Part shown: positions 1 through 64,000 of the stretch, in pieces | Layout: each line of letters begins with the position of its first letter | Position numbering within the stretch: position 1 is the first letter of the stretch | Assembly (NCBI GenBank): GCA_964016885.1 | Contig: OZ024749.1 | Span: 46,624,001-46,688,000, forward strand | From: Eledone cirrhosa | Lineage: Eukaryota | Length of the DNA: 64,000 nucleotides | Reading direction: 5' to 3' | Translations under genes and position numbers: made by a program | The notes under the pieces: generated by a model | Told to the model about the DNA's origin: nothing | The model's input: the letters and a program-made list of their open reading frames with translations, nothing else | The model's database searches: none

Positions 1-278
1 TCCCAAATTTCATTCTGTATTGTCTCCCCTCAGTGGGTAATTATCCATTTCCTTTCCTACGTTGACAAGTATTGTTTTACATTCGTCCATCTGTTTCTCG
101 TTATCTTTAGCTATTTGCAAGAAATTCACGCATAGGAACAAAATCACGCACAAAGAAAAGCACACATTCATGTGCGTACACTCAGACATGTACATAAACA
201 CAATATACACTATCTCAAACAAATCTGCTATCACATGAATGAGGAAGATCTATCTCTCTCTCTCTATATATATATATA

Positions 279-694
279 CCAACAATAACAACACTTAGAA
301 TGAGGAATGTTCTAATAACTGACCATTGAGAGGAGAAGAGGACCTTTGACACTGAAATTCGTTTGTTTGAATTCATATGACTCCAGTTCCTCAGTGAAAT
401 AACAACCCAACAAGGAACTGGGCATATCAGAGTATTGACAATATTATACACCTCAACAACATATGTACTTGTCTATACCATTCTAATTCAAACTGCCTGA
501 AGAGGTCACAGCCAAAGATGGCTGTCACTGAAATATATATAGCAGTAATAAACGAAGCTAAATATTAATCATTTGACTTTTATTTAACTTTATTTTACAC
601 TACTCCGGAGTAACCAACCCAACCTGCGCACTTCGTCGAGTGCTCCAGCCTGCATACTGAGGTGTTGGTATACAACCAACATAAACTCAAAATC
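279..694 (+). mobile_element. Family G: PLE-like terminal fragment between (TA)n tracts, with hammerhead and tail hairpin
   Basis: Unique island bounded by (TA)n on both sides. Contains a hammerhead motif at 492-546 and a TACTC..GAGTG bulged hairpin at 601-642. Confidence 0.7.
492..546 (+). ncRNA. Type I minimal hammerhead ribozyme motif (family G)
   Basis: actgc-CTGAAGA-ggtcacagcca aaga tggctgtcact-GAA-Atatatat-A/gcagt. Perfect 5-bp stem I (actgc/gcagt), ~11-bp stem II with one C-C mismatch, palindromic stem III ATATATAT, AUA cleavage triplet ending at 541. Confidence 0.85.
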
Positions 695-3027
695 TATATA
701 TATATATATATATATAGCTTTTCTCTTTGTTGTTTACTTGTCTCACTCGCTTTACGCGTTTTAATTGTCCTAATAACTTAATTTAGTTATTATTGCACCA
801 ACGTGAGGTATATGATTTTTAATTCAATGAAATATCTATGATCGTTGGCAAATCACTGATGAGGGACTCATTTTATAACATGTTATCCATGTGCAACCTG
901 CAGTATTCTTCTTCCCATTTTTTCACATATATATATATATATATATATATATCCATTCTGCCTTAAAGGTGAAGTACTAATTCTGGACTGTTTGCCATTT
1001 GATTGAAAGTTACTATCATGTATATACACAAGTACATATCAAGTACATTGCAACTGTTTCCAATTCAATACGTTTGCATGTTCCTGCTGCGTTAATATAA
1101 AGTGTGCTTACGTTGCTATTATTTATCTTTTCTTGTCTTCCGATCCATTCAGCTTTCTTTATAAGTTGTGTGTGTATGCTCCAATATGTCCTCCCAGGAA
1201 TTTTACATTTCTGTTGGTGTTAGTATATTTCATAATGTTATTTTTTTTCCTTTTCGATATGTTTCTACATTGGTTGTGCGTTTGATTGAATTACTTTATT
1301 TTCGTGGAAGAATAGTTAATGTTATTCTAAGTGCCTCTCTCTCCATTCTTCTCTTTATATAATCTTTATATTTGCATCCAGCAATACTTTGTGTTTAATG
1401 ATATTGTATTTCTTTGTTATTTACGTGCATTTATCTTTTCTTCATTCGATCTTTCGATTTTCATATCGCTTGCTCAGATAATGTTTACGTCAATATTTTT
1501 TGTTTGCTGGTTTGAGTGAGGTTTACCATTTATTAGGATCAAACCTGATTCCTCTTGATTCTACCACTGTTCTATATTAAAAAAAAACGTTCGTATTGTG
1601 TATATTTGTGTGTTTTTTCTGCACGAAAATACACACTGAATCCTACTACACTTTATTTTATGTAGATCATGTGTTTGCTTATTTTAATCTAAATGAAGTT
1701 TACATTGAATCATGTTTACGGGCCTTTTTCTCCCTAATATCCGTCTATCAATTTATTGTAATTTTCAGAGAAAAACATATTTTGGTAAGGTGTAATACAC
1801 GTGTAGTCTATCTGTATTTTGTTCAAAGTAATTTCGTGGCATATTCAATAGACAATCGGCAAAAGTAAACGTTTTTCTAAAATGCCAGTCTAATATTGGG
1901 GGTAGTTGAATCAATTACGTCCTTTCTCGACATTTGCTGGATTTTTGCGTAAATGGGAAATATATAAGGTTAATATAAACAAAAAAATGTGCATCTTATT
2001 CACCATAGTAACATAAACAATGTCAATATCTTCCCGTTTGTCGTAGATAGTCCATCGTAGTTTCTAGTTAAATTCATTTATTAACATATATATGTTTTTC
2101 AGATTAGTATGTGGAGATATATTATGATCCTGGAGCGTTCTAAAACTGTATCTTGAACTTGTGCAACTGTTTCACTCATCGTCCATTCGTTGATATCATA
2201 TTTTGCATTGTTTTCTTTGTTGAGATTTACTATTATTAAATTTTCTGTTGGGAATATTATTGTTATATATTATTGCATATGGGCTTTCAATACATTGATG
2301 TTCAATTCTCACATCATTCATTACGACGATAACATTTTTATCTAACAGCCAACGACATTAGATATATCTATCCAGAATTTCGTTGCTGCGAAGGAGAAAA
2401 TGCTTTATTAATTTCTTGTCCATCATAAGGCAGAATAATACATAAAAATGGACAGTCTGTAAGAGGATATAGAAGAATAACTTTCTTTCAGATGAAAAAC
2501 AAAACAAAACAAAAATAAAATTCAAAACTGCATTATATTTCTATATATTTGATATAATTTGTGTTCTGCCACCTACTACACACTCAGGTAACAGCCAAGA
2601 TAGGTAAGTTCATATACATCTTCGAGGTACTTTGCTTGAAATTTGACATTCTACTTGATAATTTCCTAATATTTAAGAGTTATGCTTTTCATAAAAGTGA
2701 AAAAATAATCATTTCCCCCGTAAAGGGTATGTATATATACGAGATAATCGTACTACGAATAATATTCAATAAGCCTTACTGAAAAATTAATTTCCGTTCG
2801 TACTATAGTCTACTTTATATATGATGTCAATACTCTTTCCCTGTAAATTTCTATACGATTATTAAATGAATGGCAATAGTATGTTAACATATATCAGCTT
2901 TTTGTATTATAAAAATCTTAGTGAATCGTTATTTATGCATATATGTAAATGAAACAAATGCCATTTATAAACAATTCTCTCTGTTTTCATATATACAGAA
3001 GAGCAAATACACAGCCACATACATATG

Positions 3028-3108
<81 letters not shown>

Positions 3109-3303
3109 CGAGAGGTTATCACAGTGTCATATCATCTTACTACTCCCATGAAAAGGCTCTTCTGAACATATAAGTGGAAAGAAACTGGCACCGCTGTCGG
3201 TATTTTACATATCTATATACCCACTCTGCATCTCTCCTGGCATTGTGTACTGCCATAATTAGTACTCTCGCTATTTTCTCGCGCTCTCGCTCTCTCTCTA
3301 TCT

Positions 3304-3352
<49 letters not shown>

Positions 3353-3366
3353 TCTCTCTCTCTCTC

Positions 3367-3425
<59 letters not shown>

Positions 3426-3905
3426 CGAAGGTATATATTGAGTTAGTAACTCAAAATATTCTCTTACAATTAAATAGCTCAAGGAAAAATAATGTTCCGG
3501 AACGTTCAATATAATTAAATATAAAAGAGTTTGGTGAGCTACTATAAATATCGAGTGATCTTAGCTGCTACTTTTAGGTTCTGGATGCCATGTGCGTTAT
3601 TTTATATAAGCACACCATTCAGTCTTCTGAGATACTTAGAAGTGAAGAGTTTACTAATTACACAACCACTGAAGAGCGATAGAATTGGTAATTCCCTATC
3701 ACTAAATTGCAAAATTGCATTACCAAATGCTATCTGGGTGTCTGATAGTTGTCACAATCTCGGTTAGTATTTTTTCTTAATTTATTCTTTTAAATTGAGC
3801 CTGGCAAACCGTATTGTTCATATTTAGTATTCTTTTCATCCAAGCCAATCTGGTCCCTTTGAACACATATATGTATATATGTGTGTTTATCTCTCTTTTG
3901 TATTC

Positions 3906-3957
<52 letters not shown>

Positions 3958-4580
3958 CTAGTATACACATGATCTTAAGTGATGGAGAATTTGATATACT
4001 TCTTCTGATTTAAACACTTTAGTGTATAGAAGGATTCACCAAACCTAAGTGGAGTCTTTTCCAAAAACAAAACAAGATATAACATGTTTGGTTTGATCTG
4101 TAGAGCCACTCTCACATAAATAATATTTAAATAAGAAACATGTATACAATCTTAAATTTTACAATTGCTTACAGCTAGTGTTGGTTGCAACTTACTTAAT
4201 TATGATTTCTCTCTCTGTCATATCTCATTGTAATTGTTTTAGTGTTCCTTTCAAGGCAGCCGTTAACTAAATGTGTTTGTTGAATAAGATGAAGACAAAT
4301 ATTAACAATGCTCGCATCCGTTATTATAGCTAGGGAAAGAACCAGGAACTCATTGCTTCTATTGTGTTACATATAAAAGTCATTATAATTTCTATATGAA
4401 AGGATATGAATCACAATTAATTTATTAATGAGAAACTGTAAAACAAGCAGATGTTTTTTCATCTTTAACTACATACGGGAATGTACATATACACATATCT
4501 ATACGCATACATACATACATATATGGATACAAACACTCACGTATGTATGGATGGTACGTAAATACACACACAGACGCGCG

Positions 4581-5158
<578 letters not shown>

Positions 5159-5178
5159 TATATATACTTATATATATA

Positions 5179-5218
<40 letters not shown>

Positions 5219-5221
<3 letters not shown>

Positions 5222-5316
5222 CGAGGGAAATGTGGTAAGGAACCAGGTGGACCATAACGCACGAAAGTACTCAATACTTAGGGTAGTAGAGTGGGTAATA
5301 GGAACGAGCAGGACCC
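5219..5316 (-). mobile_element. Family A copy 2 (tail plus start of arm)
   Basis: taacgagggaaatgtggtaaggaaccagg..taggaacgagcaggaccc is the reverse complement of the copy 1 tail. Flanked by (TA)n. Confidence 0.9.
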
Positions 5317-5371
<55 letters not shown>

Positions 5372-5374
<3 letters not shown>

Positions 5375-5841
5375 GATATTAAACAAATGGAAACTATATT
5401 TATAAAACCATATTTATTTCATTATACATATTTCGGGGATACCATATTAAAAATGTGGCATGCCTTCATCAGATAAAATACAATATATAAACAGTTTTAT
5501 GAATAATTTTGACGTAACATAAATATGAGCGACCATTATGTAGGAAGCTGGTTTGGTAGTCTAACTACCAAACCAGCTTCCTACATAATGGTCGCTCATA
5601 TTGATGGTACGTCAACATTATTTATAAAACTGTTTATATATTGTATTTTATCTGACGAAGGCATGCCACATTTTTAATATGGTATCCCCGAAAAATGTAT
5701 AATGAAATAAATATGGTTTTATAAATATAGTTTCCATTTGTTTAATATCGTATATCTACTCCAAAAATTTGTCGAGTGCTTTATATCAGTTATAAAATAT
5801 TTACTTGTTGTAACCAAACAATTTTAAATAAAACTTTTGCA
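5372..5841 (+). mobile_element. Family B copy 1: long palindrome plus tail
   Basis: ~189-bp inverted arms (5372-5560 and 5564-5752) around a 3-nt loop, then an ~89-bp tail. CTGACGA-stem-GAAA core at 5652-5693. Second copy at 41333-41742. Confidence 0.9.
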
Positions 5842-5844
5842 CAC

Positions 5845-5939
<95 letters not shown>

Positions 5940-5974
5940 TGCACGGGTGTGTATGATTGTGTTTAGAAGTTTAT

Positions 5975-6297
5975 ATTAATAAAATAAATTCCAACGTTGT
6001 CTGATTTACTCGCTTTATTTACAATCCTTTAAAATTATAATGATAGTATAATGAAATAGTATGGTAGAATATTAAATGTTAAGTGTTAATTGAACAAGTA
6101 CTATTCAACAGTTGAACATTACAAACTTGACTCTCACCACTGAATATGAACCTGAAGATTGAGAAAGCATGAAAGTACTTGTTCAATTAGCACTTAAGAT
6201 TTAATATTTTACCATACTATTTCATTATACTATCATTTTAAATTTTAAGGGATTGTAAATAAACCGAGTAAATCAGACAAAGTTGGAATTCCTTTTA

Positions 6298-6302
<5 letters not shown>
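5975..6302 (+). mobile_element. Family D copy 1: fold-back element with hammerhead
   Basis: ~128-bp inverted arms (5975-6102 and ~6174-6302). The spacer carries the ribozyme core. Second copy at 9517-9722. Confidence 0.85.
6148..6184 (+). ncRNA. Minimal hammerhead motif (family D, stem II mutated)
   Basis: gaac-CTGAAGA-ttgagaaagcat-GAA-Agtact-T/gttc. Stem I gaac/gttc, palindromic stem III AGTACT. Confidence 0.65.
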
Positions 6303-6336
<34 letters not shown>

Positions 6337-6514
6337 GGATATATGCGAGTCATGAACACAGATATAAGAATACAAATGCAAATTACCAAGTTATCTAGTT
6401 TAAAAAAAATACTAATTTAAGACAATATGGTTTGTCTGACTCGATATAAAGTAATAAATCAACACAAATGACAAACCTATGGCGGACTATATTGAGTTTC
6501 TAACTCAATCTATG

Positions 6515-6588
<74 letters not shown>

Positions 6589-6604
6589 ATTTACATATAT
6601 ATAT

Positions 6605-7252
6605 TAAGTCATAGATACATACGTGTTTTGCAACCGGTCACGTTGTGGCTCAATGAGAAATTAATAAATAAAATAAAATAATCAGAGCTATATATCATAA
6701 AATATGTCTTTAGAATCACTAGATATAATATATACGAATTCCTCTCCCAATTAGTATAATTAACCATATAAAAATCAATTAAACCAGGCTATAAGAATAA
6801 AGGCTCCTATGAAGAAATCTCCGACAAATAACCGAAAGCAGCCCCTTCGCGGTGGCTACAATAGATTATTTATCTAACATTTCGACAGCAAGTAAATATC
6901 GACCAGTATACAGTCAACTAAACACAATTAGGTGTAAAATTGAACTTAGAAGAATTGCGTACATACCTCATTACCTCTACCATGGTTTCATCCGTATTTT
7001 AAGACATCCGATAACAAGGAATGTCCAGAGCTTCGGAATCATCAGGAGCGAGCTCAAAATAAGATATTTAATTTTCCAAAGTGATCGCGCCAAAAATACA
7101 TAAAAAAATGGCTAATAATCGTGGATTTCTTCATAGGAGCCTTTATTCTTATAGCTGGGTCCAATTGATTTTTTATATGGTTAATTATACTAATTGGGAG
7201 AAGAATTGGTATATATTATATCTAGTGATTCTAAAGACATATTTTATGATAA
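6605..7252 (-). mobile_element. Family I: fold-back element with ~300-bp spacer, hammerhead and tail
   Basis: ~125-bp inverted arms (~6694-6820 and ~7124-7252), tail at 6605-6693. Flanked by (TA)n. Confidence 0.85.
6975..7048 (-). ncRNA. Type I hammerhead motif with extended stem II (family I)
   Basis: Minus strand reads ctc-CTGATGA-ttccg..(gacattcc/ggatgtc hairpin)..cggat-GAA-Accatggt-A/gag. Palindromic stem III ACCATGGT, GUA triplet. Confidence 0.75.
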
Positions 7253-7269
7253 ATATATATATATATATA

Positions 7270-7458
7270 TAACGAAGGAAATGTGGTAAAGAACCAGCTG
7301 GACGATAACGCACCAGAGTACTCGATACATAGTGTAGTAGAGTGGGTAATAGGAAAATTGTCAGGACCCCGACAGCTGAGTTCAGGCTGTTTTGACAGGT
7401 AGTTCGGATCTAGCTGTCCAAACGGCCGGAGCTCAGCCGTCAGGGTTTGATCCTTTCC

Positions 7459-7460
<2 letters not shown>
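7270..7460 (-). mobile_element. Family A copy 3 (diverged)
   Basis: Same tail and degenerate palindrome as the other A copies. Flanked by (TA)n. Confidence 0.85.
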
Positions 7461-7500
<40 letters not shown>

Positions 7501-7505
7501 GATAT

Positions 7506-7604
7506 GTAAGTTTATCCCGGGTACAATGGGGGTAAGCACAGTAAGTAAGGTACTCGATACAAAGCAGACTAGAACTGTTTCATTCGGAAGAAATCATTCA
7601 GGAA
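7506..7604 (-). mobile_element. Family C fragment (internally deleted)
   Basis: cacagtaagtaaggtactcgatac..gactagaactgtttcattc matches the copies at 26232, 40084 and 42852. Confidence 0.75.
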
Positions 7605-7839
7605 CCCCTGTGTGCGAATACGTCCAATATCGAAGATAATGCAGTGGAATCAGATGTAATTCAACCAAAATTATTAGTTATTTACAGCGGGCAGACTGTA
7701 TTTCTGGATTCACATTCCTCCAATGCTTCACAAGTGAACTGCTGGTCACACACTCTCACACAAACACACACACACACATACACACATACAGAAAACAAAC
7801 ACACACATATACACACACACAAACACACACACCCACACG

Positions 7840-7880
<41 letters not shown>

Positions 7881-9290
7881 ACACACATATATATATGTAT
7901 TGGCAGCAAAGAATATAAATATATATATATAAATGCATCTACTGAGTATATGCCCTTAAGAAAAACATTGCCTGAAGTATCTCGGAACATAAATTGCTTT
8001 TCAAGTCAAAAACGTAATAGCGAATGAAATACGATTTGAAAATAATTTTCCTTATCCCTTTGAGGTAATGTATGAATTGATCGATAGTTACTTGGTTTTT
8101 CGCGTGGTGAATATTGTGGAAACATCAATCTACCATAAATGTTTCATTCATCTTATTTGGATATAGTTTGAAAAATAGTACAACGTATTATTTGAACTTG
8201 TTTACATAAGAATCAATATTATATCACTGTTTTGACAATTCCTTCCGTCAACCAACCTCTACCTACGTATTCCGTTATTATATACACATACATCATATTG
8301 AAAGACCTATACTCAACCAGGCTGACTTATATTAGTAATCGTAATGGCAGTGTGTGTTTATTTACGGTTGTTTGTCTCCAATATAAATTTTGATATTCAT
8401 TTAACGAAGTGATATAACTAATTCCTAATTGGAAATATATTTAATTCTAGATTCCCAAATCCACGATGACTACTTCAGATATCTAGTAAAGCCAATAATA
8501 TGGGAAATGTATACTATTCTTTTTTGATTCGATTCTACATATTTCAGAAACGCAATCTTCAACGTTTAGTCACCAAACATCTTTCGACTCTGAGTACCAA
8601 CGAAAACGTAATTTTTATAAGTGATGTAAATTAGCTTTATGCAATGCAGTCTCATTCTATCGTAACTACAAATTCCACACTCAGATAATTGTCTCTCTTC
8701 TTATGAGTATATATCTGCTTCTCTCTGTATTTCTCATGTGTTATGTATATATCCACATATATGTGCGTGTGAGTGTGTCTGAATGTATACATTGTATATA
8801 ACTTATGCGAACAAATGTTCTCCCTGTCTACGAAAGAATATCTTCAAAACCAACTGTTAAATATGTACACCATTTTAGATGCTGTTTATTTTACTTTAGA
8901 AAATAGCTGAATTATATAGCTGAAGGCTCTTACAAAATAAACGATAGAGATGAGACAACCATTATGAGGTAGGCAATCGTAAACATTTAAAAAATATAGA
9001 CGGCCATGGAATCCTGAACGAAATTTAAGCGGTAAAACATCAATTACAAATATACACATATATAAGCACAGTTACCCAAACATACACTGGCACACCCTGA
9101 CACATACAACACACATACACACACACACATATATATATGTAAATGAATATACATACATATATATACAACGTTAATATTGATATAGCTCAAATTCTATTTC
9201 TTTTTGACTTATTTCTAAATTCGTGAAATTTTCGGAATATTCTCGGTGTAATGTGAATTCTTTCAAACTAAACTAATTTGACTTGTAAAA

Positions 9291-9385
9291 TAATTGTTTC
9301 TACTTTAGGCACAAGGCCAGCAATTAACCAGTACATTACTGGTACTTTATTTTATCGACCCGTAAGGATGAAAGGCAAAGTTGAC
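9291..9385 (-). mobile_element. 5'-truncated OK-like SINE with 17-bp TSD
   Basis: SINE 3' half. Direct repeat ttgacttgtaaaataat at 9278-9294 and 9381-9397. Confidence 0.9.
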
Positions 9386-9434
9386 TTGTAAAATAATGCA
9401 GTTAAATATGCTATTTCTCAAACCTCCAAATGTA

Positions 9435-9490
<56 letters not shown>

Positions 9491-9516
9491 TATAGATATA
9501 GATAGGTAAATATACA

Positions 9517-9720
9517 ATTTTCAACAGTTGAAAATTGCAAACTCGACTGTCACCACATATCATGAACCTGAAGATTGCGAAAGCATGAAAGTACTTGTTC
9601 AATTAACACTTAGAATTTAATATTCTATCATACTATTTCATTATAATACCATATTATATATATTTTAAAGGATTGTAAATAAAACGAGTAAATCAGACAA
9701 AGTTGGAATTCCTCTTATTA

Positions 9721-9722
<2 letters not shown>
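9517..9722 (+). mobile_element. Family D copy 2 (single arm)
   Basis: Colinear with ~6104-6302 and has the same 3' end (..cc(t/c)ttattaat) running into (TA)n. Confidence 0.85.
9564..9600 (+). ncRNA. Minimal hammerhead motif (family D)
   Basis: gaac-CTGAAGA-t tgc gaaa gca t-GAA-Agtact-T/gttc. 4-bp stem I, GNRA-capped stem II, palindromic stem III, CUU triplet. Confidence 0.8.
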
Positions 9723-9754
<32 letters not shown>

Positions 9755-11266
9755 ATGTGTGTGTGTATATATGTATGTATATATATATATATATATATAT
9801 ACACCTGCAACTCTGATGGTATCCAATGATGTTGTCATGTTCTTCTTTTTGGTAAATAACATCTTACGTTAAGAGGGTGGGACTGGCTTTGTCCAGTGCT
9901 TTTGCTCACTATAAAAGCTTCACAGCACAGGCATTGCTTTATATCTGGAGATCTCTCTGCACTTGTCGTCACATGGTACCATGGGCCCAGCACTATATGT
10001 CAATAATTGACACAAGTGTAGTGTTTGTACCAGAGTTTTCAAGTCGCTGGCTGGACTAAAATTCACACTCGTTCAGCGCATCGGTAGGGGTTCTCCTACA
10101 TGGATATAAAGTAGTGGCCGTACTCGAAAACGAGTTGGCAGCCACCATATATATATAAATATATATATATAAAGTGAGAGTGAGCTGGACGAGAGAGATA
10201 AGGATTACACCAGTTTTAAATAGTGAGAACATTATTCATCAGAGTACTCGAATATTTTCCAAACTGGAAATAGCTATTGAAACGGCAAGAGGTCAACATG
10301 AAAAATGATTCACTCATAATGATAAGCATTAAACGTTTTTTTTTGCTTGCCTGTGATATGTATTTGTCTTTGCCTGATATATTTTCGCATAATTTTGATA
10401 ACAGGGATAAACGTGAGTAGTTTAATTACGGATTTCAAAATTATTAATCTAGATTAGGAAAACTGTTAGTGTTATTTCTCTTTACAGTGTTTTCATATTA
10501 TGATACACAACATGTTTCGTTAAAGATTAAATTAATTATTTCAATAAACATATATGTAACATGAAACATCCACGTGTTCGCGTATGCCCCTTGTGTTAGA
10601 TAACATCCAATCCTCCCTGAATATTAAAAAGTTCTTGAATGGAATACTATTGTCTATAATATCTTAGAATATCCGAGGCGAATTGTGGCAATTATTTAAC
10701 TGTATGAAATAAATGGATTGTGTAATTGCAATCTATTCTATGTATATACTTGGAACATAGATGTTATTTAAATAACACTGAAACATGTGTCCTCAAGGTC
10801 GTGTAAAATGCCTGATGCACTTCAATTTCTTATTAGAAAAGAATTGGCCTACTGATAAATCTAAAGTAGCTATCTTACCTCGAAAACAATTAACTAATTA
10901 CAAGTCTATCAATGACGATTGTGACATTTTCCTTAGAACTTTTATGTAGGTGGAATCAATTCTGATGTCAACAGCGAACAATTAGAATATTTCGAATATT
11001 TCCTAAGAATGGGTATTGTTACGAATTGGGAAATACAGAATTCTCAATAGTAGAACCAAATTTATTTCCATTAAGCAGAATTTATTCAGAACTGAAGTTT
11101 TCGCTCGAAACGAAAGTCAATTCCTTGCAGGATCAACAATTGATAGAACATATTCTCTGATTAATAATATTTCAAAATCGTGCCTGCGTGAATATTGCCA
11201 TTAATATGAAATCTAAATACAGAAGAATGCTCAATAATGTAATACGATTTGCTTATAGATACACAG

Positions 11267-11341
<75 letters not shown>

Positions 11342-14300
11342 ATACATATATATATATATACGTGTGCGTGTGTGTGTGCGTGTGAGCGTGTATGTGAGTT
11401 GTGTGTAATGGCGTATTAACGTGAGATACACTAATGTGAATAGGCAACACTGCAACATAATAATGGCTCTGTATATTACATTGCTGCTCTCTAATGTATC
11501 GAAATCCCTCCAATTAGAGGGTAGAACTATTGCACACATACCATGTATATTGCAGCGGTAAAAACATATTTCATTATAGGACTTCGGTTTATCCCATAGC
11601 GACACAAGTTTAGAATTACTTATATTGAGGGATAATAGGATATTTGAAAGGAAATTATGTGACTTTATCATTCATATTCAGACAATAACCGGAGATGTTG
11701 CTATTTAATCACCAAGATTGTTTAATAATTAACAGTAGCAGTGACATAGACATACGTATCTTGCACATACAAACATTTGAATACTAACAATATGTAGGTT
11801 ATTAGGTTACTCCTTTCCCAAATCTGATTTATTTCAGAGACAATGTAGTCTTAATATAGTGCCTCAAATGGTGCATTACTATATGATATGTGGAAATAAC
11901 TTATAATTATTTAAAAAATGCAAGTTGCCGTGCTTCTGTCTCTTAAACGACTTCTGTCATTTCATGAAATTCTCAGTATATCTCCTTCATTATCTTACAT
12001 TAAGACAGTCAAAACAACAGCAATTATTTTGCAGTTGGCGTTTCGCCAAACCGAGCTATAATATTCCCAATCGGAATAAGATATATAATTTTCCACTTTT
12101 AGAAATTGTCTCACCAAAGCTTGCAAATACAATATAAGCTCAACGGACAAATGTATGTTAAACTAATAATTCCAGGCATTAATTTCAGAAGTTTGTTCCA
12201 TGATTCTCTACGCAGTGGAGAAGAGGAAACAATAAAGAGGCTGCTCTGGATGAAAGAAAATACAACGAATTTGAATACATATATTCATCAAGACAATTAC
12301 CACTCTAATCTAGAATAAGATATCATATATAATCTTACCAGAAAGATACATAACAAAATCAAAACCTTACCTAACTTACTAAACTTGTCTTTCCATCTAT
12401 ACTTATAAATGTTTCAAATCCGACCAGGTTATAAATAGGCAACCAACAGCACATACATCCTATCTAGAAGGTGGCTATATGATATATACTAGAGACACTT
12501 GCCCATTGCCCACCGACTTACAAACTTCAGTGCGATTTGCATTCAGAAACATTATAGATTGTTTAGAGTATTAATTAATCAAGGATCAATGATTCTAGAT
12601 CGAGAGGAATTGCCTTATAAATGTTCGACAGCTGAGATTATATTGAGATATGTATGGCATCTGAATCAAGTATTAAATACACACCAGAGGTTAACGAATC
12701 CTTTGGAGAATGAAGGTAATGTCATGCAACAAGGTGAGGATGTTTTCATAGAATGAGTATTGAGAATTTGGTCTTTCCAAATCAAATTCCCTTAATACCG
12801 AATGTGAATCAGGTGGTCAAATCAGTTCTATTTGAAATCAGCGTGGAATGAAACGGTATATCAAAGGTAATGTCATGTTAAGAAAAACACCACCACTATA
12901 CTGTAGTGAACAAACGAAACGTATGCACCAGGTACGGCGCCTTTGTAGTTTACTGGCTTTAATAATTGTATTTGAACTCACCCTATAGCCTTGGGCCTTG
13001 CGTTTCCTTGGATATTCTTGACTAACAATTTACTACACACACACACAACACACATATATACATATATATATATATATATATACTATATCCATATATATAT
13101 ATATATTCATTTCTGTATATGTGTTTGTGCATCAATGTGTGTCTCTGTGTGTTTATATAATTTAAACTAACAATATGAAATATGTATTATAAAAAAAATG
13201 GATGCACATATTCAAAGACAGACCTGTAAATCTATTTATTTTACGTACGACGATATCCAATGCATTATAAACGTACAATCATTAATTTCATGGGTTAAAT
13301 TAATCGTTTCAATAGAGAGCGGAAAGAAGATCCTGAGAATGAAAGCTGATTATCGACGCCTTTAAGTCTCTTCATATAGATTGCATGAGATAATGGGCAT
13401 TATTTGGAAAGGAAAGGATAGAAATGGAAAATGAGTTTTTAAATATTCTGAAAAAATATGTATTCTGAAGTGTGCGTCATGTAATATGATTGCAGTGCAA
13501 CACAGAGTTAATCATTTTTTTTTCTACTTTTTTGAGAATCCGCGTCATCCTCTCATCTTTCCTGTAATTTAACTGATGTTTTATTCTTATTTTTGCTGCT
13601 AAAACAATCTACAAAATGAACAACGTTTGAGATATTTGCTCACGTATATAGTAACATGCCTACGCACATATATCTTTCTTGATAGACTCGAAATGCTAGC
13701 GGTATATCTACTTCTCACGTTTCAAGTCGTCTACACATATTTCAACCCTATTGCAAATTTCCTTCGATAATAATTTCCTCGTCTTTTGCATCAGCCTTTA
13801 AGCTTTTTATATGTTGTATTATTTCCCTTTCTCCCCCTTTTTTTTCTACAGTTTGATTAATGCTGGTGTTGCAGCTGAGGAAGTTATGGTTGTTGAGTGG
13901 GGAAGTGCTCATTGTTGTTGCTGCCACTACTCCTTTCTCTTTTGTTTTTATAGTTCGGCTTTTTGCTGCTACTGATGATACTGCTCTTTTCCTTCCTGTT
14001 TCACTGAGACATTCCTCTTTACCTTTCGCCCACCATACTTTTGTGTAATTCTGTTTAAACTAACCTATCACTTTCCTCTTGACTCTTTCAAAAGCCATCA
14101 ACTTTAACCTTGATGCCATGCCGATTACATTATGAAACAAAAACAAATTTAAAAGTAAAACAGAAACGAACGAGAGCAATACCCAACAAAAGATAGCGCT
14201 GACTTCCTCTAAATACAAACGATTTACATATTGACCCCTTTCAGCTATAATTATATTTCCAAACAGCGTTCTCGTGGATATTATGGATGGATGCCAGCGT

Positions 14301-15094
14301 AAAATATTTGCCAACTTTTATCTGGTCGATGCAAATAAGTTTAAGTGGATGCTGATTGAAACCATCTAAAATATTTAAAAAAAATACTCGAGCAACATAA
14401 AATAAAACATAAATAAATAATATAATATAAAATAAATTATCGCTGAATTAATATAAATTTTTTGAAAGTAAAATGGACGTGGGGAGGGGAGTATCCGTTT
14501 AATGTTAAATTGGTATCATTCACTCTTAGATTTTATTGCCTCCGAACTAAATCAATTGGACACATGGCAAAAAATAAAACGTTGAATATATGCCTCTAAT
14601 ACCAGTAATTACCTTTTCGAATATTCATTGTGATGGACAATTCCATCATGTCAGATTTTATGTCATTAGAATAACAGTCATCAAGTAAAAAGTCTGAGAG
14701 GCAAAGTAACAATAAAATCAGAGAGAGAGAAGCAAATGACGTATACTAGAGAGAAATAGGGTGCGAACTATATGGCAGAGGCATGGAGTTGTGCAAATAG
14801 AATTATGGAGAATTAAAGAGAATTGGTATGTTTGTGTCTTAGCCAATCTGTATGCATGTGTGTGCGTGTTTGTGCATGTGCGTGCATCTGTGCGTCAGAG
14901 GGAGAGCGAGAGGCAGGGTGTAAATAGTGAAATAGAATTAATGAGTGAAGTCTCGAAATATTTTATAACTCTCAAAACTCACGCTATATTTTACAGCCTT
15001 CTGCTGTAAACCTTTATTGATTTCTTACTGTCTCCCATTGCATACACCACATCGGATGCGTATACTTATATATACATAAGTACAGTCCTTCACT

Positions 15095-15158
<64 letters not shown>

Positions 15159-15161
<3 letters not shown>

Positions 15162-15416
15162 CGTTTCTGAATTTGTTTAGCAAGGTTCTTTATCTGAAAA
15201 CGTGTGTTGAAACCGATATTGTTATGTCACTGAAGAGTTCACATAATGTGTGACGAAAGAACTTTGACAATATATGAACAATCGTCTGGTTGTGGAACCA
15301 ACCAACCAACCAGATATTTATAAATTCCTAAATTTATAAATTTAATTTCTAATAAATTGAAGTGAAAGTAACTGGTGCGTGTGTTTCTTATTGGCAACAT
15401 GACCCTCCCAAAGCAT

Positions 15417-15421
<5 letters not shown>
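15159..15421 (+). mobile_element. Family F copy 1
   Basis: Reverse complement of 33172-33487 but lacks ~55 bp of its interior. Flanked by (TA)n. Hammerhead at 15225-15269. Confidence 0.85.
15225..15269 (+). ncRNA. Minimal hammerhead motif (family F)
   Basis: tgtca-CTGAAGA-gttcacataatgtgtgac-GAA-Agaact-T/tgaca. 5-bp stem I, CUU triplet. Confidence 0.75.
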
Positions 15422-15458
<37 letters not shown>

Positions 15459-16973
15459 TTATAGATATTACGTATATATATATATATATCCACACACGCA
15501 CGTATATATATATATAAAGAGAGAGAGAGAGGGAGAGATATAGAGGGAGAGAGACAGAGACAGAGAGAGAGAGAGGGAGGGGTGAGAGAGAGAAAGAGAG
15601 ATGGAAATTAAGAGAGACACGAAAAGCGATATACTTTTGCAATCTTATTAATTTAAGGCTTGTTGAAAGAAAGCAACGGATGTTTGAACTAGCAGACGCC
15701 AGTCCTTCACGGAGTAAAATTAAACGTACATGAATACGGCGTGGGTAAGGTTGAATAAAAAGGGTTTCATCATGATGTGCGATCTCACCAGTCTTATAGG
15801 AGTGCAGGTAGAACGGTACCTGATGTGTTGGTGCGGATAATTTACACGGGGAGAATATCATACATATTAATTCAAATGTTAAGAGCTTACCATGTGCCAT
15901 TTGCAGCTTGGAAATGAAGGAAAATATTTGAAAAAACACAAGTTAAGTGAAACGAACACCAAGCTATATCTTTTTAAAAAAACTTCCACTATTGTCGAGA
16001 AGATTTTCTTTTCCAATTTTCCTTATGGAGAAATCATCAACCACATGTTAAATATATCCAAATGATTTTCAACTGCGCTACCTTCTTTCATTCGAAACAA
16101 TATTCCAACGATCCAAGGTACTATTTGCGTGCCAAAATATATCAGATAGACTCGAACCATAATCACGACAGTAATTTGGGAAACGAATAAAATATAAATC
16201 TCTATACTGCAGCAAACAATAGCTAATAATCAACAAGATACATACAAATATATTGAAGAACCGCAGGTTATTTTTCATTGTATAGTTGAACTATAAAATG
16301 CTTTTGATATCATAAAGAATTGGTAGATAATACAACCATTAAATATAGACACATTTCAATAATCACTTTTAGTTGATATTCAAAAATTTACCAAGTCATA
16401 TTAAACAAATTTAGAGAGTTAAGAAAATATTAATAAAGTCGAATATTTTACATTAACTAAAATAAATCATGCAGAGTGATAATGTGTCTATTCTGCTCAT
16501 TGAATTCGCGTTAGAGTAGTTATGTTCATTTATTATTCTTTTATTTTTACGTTTAAGCCAGACATATGCGGACAGGCTGGTTTAGGGTGTATTCGTTCGA
16601 TCAAATTGAACAGACTGATCTTGAGTCTATTCGTTCGATCAAATTGATATTAGCAGATTTTTGAAAAGTTTCGTTGTTTATCATCGATCTCTTTTTTGTC
16701 GAAGGCTAAGTGGCAGCATAGAAACAGAGAGTGATGGAAACACTAGGCACACACACACATATACACAGAAACACGCAGACTTATATATTGTTTATCTCCT
16801 AACAACCTGGTGAAACAGAATATCTCTCCCGGCTCGATTTCCACCTAATAATAAGAGAAGGAGCCGAACAGAAATGGAATTGTCATGTGCACTGAAATAC
16901 CCCAATGCATGTCTTTAGTCCTTCTAACAATTTTGTCGATCCACTAAGATGGGGACGAAATTAAAAATAGAGC

Positions 16974-17170
16974 ATAATTTAGGCAAAAGGTAAACATCAC
17001 TAGAAGGAATCTGTCGAATATATCAACCACAGTATTTTATTGGTAATATATTATATCGATGCCGGAAGAGTGTGAAGGTAATTTTACATAGGCGTGATTT
17101 GAACCCAGAACATAACAAGCCGGTAGACATTGAAACGTTTTATCCGGAGTTGTAACAATTCTGCCAATTC
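16974..17170 (-). mobile_element. Old degenerate OK-like SINE
   Basis: aggcaaaagg..ggtaatatattatatcgatgccgga..gatttgaacccag..aattctgccaattc is colinear with the young copies. Confidence 0.6.
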
Positions 17171-17330
17171 CCATCTTTTATGGTGGTATTAATTAAACTA
17201 GCAACTCTGAAACATAATCGGTGTAAGGTCATTCAATTTTAATGTACGTATTTCTCCCTATTCCCTATGTATTCGACGGCAGTTTTATATCTCTACCTCC
17301 CCCTTTTCTCTCTGTCTCTATATCTCTCTC

Positions 17331-17392
<62 letters not shown>

Positions 17393-17410
17393 TATATATA
17401 TATTATATAC

Positions 17411-17601
17411 ATATATTATTTCTGAAGACAGCATATATATGTGTTGGTATGTGTATTTCCTCCGATAGTTTGTAAATTTTTCACATAGATCTATATGATA
17501 TACATACCAACACACACATGTATATCCTAGAAACGGTCGTAAAATGATGCATTTTTTAATATAAGGAACTGTTTCTTTGTTTTTATTCATTGTTTTTCTT
17601 A

Positions 17602-17605
<4 letters not shown>
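17411..17605 (+). mobile_element. Family M copy 1
   Basis: Island flanked by (TA)n. Its 3' part recurs at 45787-45885. Confidence 0.75.
17415..17548 (+). ncRNA. Type I hammerhead motif with ~100-nt stem II (family M)
   Basis: attattt-CTGAAGA-[..tgttggtatgtgtat..atatacataccaaca..]-GAA-Acggtcgt-A/aaatgat. 7-bp stem I with one G-U. The second copy has the perfect palindrome ACGATCGT followed by T/aaataat. Confidence 0.7.
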
Positions 17606-17655
<50 letters not shown>

Positions 17656-17660
<5 letters not shown>

Positions 17661-17766
17661 CATAACAGATTAAAGTGTAAGCAAAGCATCGCTGCTTTCA
17701 CCCTTAACGGGATCTTCTGAAATTATCGAGCCCTCTTTGGATTTTAGTTTTCAAATCTATTATTAT

Positions 17767-17771
<5 letters not shown>
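17656..17771 (+). mobile_element. Family E copy: inverted arm joined directly to tail end
   Basis: 17656-17722 matches the left arm of 63440-63675. 17723-17771 matches the last ~48 bp of its tail. Confidence 0.85.
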
Positions 17772-17812
<41 letters not shown>

Positions 17813-18312
17813 GTCTCCTCGTCCTTAGTCAATCTAACTTTATCTAGATTTTTGTAAAATTACTGATTATTTTCTTAGATAGTATATACTTTTGTTGTAT
17901 AAGATCTATTTACTTATAAACATACTTTAATAGTTCGATTTAATTCAAGCCCTTCATATATCTTTGACATCTTCATATGTACTCTTTCTTGTATTTTATT
18001 TTTAACCACTCCAATCTAATTTTTTTCTTTCAATCTCAAATTTCCGTAACTTACTGCTCCAGTTACTTGTCACATTGTTGATTTAAAAATGTTCGCTTAA
18101 TTTATTTCTCAAATTATAGTCGAAGGAAATCAATTCGAAGTTTTTGAAATAGAAAACGAATTTCTAATCCCAATAACTCCAATGAAAATACTTGAATACT
18201 TACACCCCCGACCCCACCCACCCACACACCCACAGACACAAACACACACATATATATATGTATATAAATATATACATATATATCTATATCTATATCTATC
18301 TATCGATCTATC

Positions 18313-18390
<78 letters not shown>

Positions 18391-18405
18391 TATACATATA
18401 TATAT

Positions 18406-18709
18406 ATATCACATAAGAAACGGAGAATAAGTGTTGCGACGAATAAAATATATTAGACATATTACAATCGTATTTTTCCTTCGTAGAATCGAGACATATC
18501 TGAGGGCCTTGCGACTTCAGAGCCAGTTTCGATCATTACATCGATCGTGCCTCGAGCTGGTCGCCACAGAAACGATTGCAATATGTCTAATACATTTTAT
18601 GAGTCGCAACACTGATTCTCCGTTTCTTATGTGATATCATACTCTGCTCTGTAAGAGCAGTTAGTGCTCCAACGGCCTACCGAGTACGGACGATTTAAGC
18701 ATCCACACC

Positions 18710-18714
<5 letters not shown>
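18406..18714 (+). mobile_element. Family H: fold-back element with tail
   Basis: ~66-bp inverted arms (18406-18472 and ~18572-18637), ~77-bp tail with bulged hairpin at 18640-18666. Flanked by (TA)n. Confidence 0.8.
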
Positions 18715-19038
<324 letters not shown>

Positions 19039-19704
19039 CGCATGTGTGTGTATGTGTGTGAGGTTTTCAATGTAGTCTCTTCATATATAATGGACAAGCT
19101 TGTTTTCTTTTGTATAGTATATCAAAGATACCAGTATACGTTGCATCATGGAGTTGTTAAGCATTAGTATGTTTTCAATTTGAGATTGAGATGTTCAGAC
19201 GGTCGTATGACCTAAAAGGGTTTTCATCCATTCTTCTACTCCAGGCAATCTCAACCAACACGTTCTTTAGATCACTCTATTGAAAGTTAATAAAGTTAAA
19301 AACTATTTGTATTATTTAGTAGTATGGCTTTACTAGTAGTAATTTATCATACACTGACAGAAACAGCGTACAGATAATGGATTTGCATTGTATGGTCCGT
19401 ATTAGGGTTTTTCAATCGCACTAAAAATGTACATAAACTAACATATTTTATAACAAGACAAGTCAATAGAGAAAAAGGAACAATGTCGCTTAGGTAAAGT
19501 AAAAAGAGTATTACTGATTATATATATATATTTCTGTTTGTCTTCACAGAAAATGTGTAATGCAAGATTAACCTTTTAGGAAAGAAAATGGATACATGTA
19601 TCAGTGCGTAAAACATTAAATAATAGTATAATGAAAGATTTCTAAATGTTGAAATCTGAAATGCAACAGAGAAAATAAATTTCATATATATATATATATA
19701 TATT

Positions 19705-19902
19705 TATTAAAATAACAGATTAAAGTTTAAGCAAAACATCGCTGCTTTCACCCTTAACGGGATCTTCTGAAACTAACAAAGTCAATCTGTAAACGCAGAA
19801 GTGGATGTTTCAAAAAACGTTGCAACCGGAGGAAGACATGAAGACGATACTTTGGTTCGTGGAAACGTTTGCTGGCAAAGAACGGGAAATTTATTATTAT
19901 TA
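19705..19902 (+). mobile_element. Family E copy with longer inverted arm
   Basis: aataacagattaaagtttaagcaaaacatcgctgctttcacccttaacgggatcttctgaaact, then ~110 extra bp, then aaatttattattatta resembling the tail end. Confidence 0.75.
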
Positions 19903-19955
19903 TATATATAGATACATTTATTATTATTTATATAGAATTTATTATTATTTAAATT

Positions 19956-20042
<87 letters not shown>

Positions 20043-20387
20043 GTATATATGTGTGTGTGTGTCTCTATCTGTGTGTAGGTTGCTGGTAGATCTGATTTTG
20101 TTTTTACTTTCCAGCTAAGTGGTATATTTCGATAAAAAATCTATCATTATCTGATGAGATTTTCAAATATAAACGCCAGTATCACTGGCGCTGTCAATAC
20201 CTGCACAGTAGATCGACATGAGTAATAGAATTATGGCCCCTGTGAATAATTGGGTTACAATATGTAGGTGAATGAACAAACGAACTCTTATATATCCCTG
20301 AATAATGCTTGAAAAAAACAATGTTTTTTCGAGTGTTTGATCATAGCCATCTGGACTATTGCTATAATATGTTGTTACATCTTATAG

Positions 20388-20574
20388 GAGATCTAATAAA
20401 TGTGGTCCTCGAAAAAATCCAAATGCTGCTATGCGAGGAAGACTATCTAAATGCAACCCTAGCTCGTCAAGTACTAATATGACGGAAAAGTCGAAGTCTT
20501 CGGAATGTTTGTCATTGATGAATGACGATTTGAATCAATCTTCATCATACACGCGATTACGGATAAATCTACAG
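20388..20574 (+). CDS. Candidate internal coding exon, product unknown
   Basis: cttatAG acceptor at 20386-87. One frame is open throughout (RSNKCGPRKNPNAAMRGRLSKCNPSSSSTNMTEKSKSSECLSLMNDDLNQSSSYTRLRINLQ). Good donor CAG|GTAATT. No homology recognised. Confidence 0.3.
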
Positions 20575-20807
20575 GTAATTACAGTTGTCTTTACTCACCC
20601 CATCTCACTAAATACGATATTTGGCAACGTCTTCGTGAAAATATTAACGAAAAGTGTAAACTTCAACTTCAACAGCATTAAGTAACTGGAAATGCAGGTG
20701 ATTCTCCGCGTTTTCTTTTCCTTCATCACCACTGCCACTGTGAATCTCTTCGCTATAATAGGCGGACCCCCCCCCCCAGTAAGCCAGCAAGCCTCAAATT
20801 AATTCAA

Positions 20808-20975
20808 ACATAGGTCCAAGGCAACTCATTTTATGGGAGGTGAAAGTCAGTTACGTTATTGCATTGATATAAGATGATAAAAAGGCAGAGCTAAACTTAT
20901 CGTATTTGAAATAAAAATATAAAGGACCATAAGCAATGATACAAATATTTATATCGGATACTCTAACGATGCTGC
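20808..20975 (-). mobile_element. Old degenerate OK-like SINE
   Basis: cataggtccaaggcaac..gatgataaaaaggcagagctaaac..tatttgaa..actctaacgatgctgct resembles the SINE reverse complement. Confidence 0.45.
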
Positions 20976-21562
20976 TACACCATGTTTAATTATACGAAAA
21001 TAGTATAGGCACCCACACATTTTTGAAGGACGTTTATACTTTTGAAAAATCTACATTGTCACTATTTTCTTACGGCATCTGACAGCTAATACACATTTTG
21101 GTGCTCATGAGATTTATTTACACTGCTGTATGTGCTCATCAGATTTACTTTACACTGCTAGTCATGTCAGTATTTATTTAATTGAATAATCTTTCTAATC
21201 TTCTTATATTGATTTAAGATATTGCCACGACATTTCGTGTATGTTCCGCCAAATATGAAAAATCCAAAAATGTTTACCGTTTAATAGTCATATTAAATTA
21301 CATTTCAGAAATTGATGCAGCTCGATATTCTAAACAAACTCAAGGTTGAATAACTGTAAAGGTAATTCACTGCAATGAATAACACCTGAGAATGTTTTAC
21401 TCAATGGAGTGTATAATATCAATATGTTACATGAGACTGGGGCAATACAATTAATAATCTTCTATCGAATTATTGAACAAAATAGAACACACTAACAATT
21501 ATTATCCGTCACACATAACATCTTATTCTTGTATCATTATTTTTTTTTTCAGTTTTTCATCA

Positions 21563-21573
21563 CCCGCCCCAAT
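21563..21573 (+). promoter_or_regulatory. Overlapping GC box and CCAAT box (candidate promoter)
   Basis: cccgccccaat in an AT-rich background. Inr-like TCAGTC at 21846 and ~21874, followed by an A-rich leader-like tract. Confidence 0.25.
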
Positions 21574-22416
21574 CGGCTAATTAAAAAGGGAAACAAAAAT
21601 AAAAGTAAATGAATATAATTAATAACAAATGTTTAAAAAAAAACAACAACAACCGAGAATTGATTTATCTTCATTTACGCTTAGTTTCTTTAGGTATTTT
21701 TCGTATAGTTTATCAACTTATTTTGATATTATATATTTTATAACAAAGATAAGTTCTTGTCGGCAAACCAGTTCAGACGAATCGAATCTTGCGTTCGTTC
21801 AAATTAACTCTCGAATAGTATTTACACTTCGCTTAACAATTAAACTCAGTCAATAACGCAAGCAGGAAGCGAATCAGTCAAAAGTAATTGGTTGAAAAAT
21901 CGCCATTGTGGAGAAAATGATAAGTGGTTAAACCAAACGCAAACAGGAGGAAGAAATAACAGAGAATATAGTAAAATAAATATGGTTGGTTGCAGGTGGA
22001 CAGGGAAAAAAACTAGTTTGCTTAATACTTGTGTTTGCAGACAAGACAACAAAGCACCCACTGAAACAGAACACAATAAATACAACATTAAAAAAGTGAA
22101 CTGAAAGAAATTAGAGTGGAACCAAAACGTAAGAAATTAGTAGCAAAAAATAATACACACCACTATACAATTTCACACGTATACACCAAAAAAAGAAACG
22201 TATACAAACAGGTACGCATGTGCAATTTTACAAATGCATACAGATATAAGCATGCAAACACAAACATATATACACATACACGCAAACGCATGCATGCGTA
22301 TTTCCAGCAGACACTGCATTGACTGAAAGACAAACATTGAGTACAAATCCAAGCTACATTTATCAAAAGCGGCCTTTGAACTACATCAGGGCAGCTAATA
22401 TTGAACAAGAAAGGAA

Positions 22417-22517
22417 ATGAACAAAGTACAAACGAAGCGGAAATTCAACCATTCTCTGAAGCAAACATTAAATAATGAAGTGAAGATCGATCTGGAGAAT
22501 GAATCTACCGATGCCGG
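22417..22517 (+). CDS. Candidate first coding exon, product unknown
   Basis: gaa[36 protein letters not shown](G), then a weak donor GG|GTTGTG. Lies downstream of the candidate promoter. Confidence 0.2.
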
Positions 22518-22612
22518 GTTGTGCGCTGTTCTTTATATCAAATAAGAGCGTTAAGATTAAATAACCGCAAATACGTAGCTATTATTTATTTGTCAGATAA
22601 TATATATATACA

Positions 22613-22688
<76 letters not shown>

Positions 22689-22701
22689 GTGTGTGTAAAT
22701 G

Positions 22702-22787
<86 letters not shown>

Positions 22788-23072
22788 GCAGATTTTAAAT
22801 GTATATTTCTCTTCGTGCGTCAGGCTAATCAGTGAATTGTCTTTCTTTATATTTCTGTCCATATATGTGAGGTCTGTTTGATGTATAATATATAATATCT
22901 AGTACATGACTAGAAAACAGAACCACCCCATATATAATTGCATTTAAACACAAACAGGAGTGTACACATCTATATCTATTTCTCAATCCCACTATATACG
23001 TGCGCACAAACACACACAATCATACACATACATGCCCATACACATATACTCACGCACACATATACATACACG

Positions 23073-23146
<74 letters not shown>

Positions 23147-23148
<2 letters not shown>

Positions 23149-23358
23149 ACAAAGGAGTTGTGGTAAGGAACCAGATGGACCATAATGCACCAGAGTACTC
23201 AATACTAAGGGTAGTAGGGTGGGTAATAGGAGAAAGTATGACTCCAACGGCAGAGCTTAAGCCGTTTCGACGGCTGTTTCTGGACTAAAAGAAAAAAACT
23301 GTTTTTTAGTCCAGAAATAGCCGTCGAAACGGCTTGAGCTCTGCCGTCGGTGTCATAC

Positions 23359-23364
<6 letters not shown>
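23147..23364 (-). mobile_element. Family A copy 5 (subfamily b)
   Basis: Tail plus palindrome with a longer centre (ctggactaaaagaaaaaaactgttttttagtccag). Confidence 0.9.
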
Positions 23365-23401
<37 letters not shown>

Positions 23402-23404
<3 letters not shown>

Positions 23405-25157
23405 ACTTAGAGTTTACACTCAATTGGGTCATTTACAATTATTTCAACTTTAAGAATCGCTTCTGAGCAGTATAAATTAATATATGATAAACATTTACAT
23501 GTTTTAGTTGCAATTGACTAATAAAATGGTTTGATAGAAATATCTTAATTCAAATACATATAGTTTGCCTGTACGATCTAAAAAATAATAAATCAATACT
23601 CACAAATCCGTATGGGCAAAAGGCCCTGGTACCTAGACACGTTTAAATTTTAAAATACAAACTTTTTCCGCAAATCGGTCAGAACTTCAAACTTTAAACA
23701 TGTTTCACAAAGGATTGTATAATAGTGAAATAATTAATTAATTAGTAGTGAGTTAATTAATTTCCTGTGTTTATCAATAGGTACCCAGATAAATTAAGTA
23801 ACTTCACCTCAGAAAAATATGTAAGGTCTGGTTAACGTAGCGAAAATACACGAGGTTTTGCACACGACTTATTCCAGTCCTCTAACCTCCCACACATAGT
23901 GTTAGAAATAACAGCCGTTTATATGGGATTACAAATTCAGCTCGACTGAGGGAGCAGTAATATAATATAACTTAGAGTTTACACTCAATGGGGTCATTTA
24001 CAATTATTTCAGCTCTAAGAATCGCTTCTGAGCAGTATAAATTAATATATGATAAACATTTACATGTTTTAGTTGCAATTGACTGATAAAATGGTTAGAA
24101 TGAAATATCTTAATTCAAATACATATAGTTTGCCTGTACGATCTAAAAAATAATAAATCAATACTCACAAACCCGGCTGTTATTTCTAGCACTATGTGTG
24201 GGAGGTTAGAGGACTGGAATAAGTCGTGTGCACAACCTCGTGTATTTTCGCTACGTTAACCAGACCTTATATATTTATCTGGGTATCTATTGATAAACAC
24301 AGACAATTAACTAACTCACTACTAATTAATTAATTATTTCACTATTATACCATCCTTTGTGAAACATGTTTAAACTTTGAAGTTCTGACCGATCTGCGGA
24401 ACAAGTTTGTATTTTGAAATTTAAACGTGTCTAGGTACAAATGCATTTTGCCCATACGGGTTTGTGCGTATTGATTTATTATTTTTAAGATCGTACATGC
24501 AAACTATATCAATTTGAATTAAGATATTTCATTCTAACCATTTTATTAGGCAATTGCAACTAAAACATGTACATGTTTATCATATATTAATTTATACTGC
24601 TCAGAAGTGATTCTTAGAGCTGAAATAATTGTAAATGACCCCATTGAGTGTAAACTCTAAGTTATATTATATTACTGCTCCCTCAGTCGAACTGAATTTA
24701 TAATCCCATATAAACGGCTGTTATTTCTAGAACTATGTGTGGGAGGTTAGAGGACTGGAATAAGTCGTGTGAAAAACCTCGTGTATTTTCGCTACGTTAA
24801 CCAGACCTTAGATATTTTTCTGAGGTGAAGTTACTTAATTTATCTGGGTACCTATTGACGAACACAGAACATTAATTAACTCACTACTAATTAATTAATT
24901 ATTTCACTATTATACCATCCTTTGTGAAACATGTTTAACGTTTGAAGTTCTGACAGATGTGCGGAAAAAGTTTGTATTTTGAAATTTAAACGTGTCTAGG
25001 TACCAAGGCCTTTTGCCCATACGGGTTTGTGAGTATTGATTTATTATTTGTTTAGATCGTACAGGCAAACTATATGTATTTGAATTAAGATATTTCATTC
25101 TAACCATTTTATTAGTCAATTGCAATTAAAACATGTAAATGTTTATCATATATTAAT
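23402..25157 (-). mobile_element. Family N: 565-bp monomer in tandem and inverted array (about 3 monomers)
   Basis: ataacttagagtttacactc starts at 23402 and again at 23967. Orientation flips at 24174-75, then ~1.75 reverse-complement monomers run to 25157. (TA)n on both sides. Confidence 0.9.
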
Positions 25158-25175
25158 ATATATATATATATATAT

Positions 25176-25363
25176 GAGTCCAGTCGTTTTCGTTGCTATG
25201 GCAAAGCGGCTGGACTGCCGATCGCTATATTTGATTTGCAAAGCTGTCTAAATGTATTGTTATAAATCTGGCGTATTATTCTCCATCGAATGCTAAAGCT
25301 ACATTCCGAATTTACATTCGTTAGCTTAGCCCCAGCCTAAAGCTTCGTTAATGCCGTACTAAA

Positions 25364-25427
<64 letters not shown>

Positions 25428-25576
25428 TGTAACGGACATTATTATTATATATATATATATATATATATACTGTTTATATTATATATATATATTATATATA
25501 TATTATATATATATATATATATACACATTTTAGTACGGCATTAACGAAGCTTTAGGCTGGGGCTAAGCTAACGAAT
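25176..25576. mobile_element. Family P: element end duplicated as a perfect 54-bp inverted repeat across a TA-rich spacer
   Basis: 25316-25369 is the exact reverse complement of 25523-25576. 5' hairpin agtccagtcg..cggctggact near 25177-25216. Confidence 0.75.
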
Positions 25577-25636
25577 TATATATATTATATATATATACTG
25601 TTTATATTATATATATATATATTATAAACAGTATAA

Positions 25637-25803
25637 GTAGAGCGTCGGACGCCATGCTTTCCAGTATAGTTAGTCCCTTTAGGATCTGAGTTCAAGTCCA
25701 ACCCAGGTTTACTTTGCCTTTCATTCTTACGGGGTCGATAAAATAAAGTACCAGTAATGTACTGGGTAATTGCTGGCCTTGTGCCAAATGTAGAAACAAT
25801 TAT
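25637..25803 (+). mobile_element. OK-like tRNA-derived SINE, nearly full length
   Basis: B-box-like gagttcaagtcc, core ctttgcctttcattcttacggggtcgataaaataaagtaccag, tail agaaacaattattatt. Confidence 0.9.
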
Positions 25804-25935
25804 TATTAATATTATTATAATTATTCTCTACATTCCTTACATCAAACTAAAATATGTTGACAATCTGTTTATAATGTCTTCCTTGTGAAAATTGTGGTCT
25901 TGTTTTGCTTAACTAATAAATATATGTATATATAT

Positions 25936-26110
<175 letters not shown>

Positions 26111-26142
26111 TATATATATATATATATGTATTTATATGTATA

Positions 26143-26221
<79 letters not shown>

Positions 26222-26231
26222 GGAGAGAGAG

Positions 26232-26414
26232 AGATGAGATTTTACAGGACTAGAACTGTTTCATTCTTTAGATCTCATCAGATCCCTGATGATTTCTAAA
26301 GATTGAAACAGTCCCAGTCCTGTAGAATCTTATCTATATTAAAACTGTTATACTCTGCTATGTATTGAGTACCTTACCTACTGTGGTTACCTTCGATTCA
26401 ACTCGGAATATACG

Positions 26415-26416
<2 letters not shown>
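26232..26416 (+). mobile_element. Family C: fold-back plus tail
   Basis: Arms around catcag-atcc-ctgatg, a CTGATGA-stem-GAAA core, and a tail hairpin at 26351-26371. Confidence 0.85.
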
Positions 26417-26449
<33 letters not shown>

Positions 26450-29299
26450 CTGTGTGTGTGTGTATGTGTGTGTTCGTGTGTGTACATTCTATTTTCTTCA
26501 GTTAATTAACTATCTGTCTAGGAACATTCATCTTTCCGTATATCAGTCTCTATGTATAATTATCCACATTTCGCTCCCACTCAATCCCTCCATATATGCA
26601 TTGTTCTGCATTTCCTATTGTGTCGTAATACATATATTATGTATATATATATATATATATTATACTTACATATATGTATATATATAAACATAAATATATA
26701 TATATAAACATATTAATTTAGACTGTAATATACCCGAAACAAAAATAACATATCTATGATATCTAATATCATTTTCAAATATGTGTCAATTCTTACTAAA
26801 TGTCACATATAAAACCAGTATTTGAATCACGGCATGCAACCTAGGTCACAATTATAAAATCCTACTATGTACAACGTACCCTGATACTTCAATAATTTGC
26901 GTTTCAAATTATATAAGGTATGTTGAAGTAAGTTCCTATAAATGAAGAGCGGCTGGTCTTCAGAATATAATACATCAAGATACATTATCTAATATAACAA
27001 AACAGTAAACAAGATTAGAAATTCTTAGATACTTCAAAAGATGTATTATATATATATATATCTATAATATATATCTTTTTCTATGATTTCGTAACAGATG
27101 TTTGTGATCTTAAATTAGATAATTTGCTTGATTAATTCCTGTGTATTCTCTTTTACTTTTCTCATTAACCATTCACATTGTCTCATCAGTAAAGAGTATA
27201 GACTCAGATGTATACACCTTTACAAGATTAATAACACTGGTGTCAGCTCTAGCTTTCACCATTCTTGTAACTCAATTTAGTCGAACGAAGTTATAAAAAT
27301 ACTCGAAACAGAGATAGCTTGTTTCAGAAATATGAACAAAACCATTAACACATTAACAACATCGATTACTGTTATATATATATATTTTTTTCCTTTTGCT
27401 CTCTGTCACATTCTGGAAGGTAGTATGAAGTAATTAAGTCTGTGTCTTATATTACTTACTTACCAGTCTCATAGCGAAACTCCAAAACTAGTATCCTAAC
27501 ATAAGACAGACATGTTACTTCTACTTAGGTTGACCATGATATCTTAAATCTATTGCCAGTATAATGTGACCATCTTTTCAACGAACATTGATTAAATAAT
27601 TTGATTTAGAATATTTTTTTTTTATCAAATTCTAACTTGGATTAAATATAAAAGCTTTATATCACAGATCGATAGATCTGGTATTGTCCTGTTTAGAACT
27701 TTATAAGTGTTATTTTAACCCCCCCCCCCCCCTCCCGCCAAAAAACTGGTTAATATTTCAAACATCACGAAACATTCAAGATTTGAAATCATGACGTACA
27801 AATGCGAAACTAAGTATGAAATTGAATAACGTATGATATAAACCACTGCTAACAGAATCATTTCGGCCATTTGTATCCAAACATTATCACTGAATTGCAA
27901 ATCATATTTAATTGTATAAGGACATATCAATTCATAAGACCTAACACTGTATAAATATATATAAGTATATAATATAAAGTAATTTATGATTTCGTTCAAT
28001 TAAGTTGAATTCCAGTCAGCTATTTTTGGTATTATTAAAAATTCATAGGAAATTATCATTGAAATATTCCAGTACATTTCTTATGAGACTATAGTGAGAA
28101 GTGGATTATTGAAAAACCATTAAGATAACTAATACGTAAATTCAGATTGGACAAAGAGCAGAATAAAGGTGCAAATCACAATTGGCAGATGGTTATTAAT
28201 TCACTACATGTCCGTCTATACATTGTGTTTATTGAACTTTACGACACTTGATAATTAAGATATATCCTATAATTATGAATGCAATTACTATATATGATGT
28301 AATTATAATATAGTCCTGAAAGATCGGAAAGGATATCGTGTGGTATTCGTTCTGGTCTCTTCGACTTGAGATCAAATTGTGTCGGCTTAAGCGTCATCTT
28401 CCGGCGTCTACACATAAAATATATTTTAAATAATGAAGTACAACTAATTTTCTGTATATTCCCTTCTTTCAGAATCCATCATAATGCCTTTCGATTATTT
28501 AGAAGTGACTAATGGTTGAGCCAGTAGCAAGTAAAAACTTTTGGTTTAAAATTCTATATGCTATTGGGGCTGTCGAAATATGCACGGATGTGTAGTTAAT
28601 CAACGGACATATATAATAAAATGCAATTAAATAATATATTTAATGGGGACAACTATCCAAATGTGTTTAAAATTCGCATTTAAAATTCGCATATTGATGA
28701 TATCATTACAGATACCATTGTTGAAATTAAGAAATACAATAAAACCTTCCAGCCTATTTAGTTGGAAAGGCCGTGCAAAATTTAAGGCATCCACTATGCA
28801 TCGACATAACTACTTTAAGTATTGTAATATCATCATGTATATGGCTGAAGAAAAAGGTTTCTAATAATATTCCTCCGCAGAGAATACATTCATTTTTATA
28901 TTCTCTTACATAACACACTTTTAAACACAATTGTTCAGAGTGTAATTCTCAACGTCTCCACAACACCTCGATTTCTAGATATTCAGCATTGCAAAAGGAC
29001 GTTTTGCGTTTTAATATTCATAAGTTTAGAATGTTTTAGTAATTAGGAAAATGTCCTCTCTCTACTTCATTCTCTTTTCATTAACTACAGAATTCACCTC
29101 CTTACAAGTTAGTGTAAAATGTAAAGTTATTAATTTATTTATAACTATGGAATTTTTCGCTGTAAAATGAAATTTAATATCCTAATAATTATTAGTGGCG
29201 CTCAATATACACACTATGTTGTGTGGAGTTGATGTGATGATTATAACGTGACCCCTACCCCATTAACTATGCAGTACATTAGGGATCCACGTCAAATAA

Positions 29300-29950
29300 T
29301 AATCAGATACATTATCCATTAATAATGAGTTCTGAGGATTGTAATCAGGAACTAATTCAAAATGTCACCAGGAATGCTGTCAAGAAATTTGTTTTATTTT
29401 AACTTCCCAAGGAAAAATATCTCCAGATCTAGCTGTAGTATTTAATGCCAATAAAGTATATTGCAAAATTTGAAAACTCCTGTTAATGAAAAAACATAAA
29501 ATAACATCCGACAATTAGAGCGGACATATAAATACCCTAGTTAAGCAACTGAATATAACCTATGACTACCATGAGTCCCACATCTTCAACATAGATAAAG
29601 CTGGCCACTTGAGGAAGCCATATGACCTCGAGATGTAGCTTCTTAAAACGCTTGTGAATTTTGGCTTCCACAATAAAATCCAGCATGTATGGGCGAGTGA
29701 AGAAATTTGATGTTCGAAAAATATGTCAAAGTACTAACAGTGAAATAACATGATTCACTTTTTAGATAGGGAGACAGCCAAACAACAATTAATGGATTCT
29801 AAACGGAATGTTGACAGGAAATTTCTCCTAAGCCTTAGCTTCGATAATAAAATTGGCTACTATCACACAATGTTAGCAGATTATGAAAAGAAGTTAAAAC
29901 TATTCAATTAGACGTTGATACAAGGTTTTCTAAGAAATGAATGATTTATA
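29300..29950 (+). pseudogene. Possible decayed pogo/Tigger-like transposase relic
   Basis: From 29567 it reads YHESHIFNIDKAGHLRK, resembling the pogo/Tigger YxxxQIFNxDETGLxWK motif. A downstream segment weakly resembles Tigger C-termini. No TIRs found and the boundaries are approximate. Confidence 0.3.
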
Positions 29951-30073
29951 TTAATTCCAAATGGTTTTATATTTTTATTTTTCCAGGATCAACTATAGTT
30001 ATTCCCAATTCTATACGCATGGACATCGGAGTAATTAATCAAGCTCAAATAAGTGAGCATTATGTGTATGTGT

Positions 30074-30255
30074 TTGGCAGAATCGGTAGAGGGTCGGACG
30101 GCAGGCATTACAGCATAGAGTTATGAACTTTTATGATCTTACTTCAAATCGCGTCGAGGTTAACTTTGCCTTTCATCCTTACGGGGTCGATAAAATAAAG
30201 TATCAGTAATGCACTGGGATAATAGCTGGCCTGGTGCCAAAAGTAGAAACTATTA
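30074..30255 (+). mobile_element. OK-like SINE with 15-bp TSD
   Basis: SINE body. attatgtgtatgtgt at 30059-30073 and 30252-30266. Confidence 0.9.
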
Positions 30256-30548
30256 TGTGTATGTGTCTATATGTATGTGAGTGTGAATGTGATTGGGAAA
30301 ATGAGGGTGAGTGTGTATGATTGTGTATGTGTGTGTCTGTATGTGTGTGTGTGTGCATCTGTGTGCGCGACCGTTGAATCAACCCACATAAAATATGTGA
30401 GACAGGAATATAGTTCCGATGTAATTGAATTGAAATTTCATGTGCGACTAATATATAAATATTGTGACAATGATATTTAATTTAAAAATACATTTTAAAA
30501 ATTACCTTTCATGTCAGGTTCATAATATAATGTTCTATATAATTATAA

Positions 30549-30738
30549 GGGCGGTGGATTGGCAGTATCGGTAGAGAGTAGGACGCCATGCTTTCCAGCA
30601 TAGTTACGTCCCTTTACGATCTGAGTTCAAATCCCGCCGAGGTTGACTTTGCCTTTCATCCTTACAGGGTCGATAAAATAAAGTACCAGTAATACACTGG
30701 GTAATTGCTGGCCTTGTGCCTAAAGTAGAAACAATTAT
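30549..30738 (+). mobile_element. Full-length OK-like tRNA-derived SINE with ~25-bp TSD
   Basis: A box tggcagtatcgg at 30560-71, B box gagttcaaatcc at 30623-34. tataatgttctatataattataagg at 30526-30550 and 30736-30760. Confidence 0.95.
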
Positions 30739-31825
30739 AATGTTCTATATAATTATAAGGCGAGCCGTCGTCTATCACAAAATAAGAAATACTATAGAAG
30801 AAATCATGTGAAAAATAAAATAATGGTTAATGTATATGTTAAGAACTGTTTATCCGATGACATTTCAAAAATCTGTCCTACGGGGTTATTCATAAATATC
30901 AATATATCTTTAAAACTATTCATAAATATAAACAACAAACATTATGGAATATGTGTATATATAACCCTACATACGCATATTATATCAGGTAGCCTTCACA
31001 TGTTACCGTTGATATGTAACTGAAATGAACCTGTTGATTGTTCTGGTCGGTGGTGACTGATGCTGTAACCAGAGCAAACCTGCTTCATGAGGATGGTAAT
31101 ATATGGACGTCCTGCGATATGAAACAAAACGTGGAGGAACTCATATGAGTCACCGGCCATCTAATTTCCGAGATAGAAAGCTATAAACTGTATTTACATT
31201 TGTTGGCCCATCTCATGCCACCTCGTTTCATTATGTGAGGCAGTTGTGGAGAAGTTAAACTCCGTGACAATGAAACATTAGGACAGTTGTCCCAGATTTC
31301 ATGTGGCAAATCTACTTAAATTATTTACTATCAGCAAACACAATATATATGGCTGGTCCTACACCGTCAATTATAAGATTTATCGCATAATTAGTACGGC
31401 AGACCATCAGATCAACAATAAGTTCCATCCAAAATTAGCAATCAGCATGTCCATTGAGTCCTTGTTTTTAAGTATATAGCAGGAGATATATATCAATGCG
31501 TATGGTAATTAGTTCGCGTTCCTAATATATTATTTATCTTAACTAGTCACGTTGTTTCTTTCATGTACATGTCAACTTTATAAACACAAAGATTATACGT
31601 GATTACAATGTATTTTGTAGATACGTGTGCTTTTTAAGCGAAATGAAATATCATTCTGATTTAGGTTGACTTCCATATTTTGTAAAAAGAAATATAAATT
31701 ATTTCGTCATTTTAGAAGGAAAACATTGGAAAATTCAATAGTAACAATAAATAACACACAGCTATCTATAACTGGTTTTAGTTTCTCTCTCGCACTCACA
31801 TCATATTCGTCATTTTGACTGTATT

Positions 31826-31857
<32 letters not shown>

Positions 31858-32130
31858 TCACTCTATCTATCTATATACTATATCTCTGTCTCCATCTCTC
31901 CTCCACTTTCTCTCTCCATCTCTCTCGCCTCTCTCTCTTTTCCCACTCTCTCTCTATTTATATATATATCCCCTCTCTCCCTCTCTCTCGCCCGCTCTCA
32001 CTCCCAATCTATCTCTCTCTCTATCTATCTATATACTATCTCTCTCTCTCCATCCCTCCTCCCCTCGCTCTCTATCGCTCACCTCTCTCTATAACTCTCT
32101 CTCTTCTCCCGTATATCGCATTATCTCCCT
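31826..32130. repeat. Degenerate (CT)n/(CTAT)n polypyrimidine tract
   Basis: Direct reading. Confidence 0.9.
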
Positions 32131-32565
32131 CATTATACCTGGTCCGCACTCCATTTATAGAATGGCTGCTCATTTTCCGAAAATAGTCCAACACAAATCA
32201 ATTAGTTGATTCCCCCTTGAGACGGTAAAATAGATTATTTCTTGTTATGAAAATGGCACAGAGTACATAACTTGTTTTCATAGAATAGTCTGTTGACGTG
32301 AGGTCTGTCGCTCTTTTTATTTTAATATAATGTTTAACTTATTTTATATTATATCTTAAAGTTAAAAATGTTCCATCATATGCATTCCGCTGAACACATA
32401 TACACACATACAGACACACACCCACACATACACGCACACATGCACATTTATTGTATATATATATATACATATATATATAAATATACCCCCCACTCTCCTG
32501 AGCGTGAATTTAATAAACATTTATTGTACTGCCTATCTGTTCTGTCCCTGTTCAATTTTTCATTA

Positions 32566-32621
<56 letters not shown>

Positions 32622-32639
32622 TATGTATGTGTATATGTA

Positions 32640-32713
<74 letters not shown>

Positions 32714-32792
32714 ACGGAAATATAAACGGAAACACACCGAGCATTATAATAATTGTTTCGGTAAATTCATACATACATATATATATGTGTGC

Positions 32793-32845
<53 letters not shown>

Positions 32846-32847
<2 letters not shown>

Positions 32848-33033
32848 ACGAAGGAAATGTGGTAAGGAACCAGGTGGACCATAACGCACCAAAGTACTCA
32901 ATACTTAGGGTAGTAGAGTGGGTAATAGGAACAAATAAGACCCCGACGGCTGAGCTCAAGCCGTTTCGACGGCTAATTAGAATTAGCCGTCGAAACGGCT
33001 TGAGCTCAGCCGTCGGGGTCTTACTTGTTCCTA
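32846..33033 (-). mobile_element. Family A copy 6
   Basis: Tail plus near-perfect palindrome centred on aattagaatt. Confidence 0.9.
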
Positions 33034-33111
33034 TATATATTTATATATATATATATATGTATATATATACATTCTACTGTACGTCTGTATACATATATGT
33101 ATGTATACATA

Positions 33112-33161
<50 letters not shown>

Positions 33162-33171
33162 TATATATATA

Positions 33172-33487
33172 TTGTTAAACTTTGGGAGGGTCATGTTGCC
33201 AATAAGAAACACACACACCAGTTGCTTTCACTTCAATTTATTATAAATTAAATATATAAATTCAGGAATTTATAAATTACCGATTGGTTGGCTCCACAAC
33301 CAGATGATTGTTCATATATCGTCAAAGTTCTTTCGTCACACATTATGTGACCTCTTCAGCGACCGGGGATTTTTTTCTTTGTTTTTGTGCCCTCCTTTGT
33401 TCTGTCCTAGGCCAGATTATAACAATATCGATTGCAACACACGTTTTCAGATAAATGATCTTGCTAAACGAATTCAGAAACGAAATA
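33172..33487 (-). mobile_element. Family F copy 2
   Basis: Reverse complement of 15159-15421 with the same two ends. Hammerhead on the minus strand at 33321-33363 (gtcg-CTGAAGA-ggtcacataatgtgtgac-GAA-Agaact-T/tgac). Confidence 0.85.
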
Positions 33488-33500
33488 TATATATATATAT

Positions 33501-33719
33501 AAGAAATAGGATTTCCCTTCAAGCATAGCTTTATACAATATGTCTAAGTATTTCGTATCTCCAAGCAAATACGGTTTGAGGAAGCCGTAGCTATGCAAAC
33601 ACCGGGGGGGGGGGGGTAACGCCCTCTGGTGATGTTTAGCAGAAGCAAGGGGGACAACCGTCTATGCATTTCAGGCTTAACTGGCCTTCGTCAGGACGCT
33701 CCCTCCCACCGCTTGCGAC
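33501..33719 (-). mobile_element. Family O: GC-richer hammerhead-bearing island
   Basis: Bounded by short TA tracts and contains the ribozyme at 33659-33698. Confidence 0.65.
33659..33698 (-). ncRNA. Type I minimal hammerhead ribozyme motif (family O)
   Basis: Minus strand reads cgtc-CTGACGA-aggc cagttaa gcct-GAA-Atgcat-A/gacg. All stems pair perfectly, palindromic stem III ATGCAT, AUA triplet. Confidence 0.85.
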
Positions 33720-33765
33720 ATATATATTTACATACGGTATATATATATTATATACATATAATAGA

Positions 33766-33813
<48 letters not shown>

Positions 33814-34541
33814 TACGTACATACCCGTCTATTTCATCACATATATGCACGATTACGTCACGGCCTGCTGCGACAGATATCAGGTTCATGTTAACATAGA
33901 AGTAATTAACTCAATGAAACCTAAATGGAATTAAGGATAATGTATAGAACATACAAACAATAAATACTAATACTCTTTGTGACTCACATCCAATTGTTAT
34001 ATTTGTTTCGAACCTCCTTATTTGTTTATCCGAATACTTAAATATAAATACGTATATAGTATAACTTTACGTGACTGGTAATTTTATGAATGCTAGAAGT
34101 GGATGTAATGCACACTTTGTATCACGAGTTCATTAAGTACATTGATATATATCCTTTGATACAAGAAAGGAAACTCTCAAGAAAGTCTCAGGGTGAAAAC
34201 AAGTAAATGCCTTCAAAAGTGGCGAACGAAAACACGCGTTGAAAATCTGTGAACATGAAAAAATCACCAGCAAGTGTCTTATGATGTCTTATGATAGATG
34301 TCTTATGATATATGTGATATATGTTTTAGCTTATCGTATGGTTATTCATGTTTAAGAGAAAATTCCATCACATTCTTTATATATATCATGGAAAAGCTCA
34401 TCCAATTGATACTCAAAATTTCACGACCCATGCACACGAATATAAATCCACGCGCTCACACACACACATGTATATATATATATATATATATATGCATATA
34501 TATATATATATATGTGTGCGTGTGAGAGTGTGTGTGTACAG

Positions 34542-34580
<39 letters not shown>

Positions 34581-34593
34581 TGTTATATTTCGA

Positions 34594-34651
34594 ATACCTG
34601 ATGATATCACCGGATTCATACGGAACCCGGTCATTGAAATGATCATAATAT
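34594..34651 (+). ncRNA. Hammerhead motif, slightly degenerate (family L)
   Basis: atac-CTGATGA-tatcaccgg..ccggtcatt-GAA-Atgatcat-A/atat. Palindromic stem III, one mismatch in stem I. Lies between TA tracts. Confidence 0.6.
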
Positions 34652-34744
34652 AATAAACCTTTCAAGGATTTACATAAATCCACCCTCCTGTCATTTCATT
34701 ATAATATATATGCATATATGTATATCTGTACACACACTCACACA

Positions 34745-34776
<32 letters not shown>

Positions 34777-35311
34777 TATCTCTCTCTCTATATATATATA
34801 TGTTCTACATATTAAACTGTTTGACAGAATACAAGTGTTATTCCGAGCAACACTTGTAAATCTTAATTAAAGGCACTAGCATGACGCGGAATGTGCAATC
34901 TATACTCGAACAAATGAAACGGCAGAAATAGATTAGATAATTGAATAAGCCATCGAAATTACTTCTATAGAAAATATGAGCATTTGCTGCAAAATTTGAG
35001 TTTCATCTTGTCTTCTTTTCCATGCATTTCAGTTTAGGAGCTGGCATATATGAAGTAATATTTAAACGTGAGGAGAGAAAACGACTATTTCGAACATTAA
35101 AATCATCTATTCATATTTAGGATTGCTAATCTTTCTTTAAAATTTGGCTCTTGCATATGTTGTATGAATATATTTGTATATAAATGTATATCAAACAACA
35201 CGAGTATTGTCTCACATCTTTCTATTTACCCGTATTTTACTACCACCTGTCATAATGATTTTCTAATAATGCTCCCGTACACCTTTCCGCCTTCTATATA
35301 TGCCCCATATA

Positions 35312-35395
<84 letters not shown>

Positions 35396-36074
35396 ATCAC
35401 TCATACATATTTTTACATATTTACATATATGTAATTATCTCTGGGTGAAGGTAGGAGAAGATGGAGAGGTAATGCTCGGCAGGCAGATACAAATATAAGC
35501 TGGGTATGTTATAGTTTGTACCTAGGACTTATTATATATATTATTTCATTTTAATATCATTTAAAAGAATAGGCCAGGTGGCCTATAAAGAAGTAAGTAT
35601 TGAATTATTCATTAGGGAAAATATTTGTTGAATTGCTCTGGGATCTTGAAGAAAAAATGAAATATTACCTATCTTACATTGCTTTACAAATCTCATGGTT
35701 TAAAAAATACATCTCTGCGAAGGACCATTCTGTATTAGCTTCCAACCTGACTTAGCCACCCATTATATCGGAAGGAATATATTATTCTTATTACATTAAA
35801 ATATATGATCTACTCATCCGTAGAATAATATATACCATCTCTTTATTATTTTTCGAAATGGAATAAGAAAAAAAGACGTAATTAATATCTTGAAAAAAAA
35901 AATATATATATATATCAATAGTAATGTAGACGGTATGGCTTATAGAAAATTAGATAGATGATTTCATCTCTGCATAATGTTGTACTCTTATATTCCGCAC
36001 GCGAAAGCACACGCTCGACCGCGCAAGCATACACACATATGAATGTGTGTGCACATATACTTATACTTACATTC

Positions 36075-36129
<55 letters not shown>

Positions 36130-37666
36130 ATGCGTGTGTGTGTATATGTATGTGTGTGTGTGTTTGTACATGTTATGCATATATATATATATAGAATATG
36201 TAACTGCATTCAACAATGTCACCGTTTAGATTGCAAAATTTAACATTTAATAGTGATGTCGCGTGACGTTGCAAATAAATATCTCATTTAACTTCACGAC
36301 TTCTACTCGAAAACTCTTTTGTTTAGCTTAAACTTCAATTTGTATATTTTATTGAAGTGTTTACAGTTTGCATAATAAACATGCTAGCAGCGAAATATCT
36401 ACTATTTTATCATTTAAAATATGCTTTTGAATTTCTAAATATTCCTGATGGTATTTACTATTGCGCTAAAACTTTTTACTTTCATCTTATATTAATATAA
36501 ATTGTCAAGTCATCCATTTGTATTATCTCTTCAAGTGATAATATTCACCGTTGGCTATCTCTCACTTGCAAGCAATATGTACTGTGTACATTTATAAACT
36601 AAGAATCAGGTGAATTAGATACTCTATAAAAGTGCTCCTTGTATATAATTGATTATATATCACATTTCTATAATAATTATGACTCAGACATATAAGCAGC
36701 ACACACACACACACATATATATATATAAGTTTTTTATCCCCATATTCTGAATATTAATCCTACTAGAGCCAAGCTACATTGGTGACTAAAACCATTATTA
36801 AAAAATATCACATGGTTCCTGGTAGAAAATAACCGTCCAGTCTCATATTCTGACGAGTTTTCCTGGTCTGTTACCATCACGTGTTCCTTTCTCACTGCTC
36901 AATCGGTAAAAAAATATCAGAGATATAACAACACATATCATTCAAAATCTATATTAAAAATGGAAGGAAAAAAAGATGCATTTTGCGCACAACCTACGCT
37001 AGGATTGCAGCTAAACGATTTGCACATATATTTAGTCGGCCAAGATTTTAAACCACTGCATCATTGACACTACGCCAAACTAAACACATGCAATACGTGT
37101 GAATGTATCTCGAGATATATCTGTTTTCATTGAATTCAGAGTAATTTTCTTCGCCTGGTTCCATGATGGATTGATACGGCTGAATGTATTATAGATGGGA
37201 ATAGAAGCAATGGTATATCATCTACAGAAACTTTATTGATATGGATCACCTCACACAAATGATCATAACCACGTTCATAGAACGATTCGGCAACGCGTTT
37301 CTAGTATAGTCGTTTCCATATCATCTTACGGGCCAACAACAAAACCAAATACTTGCTAATTCTTTACAAATGATATATCTTTATAGATATTCATGCCAAG
37401 CTGACAGCAAGCTAGCTATTTCATACTCATAACGAATTTTCTCCCTTTCAACTAGTTATAAAACGCGTATGATATACACATCTATTTCAAATATTTGATT
37501 GTGAGAATGAGAAAGAGAATATTGAGGTAAAACGCTGACACAGCACAGAATAAAAGCCACACTTATATTACAAAATCAGACAATTATAATCAAATATGTG
37601 TGTATATATGCAATGCATTTACATATATATATATATATATATATATTTCTCTCTCTCACTCTCTCC

Positions 37667-37714
<48 letters not shown>

Positions 37715-38366
37715 CATATTTATATAGGTATATACACACATATGTATATAAATATTTATAAATATGTACGCTTTTATGTGTGTCTGTTTCTCTGCTTTTG
37801 TGCTTGAATGTGTGCATACGTGTACACATTGGGAAACTAACACACGCATTGCAATATTTAAAAATGACATAGTAGTATATCAGAATATATAGAAGTGTTT
37901 GCCGGGGAAATAAATAAGATATACAAAAAAAGAAAAAAAAGAAAAAAAAGAAAAAAAGAAAAAAAAAAGAGAAAGAGAAAGAGAACAAATAGAAATACGA
38001 AATAAGATAGAAGACATTCATATGAAGAAATCTATAACACTAAAGAAGATAATGGTTTGCAGAAACGTCAGATTTAGCAGAGAAATAGATATAGATCTAG
38101 GAAGTAAGGCAAAGAAAGCGAAATAAGATAAAGTCAAGCATCATCTTGTATTCGAGTTTAGTTTTCATATATCTCATGTCTAATCATTCATTTTTCACTA
38201 TCTGATTATTCATCAGTTACAGACATTTATTGATTAATATATATAATCTAGATATAAGTTTTAATATGTATGTGTTTGGTGTTTATTATTTGATGCATCT
38301 ATTTTATCGGACGTTCAGATGCACGCACACACCCGTACATGCAAACACACACAAACATCTGCAAAC

Positions 38367-38780
<414 letters not shown>

Positions 38781-39045
38781 TAATATTTATTAAAATATAT
38801 GTATGTATATTTATATAAATGCACACATACATACAAAAAAGAGATTATTATTGGATATATACAACAATATGTGCATACATCCTTTTCCATATGGGCATGT
38901 GTAAATATTTATTATGATATATTTGCATATGTATATACATACCTAAATACCAAAGTGCCTACAAATACAAACACATACCCTCAGATTGGCATATATACAG
39001 AACACTATGTTACACATACACTCCCACACATCCACACATATATCC

Positions 39046-39150
<105 letters not shown>

Positions 39151-39199
39151 TCTCTCTCTCTCTCTATATATATATATATACATACACACACACATACAT

Positions 39200-39248
<49 letters not shown>

Positions 39249-39933
39249 TACACACACACAGACACACACAGGCACACACACATATATATAAAGAGAATGA
39301 TTATCTCAAATACAAAACATATTTATACATATATATATATATATATAATATATATATTATATATATATATGTATACAGATTTTTGTATTTGAGATAAACA
39401 TTCTCTTTTAGATATTTCATGTCTTAAGTAGGAGAACCTGTAGATATGGAAATTCATTTGAAGAGCAATATACGTCTTACTTGAACTTTGGAAAATATCA
39501 TACAACAGAATAAATATATATATATCCACTATATAACTAAATCAAGCGCAACAGATAAATATATATTCACAATTTCATACGCGTTTTGCATTCTCGTTTG
39601 TTGCTGTCAATACCTGATTTCAAAATCAAAATTTGGGAATTGCAGAAAATATTTGGCACAGGCAATGCTGTTGCAACGTTATGTCCACATTATGGGTATG
39701 AGATGATGGAATCGGTAACTTGCTGAACGAATCACCTGGAATAAAAATAGATTGATTTTGCATTTTAACATATGTATCTACATGATTGTTCAGTTGAAGA
39801 TGAGGTTAATTATATGTACAAACATCGCTAATGCTCCGATGACTCCAAATACAAGTTTGGAAGAAACGATTGTCAGCAATAAAATGATTTGAACATAACT
39901 TTTATAATTGTGTAATATATATATACATACACA

Positions 39934-39983
<50 letters not shown>

Positions 39984-40009
39984 CATATATACATATATAT
40001 ACACATACT

Positions 40010-40061
<52 letters not shown>

Positions 40062-40083
40062 ATTTTTTTTTATTTTTATTTTT

Positions 40084-40307
40084 TTTTATTTTATAGAAGG
40101 AGCTTCTACAGGACTAGTACTGTTTCATTCAGATGAAATCTTCAGGAAACAGGTCTTCCTGAAGCAGGGCTTCCTGAAGATTTCATCTGAATGAAACAGT
40201 ACTAGTCCTGTAGAACCTCCTTCTATCAAATAAAACATTTTTACTCTGCCATGTATTGAGTACCTTACTTACTGTGGTTATGCCCGACTAAACCCGGGAC
40301 CTACGTA
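40084..40307 (+). mobile_element. Family C variant: fold-back plus tail
   Basis: Near-perfect arms atagaagg..cttcaggaa and ttcctgaag..ccttctat. The centre has a duplicated cttcctgaag. Tail hairpin tactc..gagta. Confidence 0.85.
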
Positions 40308-41300
40308 TATATATATATATATATACACATCTGTTTAAACACCCATAGGATTTATACATTTATCCTTTTTCGTAAGTCTTTTTCTCCAATCTCATTTCGC
40401 ACAAATCACCACCTTGCACTACATCTTTCTCTCAATCCCTCTATATTATTCCTCCTGCTAACATTCATTTCATGCTAGTTTGCATTTCATCTTATCTGTT
40501 GTTTCTATCATTCTATCAGTATTTCAATGACTCTCATCCTTCTCACACCCGTACTCTTTCAGTATTATTTTATGTTTTCAAATCAATTTTATTTCTCTCT
40601 TTAATTCCTCATTTTCCTATCCACTTGCTCACCTTCTTTCTTTCTTTCCTTCTTTCTGTCTTTCTTTCCTTCTTTCTTTATTTATCTCCACTATTCTCTT
40701 TCTCTGTAACTCAGAATTCTACTTTATTTCAATTTTCTCTTTCATAATTATATTTAACACATTCTTTATCTCCGTGTTTTATCTTCTATTCCCGTCTATA
40801 TGACACCAAGGTAAACTAATTTCTTTTTCTTTATTTTCTACACCCAACATTTAAAGTCAATATAGCTAAACCCTTCAGTCCCCATTCAATACAACTCCCA
40901 ATCTGCCACACACTTCATTCTTCTCACTATATGCATGGTTATTGTCTTTTTCTGCCTCTTTCTCCAAATCTCTCACTATCACTCTCAACATATCACTTCG
41001 TTGCAAAACATATCTTTTCCCATCTTTTTCACTTTTTTTCTATTCTTCAATTTAATAACAGAATCTAACTCCTACCTAATTAAAAAAAAAATATTTCTGC
41101 AACGGATCTCTGTACGAAAGTAAGCCCCAAGTCAAAGTGTTTCAATGAATTGTTTCAATACAAAATATATAGGTCCTTCCAACGCAACAACTTACTTGTA
41201 TTTATTCTTTCATTCATTTTTCTTTACAACGGACACATATACACACACTGATAGTCACAGGCACATACCACCGCCCCCACACATATATATATTTATAATA

Positions 41301-41959
<659 letters not shown>

Positions 41960-41987
41960 TATGAATATATATATATAATATATATTC

Positions 41988-42023
<36 letters not shown>

Positions 42024-42026
42024 GAA

Positions 42027-42064
<38 letters not shown>

Positions 42065-42124
42065 GTTATATATAGATATATATGCGCGTGTGTGTGCGTT
42101 GTGTGTGTGTGTGTGTGTGCGTGT

Positions 42125-42202
<78 letters not shown>

Positions 42203-42429
42203 ATCGTTGTTTCCTCTTCTCCAAGTGTTCTCACCGACTCCATTAACTGTCGGAAGATATGTGTGCTCAATTTCCCACAGCATAGCGAAATCTGATTATA
42301 TCAAAGACATTGTTTTCTTATAACAGGTGAGACATTTCTGTAGGTTACTTGTCAATAAGTTAAAAGCTTACATATATACATATGTTTATACTAATAGACG
42401 TACACTTACATAGAGCATCAACATACACA

Positions 42430-42850
<421 letters not shown>

Positions 42851-42851
42851 G

Positions 42852-43034
42852 GTACGTTATTCCGGGTTGAATCGGAGGTAACCACAGTAAGTAAGGTACT
42901 CAATACATTGCAGAGTATAACAGTTTTAATATAGATGAGATTCTACAGGACTAGAACTGTTTCATTCTTTAGAAATCATCAGGAAAACAGTAGAAAACAG
43001 TTCTAGTCCTGTAGAATCTCATCTATATTAAAAC
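42852..43034 (-). mobile_element. Family C: fold-back plus tail
   Basis: Arms gttttaatatagatgagattctacaggactagaactgttt and aaacagttctagtcctgtagaatctcatctatattaaaac. Flanked by (TA)n. Confidence 0.9.
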
Positions 43035-43035
43035 C

Positions 43036-43140
<105 letters not shown>

Positions 43141-43154
43141 TATACATATGTATG

Positions 43155-43220
<66 letters not shown>

Positions 43221-43222
43221 GC

Positions 43223-43304
<82 letters not shown>

Positions 43305-43851
43305 TGCGTGTGCTTAATATAATAATGTTTTTTTATGTTATTTGAATTCAATTAATTGTTCCATATGGATGGCTAGTTATAAAAATAATTTAGTTTCGTT
43401 AAGACTATATATGCATATACTGAATATAGAACAGTCAACTAATTTTGAACATACTTCGTCGTTTTCACGATGTGATAGTGCGATTAATACGACCTAAGAT
43501 TATGTGATTGTAGTAAAATATTACGTGACGTAGAATGAGTGGTAGCAGAGAATTTGACGTATGGATGTCACAGAATTAACAGAATTTGTTAGTAGTAGTA
43601 CTGTCTTCTACATATACTGTAGTAGTGTATGTAGAAGAAAGAGAAGACCATCGTCAACCACAACAACAAAAGCAACAAGACAATATTCAAAGAGAAGATA
43701 TCAGAATATAGAATACATAACACAACACAATAGTACATGTATATCAGGTAATCCGCTTCACAACAGAATAAGATAACATCTTGAAATAGTAGTATATGAT
43801 TTTCGACTAATTATGAGCATACCTTCGAAATTTGTTTGATTCTCATTGTTC

Positions 43852-43901
<50 letters not shown>

Positions 43902-43986
43902 AGAGAGAGAAAGGGACACACACACACACACACACACACACGTACATAGACACACGCCCGCACACACATGCGCACACACACATTAT

Positions 43987-44020
<34 letters not shown>

Positions 44021-44218
44021 GAAAAAGTATGACCCCGACGGCAGAGCTCAAGCCGTTTCGACAGCTATTTCTGGACTAATTTAGTCCAGAAATAGCCGTC
44101 GAAACGGCTTGAGCTCTGCCGTCGGGATCATCATTTTTCCTATTTCACACTCTACTACACTAAGTATTGAGTAATCTGGTTATGGTCCATCTGGTTCCTT
44201 ACCACAATTCCTTTGTTA
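44021..44218 (+). mobile_element. Family A copy 7 (subfamily b)
   Basis: Palindrome centred on ctggactaatttagtccag, plus tail. Confidence 0.9.
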
Positions 44219-44330
44219 TATATATTTACAGGGGGAACGTGCAGCCGATTCAAGAACCAACGTCTTGTCCGTTCCCTTATCGCTTCTGTTTGGATTGCCT
44301 TGGAACGTAAAATTATTATTACATTAAAAC

Positions 44331-44403
44331 CTATCTGATGATATCACGGCACTGGGTACACGGAATCGTGTGACCAAACTCATCATTGAAATATGTATCA
44401 CAG
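44331..44403 (+). ncRNA. Degenerate hammerhead-like motif related to family L
   Basis: ctat-CTGATGA-tatcac..tcatt-GAAA-tatgta-TC-acag. The stem II base resembles 34605-34635 and stem I is imperfect. Confidence 0.35.
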
Positions 44404-44448
44404 CATTAACAATAAAGGACTTTAACATCTGAAACAACTTCGCTTATT

Positions 44449-44547
<99 letters not shown>

Positions 44548-44580
44548 TATCTAGCCCGGATATATATATATATATATATA

Positions 44581-44743
44581 TAGGAACGAGTAGGACCGCG
44601 ACGGCTGAGCTCGAGCCGTTTCGACGGCTAATTATGGACGATGCGTCGGGGCCTACTCGTTCCTATTACCCACTCTACTAACCTAAGTATTGAGTACTTT
44701 GATACGTTATGGTCCACCTAGTTCCTATCCACATTTCCTTCGT

Positions 44744-44745
<2 letters not shown>
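44581..44745 (+). mobile_element. Family A copy 8
   Basis: Full inverted arm joined to a shortened sense arm, plus tail. Bracketed by a 17-bp direct repeat. Confidence 0.9.
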
Positions 44746-44774
<29 letters not shown>

Positions 44775-44887
44775 GAGTATCTAGCTCGGATTAAATCTTA
44801 AATGGAAGCTTATGCGATGCAAACATATTAAAAACAGGTAGACATAATAGTCTCTCTATCAACCCCTCCCCCCCTCCTCTCTATATC

Positions 44888-44975
<88 letters not shown>

Positions 44976-45138
44976 CAGTTTAATCGGGTGGAAGATCATG
45001 TAGACAGAAACGTTTTAACGATAGTGTAATTTAACCAAATAACAAATGTTTCGATGATATAAAATGGAGAAATGAGTTTTTGCTGACATCAATTTTTAAC
45101 ATCAATTTCATACATGTTATAATACAAATCATTTCTAC

Positions 45139-45228
45139 TTGTATACCGGGTGCGCTTTTCAAACACTTTTTTATATTATTTTCTTTATATAACACGATCT
45201 GTATAATGAGGCTTTATATATATAAGTG

Positions 45229-45292
<64 letters not shown>

Positions 45293-45387
45293 TATATTTG
45301 TATACCGGGTGCGCTTTTCAAACACTTTTTTATATTATTTTCTTTATATAACGCGATCTGTATAATGAGGTTTTATATATATAAGTG

Positions 45388-45395
<8 letters not shown>
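45139..45395. repeat. 98-bp direct duplication separated by (TA)n
   Basis: 45139-45236 versus 45298-45395, with two mismatches. Confidence 0.9.
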
Positions 45396-45945
<550 letters not shown>

Positions 45946-45951
45946 GAATAA

Positions 45952-46052
<101 letters not shown>

Positions 46053-46055
46053 TGA

Positions 46056-46102
<47 letters not shown>

Positions 46103-46450
46103 TACATTGATAGCAAAATGCTCATACAAAATACAATGGGAATGAAGTGTTTATGTCTATACGTATATACGTGTGTTTTATATAAAAACACGTATATACG
46201 GAGAAACAAATTATATATGCTCCCTTGTTTCAACTTATGCGTACTTTTGATACTGATAAATGCGTCTTAGATAGATGGATGTATCATCTTTAACAAGGAT
46301 CCCTAAGGAGAATGAAATAACTATATTTCTTTGATGCACTCGTCAGTGTATAGAAAACTATAAATATATGTTAGAGTTCGACATGAGGCCGCTAATTCAG
46401 CATTTACATACATGAAAAAAAATAAATATATATATAAATATATATATATA

Positions 46451-46895
46451 GAAGGTGAGTCTTATTGTAGCAACAAGAACACAATGCAAATATCGGATAA
46501 ATAGCAGTCCACAGTTTATAGGAGTGGAGTATAAATAATATAAGATCAAAAGATGGTTAGAAGGGTTCCAAGTATTTTATTATGCGCATTTCAAAAACAA
46601 ATATCATCATGGGATGATATTTGCGTTCTCAGCAGATAAAATAGGGAAACATGATATATATATCCTTACCATTTCCTACCCCACCTCCTTTTTTCCCAAT
46701 CTCATATATACATCTTACTTTATTTTTCATATTTTATTTTAAAACTTCACTGCTCACAAGTGTATTTTAAGCGTCATATCATGTTTTACTATTTTATCTG
46801 ATGAGAACGCAAATATCATCCCATGATGGTATTTGTTTTTGAAATGCGCATAATAAAATACTTGGAACTCTTTCAACTATCGTTTTATTTTATAT
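46451..46895 (-). mobile_element. Family K: fold-back with a hammerhead in each arm, plus tail
   Basis: ~120-bp arms (~46537-46657 and ~46776-46895), tail at 46451-46536. TA-flanked. Confidence 0.85.
46790..46860 (+). ncRNA. Type I hammerhead ribozyme motif (family K)
   Basis: tattttat-CTGATGA-gaacgcaaatatcatc ccat gatggtatttgttttt-GAA-Atgcgcat-A/ataaaata. Perfect 8-bp stem I, ~16-bp stem II, palindromic stem III ATGCGCAT. The mirror copy at 46573-46643 (-) has CTGCTGA. Confidence 0.9.
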
Positions 46896-46961
<66 letters not shown>

Positions 46962-49047
46962 CATTTACATACATGTAATTCTCGTAAACAAATAATAATT
47001 TTTTTCGGGCAAAAACACAATGGACCATATACGCCTCCGAATTCCTCCAACATATTATATAATGCAGAACATTATTGACTCTCGACAATATGTTAGGAAT
47101 AACGGAATTTTTCGGATAAAAAAACGATAACCTCTCTCGAATATATTCGATCTAATTCTGATACAAACTGAGACATTTTTTCTTAATTTTATGGTATGTT
47201 TTGTTAGATATATAACATCATTTTCTGCTGACTTTGTATTTAGTTAATTACAATATATGGCTATTTAACTCGCAGTTCTAGGATCTTGATCAGGTGATAT
47301 CATTTCAAGGAGTATCTCATTTAGGGCTGTATATTTTTCTCAATATTACAACGTTTTGTTACTGAGAAAATCAATTGTTCACGGTGTTATACATTAAGGA
47401 GTACGAGTATTCACGTATATGCAGGTACATTATGTTGATACCACTCTGCGGATTTAAACTAGATAATATGAAATTTAAGTTTCATTTCATGAAGTGGATG
47501 CTTCTATCTAACCACCAATGGAATGCGTTTGAAAAATGGCATTTTATTTCTGTTAAGGTTTAACATTAAGTGATAAACTCTGGCGCCCTTCAATCACTTT
47601 TCTAGCTGTGGTTTATTCCTGTTTCATTGGCGTTAACCGATTGAGAATATAAAAATTTACCTTGGAAAGAAAGAGTGTTAATCGCAGATTCAACAGTAAT
47701 GCAGTAACACCAACACACCGCGCCTATCAGATCCCATGTCCTTATAATCGACATTAGTGAATATTTCACTGATGACAAGCATTTTCTTACTTGTATAGCA
47801 TTACTTGATAGTAATGAAACTTATTCTCACCTTTGATAGATGTCCCATTTGATAGATTCCCAATGGAGACCTACAGTCTTCAGTATGAATTAACCTTTTG
47901 CTTATCATTCAAATCCTTACGTTTAGTCAGGAAATTCTATAAATGCATCCACCTTTGATGTGTAAATCTAACTATAAATCGTGGACGACAATCAATATTT
48001 CGTACAGTGCATACTTTTTCTTACTTTTCTAATATTTCCTAATACATTAAAGGAGATAGATATTATATCAGGCTATGTCCCGAATGTCCCCTCCTTCACA
48101 ACTTCATTTTATTCGAAATAATTTACTTGGCATCAGATGATATATTTTACACAACCCCTGTAGTTTTGAAGGTCAACGCCAACTTAATCCATAGCACTTT
48201 CAAGGGCCAAGTTAAATAAGCACAGAGAGTTCATTTCGAAAAAAAAAAAGAAGAAAACTAAGAAAACTATCATAGCCTGAAAGACTGAAAGACGTAGATA
48301 ATATCAAACTGATAATTGCATGGAATCATAGAAGAAACCATGGGATAAACCATAATACTTCCTTGAATTTCATGAAGAATTGCAACTAGCAGGCTTCAAT
48401 AAGTTTATTGAGGTAACCTATGCAGTAAAAAAGTTAAATGTCGATGTGAAAGACTTAAAAGCATAAGTAAATGTTCATAGTAAAATGTCATATCGTCATG
48501 TGCTGCAGGTGTTGGTAGAGAAATGAGTACGAAAGTAATGTAAAATCTACTATGGAAAGACTGCGACAAAAATATAATCCATTTTACTAAATATCTGAAA
48601 AACTGTATCACTAGCATTAAAAATATTGTTGAAAATTCGCTAATTATATTTACTTTTGGAGAAGCAATGTAGCAGAGTGTACGTGTTTGCCGGTCTAGAG
48701 TGTATGCAGGAATTGTTGTGATGTGATAAACAAGGCACATAAAGACCGAACACGACCTCTTTCAGATATGAATATCCTCTCCTATTTCTATTTGCCTTCT
48801 TAAACAGAAATAATGGTAACTGGGCTTCCGTACACGAGATTAAAGATTATGAATTTAACGTGGTCCATGATTTATGCATCTGATATATTGAGTACAACGA
48901 GTGAGGTCCTCAAAATTATGGGTATGGAATGTGTAACAACAAATTTATTTAATTTCGAGAGTGTGGTCAGAATTAGCATCTTCATTTTGATCCGTATGTT
49001 TTTAAATAGGATATCACACAGACATTCTTCTAACGACGATGCATACA

Positions 49048-49094
<47 letters not shown>

Positions 49095-49813
49095 AATCTA
49101 CACATACGTGTATATATATATATGTGTGTGTGTGCATCTGCGTGTGTATGTGAGTAATTATATACGCATCCATATGGACAAAGCTTGTAATGTCTTCTAC
49201 GGAATTCTTTTTAGGAATATTACGTTAAGAAGAATGAATCCCGATGTAAAACAACGCACAAAACGACTGAACATTGCCTGATGAGATACACAAATAAAGT
49301 TTGTACCGATAAGAGAATGCAGTTGTTCGAGTATTGAATATTATTTCCCTTGTGATATTGAAGTTTCTGTAGATTACATACAATAGATATGTATGACAAG
49401 GTGGTATTGGAATTATATATCACGATGGATTTTCGAAAGTATATTGAATTGAAAAAGAGATTCGAAACATGTATTGTTGTTTCAATAGACGTATAATTAG
49501 TAACAAATATTGGCGTCATTTTCAATGTATTAAAACGCTTGGTGCAGCTGGCAACACAAGAGAATATATCAGCCATCATGAAAGAAATACAGCAATTACA
49601 TGAACACCTACATAGTGAGGGTCTCTTTCTTCTGATATAATTATCTCTAAAAAGAAATCTTCTTTTCCATCTCATTAAAACTACTTCCCATGACGATCCG
49701 AAATACAATTGATTACAGTTAGCTTTCCATATTAAATCTCGTTATTGTTGAAAATCCTTTTCGGCGAGCCCAATGGATATACATAACTCATGTAATAAGT
49801 GATTCCAAAATAC

Positions 49814-50152
49814 GCACAAGGCCAGCAACGTTACTAGGAGGGTAAGTTACTTCAAACGACCAAAGTTGTTTAATGTAATGTCATTCTATATGTTGACGAC
49901 GTATGAAGGGTAAACTTGAACTTGGCGTGATACGAAATCATATCGCAATGGGCCGTAAATATATGCCGTAAAACATGTGCGATACCACCAATCTAGGAGC
50001 ATGCTTCTCATAATTATTGATTCTAATTTTGGTTTAAGTGTAACAATTTGATGTGGGGTGGGCAGACAAAATCAACACCATTGCATTAGTAGTAATTTAA
50101 TTTATTGCTCTAGTAAGGATGAACGACGAAAATCAATTTCGCGTGATTTGAA
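49814..50152 (-). mobile_element. Two old degenerate OK-like SINE remnants
   Basis: gcacaaggccagcaac..gtatgaagggtaaacttgaac, and gtaaggatgaacgacgaaaatcaatttcgcgtgatttgaact. Confidence 0.5.
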
Positions 50153-50159
50153 CTAAGAT

Positions 50160-50221
<62 letters not shown>

Positions 50222-50262
50222 CCACACACACACATACACCCACACACACGCACCCACACAGC

Positions 50263-50516
<254 letters not shown>

Positions 50517-50881
50517 TCTTTATGCAATTCTATTACATTTAAAGTTTCCCGAGAACCATTATCAATATAGAATTATTGCGGTTATTAGTCTTTATAGGTT
50601 GACAGATTTCAACGGATGGATACGTATAAAGCTTAGAATATTTTCACATTCACTTCTAATTATATCATGACGTATTCGTCTCAAAAGCCTATTAAAGAAA
50701 ATCCCTTTTATTCAATATTAAATAAAAGTTTTAATTAGCTCCCTCAATGATGAATTCAGTTGGAATCTTATCACCGGAGTATCAGCAATGAAAGCTCCTA
50801 TATAAAGACTCACAGACATACGTCTCTCAACAAAGGGTACTCTAAGATTGGTTTAGACGTGCGTACAACATATATATAGTG

Positions 50882-50932
<51 letters not shown>

Positions 50933-50961
50933 ATATCTATCTATCTATCTATATATCTATA

Positions 50962-51055
<94 letters not shown>

Positions 51056-51093
51056 AATATATATATGTATATATATATATAAATATATATATG

Positions 51094-51179
<86 letters not shown>

Positions 51180-51195
51180 TATAGTATATATATAT
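50882..51195. repeat. (TCTA)n followed by (TA)n compound microsatellite
   Basis: Direct reading. Confidence 0.95.
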
Positions 51196-51708
51196 ACAAT
51201 ATATCAAAATATCAAACATGTAGTTATGAAGCTTATTAGGTTCAGTTTCTAGAGCAGTACTATGTGCCTGTTCCACGTAGAAGACTGTATTATTTTGGTA
51301 GTATAACGAGCATTATCATATCTTGGTATAAGGTAGACGTTATGCTTACCAGTTTGCGCATTTCCCACATCACTGTGGCCTTCTTTCATTGAGTATAGTT
51401 TTGAAACAATCTTCTTAATCGAAATATATAATATACTACTCAATGACGATACGGCTGTATTTATAATGCACGTAATGGAGTACCTCGAGGTATATTTGTA
51501 ACCTATTTTAGCTCTCAGTTTTGTTTAAGACATAAGTATCCCAAAGTACGGGACTTTGGTTCTGTCTTCATACCTTCGGAAGTTTGATGAAGAAGGGGCT
51601 AGTCAAATATCTTCTCTGCTAAGAAAATGTCAATGTACGCCTCCGGCATTTGATGCATTCGTACATACATATACACACAACACGTGCATACATACACCCA
51701 ACACACAC

Positions 51709-51866
<158 letters not shown>

Positions 51867-51894
51867 TATTGGCAACATGACCCTTCCAAAGTAT

Positions 51895-51900
<6 letters not shown>
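51867..51900 (+). mobile_element. Family F extreme 3' fragment
   Basis: attggcaacatgacccttccaaagtataacaat matches 15390-15422. Embedded in (TA)n. Confidence 0.75.
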
Positions 51901-51932
<32 letters not shown>

Positions 51933-52000
51933 GTGTATGTATATATATGTATATATATACATATATATACATACATATATATATATATATATGTATACAT

Positions 52001-52063
<63 letters not shown>

Positions 52064-52733
52064 TTTGTGGTCTGTATGTGCCTGTGTGTGCCTGTGTTGT
52101 GTTTATGTGTGTAAGTATGATTGTTTTCTAATTTAAAAGCATTTTTTTAGCTCATATAACGTTAGAAAGTGTACATTGGGGGTATACTATTACACTGTAA
52201 TCTAGTCTTTCTCCATTGTTTAATTAAAAGTATTTTATGCAATACATTAGTTATTACACACGTACTTAGTTATTTGTTTCCAGACCTTCGTCACCAGAAG
52301 CTCATTAAATAGGACGACACAGATACTACATAACGCATTTTCTGCATCTATTTTACCATTATGTTTTCTGCCTGTAATGGAGATACATCATTAGAAAGGA
52401 CTAGAATTGTATTATTGTTATTTGTGTTAATCAGCAATGTCTTTATTTCCTAAAATCATTATGTTTTTTAAGTATGATGGAGACTCGAAAATACACACTA
52501 TTTATGAATGTGTCATAGTATTCAGTTCCATTTCTTCCACTTACTCCCAACATATCGTCTATTCTGAAATTCCATTCTTCTCTCACACTTCTCGATTACA
52601 ATATGTACTATCGATATACAAAAGAAAATTCTGCAATGCTGGATTCTCTACCTACTAAATAAGTAAATGTGCGCCAATTCCGTTATTGTTATGCCTGCTA
52701 CTCTATATATGTGGATATTATTCTAGTATTTAA

Positions 52734-52920
52734 GGGGCGGTGGATTGTGAGTATCGGTAGAGGGTCATGATTTCCTTCATAGAGCTACGGTCCTTTACAA
52801 CCTGTACTCAAATGCCGCCGTCGTTAACTTTGCTTTTGATGCTTAAGGGGTCGATAAAATAAAACACCAGTAATGTACTGGGATAATTGTTGCACTTGCG
52901 CCAAAAGTAGAAACAATTAT
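52734..52920 (+). mobile_element. OK-like SINE with 18-bp TSD
   Basis: ggggcggtggattg..agtagaaacaattat. attatt(c/t)tagtatttaag at 52717-52734 and 52916-52933. Confidence 0.9.
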
Positions 52921-53259
52921 TTTAGTATTTAAGCGCAATATTCCATGTGGTACAAAAGATAAAATCCTTTAAGTATCTCAATAGAATGCATTACTTTTCA
53001 GTATATTTATTGTTATATAATTATTTAATTTGGTTGTGAAGTGACCTTTAGCTGAATCTTGTACGCCTTCCAATCGATCCCAGATCTGCATATTTATTTG
53101 CCATCTTCATTTCTTATTTCCTTCCTTCTGTCATTTCAATGTTAAATATATAATTATTGTAGAAACTGTTGCCATGATGCGCCAGATTCAAGTGAAGTTG
53201 GTTTAAAAGTCAAACTCTTAAATATCAATTGGCTGTTTGAGCGTTCCCTTAATTAAGGC

Positions 53260-53510
53260 CATGAACCTTGTGAAATGACCTAAGGTCGAGGATCAAGCCA
53301 TCGAACGACCACAAGGCCGACACCACGGTCATTTTCATAAGGAAAACAAATCTTTGGAGAGATTTTAGGGACAAAAGCAACAGGCACAAGAACCGGGACG
53401 AGACCATGGACAAGATGATAGAATAACATACATAAGCTCGATTAGCGATCCATGGTGACCATTCGGAAACTGTTGTCACTGATTGCCGAGTTTGAGGAAA
53501 TTGTCCTTTC
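53260..53510 (+). pseudogene. Decayed RTE-clade LINE ORF C-terminal fragment
   Basis: From 53300 reads IERPQGRHHGHF (cf. IERSQLRWxGHV). After a frameshift, from 53374, reads KATGTRTGTRPWTR**NNIHKLD* (cf. GKRPRGRPRTRWxDxI), with stops at the Trp positions. Confidence 0.55.
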
Positions 53511-54037
53511 TATATATCTTAATTTGTTGAAGAAAAAGGACATGACGAACAGGATGGAGAAATTGAAACAAGTGAGAGGTGGATGAGATGGAGTAATTAA
53601 CTCCAATACTAGACTGGTATTTTAATTTATCAATGACCCTTTCAAATAAAGACATAATAAAACCTCTTAAATATACTATATATAAATTATATGCTGGCTG
53701 GTCAGCGTAATAAATCGATGTAATTATTTAGTGATTAATTGTTGTGGACTCATGTTTAATGTCCGACTATAATCAACGTTTAATTTCATTCCCGTTATGT
53801 GGATAAAATATTTAATAAAAATATTATAAGTTTCGACCTATTTCTTAATACTATTTCCCAGGATTTATTTAACATCATGCATTTACAAAGCAGCGTGCTT
53901 AGTTCAACTAACCTTATTGCCGTCTTTATATTTATCTTTCAATTCACTATTATTTTCTTTTGTTGTTTCTATTCTCTTTACAGCATTGTTGAATACGACG
54001 TTTTCATCATTATCATCAGCAACATCTTCATTATCAT

Positions 54038-54317
54038 TAATTGTTTATACTTTTGGCACAAGGCCAGCAATTATTTGAACTCAGGATTTGAACTCAGACA
54101 ATAAAAGAGCCGTAACTCTTTGCTGCAAAGCTATGCTTCCGACCCTCTAGCGATACTGCCAATCTACCGCTTATATCATATAATAATTGTTTCTCCTTTT
54201 GGCACAAGGCCAGCAATTAGCCAGTACATTACTGGTACTTTATTTTATCGACCCCGTCAGGATGAAAGGCAAAGTTAACCTCAGCGGGATTTGAACTCAG
54301 AATGGCAAGGGCCGTAG
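54038..54317 (-). mobile_element. Two adjacent OK-like SINEs: internally deleted (54038-54170) and 5'-truncated (54184-54317)
   Basis: Both begin taattgttt..ttttggcacaaggccagcaatta on the + strand. Confidence 0.85.
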
Positions 54318-54483
54318 TGTCCTCTTGACTTTGTCCGACTTTAGATTTCTACTTCACAGTCTGAACTATGTTCGGCATATTTACTTTCCATTTCCTACTT
54401 CTCATTCCTTGTCTTGATTGTATATTATTGTGAGCTCTCCACCCCTCTCTCTTTCTCTCTCTCTCCCCCTCTCCTCCTCCTCA

Positions 54484-54960
<477 letters not shown>

Positions 54961-55628
54961 TATGACTGAAGAAGACGCAGTAGTGAAATCAAGACATCTG
55001 TGTGTTTGTGTGTTTGTGTGTATGCAGTTATGGTTATTATGAATAGATTCATACCATCGCTCTTTTATATTAACGTGCGGCATCTATGAACATGACCATC
55101 ACTCCCATCTTCCTACACCTCCGCCCTCTTCATCATTTCATAATCAACATCAATATCCTTATCAGCAACAACATCATCAGCTACACCATCATTACCAACC
55201 TCCTCCTCGTCAAGCTCCTCGCCACCCTCCTTGAACTCCTCATCATAATTTTCATCACCATCATAACGGTAATGAAGTAACGAACTGTAGTAGCTGTCTC
55301 TACATAAAAGTAGGCAATTATAATAAAGTATTGGTTCAATATCATTAGGTTAATCAGATGGCTCATTCTGTTGAAGAGTTCTATTTTCGTCATATGACCT
55401 ATGCTCAACTTGAAGACTGCTTCTTATAGAGAATGGAAGAGAAAGGCGTTTACATCAAATTGTATCGTAATATGACGGATATGTTTAAATGATACTCGAA
55501 GTGAAATGTGTTCTAAAGTATATCAGTAAAATATTGCTGAAAATGGAAATGAAATGATGGTATAGATAAGTCAGTTACATACACATTCTTATACATATAT
55601 ACTGACACAAACACACACACATACACTC

Positions 55629-55718
<90 letters not shown>

Positions 55719-56214
55719 TAAATTTAATTAAAATGAACCGAATTTCGTGAATAAAATGCAAACAAAACAACCGTTACAAAAAGAGACTGATGTATGTAGC
55801 TTATTAACTGTAGTATACTTACTTTGCAATCAATATATTTTGAACCACGATTTTGAGAGAGGGGGAATATGGTGGAGTCAATAGGAGGAAGAGAAAAAGA
55901 GTAAGATATTTCCTGTAATATGTATGCCTACTTGTTTAATTTTACGTGAGCTAGATTGGTTTTATTTGAATCACAGATGTAGTATTTGTAAATAAATATC
56001 TAATTTAGTATATAATATGAATCATTCTTAGTAAGCTACGACATGAATTCTTAACCTTCTTCATTGCACATCTGGAAATAATTCAAAGCCTGCTCTGCTT
56101 GATGTGATATTTTAGGCATAGTCGATGGACATTTTATTTTGTTATTCGAAATGTGGAATCCTTAAATATTCTATCTAATGTTTTAAAATCCGAAACAAAC
56201 ACCTTTTCTAATAC

Positions 56215-56364
<150 letters not shown>

Positions 56365-56495
56365 TATAAACGGGCTTTGTAGTTGCTGGATCAGGTGTAC
56401 TTTTAAAAAGAGGAAAGCAAGAACGGACGAAAATATTCGTTCATCAGTTGTCTGCTGGGGTCTTGGACATTTCAACGCATTAAATACGGAATATA

Positions 56496-56573
<78 letters not shown>

Positions 56574-56975
56574 ACAATGTTACAGTATCGTGAGAGAGAA
56601 TAGAGAGAATAAGCGTTATAGAAAGAGATGATACAGATAATTAATTGCAAATCGTACTCGATGCTTGTACAAACAGGGTTAAATATTAGAACCGTTAATA
56701 TTTAGTGTGCGAATTTAAGCAGAGCAATTATAATCGAATAAATAAAACCAAATAACACGGGAATTAATTCCCTTTGTTCATAAACATAAACATTTAACTT
56801 TGTAACACCGAGATATGAATTTCGATTTTAAAATCGTACTCCTACACATAGAGGGTTCTTTATTAAATCCTTTATTTCCTTGTGTGCCTGTGAAGAGCCC
56901 TTCTTGGGCGTAATATCTGTAAGACCTTTTTATAAATATATTTTAACGGCTTGCTTCTCTTTCTCAATTTCTTCG

Positions 56976-57071
<96 letters not shown>

Positions 57072-58538
57072 TGTGTGTACAGACACAGACATATATATAT
57101 ATACATAAATATATATTATACTACAACATGCGTAAATGTAAAAATATATATAACTGGTTCTTTACACGTTTCTCATTTTGTTTCCGTCTTTACCAATTTC
57201 TATTCGCGTATACTACTTTTCCCTCCTTTATTCGTTCATTTTACCTTATATCACGATTTATATTCCTATATTTTTGCATTTCATTCATTCTATCACCCTA
57301 GTTGATTTCTCTCCTATCACTAAATATGTCACCTACTTTGTCAGATGAATAAAGCTTCAAAATCTCCCTCACCATTGTTTCCTATTTTTATTTGCATTTC
57401 GCCTGTATGTTAGGTCAACATCATCGGAATTTGTCTTGATTATAGAATTCAATTTCTAGTGGATTGAAAAGTTAAGCTGACACTAGTGATAAATCGTACA
57501 TAAATCGTTCAGAAAATGACGAGTAAAAAAACTGCGCAAAGGATTAGGTTTCTTTGTAACTTCCTCCTGCTGAGTCTGCTGCCCTGCGCTTATAAGGAAG
57601 TAACCTTCTACAGCCTTGGTTTTGTTTCACTAAATAACATTTACTTCCCCCGCTCAGATCCTCACACGAACCTTCTCAATATATCACGCCAGTGCCCTTA
57701 TTCAATATTTACTTATTATATTATTATATTTACTTTCCTCGAATCAAGAGTATTTTTTTACATAGTTCAATTGAATATAAATGGAAAACGCTTATTATCT
57801 GTATTTTGCAAGGTATATTGAAACGAAAACGTAGAGAATAGCTATGAACAAGGAAATGAAATGGTTATATGATACCCATTAACATGTCTTATATATATAA
57901 GGTTTCCTGACCAAATAGGCAAATGTGAAAGGGAGAGTTGAATAATCTGTTAATTGTAACTGCGAATTCTGTATGTAAAGAGGTGTTTATACTTTCTTTA
58001 TAAGGCCATAACATTAACGATATCTCTAAATTAGAGGAAGTAATTTATGAAGCACTCCCTAGCTATCATCAGATACTTGTATAATGCGCCAAGTTGATTG
58101 ACGAAATTTAATGCTATGTAACATAACTAATATTCCCCTTATCACGATTGTAAATGTTATAGAATTGACCAATATTTACACTGTGTTCCGAAACTAACAA
58201 CAATTGTATTTTTAAAAGGAAGACATTGAGTGGAAGTATTATCTGAATGCAGATATAATTAGACGGATGTAAACATGCACTTATACAATTAAATATATTT
58301 ACAGCTCTGATTAACTTGTTCAAAATGTAAGCAAGCTGACCAGAAGGATATTCTAATATTCAACTCCATAATTACACACTGGTATATAGGCGTATAAGAA
58401 GACCAATAAGCAAAGTTTACCATAGAATTTTGGATAACAAACTAAATGTTTGACGAACTAATTAATAACTTGTAATAAACCTGAAGTGAAAGTCAAATAT
58501 GTCTTTCTTAGTGTTAAATTGGCAAATATGGTATATCA

Positions 58539-58601
58539 TATAATATAATATAATATAATATAAAATAAAATAATATAATATAATTAAATATAATATAATA
58601 T
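58539..58601. repeat. (TATAA)n pentanucleotide repeat
   Basis: Direct reading. Confidence 0.9.
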
Positions 58602-60668
58602 TTGTATTTGCTATTAGTGTTCAGTTAGCTCTACTTCCAAATCATATATTATATGGAATCCTAATCATCGACTTGAGTGTGCTTCCAATCAGTCACATCA
58701 TTGTTTGGATATAGTAGATTTCATCCTATTTGGCCAGAATATGTTAGATAATATACTATGTCTAAAATGTTAACCTCATATCGAGTGTACGTATATTGTG
58801 ATAGTCAAACAGATATGTCCTCGAGCGTATAGGAATGCTAAGGTAACATGCATTTTGTTGTTGACGTTGTGATTGTCATTTAGACACATATACTCATGTT
58901 CACTCTACATTACCAAAAACAAAAGCAGGCCACGGCTCTCCCTTGATCATCTATTGGAGCACTAACTATCACACGCCTTTGTATATTTGTAAATATATTA
59001 CAGAAAATATCGTTCATTTTTAGAAAATACCTCGTCATTTAAGCGGTTGTCGGTGCTAATTAACTCATACATTATTGCATAGGCGAATTAACTTCATAGA
59101 TTTAAGGAATAAGCTAATGAGACATATTCTATGTAATCAATTGATGAGTTATTATTGTGTACACAAAGATGGGATGGTGGCAGCTGAAATGTCTTGGATC
59201 ATAAGTTAACTTATCCTAAAGCTAAATAACATTAACAAAAGACTAAACCATTAATACCAATGATCCAAGCAAACAGGCTTACTAATTAAGTGTTTATGTG
59301 TAGCTTATTAATTTATATTCAATTACCAAGAACATAATGAGTGTGATTTTATATGTTTCCGCGAACTGCACTAAATTCCTACATATATTCCAACATATAT
59401 TTAGAAAACCGCAACAAATAAAGTTTCCTGTATATATAGTAGGATAATCTGGCCGATTATTCCGTTGTTCAACTAGGACTCAATAATTAGAATTAGAAAT
59501 ATATGAGGTACTGATTGCACCTCAGGGGCTGCTCACACAAATAGTATCATAATTAAACTACTTAAAAAAACTACTCTAATACCATATATATATATATAAG
59601 TATGTATACGTATATACATATATGTATACAGACGTACAGTAGTATGTATATATATACATACATGCACACATATATATGTACGTTTGGGTTTAACGAACAT
59701 TTATTATAATGTTCGGTTTGTTTGTAAACAAACAGCCCGAATTACGTCGTACAGCGTTCGGCAACCATCGTTGCCCTTTTGTTCAACTATGACAAAGGAA
59801 CGATCACCTAGTTTCAAGCGAATTAGCTATCGTCAGCATCGTATACCTTCCTCTCAGATGATTGAACGTTTGAAAGTATATCATTTCCCTATGCATATCA
59901 ATGGCTGAGCAGCCTAATTTGCATATCGAGTGAGATAGTCGGCCGGGCGTATCGAAAACGATGAATGGAAAAGTGGAAAATGTAAATGGAAAAGAATGAA
60001 ACGAAATGTCGTTTCATTCTTTTGCATATATATATATATTCAATGTTGATACATGTTTAACTCTAGACGATTGAGCTCACATATATGGAATCTAAGTAGA
60101 TATTAAGCACTAGTGAGTAACCGTTCAGAAGAACGGAATGTGGATACAGAAGGTTAGGGCAACATTTCGAAGAAATCATGTGTCCACATACCCATTCATT
60201 GTTTTGTGAGGATTTACCAACTTTATCTGTCGATGTTGTTGAACGTGGGTTTGAGCATAGATCAACCATCATTTGGATATACGTCAATATAGTATCAAGT
60301 GGATCAAGATATTTTTTTCAGTTGTGTCTGATTTTTTATTAATTATATTAAACTTCCCTTCCTTGTATATTTGCACTATCAGACAGTTAGTTCGTTAAAA
60401 AGCTATATTTAGACACCGATTCATGTAGGTAACAAATAAAACAAATAATTAAGCTGAACAGGGATTCGATGCCTGGTTTAAATATCACATTGATTTTAGT
60501 TACATTATATGATATATACAAATTTTCGCTCGAACACTACCATAAACATATAATATCGCTAAAAAAGATTTTATCATGAGACTAATTTTATAAATCTTGT
60601 ATAGCGAAGGAAATTTAATTAAATCTTATTGGATAAGGCCGTACTGGTATTAAACATATATAAACAAC

Positions 60669-60722
<54 letters not shown>

Positions 60723-60828
60723 GTTAGAATTCAGCTTGTTTATGGAACACGGAGATTCTTTCCACTTAATTATATTTCCTATATTTTATTTAATTATAAT
60801 GTTTTGTTAGGCGCTATTGATCGATGTG

Positions 60829-60875
60829 AAGGCGCGTAGCTTAGCGGTTGCGGTTTTCAATACACGATTGCAATT
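60829..60875 (+). mobile_element. Degenerate tRNA-like head of a second SINE family
   Basis: aggcgcgtagcttagcggtt..acacgattg contains an A-box-like TAGCTTAGCGG. The rest is not recognisable. Confidence 0.35.
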
Positions 60876-61389
60876 TTTGGAAAACTACCAGATGCTATGT
60901 ATATATTGTATATAGATATGTACTTTTAACATTCCTGGAATTTTAGATTCATTGCTCTACTCACCTCCACGTACTTAGTTATTCCACATTTCGTAGTTCA
61001 GATATTCGCGGCTCTACATACAATATTCGAATCCGAAGAGAAGCAGTTTCTATTGTAGCCATACCGACAAATAGGTGAAGGCTGCTACCGCCACACTTAA
61101 GGCTGTTTCAAAGTTTGCGTCTATGTGTGTGTACACATAATTTCATATACATATTTATATATCTCACAGCATTGGTCACTACCAGTTCACGCCCTCTCAC
61201 AACACTACTTTCTCATAGCAGCCAGCTCCGTTTCGCTCAACACCCGTCATTCACACCATTGCTTAGGCAAATAAAGAAACATTAACATGCACACATATAC
61301 AAATTTACACAATCACAGGCAAGTAGACGCCTACTCACACATGCATTTCCACTCAAAATATATCATGATGAACTCCCTCTCTAAATCTC

Positions 61390-61424
<35 letters not shown>

Positions 61425-61430
61425 ATAAAT

Positions 61431-61682
61431 GTAAACTATCGCCGTATTTTGACTGAATACATTATTTAGCCTGATAGTGGGGTTAAGAACCCTCGGAGAA
61501 ATGGAAAAAGGTGAGTATTGACCTACATGTACGTCGATACCCATATTTCTCCATTTCTCCGAGGGTTGTTAACCCAACTATCAGGCTAAATAATTTCTTT
61601 AATTTCTTTAGTCAAAACACGGCGACAGCTTACATTTATAATAATTTCAAACCCGCTCGCTGTTTCAAAATTAATCTAAACT

Positions 61683-61684
<2 letters not shown>
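61431..61684 (+). mobile_element. Family J copy 2
   Basis: Longer palindrome centred near tacatgta, with a tail ending ..gctcgctgtttcaaaa..acttg before (TA)n. Confidence 0.8.
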
Positions 61685-61775
<91 letters not shown>

Positions 61776-62647
61776 ACTGTGTGTGTGACTGGGTCTGTAT
61801 ATATATATATATCATATATATATCATATATGTGTATATATATATAATATATGTGTGTGTGTGTGTGTGTAATTCACTGTAGAACTAGACCTATGCTGGTT
61901 ATTCGTTAACATAACCCCTTTGGTCACGCACACATTTATTTAGTTGGTAAGTGACAGGCTCTGTTCTACAGCCAACAACAATTTGTTGTATCGAATATTC
62001 AATGGTACAGTAATATACATCAAAGTTTATGTGTTTCCAAGAGAAAACACTTAATATTACTTACGATTCACCAGGTAAATTAGACTGATTAAATAGATGA
62101 TATTGTATTTTGACAACTAATAAACTCTTAATATTTTACCACTAAAATATAGGAATGTTCACTAAAGTTTCTCAGGAAAATAGGATTTATTTAATATAGA
62201 ATAGAAGGTCTGCCAACTAGAGAATCTTTACTAAATACATCATTCCATTTAAAGATCAGACTCCTCACTAAATCAAATAATATCTTTTCTATCTGGCTCG
62301 CAAATGTTCACACATGAATCAGAAAACACTAAGCCATTAGAAATCTCCTTCCCACCATTACGTGACTGCAGAATTATGGAAATTCCTACCGCGCATGCGC
62401 TCCAAAAGAAGCATTAACATTTTACGCGTTTCTCGTAACTGAAAATATATGGTTTATTAACTTTCTAAGGAAATTAAATAAGACTTTCATATATAAATCT
62501 GAATTCCTAGTTACAGACACATATATGTGATGCTATCAGTGGTCTAGTTATATTAGCATGTATATTAAATAACCAAGTTTTATAAATTTATTGTCAAGTG
62601 TATAATTTTTCCGACGCATATGATGCTTATTTATTGCCAAATAAATC

Positions 62648-62719
62648 TGCTACTTTTAAATGTAAACTCCAAAGGAATATATATAATCGTTCCTTTGTAG
62701 TTTACATTGAAAAGTAGCA
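62648..62719. other. Isolated 30-bp stem, 12-nt loop hairpin
   Basis: tgctacttttaaatgtaaactccaaaggaa pairs with ttcctttgtagtttacattgaaaagtagca, with two mismatches. Confidence 0.85.
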
Positions 62720-63439
62720 AAAACGCTGATGTTACTCCTGAGACACGACAATTTGAAAGATAGCTGATAAAAACATATATGATAATTTCAAATTCGGGTA
62801 TCAGAAATGCTTGTTTCGTAAACGTTTATGCTTTCCTTTATTTTGCATGATTGAAATAATATTTATTTCAAATCATATTACATATCGCCCGCTTTTCCGT
62901 GGCAAATGATTCGTGTAAACTTACATTTTCGTATAATTGGCCTTGGCTCTATAAACGCAGAAATTTTAAGTGAGTGTGTAAGACTATCGGAATAGTTAGA
63001 TAATAATAAGCTAAACATACATATCTTCCCCGATAACAAATTGTTGAAAAAGTGAAGGAATCTTTTCCCTCGTTTATAATAATTTATTAGTAATTTTTCT
63101 AGAATGAATAAAAATCCAAAGTACTTCAACCAAATATAATTAAATTTATTTCGAATTTCTTCAAATGCAAACCATTATCATGGAAAAAAACGAAGGGAAA
63201 ATGAAGAAGGAATCCCAGATTCACTATTCATCTCAGTAGCTTTTCTTTCATATGGTGATTTAGTACTTTCCCAGTAGTTATAAATATATAAACAGACGAG
63301 GAGATAACAGAGTAGGAACAAAAAGTATTGAGAAATAAATGTACGAGAGAAAACGTAGATGTAATATAATCACATGAATAATGGAATAACTTGGGGCAAT
63401 GCATACTCATATACACACACTAATATATATATATATATA

Positions 63440-63670
63440 TTTATTAAATAACAGACTAAATTTTAAGCAAAGAATCGCTGGTTTCACCCTTAACGGGATC
63501 TTCGGAAACTACCAGTTTCAGAAGATCCCGTTGAGGGTGAAACCACCGATTCTTTGCTTAAACTTTAATCTGTTATTTAATAAATATGTGCTCTACGGTT
63601 CTTATATATTTGATATATATTTATCCTTATCGATCCCTCTTTCGATTTTAATCTTCAAATTTATTATTAT

Positions 63671-63675
<5 letters not shown>
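63440..63675 (+). mobile_element. Family E complete fold-back plus ~88-bp tail
   Basis: Arms ~63440-63510 and 63514-63587 around a 3-nt loop. CAGAAGA-t ccc gttga ggg t-GAAA core-like motif. Flanked by (TA)n. Confidence 0.9.
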
Positions 63676-63723
<48 letters not shown>

Positions 63724-64000
63724 TACAAACATACGGTATGTATATAACATTATAAATATATAGTATACATATATGTTTGTATGTCTGTGTGCATATATTT
63801 AAGTATATATATATATATATCCATAACTGCCTCGACAAGCATGCAGTGACGTCTATTGTATTTGGGGGCTAGTCTGTCAATGATTTTTCCACATTTATAT
63901 CACTTTATATATAACATCATAGCTCCGGGAAGAACAACGTTTGTAATCCCCGCATCTTGCCGTATTCCATAAGTATTAACCATCATTTTAAATCAGTAGT

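Follow-up and report, generated by a model that had tools for sequence, protein, structure and literature searches.

A 565-nt non-coding unit inserted in (TA)n as an inverted partial tandem resembles PLE insertions and carries a bulged tail hairpin

How the tails, tandems, and inversions of Penelope-like element (PLE) retrotransposon insertions are formed is still an open question. PLEs are described as partial tandems in which one copy is inverted and 5'-truncated, with a tail on one side and a bias toward (TA)n (PMC8557442), an insertion pattern that PMC8969392 also describes, and their head-to-head inversions have overlaps at the junction (PMC3846280). The sole in vitro reconstitution that we found in the literature employed an anole PLE protein, a predicted dimer, which cleaves AT-rich DNA on both strands and extends each of them (PMC11167929). 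In that system, reverse transcription starts at two internal RNA sites whose spacing equals the tail, the RNA 3' of these sites is needed, and insertion is equally good with a dead hammerhead; the motif for RNA recognition was located without being defined. Non-autonomous Chlamys PLEs insert as several copies arranged head to tail and belong to a clade mostly without hammerheads, and Naiads, which have no canonical hammerheads, are long dead in cephalopods (PMC8557442). In Octopus vulgaris, 31 recently active PLE families have been reported (PMC13282606).

The minimal hammerheads of PLEs usually have a helix I of 4–5 bp, a G10.1-C11.1 pair, and an extra base between positions 9 and 10.1 (PMC4209133). 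The same source describes Schistosoma PLEs with U3-A8 cores and D. virilis Penelope with a helix I of 2 bp, and the Schistosoma and D. virilis motifs that were tested were low in activity in vitro. Animal retrozymes have been characterized as tandem units of 150–450 bp with type I hammerheads and circular expression that are probably moved by PLEs (PMC7229834). In bioRxiv 10.64898/2026.07.22.740005, they are treated as non-autonomous PLE derivatives with consensus lengths of 51–972 bp, and one of nine dimers was cleaved.

The element described here occupies positions 23402..25157 of a 64-kb window, which denotes the whole 64,000-nt stretch of DNA that was analysed. The window has 33% GC outside microsatellites, and dinucleotide runs make up 12% of it. 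It has the appearance of non-coding animal DNA, and its microsatellite density would suit a cephalopod. Self-comparison of the element reveals a 565-nt period in both arms, aligning 23395–23610 with 23960–24175 and 24273–24484 with 24838–25049, which bears out the head-to-tail tandem with an inversion that a sequence-only reading of this DNA had proposed. With the sense strand defined by a hammerhead-like motif, the left arm lies on the minus strand (24175 to ~23402) and the plus strand holds the right arm (24174 to 25157). The left arm (23402..24175) is 774 nt or 1.37 units long and comprises one complete 565-nt unit, L2 (23396..23960, minus strand), and a 5'-truncated unit of 215 nt, L1 (23961..24175, minus strand), which covers monomer positions 351–565. 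The right arm is composed of R1 (24174..24671, plus strand; 498 nt), which is 5'-truncated and begins at monomer position 44, and R2 (24672..25157, plus strand; 486 nt), which ends at the inner 3' end. Its 984 nt together with a 24-nt deletion in R1 near 24273–24281 amount to 1.74–1.78 units. These values agree with the 1.37 and ~1.75 monomers counted previously, to which the deletion is an addition; a short A/T repeat is present at the flanks of the deletion, which are not GT-AG.

The two arms are joined head to head, and their 5' ends meet at a CG common to both (24174..24175), where one set of alignments ends at 24175 and the other starts at 24174, just where the flip had been placed. Both 3' ends point outward and are flush with (TA)n, as had been stated, with 23365..23401 on the left (AT period 2, 18.5 copies) and 25158..25175 on the right, and no target-site duplication is readable within these flanks. 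The left 3' end, which is ambiguous between 23395 and 23404 since this stretch is A/T-only, reaches ~76 nt further into the unit than the right one (72–81 nt by the choice of the A/T-only boundary). The resulting one-sided tail (23402..23477, minus strand) has no counterpart at the right-arm terminus, and the shortfall of ~70 bp that was said to follow the tail rule of the small elements is thus confirmed. In sense order, the unit contains a degenerate minimal hammerhead, 229 nt, a hairpin termed H1, ~56 nt, and a degenerate repeat of that hairpin termed H2. The predicted hammerhead cleavage site lies at about monomer position 264, and the arms are truncated at monomer positions 44 and 351. 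The unit has 31% GC and no ORF, the longest stop-free frame wholly within the element being 71 aa.

Searches for relatives of the unit were negative within their respective scopes. Over the 64-kb window, blastn and nhmmer recovered only the four segments (next best E 0.044, with a bias above the score), and TRF with the settings of bioRxiv 10.64898/2026.07.22.740005 reported no array at period 565. Pfam searches with 107 stop-to-stop frames, namely 33 of the 44 overlapping the element and all 74 selected elsewhere, gave no match in the element and neither RT nor GIY-YIG, and the 11 weak matches elsewhere in the window were all under the curated cut-offs. The window holds neither an autonomous PLE nor a second copy of the unit, which weighs against the PLE assignment proposed below. 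Two short motifs of the unit were compared with the supplement of PMC8557442 and gave only unrelated sequences among the matches listed (three of six places). A GTDB pattern scan gave 0 matches and plasmids and phages gave none, a result that is uninformative for a eukaryotic unit. The ends of Octopus Naiad consensus sequences, compared by eye, are also unlike the unit.

The four segments differ pairwise by 4.2–7.0%, including a few terminal TA mismatches, in line with the divergence of several percent noticed earlier. Where at least three of the segments align, 38 changes are private to one segment (L2, 12/490; R1, 17/490; R2, 8/416; L1, 1/207), with rates that do not depart from homogeneity (p 0.11), two three-state sites, and zero 2:2 sites. 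Private changes together with the lack of any 2:2 site suggest that the segments were alike at insertion and then drifted by ~2.6% each, so that the four would have mutated independently after insertion. Such star-like divergence would fit a circular source, but also a linear multimer that was both young and homogeneous. None of the ~133 four-way columns is informative, which bounds the source differences only at roughly 2%, and among the four segments there are no arm-specific or position-specific variants to separate the two. No signal of stepwise duplication is present either, the four segments being about equally distant. RNA-level error, sought as an excess of transversions, was rejected as an explanation (transitions 14/38 versus 37/70 in control arms, p 0.16).

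A degenerate minimal type I hammerhead-like motif is present at 23697..23777 on the minus strand and at 24290..24370 and 24855..24935 on the plus strand. It had been ascribed to each monomer, which holds for three of the four segments, as the 215-nt L1 does not reach it. All three copies contain a U-U-G-A-N-R-A core, stem II, GAAA, a palindromic CATG loop, and UU, and the two consecutive motifs of the right arm are exactly 565 nt apart (24370, 24935). The reading of TTGATAA as the U3-A8 form is correct for the left copy and the first right copy, the third copy being U3-G8. Stem II as quoted before is well formed only in the left copy (7/8 pairs, one of them owed to a private substitution; loop II of 48 nt), whereas the right copies have 5/8 and 6/8 pairs, respectively. 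The loop III palindrome (positions 15.2-16.2), ACATGT, is retained in all three copies, with a self-duplex of −4.6 kcal/mol. Helix I likewise measures 2 bp in 3/3 copies, and the first pair of helix II (10.1-11.1) is A-U in each of them, with no extra base after position 9. Being common to all three copies, both the A-U pair and the 2-bp length of helix I predate the insertion. When the monomer was dinucleotide-shuffled, the motif appeared on either strand in 0, 1, 12, and 59 of 3000 shuffles under four criteria from strict to loose, which were fixed after the motif was seen; this rarity suggests that the motif is probably a real descendant of a hammerhead.

Whether a hammerhead of this form would fold is doubtful. 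With monomeric folding, the forced hammerhead fold is predicted to lie 7.6, 14.7, and 14.4 kcal/mol above the best fold in the three copies, a penalty against which a dimeric helix III would count with about −4.6 kcal/mol, and both halves of the core are sequestered in local hairpins in the predicted fold. The canonical control motifs at 497–541 and 46798–46852 have penalties of 0.0 and 1.3 kcal/mol, respectively. The doubt about activity that was raised earlier from a 2-bp stem I is in line with these predictions. The U3-A8 cores of Schistosoma and the 2-bp helix I of D. virilis provide a precedent for each oddity singly. An intron of the D. virilis type, ending before helix I, was looked for by eye, and no acceptor AG stands beside the motif. 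Rfam returned nothing at gathering score in the window and one irrelevant match in 23300–25300 at E up to 10, a silence that is uninformative because Rfam also missed both of the canonical minimal hammerheads used as controls.

The tailed layout recurs across many sequence-unrelated small elements of the window, several of which bear canonical minimal hammerheads. Examples of the small families lie at 497–694, 5374–5844, 40084–40305, and 46451–46904. Local inverted repeats yielded 29 rows, three of which belong to the 23402..25157 element. Among the other 26, one end lies within 3 nt of (TA)4 in 18 and both ends do so in none, against a background of 1.6% of unmasked positions within 3 nt of (TA)4. 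Nineteen of these 26 rows were kept as single elements and seven were dropped (two span elements that are separate, another two match dispersed repeats 1.2–1.5 kb apart, and three are without the flush-plus-short-tail layout). The one-sided extensions of the 19 elements measure 70–94 nt in 13, 29–56 nt in 4, and 105 and 140 nt in two doubtful cases. Ten C3-G8 hammerhead-like motifs are present elsewhere in the window, six of them within four families of tailed elements. The layout of these neighbours is the PLE insertion pattern, and the canonical hammerheads in neighbours that share the hairpin described below argue against Naiad, a clade without them.

The long tails, although of unrelated sequence, open with a shared fold, which consists of RCTC, a short inner stem and loop, a U-led 2-nt 3' bulge, and GAGY. 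In the 565-nt unit, H1 is formed by a 4-bp GCTC/GAGC stem, a 2-nt 3' bulge, and a 4-bp inner stem. It lies at 24599..24620 on the plus strand (pair probability 0.74), 7 nt 3' of the inner-end position, and is intact at 24012..24033 on the minus strand in L1 (pair probability 0.96), whereas the outer stem of the terminal copy in L2 (23447..23468, minus strand) is damaged by two private substitutions. The tail hairpin had been described as the same as that of the small elements. Its architecture and spacing are indeed shared, but its sequence differs and the terminal left copy has decayed: most families have A-U as the closing pair, as against G-C in the 565-nt unit and at 6688, and the second bulge base is A in H1 and T or C in the small elements. 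With the F6 row left out of the counts, the inner end is 4–10 nt from the hairpin in 11 of the 12 tabulated small tailed elements that have a recognisable hairpin (21 nt in the other) and 7–9 nt in the 565-nt unit. Similarly, the distance from the hairpin to (TA)n is 43–53 nt in 11 of 13 elements including a solo element (63 and 67 nt in the remaining two) and 45 nt in the 565-nt unit.

A descriptor of this hairpin, drawn up with the 565-nt unit in view, has 24 matches in the window versus 8.9 ± 2.8 in 30 shuffled windows. Ten matches fall in 20 sense-strand tails, which occupy 1545 of 128000 strand-bases (binomial p 1e-13). The other 14 comprise two internal copies in 23402..25157, one match after the hammerhead at 497–541, three further copies of a small family, three alternative pairings of the same 3' strand, one match internal to a small element, and four that are background-like. 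When the tail was shuffled, such a hairpin occurred within its first 25 nt in 18 of 5000 cases. A covariance model built from three small-element families, with 4 base pairs and only the outer stem in register, found five held-out copies of another family (E 0.6–8.6) and the neighbour at 23193 weakly and missed H1 of the 565-nt unit among 24 matches at E up to 10. A simple GAGT/ACTC hairpin near the outer end was not common to the small elements as a motif. The bulged hairpin is likely shared between the 565-nt unit and the small elements, and a role of H1 as a recognition signal has moderate support.

Past the outer-end position, the internal units repeat TACTGCTC and GAGCTGAA, the words that frame H1, with 8 nt between them in the left arm. 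The candidate second hairpin, H2, has a 4-bp outer stem and a 1-bp inner stem in the left arm (23940..23955, minus strand), 4–11 nt 3' of the outer-end position, and one broken outer pair in the right arm (24677..24692, plus strand). Compared with H1, it retains the 4-bp outer stem and the bulge and keeps a single inner pair. In the left arm, the two collinear exact words total 16 nt, a length that 3 of 4000 shuffles attained; for the right arm, where one base differs, 109 of 4000 attained the resulting 13 nt. When 5424 pairs of stretches within the unit were ranked by this collinear-word statistic, which was picked after the results of local alignment, H1 with H2 made up 15 of the top 16. Ordinary local alignment of H1 and H2 is modest (42 and 385 of 5000 shuffles), and other such pairs score equally. 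H2 starts 78 nt after the start of H1, which corresponds to the tail length, and each insertion end lies a few bases 5' of one hairpin. Because H2 lies beyond the outer end, it is visible only in a tandem insertion, and its putative role as a second start signal is a lead from one element.

In our assessment, the element probably represents a non-autonomous PLE unit of 565 nt that was mobilised in trans, with two reverse transcriptions copying it from an RNA of more than unit length. Such an RNA would come from a source locus; its simplest form would be a linear multimer that stayed uncleaved, and it may have been a circle. The RT/GIY-YIG protein of an autonomous PLE, probably dimeric, would cut both strands of (TA)n, as the anole protein does with AT-rich DNA (PMC11167929), and two cDNAs would be primed at internal RNA sites, ~7 nt 5' of H1 (25157) and 4–11 nt 5' of H2 (~23402), so that the tail would be the distance between the two internal priming sites. 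The cDNAs of 1.37 and ~1.75 units would then be joined head to head via the CG overlap. Hammerhead cleavage would not be needed, and the motif would be a PLE relic or at best protein-assisted. The head-to-tail partial tandem, 5' truncation, inverted head-to-head copy, one-end tail, and (TA)n target of PLE insertions are all present; the PLE-typical tail of 30–40 bp, a usual value rather than a definition, is not matched, since ~76 nt is about twice that length. If the host is a cephalopod, the PLE activity reported in PMC13282606 would supply the driver.

A more speculative proposal, to which we give only limited credence, is that the two RNA hairpins act as a ruler, with each subunit of a PLE dimer binding one bulged hairpin and the tail length set by the hairpin spacing (78 nt here). 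Reverse transcription would begin 4–11 nt 5' of each bound hairpin, H2 would never be copied in sub-unit insertions, and only a longer-than-unit insertion would reveal it. The bulged hairpin would then serve one PLE lineage as a recognition signal, common to five or more of its families that are unrelated in sequence. A parasite RNA with this hairpin could spread as multimers with its hammerhead dead or protein-dependent.

The sequence-only reading had put forward a candidate rolling-circle retrozyme. In such a model, hammerhead self-cleavage, as dimers via the palindromic loop III or with help from protein, would produce a 565-nt circle that is copied by a PLE RT in a rolling-circle manner, with integration as outlined above. 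We regard a true retrozyme as possible, although rather unlikely. It would account for a hammerhead-like motif that shuffling seldom produces, for two consecutive motifs exactly one unit apart, and for the likeness of the segments at insertion, which a single circle would entail. U3-A8, a long helix II, a palindromic helix III, and a 2-bp helix I are each known in PLE hammerheads (PMC4209133), and one PLE hammerhead cleaves only with protein (PMC11167929), yet eight of nine predicted retrozyme dimers were uncleaved in vitro (bioRxiv 10.64898/2026.07.22.740005). The predicted fold penalty of 7.6–14.7 kcal/mol, with the core halves in local hairpins, and the 2-bp helix I and A-U 10.1-11.1 pair that are older than the insertion also stand against it, as does a circular monomer that is not strongly self-paired (z −1.7; 6/100 shuffles as stable). 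No insertion end falls at the predicted cleavage site, and as neither 5' truncation does so, nothing in the sequence demands a circle; a rolling circle is possible. In the broad sense of bioRxiv 10.64898/2026.07.22.740005, the retrozyme label comes near, but the missing end at the cleavage site and a motif weaker than those of the neighbours tell against it. What survives of the claim is a retro-inserted, non-coding tandem with a hammerhead-derived motif, whereas the inversion, the tail, and the (TA)n setting are marks of PLEs. We would therefore not class the element as a retrozyme, given a modelled hammerhead that fails two structural features and a circular unit that is not clearly self-paired, although by analogy it may work like one, as a PLE-dependent non-coding multimer.

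Explanations at the DNA level are considerably weaker. Microhomology junctions arise in DNA repair too, (TA)n tracts are fragile, and 64 kb contain no further copy, all of which would suit a local rearrangement: either a 565-nt segment was duplicated in tandem and then inverted by folding back in the course of repair, or the repeat is a small satellite. We consider it improbable, as both outer ends are flush with (TA)n and lie at the hairpin-relative positions where unrelated small elements end, the segments are about equidistant, and TRF finds no 565 array. Still less probable is a DNA transposon, be it a MITE or fold-back element, in which long inverted repeats would go with a TA target, or a derivative of a Helitron/Helentron that has tandem repeats inside it. 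The long inverted repeats, TA flanks, and hairpins near one end are suggestive of such elements, but the termini are asymmetric by 76 nt, with the other elements likewise asymmetric by other lengths, the 5' TC and 3' CTRR ends given for Helitrons in PMC8969392 are lacking, and elements of the same layout bear hammerheads. An assembly or library artefact in the form of a fold-back chimera is the least credible of all: inverted tandems are hard to assemble (PMC8557442), but a one-molecule chimera would be near identical, whereas these arms and units differ by 4–7% plus a 24-nt indel.

As a repeat, the element is nothing unusual in an animal genome rich in PLEs; through its repeated layout, two RNA hairpins become visible that may tell the copying enzyme where to start. 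The window offers ~20 natural insertion products with a shared hairpin at a fixed distance from both ends, and the 565-nt-unit insertion is its only element long enough to expose the sequence beyond the outer start site. Whether animal retrozymes require a circle and an active ribozyme in order to spread as multimers is a further question on which this insertion bears. A literature search for a conserved bulged tail hairpin, tails of 70–94 nt, or PLE hammerheads in cephalopods found none, which is weak evidence of novelty, as most subscription papers were outside its scope. The element thus appears to be a PLE-type non-autonomous insertion that differs from published ones in tail length and in the hairpin signal.

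In L1 twin-priming inversions, each of the two target strands primes a cDNA and the pair meets at a microhomology, and L1 primes on a poly(A) 3' end. The joining of two cDNAs at a microhomology would be alike in the 565-nt element, whereas its starts would both be internal and ~76 nt apart. Comparing the motif with the PLE hammerheads of PMC4209133, two of its copies share the U3-A8 covariant core of S. mansoni, its long helix II and palindromic loop III have precedents, and its 2-bp helix I resembles that of D. virilis Penelope while falling short of the usual 4–5 bp. Unlike the hammerheads described there, it combines these oddities, has A-U in place of G10.1-C11.1, lacks the extra base, contains a C-U mismatch within helix II, and has a loop II of 48 nt. 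Like the metazoan non-LTR retrozymes described in PMC7229834 and bioRxiv 10.64898/2026.07.22.740005, the element is non-coding, has a GC content below 50%, consists of tandem units with type I hammerhead-like motifs, and would depend on PLEs. Retrozymes had been said to be usually shorter, and 565 nt does exceed the 150–450 bp of PMC7229834 but falls within the 51–972 bp of the bioRxiv study. It departs from them in having fewer than two whole units per arm and a non-canonical hammerhead that is predicted to be unfolded; the inversion and the tail, absent from the retrozyme definition given in these sources, are marks of PLE integration and not of rolling-circle copying.

The likeness to published PLEs extends to the partial tandem, the head-to-head inverted 5'-truncated arm, the one-sided tail, the AT-rich or (TA)n target, the lack of a clear target-site duplication, and, in degenerate form, a motif like the minimal type I hammerhead that stands upstream of the 3' end. 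However, this unit is without an ORF and is repeated in its entirety, its tail is ~76 versus 30–40 nt, and the bulged hairpin at a fixed distance from both ends is not part of the insertion pattern as those sources describe it. Chlamys PLEs (PMC8557442) are from green algae, have other microsatellite targets, and mostly possess no hammerhead, whereas the present element resides in an animal-like, (TA)n-rich genome and contains a hammerhead relic. In being a non-coding derivative that gives multicopy head-to-tail insertions, it nevertheless resembles non-autonomous Chlamys PLEs such as MRC1.

Inverted-repeat elements carrying a 70-94 nt one-sided tail, the extension of one arm past its inverted partner, are spread across the window in (TA)n. 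Examples lie at 4917-5106, 5374-5844, 6605-7251, 18410-18712, 18748-18940, 23149-23363, 26237-26414, 32845-33034, 40084-40305, 41334-41740, 42851-43034, 44021-44216, and 46451-46904. Together, the 18 tailed elements, including the 23402-25157 element, account for 6613 bases, or 10% of the window. In a repeat annotation, many of the long-tailed elements would probably be labeled MITEs.

The 23402-25157 element is flanked on both sides by inverted-repeat insertions (23149-23363 and 25176-25576) within one (TA)n stretch, which is a local insertion hot spot. The arms of the 25176-25576 insertion are separated by (TA)-rich DNA, and this insertion does not follow the tail rule, in which one arm stops short of the other's terminus by the length of the tail. 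At 45136-45431, a 159-nt unit that itself contains (TA)n is tandemly duplicated, with copies 98% identical. Self-comparison of the window also revealed a dispersed repeat family of ~130-200 nt with 77-95% identity (25629-25824, 30074-30272, 30527-30757, 41823-41959, 52715-52935, 54168-54317, and 9286-9385), which is SINE-like in size.

Besides those of the 23402-25157 element, a motif scan of the window detected 10 C3-G8 type I hammerhead-like motifs, located at 497-541, 5652-5701, 15230-15264, 41643-41691, and 46798-46852 on the plus strand and at 5472-5423, 7045-6978, 26281-26251, 33359-33325, and 33694-33663 on the minus strand. For the two of the 10 that were folded, 497-541 and 46798-46852, the predicted hammerhead was the minimum-energy structure or close to it; an Rfam search returned no hammerhead match at either. 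As judged from modeling, these two are better ribozyme candidates than the degenerate motif of the 23402-25157 element.

A solo 3' fragment at 497-694 (+) opens with a canonical hammerhead, followed by the bulged hairpin, the putative Penelope-like element (PLE) recognition signal, at 602-641, then by 53 nt and (TA)n; no inverted arm was detected for this fragment. The 26352/40243/42916 family has one more copy of its tail hairpin at 7548-7571 (-), detected in a model search of the window (E = 0.021). The commonest small family has short members at 50278-50447 and 5144-5316. On inspection of the sequence, the hairpin-bearing part of the tail appears to be missing from the 50278-50447 copy, which would be either a later deletion or evidence that the hairpin is dispensable.

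A second class of tailed elements has tails of 29-56 nt (n = 4 in the window; 5936-6300, 45433-45640, 61421-61684, and 63441-63612), and a hairpin descriptor scan of the window found no bulged hairpin in this class. These short-tailed elements were probably driven by another PLE lineage, one that has the tail length published for PLEs.
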